Positions 1-257 of a DNA stretch of 257 nucleotides are shown here, one piece after another. Each line of letters begins with the position of its first letter. The stretch's first letter is position 1. The stretch lies in assembly GCF_003334255.1 (NCBI RefSeq), contig NZ_QOWU01000275.1, one strand, 5' to 3'. The DNA comes from Escherichia coli (GTDB taxonomy: Bacteria; Pseudomonadota; Gammaproteobacteria; Enterobacterales; Enterobacteriaceae). A model generated the notes under the pieces. It was not told where the DNA came from. It saw nothing but the letters and a program-made list of their open reading frames with translations, and did not search any database. The position numbers and the translations under genes were made by a program.

Positions 1-257
1 GTGCGTTTTTCCGGGTCATAGTTTGACGGCACCTGGATGATGCGACCGCGGATATGGTAGTTCACCGTCATCTGCTGACCACCAAACTGCTCCGCATCCA
101 CCTGCATCCCCACAATGGCCGTGTTCGGGTAGCACTGTTTCACATCGATGATTTCGGTGTATGACGACCACAGCGTTCTGTTCTGCAGCTGGTCCGTGGT
201 GCTGTCCGCCGTCTCCCTGACCATCCGGATGTTAAAGGGGCGGGGAGGCAGATTATC
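1..257 (-). CDS. J: Internal fragment (partial at both ends) of a lambdoid phage tail tip / host specificity protein J (central tail fibre, lambda gpJ family). Complete codons span + coordinates 3-257 read on the minus strand; bases 1-2 belong to the next codon.
   Basis: Seen in sequence: the minus-strand frame anchored at position 257 is open for all 85 codons, while all three plus-strand frames contain stops (e.g. tag at 19-21, tga at 24-26 and 39-41). Translation is DNLPPRPFNIRMVRETADSTTDQLQNRTLWSSYTEIIDVKQCYPNTAIVGMQVDAEQFGGQQMTVNYHIRGRIIQVPSNYDPEKR. Recognition from memory, not a database search: the blocks NLPPRPFNIRM (+ coords 222-254), LWSSYTEIIDVKQCYPNTA (117-173) and YHIRGRIIQVPSNY (18-59) closely match what I recall of phage lambda J roughly 180-270 residues from its N-terminus. 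Codon usage and GC content fit an enterobacterial lambdoid tail module. Confidence 0.85.

Follow-up and report, generated by a model that had tools for sequence, protein, structure and literature searches.

Gene J of phage lambda encodes gpJ, for which solved structures are available (PDB 8IYK, 8XCG and 9E7M). The Ig-like FNIII-A domain of lambda gpJ comprises residues 72–215 and is inserted into the HDII-insertion between the strands β4 (residues 65–71) and β13 (residues 216–223) of the latter (Xiao et al., PMC10721106); the same two domains have alternatively been named HDII-ins2 (FNIII-A) and HDII-ins1 (HDII-insertion; Ge and Wang, PMC11101478). [quoted passage not shown] A gpJ trimer closes the tail at its distal end and continues as the central tail fibre, and the C-terminal domain of gpJ binds the receptor in the outer membrane. 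FNIII-A, the HDII-insertion and HDII of lambda each hold the plug protein gpI by β-sheet augmentation, and these three domains shift when the tail tip, upon receptor binding, opens for ejection of the DNA.

The stretch of E. coli DNA analysed here (257 nt, hereafter ‘the window’) compares closely with this system. We assign it, with a probability of about 97%, to the interior of gene J of a lambdoid siphovirus, that is, to codons 170–254 of J, most probably as part of an E. coli chromosomal prophage. The J fragment is read on the minus strand from window base 257 to base 3, and the two remaining bases (2–1, likewise on the minus strand) are the first two of J codon 255; the assignment draws on the reading frame, on matches to solved structures, NCBIfam and PHROG, and on DNA identity. 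Six-frame translation of the window identifies minus-strand frame 1, with 85 codons, as the sole frame free of stops, since each of the remaining five contains two to four. The peptide encoded by it is DNLPPRPFNIRMVRETADSTTDQLQNRTLWSSYTEIIDVKQCYPNTAIVGMQVDAEQFGGQQMTVNYHIRGRIIQVPSNYDPEKR. The program-made list of open reading frames contained two short internal ORFs and excluded those running off both ends of the window. By itself, however, an open frame of 85 codons is weak evidence, because shuffling the mononucleotides of the window 5000 times gave at least one fully open frame in 1136 cases (23%). The case for coding therefore rests on homology and on the codon-position pattern, and not on open-frame statistics.

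The homology is extensive. We searched complete E. coli genomes, phage records, Rfam, PDB structures, NCBIfam, PHROG and Pfam. Among solved structures, the best matches to the peptide are entries for the lambda Tip attachment protein J (9e7m, E 5e-44; 8iyk, E 1.1e-43), and residues 2–85 of the peptide align without gaps with residues 171–254 of gpJ in 8iyk. A single NCBIfam family was matched, i.e. NF049904 (lambda_TipJ; E 4e-54, profile positions 170–254 of 1163), and the PHROG search returned phrog_31, ‘central tail fiber J’ (E 1.3e-51), along with related tail families and one unnamed family resembling fragments. In Pfam, residues 1–38 of the peptide match positions 88–125 of the 126 positions of PF24801 (FNIII-A_GpJ; E 2e-11). 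The score of the peptide on NF049904 (183.6 bits) stands against a curated cut-off of 1950 bits for the whole protein, which is inapplicable to the window because the fragment represents 7% of the gene. When compared directly with lambda (NC_001416 16012–16268), the peptide is identical to residues 170–254 of J at 68 of 85 positions, with 17 substitutions and no gaps, and the DNA is identical at 80% of the nucleotides (51 differences). A sequence-only reading of the window had proposed that the only long open frame is a minus-strand frame of 85 codons without stops, and that its product is strongly similar to lambda gpJ. The six-frame translation agrees with the former, and E values of 1e-43 (PDB), 4e-54 (NCBIfam) and 1e-51 (PHROG) bear out the latter; the protein and HMM comparisons with gpJ families, which that reading had named as a check, thus gave highly significant matches to lambda_TipJ, PHROG 31 and FNIII-A_GpJ.

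It might be argued that the window encodes a J-like protein of an F-type tailocin or of another tail-derived machine that is not a phage. Among the weaker hits of the peptide to solved structures are indeed the tail fibre of an F2-pyocin (E 1e-9) and further tail tip proteins of the J-like type (E 3e-11 and 5e-8). The E values of these matches, however, exceed that of lambda gpJ by more than 30 orders of magnitude (E 1e-9 for the F2-pyocin compared with 1e-43 for gpJ), and the prophages that carry identical copies of the window also contain terminase, portal, capsid and lysis genes. Given the gap in E values and the head, packaging and lysis genes at the identical loci, we consider a tailocin origin to be excluded for practical purposes.

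The codon-position pattern likewise supports a J reading frame. The differences between the window and lambda are distributed over codon positions 1, 2 and 3 as 14, 8 and 29 (chi-square p = 0.001), corresponding to 21 synonymous and 17 non-synonymous codon changes, and those between the window and J of prophage PP6 of E. coli E2348/69 (96.9% identity) are distributed as 1, 1 and 6. The G+C content of the window is 56%, with a value of 0.76 at codon position 3 (GC3) versus 0.39 at position 2 in minus-strand frame 1. The bias of the differences and the high GC3 are signatures of a translated frame, and the pattern of differences from both J genes, as judged from the aligned sequences, indicates that this frame is under purifying selection.

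A quite different view would be that the feature of interest is not J, but a gene on the plus strand, an overlapping gene in an alternative frame, or a structured or regulatory RNA. What could be taken to speak for a gene is a 36-codon ORF with an ATG start on the plus strand (54–164), which is open both in the window and in lambda, and a 51-codon ORF with a GTG start in minus-strand frame 3. The former differs from its lambda counterpart at 13 of 36 residues by our own count, which is more than is seen in the J frame. It is moreover expected to be open, because in an antisense frame aligned with the codons of J, stops arise only from TTA, CTA and TCA, and GC3 is 0.76. The latter ORF contains two internal stops in lambda. 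As for an RNA, a search of Rfam with the window found nothing at E ≤ 1, scans for promoter and terminator consensus sequences and for repeats were negative, and neither strand exhibits an excess of folding energy (z-scores +0.53 and +0.58). Hence, we regard any such feature as exceedingly improbable, and retain the assignment to J.

Within gpJ, the window encodes a portion of the N-terminal hub, and not the receptor-binding end that determines host specificity. The residue numbering of J proteins of the window type is collinear with lambda J up to a point beyond residue 600, and window bases 257–120 (minus strand) therefore correspond to the last ∼46 residues of FNIII-A (HDII-ins2), as also indicated by the PF24801 match, while bases 119–3 (minus strand) correspond to the return into the HDII-insertion (HDII-ins1), that is, to residues 216–254 from strand β13 (216–223) onwards, according to the numbering in PMC10721106 and the alignment, which is free of gaps. 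By homology to lambda, to which the fragment is 80% identical, residues 170–254 would thus provide the last strands of FNIII-A and the next strands of the HDII-insertion in the conserved baseplate hub. Assembly as a trimer with gpL and gpI, and opening triggered by the receptor, may likewise be expected by analogy with the lambda structures (PMC10721106, PMC11101478). The identity to lambda amounts to 80% in the window segment versus 69% across the whole of J, the segment being a conserved part of the protein that is related to assembly. As host range is set by the C-terminal domain, which is encoded ∼770 codons further on, the window is uninformative in this respect.

Sequences related to the window are widespread. 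Megablast identified matches with at least 80% identity in 4410 of 5426 complete E. coli genomes (81%), at 14652 places on chromosomes and 50 on plasmids, with a median of two copies per genome and a maximum of 14. There are 28 records that match at 99% or more; the 25 of these that were listed are all 100% identical to the window, and all 25 are annotated there as gpJ or as host specificity protein J. Matches in the phage collection number 251 records, most of them from Stx-converting and lambda-like phages: identities are 95–98% for Stx1a-, Stx2a- or Stx2c-converting phages, ∼93% for PPompW phages, and 83–84% in this search for lambda, 434, HK630 and their relatives. A separate observation concerns the T4-like Aeromonas phage AP1 (MT713136.1), which contains at ∼2940–3050 of the extracted locus (L005) a scrap of J coding sequence of the E. 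coli lambdoid type, ∼100 nt long (...KTTSQFLASVILDNLPPRPFNIRMVRETA). The scrap lies between two genes for hypothetical proteins, in a gap without annotation, and is 98% identical to the window over an overlap of 50 nt; a chimeric assembly or a remnant of recombination is the probable explanation.

Four chromosomal contexts with all 257 nt identical, those of E. coli 55989 (locus L001) and of 600055, STLEFF_47 and NCCP15648 (together loci L003, L006 and L007), were compared. In all four, the genes are arranged in the order H-M-L-K-I-J-lom-stf-tfa, and the same synteny extends as far as stf in E2348/69 (96.9% identity). In 55989, J is preceded by the genes for the tape measure protein, M, L, K (a C40 peptidase) and I, and followed by those for an Ail/Lom protein, a side tail fibre of 1056 residues and a tail fibre assembly protein; the prophage ends at a truncated ompW, which adjoins yciE-yciF-yciG-trpA. 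Strains 600055 and STLEFF_47 carry a tail-tip module of the 55989 type, also at ompW, and in NCCP15648 the module adjoins yecD/aspS and the terminal cargo is a DinI-like gene. As a side observation, the terminal cargo following tfa in the ompW prophages is a gene for a class I SAM-dependent methyltransferase in the opposite orientation (L001 27595–28263, minus strand), and the interval between this gene and the truncated ompW contains pseudogene remnants of a second gene for tail fibre assembly and of a DUF4376 gene (L001 28413–29303).

The heads of these prophages are of two kinds: 55989 and STLEFF_47 possess lambda-like heads (decoration protein, gpE-type capsid and FI), and 600055 and NCCP15648 possess HK97-like heads. 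The tail-tip module that contains the window thus recombines among lambdoid prophages, which is a clear case of modular exchange, and because the surrounding prophages are mosaics, the window does not identify any one phage or integration site. With regard to the distinction between a prophage and a free phage, identical copies are located at the truncated ompW or at yecD/aspS, and one is found in a linear, phage-labelled record of 31.5 kb. These contexts also fit what had been predicted about the surroundings of the window. It had been placed in a phage or prophage rather than in the core chromosome, and the identical DNA is indeed annotated as gpJ inside prophages; M, L, K and I, expected upstream and hence at higher plus-strand coordinates, are seen there in the four identical loci; and for the side tail fibre and cargo genes expected downstream, we find lom, stf, tfa and either the methyltransferase or the DinI-like gene. 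The lambda order of I and J that had been assumed holds as well, but the two genes are not directly adjacent, being separated by a spacer of 240–342 bp that contains pasB.

The copy of J in E. coli 55989 is intact. It comprises 1157 codons (L001 19494–22967) without an internal stop, the window representing codons 170–254, and the full-length protein scores 2368.6 bits on NF049904 over profile positions 1–1163, above the curated value of 1950. Pfam matches extend from PF24801 (residues 86–207), PF13550 (331–491) and PF24421 (609–712) to PF24489 (714–816), PF09327 (870–998) and PF12421 (1027–1157), which together constitute the full architecture of gpJ: FNIII-A, the hub (Phage-tail_3), two Ig/FNIII domains, the tip fibre and the receptor-binding Ig domain.

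This bears on the question of whether the window, although derived from J, might originate from a pseudogene or a defective cryptic prophage that provides no working tail tip. Such an origin is suggested by CP025907.1 (locus L008), the linear 31.5-kb record mentioned above, which stems from an E. coli isolate from Mali, is unannotated, and is the only phage-labelled record that is 100% identical to the window. There, 97 nt beyond window base 1, J has lost one nucleotide of a GGG triplet (ATGGGAAAA → ATGGAAAA), and the deletion at ∼12885 (corresponding to L001 20354–20356) splits the gene into two overlapping ORFs (12025–12993 and 12846–15497). The segment is furthermore present in multiple copies per E. 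coli genome (median 2, up to 14), and many such prophages are defective. On the other hand, J is annotated as an intact CDS of 1157 codons without a pseudogene flag in all four identical chromosomal contexts, in agreement with the translation of the 55989 gene, and the window is itself free of stops and indistinguishable from these four intact copies. The loss of a single base from a homopolymer is also typical of long-read sequencing error, so that the deletion in CP025907.1 may be either such an error or a true frameshift; in both cases it concerns the function of that copy and not the identity of the gene. Overall, a defective source copy appears rather unlikely. The sequence-only reading had regarded a break of the frame just outside the window as an argument against J: such a break does exist in CP025907.1, whereas the four chromosomal copies are intact, and the identity of the gene is unchanged.

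The spacer between I and J merits separate consideration. PasB is an Hfq-dependent sRNA of 83 nt encoded on the minus strand of E2348/69 at NC_011601 1466343 → 1466261, for which the Northern probe AATCCCGCAGTGATCGCGGAGCT was published (Pearl Mizrahi et al. 2021, Table S6, PMC8550237). In E2348/69, these coordinates fall between the end of gene I (1466255) and the start of gpJ (1466496). In 55989, the I–J spacer measures 342 bp (L001 19152–19493), and the probe is matched exactly at L001 19162–19184; it also matches loci L004, L006, L007 and L008, with one substitution in the probe region at locus L003. Strains 55989 and E2348/69 are 100% identical both in the 83-nt RNA and in the promoter that precedes it. 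Taken together, the coordinates, the probe match and the identity of RNA and promoter identify the gene located in the spacer beside J of the window type as pasB (L001 19157–19239, minus strand, equivalent to NC_011601 1466261–1466343). It is situated outside the window, ∼0.75 kb upstream in the sense of J, and is antisense to the tail operon. Its promoter is close to the consensus (TTCACA-16-TATAAT, 11 of 12 positions; L001 19288 → 19261, minus strand), and a hairpin followed by seven T (L001 19181 → 19165, minus strand) is found ∼80 nt past the promoter.

Among the loci examined, pasB is present in the I–J spacer of four chromosomal prophages and one phage record. The spacer itself occurs in 1612 of the 5426 E. 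coli genomes; lambda lacks it, and none of the RefSeq records listed annotates it. It matches no Rfam family, with hits below threshold only. An anti-sRNA of the AgvB/AsxR type was considered as an identity for the spacer gene and rejected: AgvB and AsxR are located at the P_R' moron site, and their Rfam models likewise gave only sub-threshold hits. We note that the start of pasB predicted from the −10 hexamer precedes the published 5' end by ∼14 nt (L001 19239–19254, minus strand), which would give an RNA of ∼97–98 nt instead of 83 nt. Either the published end was an estimate from RNA-seq coverage, or the RNA is processed.

A further observation is that the 342-bp spacer of the 55989 type has an extra segment proximal to J, which is absent from lambda and replaced by unrelated sequence in E2348/69. 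It contains a G+C-rich hairpin of 10 bp with T-rich runs on both sides, resembling a bidirectional terminator (L001 ∼19352–19398), and, upstream of this hairpin, a weak promoter-like site (L001 19462 → 19433, minus strand). One may speculate that the segment specifies an undescribed second small transcript, or that it is a terminator which renders J dependent on Q-antiterminated late transcription, but we consider these proposals quite unlikely.

For annotation purposes, the window can safely be labelled as part of the tail-tip gene of a lambdoid phage or prophage; the DNA around it is thereby marked as mobile and mosaic, and as probably present in several copies. Such a label helps in assembling genomes, in mapping and in calling prophages; beyond annotation, its significance is small. 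The assignment is correct but ordinary, as the gene is already known and belongs to the best-studied phage genes, and nothing within the window itself is novel. A practical by-product is that the I–J spacer, which 1612 genomes possess and which is left blank in the RefSeq records listed, contains the gene of the experimentally validated, Hfq-dependent PasB.

When the locus is finally compared with the known systems, its nearest counterparts are the J genes of the 55989 (WP_000514729.1), 600055, STLEFF_47 and NCCP15648 prophages, to which the window is 100% identical at the nucleotide level. The gene order M-L-K-I-J-lom-stf-tfa is common to lambda and these identical-match prophages, whereas the spacing between I and J is 60 nt in lambda and 240–342 nt, with pasB, in the prophages. 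J of 55989 aligns end to end with lambda J at 69% identity, but the protein comprises 1157 residues in the identical-match prophages and 1132 in lambda: the allele that contains the window (55989) has an insertion of ∼23 residues after residue 835 (∼835–860), in the region of the helical shaft. The receptor-binding domain, represented by the last ∼140 residues (∼1019–1157; L001 22500–22967), is by a rough count only ∼40–50% identical to lambda, and because of this divergence the receptor of J of the 55989 type may not be LamB. A more distant comparison can be made with the baseplate hub protein pb3 of phage T5, which, unlike gpJ, combines HDI and the plug in a single chain. Relative to pb3, and as judged from published descriptions, the FNIII-A domain that is encoded in part by the window represents an extra insertion in gpJ.

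Follow-up and report, generated by a model that had tools for sequence, protein, structure and literature searches.

A known allele of the lambdoid tail-tip gene J from Escherichia coli and its divergence from phage lambda

The 257-nucleotide stretch of Escherichia coli DNA analyzed here (hereafter the window) is an internal fragment of J, the tail-tip or host-specificity gene of lambdoid phages (central tail fibre, baseplate hub protein), and it carries a known, annotated allele of the J protein, gpJ. Very probably, the window is the J piece of a common lambda-like E. coli prophage of the class represented by Stx phages and strain 55989 (class B), and the differences that separate it from lambda are the ordinary divergence of two lineages under purifying selection at tolerant positions, rather than a localized adaptive or mosaic feature. 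J would encode a trimeric tail-tip hub and central-fibre protein, for which the window codes the last part of FNIII-A together with the neighboring strand and loop of the HDII-insertion domain. This part of the hub would bind the plug protein gpI and swing outward as the tip opens to eject the DNA. The 17 amino acid differences from lambda are fixed and linked; they accumulated between two old lineages (dS about 0.9) and arose under purifying selection at positions where the family tolerates change. A first-pass annotation of the window had described two patches of divergence from lambda; their appearance comes from a 30-codon stretch between them that has diverged unusually little.

The assignment to J is supported by the reading frame, by homology and by identical DNA in a complete prophage. 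One frame on the minus strand is open from end to end (positions 1 to 257; 85 codons without a stop) and yields the peptide DNLPPRPFNIRMVRETADSTTDQLQNRTLWSSYTEIIDVKQCYPNTAIVGMQVDAEQFGGQQMTVNYHIRGRIIQVPSNYDPEKR. This is also the frame of J in its homologues, with codons 170-254 complete and bases 1-2 forming the start of codon 255. BLASTP aligns the peptide with residues 171-254 of lambda gpJ (68 of 84 identical, E=1e-48), and phmmer aligns it with the gpJ chains of PDB entries 8iyk/9e7m (E~1e-43), which places the homology over the FNIII-A and HDII-insertion region. Megablast matched 251 phage records, and the annotations listed at the matching site name J, host-specificity, tail-fibre or tail-component proteins. 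Identity to the window is 100% in a single record, CP025907.1 ('Escherichia phage 204576'), and 96-98% in many Stx-converting phages.

In E. coli 55989, DNA that is 100% identical to the window lies within a 1157-amino-acid gpJ (WP_000514729.1), and the surrounding gene order is tape measure (H), M, L, K, I, J, lom and side fibre (stf). A siphovirus tail cluster likewise surrounds the match in a second exact context, the mosaic contig L010 described below. All six Pfam domains of the full gpJ architecture, namely FNIII-A, the Phage-tail_3 hub, two Ig/FNIII domains, the tip fibre and the C-terminal receptor-binding Ig domain, are present in the 55989 protein, from which, rather than from the 257 nucleotides themselves, this architecture was read. 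By analogy with the lambda structures (PMC10721106; PMC11101478), we infer that gpJ of this type forms a trimer at the tail tip, where it would serve receptor binding and tip opening.

Published domain boundaries place the window across the junction of two hub domains. FNIII-A spans gpJ residues 72-215 and is inserted between strands beta4 (65-71) and beta13 (216-223) of the HDII-insertion (PMC10721106); the same two domains are named HDII-ins2 and HDII-ins1, respectively, in PMC11101478. Window positions 120 to 257 (minus strand) encode J residues 170-215, the C-terminal third of this Ig-like FNIII-A domain, as located by Pfam, the published boundary and an AlphaFold2 model. Positions 3 to 119 (minus strand) encode residues 216-254, which hold strand beta13 and what comes after it in the HDII-insertion hub domain, as located by the lambda structure paper and the same model. 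Consistent with this placement, the match to the Pfam family FNIII-A_GpJ (PF24801) in the full-length 55989 protein covers residues 86-207.

Both domains have known roles in lambda. The plug protein gpI binds FNIII-A, the HDII-insertion and HDII of gpJ by beta-sheet augmentation (PMC10721106). When LamB is bound, HDII-ins1 rotates as a rigid body, and HDII-ins2, which rotates as well, determines the smallest diameter of the DNA channel in its open state (PMC11101478). The first-pass annotation had assigned the fragment to a structural N-terminal region rather than to the receptor-binding part of the protein, and this assignment holds, since residues 170-254 belong to hub domains about 800 residues upstream of the receptor-binding domain. 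The term 'structural' needs a qualification, in that the region lies in a portion of the tip that is displaced on opening (PMC11101478).

Our AlphaFold2 model covers J55-340, was built from a 28-sequence alignment and has a mean pLDDT of 83. Its best Foldseek matches are lambda gpJ chains (E between 1e-36 and 1e-39), from which it deviates by a global rmsd of 14-18 Å, so that local structure alone is trustworthy; three-dimensional mapping on this fragment was dropped because the orientation of its domains is unreliable. Locally, the model predicts strands at J177-183, 193-194 and 197-207 with pLDDT values of at least 90, followed by a strand at 217-222 that matches the published beta13, then a helix at 224-227 and a strand at 242-246, between which the pLDDT drops below 50 at residues 232-237.

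The comparison with lambda used the deposited J sequence (NC_001416 15505-18903; NP_040600.1). The alignment of the window peptide with residues 170-254 of lambda gpJ contains no gaps and shows differences at 17 of 85 amino acids, and the DNA differs at 51 of 257 nucleotides (80% and 80.2% identity, respectively), a distance at which it is not near-identical to the lambda allele. The differing positions of the peptide are 1, 13, 15, 17, 27, 48, 51, 55, 60, 63, 64, 65, 69, 74, 81, 83 and 84. According to the first-pass annotation, the differences fall mainly into two short patches whose flanks are near-identical to lambda, and the coordinates of these patches proved exact, with real differences inside both. 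The first patch, MVRETAD (positions 204 to 224, minus strand; peptide residues 12-18, J181-187), contains three differences, R182V, M184E and P186A, all of them non-conservative. The second, IVGMQVDAEQFGGQQMTV (positions 63 to 116, minus strand; peptide residues 48-65, J217-234), contains seven, L217I, V220M, S224A, S229G, V232M, S233T and R234V, of which only the last is non-conservative. The description of the flanks did not stand. Ten of the 17 differences sit in the two patches, and the other seven (G170D, K196R, L238I, L243I, N250D, Q252E and T253K) lie outside them. Five of these occur in the last 20 residues (66-85), where 12 of 20 codons differ, compared with 12 of 18 in the second patch.

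The chemically radical changes are R182V, M184E and R234V. The 85-residue segment (positions 3 to 257) carries a net charge of -1 in the window allele as against +4 in lambda. This shift of 5 per chain and 15 per trimer falls in the domains that rearrange on tail-tip opening. The glycine at lambda position 170 (window positions 255 to 257) occurs in lambda and only a few of its relatives; D is the usual residue of lambda-type J proteins, as it is that of the window, and the G170D difference is thus specific to lambda rather than to the class.

Grouping of the differences into two patches has no statistical support. A Fisher test on the boundaries of the patches themselves gives p=0.006, but it is circular, and boundary-free permutation tests over the 85 residues revealed no significant clustering, whether by the longest difference-free run (p=0.11), the variance of gaps (p=0.105) or an 18-residue scan (p=0.43). 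The pairwise alignment that had been suggested as a check therefore affirms the individual differences and not the two-patch structure. A better description is that of one low-divergence stretch (peptide residues 18-47, with one amino acid and five nucleotide differences from lambda) inside a background that is evenly diverged by about 20-25% at the amino acid level. In bins of 50 amino acids, the J proteins of 55989 and lambda are 50-88% identical through residue 500, and the 80% of the window is typical. The neighboring tail proteins of 55989 are at a comparable distance from those of lambda, with amino acid identities of 78.5% for H, 79.8% for M, 77.2% for L, 87.2% for K and 69.8% for I.

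The low-divergence stretch corresponds to J codons 187-216 (positions 117 to 206, minus strand; DSTTDQLQNRTLWSSYTEIIDVKQCYPNTA). Only 5 of its 90 nucleotides differ from lambda, against a median of 22 per 30-codon window, which makes it the lowest of the 570 sliding windows of this length in the first 600 codons of J. Four of its 30 third positions differ, where about 13 would be expected. The same island is evident when other members of the two classes are compared: in 12 of 12 cross-class pairs, formed from four lambda-type genes (lambda, mEp460, cdtI and Chlobot) and three class-B genes (55989, VT1-Sakai and 1720a-02), there are 4-6 nucleotide differences over these codons versus a median of 20-21. 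The sliding pS falls to a minimum of 0.149 (0.211 for codons 187-216 themselves), compared with an overall value of 0.536 (p ~0.03 by permutation). In the more distant phage mEp515, nucleotide identity of J rises only mildly over the island (0.578 vs 0.492).

At the window region, the 120 homologue clusters listed fall into two linked haplotype classes. One is the lambda type, with R.M.P..K..L..V..S..S.VSR..L..L..N.QT at the sites that differ, and the other is the Stx-phage/55989 type, or class B. By the haplotype table of these clusters and by diagnostic-site painting, the window belongs to class B, for it carries V182, E184, A186, I217, A224, G229, T233, V234, I238, I243, D250, E252 and K253. 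Its R at peptide residue 27 and M at residue 51 are minority states within this class, the commonest class-B peptide having K and L at these sites and being otherwise the same. Residues of the two patches are nearly monomorphic within each allele class, across dozens of clusters.

Genes of this kind are widespread. Of 5426 complete E. coli genomes searched, 4410 have a J-like match, with a median of two copies and as many as 14, and identity to the window among E. coli genome records is bimodal (1650 at 95-99% and 2532 at 80-90%). Twenty-eight records are at least 99% identical to the window; all 25 of those listed are 100% identical and annotated as gpJ, including 55989 and several ETEC strains. 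The gpJ of the 55989 prophage, those of ETEC and other prophages, and that of CP025907.1 thus represent the same allele (257 of 257 nucleotides identical), and the J genes of long-tailed Stx-converting phages and their relatives, such as Stx2a_WGPS8, VT1-Sakai, Lys8385Vzw and JLK-2012, belong to the same class, at 96.5-98.4% nucleotide identity. These matches bear out the suggestion of the first-pass annotation that the window holds a distinct J allele from a lambda relative. Identity with an already characterized J protein would have counted against that annotation; identical proteins annotated as gpJ do exist, but our search found no experimentally characterized protein with exactly the window peptide.

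Judging from their sequences, the two allele classes recombine often. One example bearing on the window is contig DAERCG010000051.1 of GCA_019002765.1 (L010), which contains the 257 nucleotides of the window with no differences. Its L, K and I genes are of lambda type, being 92, 93 and 83% identical to lambda versus 76, 87 and 64% identical to 55989, and the C-terminal half of its gpI, which contacts gpJ, is almost identical to that of lambda. The J gene of this contig (4001-6321) is itself lambda-type over residues 1-146. Because this mosaic carries the identical DNA, the source of the window is not assignable to one prophage type. The gpM of L010 is only 41-44% identical to both the lambda and the 55989 proteins, and so represents a third type.

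Other J proteins also change class within the hub region. P0085 and P0091 do so at roughly residues 272-330. In P0081, P0107 and P0128, a lambda-type J carries a short class-B tract at about residues 250-264 (D250, E252, K253 onward), whose left edge lies inside the window (positions 6 to 17); this is a short conversion tract of natural origin.

Purifying selection acts on the window, and in this respect the window is no different from the rest of J. For the first 600 codons, a Nei-Gojobori comparison of lambda with 55989 gives pN 0.140 and pS 0.536, with dS about 0.94. The corresponding values for the window are pN 0.111 and pS 0.468, for a raw pN/pS of ~0.24, or an omega of ~0.16 after Jukes-Cantor correction. 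Moreover, the substitutions occupy positions that vary across the family. In an alignment of 108 representatives at 41-65% identity, the family entropy over 500 amino acids is 2.03 at positions that differ between the two alleles and 1.66 at positions that agree (Mann-Whitney p=5e-4); the window taken alone gives 2.03 and 1.56 (p=0.054).

In the first patch, conserved and variable positions alternate strictly along J181-187 among the 108 relatives, with entropies of 0.58, 2.47, 0.00, 2.42, 1.18, 2.37 and 0.23 for residues 181 to 187. This pattern partly supports the idea that the patch forms one face of a beta-strand, but the predicted strand stops at R183 and residues 184-192 form a loop in the model, so that the patch comprises a strand end and a turn. 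Docking of the side tail fibres on FNIII-A, which would have supplied a partner for this patch, is excluded by the structure of Ur-lambda, which places the collar of Stf where gpV meets gpM (PMC12617516).

The second patch, according to the model, combines conservative exchanges of aliphatic residues within beta13 with an A/S change in the short helix and changes in the low-confidence loop. An indel at J230 occurs in 59% of relatives, which together with the low model confidence at 232-237 indicates a loop of variable length. Two residues of this segment, beside the family indel and with pLDDT below 50 in the monomer model, are exceptions to the rule that the differences fall at variable positions. 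Residue 234 (positions 63 to 65) is Arg in 94 of the 108 relatives and in lambda, and V throughout class B. At residue 232 (positions 69 to 71), each of the 108 distant representatives has Pro, but lambda has V and the window M.

The differences from lambda look neutral or nearly neutral, lying as they do in the hub part and outside the receptor-binding part of the protein. The first-pass annotation had judged their functional significance to be small, and our data agree, with changes at family-variable positions, purifying selection, and an allele that occurs naturally alongside lambda-type partner genes. Functional neutrality is nevertheless a matter of interpretation, and the segment may have a modest functional effect, for its domains contact gpI and move on opening, R234 is conserved in most of the distant relatives, and the radical changes R182V, M184E and R234V and the charge shift from +4 to -1 also speak against strict neutrality.

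We also considered explanations that would give the substitutions a more special origin. It is very unlikely, in our estimation, that the patches are surface sites under diversifying selection, which might serve, for example, to escape host defences directed at the tail tip or to tune its opening. The radical charge-changing substitutions do concentrate in the first patch and at R234V, and the domain is mobile during infection; however, the pN/pS of the window is the same as in the rest of J, clustering of the differences is not significant, and the near-monomorphic state of the patch residues in each class points to old fixed differences rather than to ongoing diversification. Even less credible is a recombination mosaic, wherein a third and more remote lineage donated both patches to a lambda-like J. 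Mosaicism of lambdoid J genes is demonstrated, but this proposal is largely refuted by the observations that divergence in the patches equals the gene-wide background, that synonymous differences are equally dense in the flanks (peptide residues 1-17 and 66-85), and that the anomaly of the region is its conserved stretch and not its divergent ones.

A further proposal is that the substitutions are compensatory, having co-evolved with the phage's own gpI or gpL, such that the tip parts of the two lineages cannot be mixed. This proposal draws on the augmentation of beta-sheets by which gpI binds FNIII-A, the HDII-insertion and HDII of gpJ (PMC10721106), and on the fact that gpI, at 69.8%, is the most diverged partner. 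The natural L010 mosaic, a prophage known from its sequence, runs counter to it: identical window DNA is paired there with lambda-type L, K and I, including a gpI whose C-terminal half is near that of lambda, and this pairing argues against co-adaptation of the partners. In addition, the change from one class to the other falls within the hub region in several J proteins, and beta-augmentation is mainly a backbone interaction. We therefore regard compensatory co-evolution as improbable, and ordinary lineage divergence under purifying selection as the explanation to retain.

Several possible causes of the low-divergence island were evaluated. Exceptional constraint on the protein does not account for it, as the family entropy of the stretch is merely the 144th lowest of 470 windows. 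A structured RNA or regulatory element behind the silent-site conservation is not supported: the conserved stretch matches no Rfam family at E<=1 and folds no more stably than shuffled controls (z=+0.33; 128 of 200 shuffles fold at least as well). An overlapping gene is not favored either, since the only other open reading frames of the window, one of 51 amino acids at positions 16 to 171 (minus strand) and one of 36 amino acids at positions 54 to 164 (plus strand), cover positions 117 to 206 only partly. Because the classes recombine often, the simplest reading is that the island represents an old gene-conversion tract, probably one common to both classes, or a recurrent crossover site, with chance as a further possibility.

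A second stretch of low divergence occurs outside the window, near J codons 331-360 (L002:6484-6573), with 2, 0 and 0 fixed differences per 10-codon bin against a mean of ~5; there, the protein is highly conserved as well (pN 0.028). A more speculative scenario, which we consider very unlikely, would make codons 187-216 and 331-360 crossover 'joints' that are conserved at the nucleotide level for exchange of tail-tip modules, or would have the charge-reversing changes R182V, M184E and R234V (+4 to -1 per chain), located in the domain that determines the minimum width of the open channel, alter DNA ejection between the lineages.

The importance of the window is small, given that it holds an allele of a well-studied phage gene that has already been sequenced and annotated. 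What is gained is a corrected description, in which one conserved stretch replaces the two divergent patches, together with a short list of recombinants that occur in nature. The latter, known from genome data, suggest that hub segments of the two J lineages are interchangeable, which may interest engineers of lambda-type tails.

Among structurally known proteins, lambda gpJ (PDB 8IYK, 8K35, 8XCG and 9E7M) has the same domains over residues 170-254 and the same gene order in matching loci, and differs from the window allele in the charge of the segment (+4 vs -1) and in the non-conservative changes R182V, M184E, P186A and R234V. The tail-tip hub protein of phage T1 (PDB 9L9P) shares the hub-domain architecture (E=3e-11 to the peptide and E=3e-20 to the fold model), as does T5 pb3, each at ~40% identity or less. 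T5 pb3 combines HDI and the plug in one protein, relative to which FNIII-A is an extra insertion of gpJ (PMC10721106).

One class-B gene used in these comparisons is interrupted. The J of the Stx1 prophage VT1-Sakai (L004, AP000400.1) is annotated in two pieces, at 394-1569 and from 1446 onward, as 'truncated by a mutation', and its alignment reveals a single-base gap at nucleotide ~1110 of the gene, with stop codons after it.

Follow-up and report, generated by a model that had tools for sequence, protein, structure and literature searches.

The question raised by this locus is whether a 257-nucleotide stretch of Escherichia coli DNA (the 'window', meaning the whole of the sequence that was analyzed) encodes anything beyond a segment of the lambdoid tail gene J, and whether the genes that flank it in related prophages harbor something new. 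The original prediction held that nothing within positions 1 to 257 is left unexplained by J coding, and that any novelty would instead be found in the flanks, principally in the J C-terminus and in the cargo region downstream of it. The analysis described here indicates, with a probability of approximately 0.97, that the window represents an unremarkable internal piece of gene J from a lambda-like E. coli prophage, read from the minus strand and displaying no detectable second function; no data that contradict this reading were found in the analysis. Direct observation established which gene this is and how it is framed, as well as the confinement of coding constraint to that frame and the absence of other signals.

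Minus-strand frame 1 is open across all 257 nucleotides, while each of the other five frames is interrupted by stops. In a PHROG profile search, the 85-residue translation matched PHROG 31, 'central tail fiber J' (E 1.3e-51), and PHROG 1727 (E 1.5e-47); overall, the PHROG J families match the window at E values of 1e-51 to 5e-54, and related tail families match it as well. The translation is identical to residues 170-254 of the annotated gpJ protein (1157 aa) of E. coli 55989, the window as a whole corresponding to J nucleotides 508-764, and the coding sequence, as annotated, runs past the window at both ends, with its stop codon located 2,710 nucleotides below window position 1. The gpJ annotation and the open minus-strand frame thus agree with the earlier placement of J on the minus strand, with its downstream direction on the low-coordinate side of the window. 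The full-length 55989 protein contains the six Pfam domains of the canonical gpJ architecture, all in order and at E values of 1e-31 to 1e-40 (Table 1), and matches the chains of the lambda J cryo-EM structure (8iyk) at E = 0. Within that architecture the window sits in the N-terminal quarter, where it covers the end of the FNIII-A_GpJ domain and the stretch that precedes Phage-tail_3, at a distance of more than 2.3 kb from the receptor-binding domain (residues 1027-1157). The surrounding tail operon displays the order M-L-K-I-J-lom-stf-tfa in five loci (L001, from 55989; L002; L004; L005; and L009, from E2348/69) that were compared with lambda itself (L003).

The structural role of the encoded segment can be proposed by comparison with its lambda homologue, whose structure has been solved. 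Protein J would form a trimeric tail-tip hub together with the central fiber, and residues 170-254 would be part of the N-terminal hub that builds the tail tip, rather than of the C-terminal receptor-binding domain. From the homology of this protein to lambda J as visualized by cryo-EM (PMC11101478), it would likewise be expected to assemble as a trimer at the tail tip and to trigger the ejection of DNA once a receptor is bound.

Table 1. Coordinates of the window within gene J and of the features discussed in the text (L001, E. coli 55989; L007, NCTC9112; L008, phage record CP025907.1).
Feature	Sequence	Coordinates	Strand	Basis
Internal J coding segment, codons 170-254 of 1157	window	3..257	minus	open frame, PHROG 31, gpJ exact match
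J codon 255, positions 1 and 2	window	1..2	minus	position in annotated CDS
gpJ CDS, E. coli 55989	L001	17291-20764	minus	annotation
Window within E. coli 55989 gpJ	L001	20001-20257		exact DNA match
FNIII-A_GpJ	55989 J	residues 86-207		Pfam
Phage-tail_3	55989 J	residues 331-491		Pfam
Ig_J	55989 J	residues 609-712		Pfam
Ig_J_second	55989 J	residues 714-816		Pfam
Phage_Tail_Tip	55989 J	residues 870-998		Pfam
Ig_GpJ_C	55989 J	residues 1027-1157		Pfam
Class I SAM methyltransferase segment	L001	11669-13302	against tail genes	PHROG 2132, function unknown
Rfam IS009 (RF02111) match	L001	12761-12959	minus	225.7 bits (gathering-level)
Promoter-like site, TTCACA-16-TATAAT	L001	20970-20997	opposite tail genes	11/12 matches
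Terminator in I-J gap	L001	21077-21093		
PasB	L001	21019-21101	plus (antisense to tail genes)	blastn, 83/83 nt
PasB	L004	10917-10999		blastn, 83/83 nt
PasB	L008	13917-13999		blastn, 83/83 nt
'Beta family protein' / 'sce7726 family protein' pair	L001	37022-38651	divergent	
OmpC-family porin gene	L007	13334-14497	minus	

Megablast searches located the exact 257 nucleotides in 26 E. coli chromosomes, always within a gene annotated as gpJ, while matches of at least 80% identity were found in 4,410 of 5,426 complete E. coli genomes, at a median of two and up to 14 places per genome. In a phage collection, 251 records match the window, and a single one (CP025907.1) is identical to it. Eight of the exact-match contexts were read, consisting of seven chromosomal loci and that phage record. 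In three of the chromosomes (55989, 600055 and 120899) the prophage interrupts ompW, with lambda-type head genes in 55989 and 120899 and HK97-type head genes in 600055; in all three, J is followed by lom, a long side tail fiber (1042-1137 aa), tfa, a class I SAM methyltransferase on the opposite strand, a tfa 3' remnant, a DUF4376 remnant and a remnant of ompW, and a 45-aa ORF after tfa is annotated in two of the three. In NCCP15648 the prophage adjoins yecD/aspS, and J-lom-stf-tfa is accompanied by a DinI-like gene. At the same yecD/aspS site in 2015C-3121 (L006 2791-10764), a 1176-aa J is followed, with no lom, by a short fiber, DUF4376, a protein with a YadA C-terminal domain (Eib-like) and a DinI-like gene, and in NCTC9112 the genes after J encode lom, a short fiber, DUF4376, ISEc12 and a YadA-C protein. 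In the phage record, which is unannotated and corresponds to phage 204576, the J frame breaks at codon 322, and the C-terminal 260 residues are still encoded further on at 99.2% identity; the break is either a frameshift or an assembly or sequencing error.

The identical window was therefore found with at least four flank configurations, at no fewer than two integration sites. Since the same 257 nucleotides occur in 27 records with differing flanks, the window alone cannot tell which flanks apply to it, and since the same bases are found in at least four configurations, a J fragment of this length is not sufficient to reveal which prophage, receptor-binding domain or cargo goes with it.

Two observations concern genes found elsewhere in these prophages. 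The NCTC9112 prophage carries a complete OmpC-family porin gene between its tail genes M and L; 22 E. coli genomes share the insert, junctions included, at 99% identity or more, and no deposited phage contains it. The insert has a megablast match in only 214 of the 5,426 genomes, and it therefore does not represent a close copy of chromosomal ompC. The J domain of the same prophage is nearest to an OmpC-binding one, which makes the insert notable, and the situation recalls that of phage PA-2 and its Lc porin. In 55989, a divergent pair of genes annotated as 'beta family protein' and 'sce7726 family protein' lies between the small terminase and lysis genes and was matched in PADLOC to PD-Lambda-2_C (E 6e-32), and to beta and cll (E 3.8e-31); by these matches, the pair is a candidate for defense cargo at the other classic moron site.

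The alternative that survives best is that the window derives not from an intact gene but from a decayed, non-functional remnant of J within a cryptic prophage, which appears very unlikely. The abundance of J-like sequences (up to 14 per E. coli genome, many of them in defective prophages) and the interrupted J frame of CP025907.1, whose window is identical, would each be compatible with such an origin. Among the chromosomal exact-match contexts, however, the J reading frame is intact in every case (1157 codons in six of the seven, and 1176 codons in the seventh), all seven genes sit in complete tail modules, and the window itself contains neither a stop codon nor a frameshift.

Whether the window encodes anything in addition to J was examined using 88 ungapped homologues, drawn from fetched loci and from IMG/VR and representing 37 distinct DNA sequences. 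Every one of the 37 has an open J frame, and 26 of the 31 variable sites within the window fall at third positions of its codons (as compared with four at first positions and one at a second position). It is highly improbable, given these patterns, that the window hides an overlapping element such as an antisense small ORF, an sRNA or a regulatory site. Two short ORFs do arise mechanically within it (one of 51 aa in another minus-strand frame and one of 36 aa on the plus strand), and an antisense sRNA, PasB, is found 762 nucleotides away in the same operon, so that elements of this type do exist within the cluster. On the other hand, none of the 37 distinct homologues has any of the five non-J frames open over the full window (a count that applies to whole frames rather than to the two short ORFs individually), and variation is concentrated at J third positions, with no sub-segment showing more invariance across all positions than would be expected. 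Scans of the window for direct and inverted repeats, and for promoter-like and terminator-like sites, were empty, and a search of it against the described RNA families in Rfam, at E values up to 1, produced no match. The single open frame, the third-position bias and the empty scans all bear out the statement that J coding accounts for positions 1 to 257. A further alternative, that the window marks a mosaic recombination boundary in J and might be used as a marker of module exchange, is scarcely credible: J genes that share the window do differ by up to 656 nucleotides elsewhere (concentrated after J nucleotide 1800), and head modules and integration sites vary among the same contexts, but every exact-match comparison of these otherwise mosaic genes shows a 100% identical block of at least 470 nucleotides, which runs from J nucleotide 343 to nucleotide 812 or beyond (457-797 against E2348/69). 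This block takes in the whole window and extends past it at either end, so that no recombination junction falls within the window and the boundaries of the block are located outside.

With the window thus read as internal J coding sequence, the remaining questions concern its flanks. Of the seven chromosomal contexts with this window, six have a receptor-binding domain of one type, at 96.9-100% mutual identity, whereas in 2015C-3121 the identical window is joined to a J protein whose last ~150 residues show no relationship to the usual domain (18.5% identity). The expectation that the J C-terminus varies is thereby confirmed, and, because two unrelated C-termini pair with the same window, the window does not predict receptor specificity. 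A LamB-type domain would be recognized by its close resemblance to the lambda sequence from about residue 1000 to 1132; over its last 131 residues, the common type is 41.7% identical to the LamB-binding domain of lambda, and LamB specificity therefore cannot be assumed. The same domain is 56.1% identical to that of the A8 chimera, which also provides the best match among solved structures to the C-terminal 289 residues (9wca/9wcb; E 4.5e-120), ahead of lambda J. The A8 gpJ chimera was built from the C-terminus of a natural E. coli prophage J, and was demonstrated experimentally to be dependent upon OmpC (Brodel et al. 2024, PMC11338833). An OmpC-type receptor for the common J type would be a reasonable, if weak, guess. 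The deposited sequences nearest to the last 260 residues of J are those of phage 204576 (99.2%), PPompW_EH1992 (96.9%) and PhiR46_1 (95.0%), and a published receptor was found in the literature for none of these three, nor for the E2348/69 prophage PP6.

In the eight exact-match contexts that were read, the core order downstream of J (J-lom-stf-tfa, encoding lom, the side fiber and a fiber chaperone) follows that of lambda; lom is absent from 2015C-3121. Among the post-J genes of L001, lom belongs to PHROG 108, the fiber to PHROG 295 and others, and tfa to PHROG 105, and an NCBIfam scan recovered the Ail/Lom relationship for lom and nothing further. Variable non-structural genes lie between the tail-fiber genes and the attachment site, as is characteristic of a post-J accessory locus, and outside of the window. 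These include the methyltransferase (L001, L002 and L004), DinI-like genes (L005 and L006) and YadA-C/Eib-like genes (L006 and L007), as well as, in relatives, nleA (PP6 of E2348/69; L009) and EspO/NleG/EspM (PPompW_EH1992; L091). The description of the post-J region as a recurrent site of cargo insertion is well supported by these differences among window-sharing contexts and their relatives, which extend to type III effectors, and all of the post-J cargo that was read belongs to classes that have already been described.

The methyltransferase displays only generic class I methyltransferase Pfam domains, together with weak matches to solved structures of small-molecule O-methyltransferases (for example, UbiG and juvenile hormone acid methyltransferase). 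Its gene is carried by 16 deposited lambdoid phages at an identity of more than 99%. On one side of the gene lies the 3' end of tfa, and on the other a 58-codon near-duplicate of this end, an arrangement that suggests insertion by recombination between copies of tfa. The methyltransferase segment has a GC content of about 0.42-0.48, as against about 0.6 in J, a drop that is usual for accessory genes. In a PADLOC scan of the six L001 post-J proteins, five produced no match, and the methyltransferase matched only mad2, at a level that is not significant (E 0.009, 12.9 bits). A search of this region for atypical GC content and for defense functions, as had been recommended, thus revealed the former and no significant PADLOC match for the latter. 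Also present in L001 is a match to the Rfam family IS009, which falls wholly inside the tfa coding sequence and was not counted as an RNA gene; the family itself probably corresponds to coding DNA of prophage tail fiber assembly genes.

Taken together, these features do not sustain the prediction that the flanks harbor novelty: the core gene order is that of lambda, the cargo classes are known, no PADLOC model was significantly matched by the post-J genes, the methyltransferase is nearly invariant (>99%) across 16 phages, and the last 260 residues of J are 95-97% identical to those of deposited phages. What had been named as grounds for abandoning that prediction (a standard lambda-like arrangement, combined with a C-terminus identical to that of a characterized phage) is largely what was observed, except that no phage of known receptor was found to have an identical C-terminus. 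It is unlikely that the J domain recognizes a receptor new to lambdoid J proteins, or that the methyltransferase is an uncharacterized lysogenic-conversion or counter-defense gene, and both would in any event lie outside the window.

The accessory (non-J) element nearest to the window is found upstream of J, and not on the downstream side where interest had been expected. The gap between genes I and J is 343 nucleotides long in L001, versus 60 in lambda, and contains, on the strand opposite the tail genes, a promoter-like site followed ~80 nucleotides later by a terminator. Investigators working with E2348/69 have described an Hfq-dependent prophage sRNA of 83 nucleotides, PasB, that was validated by Northern analysis (Pearl Mizrahi et al. 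2021, PMC8550237); its probe and coordinates (Table S6 of that study) fall between gene I and gpJ of PP6. Identical copies are present in L001, L004 and L008, copies of 97.6-98.8% identity in L002, L005 and L007, and a diverged partial copy in L006, as determined by blastn. In the first three of these loci, the I-J unit corresponds to PasB on the basis of its sequence and its antisense position between I and J, beginning 762 nucleotides beyond the high-coordinate end of the window. Assignment of the unit to AgvB or AsxR was rejected, as those elements lie at the PR' moron site. An Rfam search of the gap, at E values up to 1, returned only sub-threshold chance matches, and PasB has no Rfam family; its distribution has already been described (Zhu, Shabalina and Storz 2026, bioRxiv 10.64898/2026.05.13.724894).

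The sequence around PasB is itself variable. Of the IMG/VR loci, 77 extend far enough upstream to be scored; 29 of these contain the full PasB element, 33 only a piece of it (25-43 nucleotides), and 15 none. The distances between PasB and J, as measured across IMG/VR loci L010-L089 and in L001, L004, L006 and L009, cluster at 153, 204, 255 and 312 nucleotides because the intervening segment consists of alternative, unrelated inserts, each of which carries, on the strand of the tail genes and immediately ahead of the J start codon, a terminator-like hairpin. Tandem units were considered as an explanation for these stepwise distances and were discarded, as Tandem Repeats Finder detected none and alignment shows the inserts to be unrelated. 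The I-J gap is therefore a polymorphic accessory slot, in addition to the post-J region.

The window, as an ordinary and already known stretch of coding sequence from one of the commonest prophage genes of E. coli, matters little in itself, and the interest of its neighborhood lies outside of it and is of kinds that have been described. Its relationship to known systems is correspondingly direct. The gene is the same as that encoding lambda gpJ (8iyk, 8xcg, 8xcj), in the same position of the tail operon and with the same order of Pfam domains; residue identity is about 80% over alignment columns 151-250, which hold the window segment, and 75% over residues 1-860. The two proteins differ in length (1132 aa in lambda versus 1157 aa for the J that contains the window) and, more substantially, in their last 131 residues, which are only 42% identical. 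The OmpC-specific A8 chimera is the closest solved structure to the J C-terminus, yet its identity over the receptor-binding domain proper is 56%. The J protein of PP6 from E2348/69 (EPEC), a prophage whose cargo is nleA, is 96.9% identical over the last 131 residues and 98.3% over its whole length, and three exact-match contexts contain, between I and J and outside of the window, a 100% identical 83-nucleotide copy of the same strain's PasB. Over the last 260 residues, the J proteins of PPompW_EH1992 (with EspO/NleG/EspM as its cargo) and of PhiR46_1 (a phage that carries ParAB and a telR site) are 96.9% and 95.0% identical, respectively. The latter phage (L090, PV340565.1) is an N15-like linear plasmid-prophage, with telR and ParA/ParB, that possesses a lambda-type tail module, and the likeness of its J protein to that of the ompW prophages would represent an exchange of tail modules between integrating and plasmid prophages.
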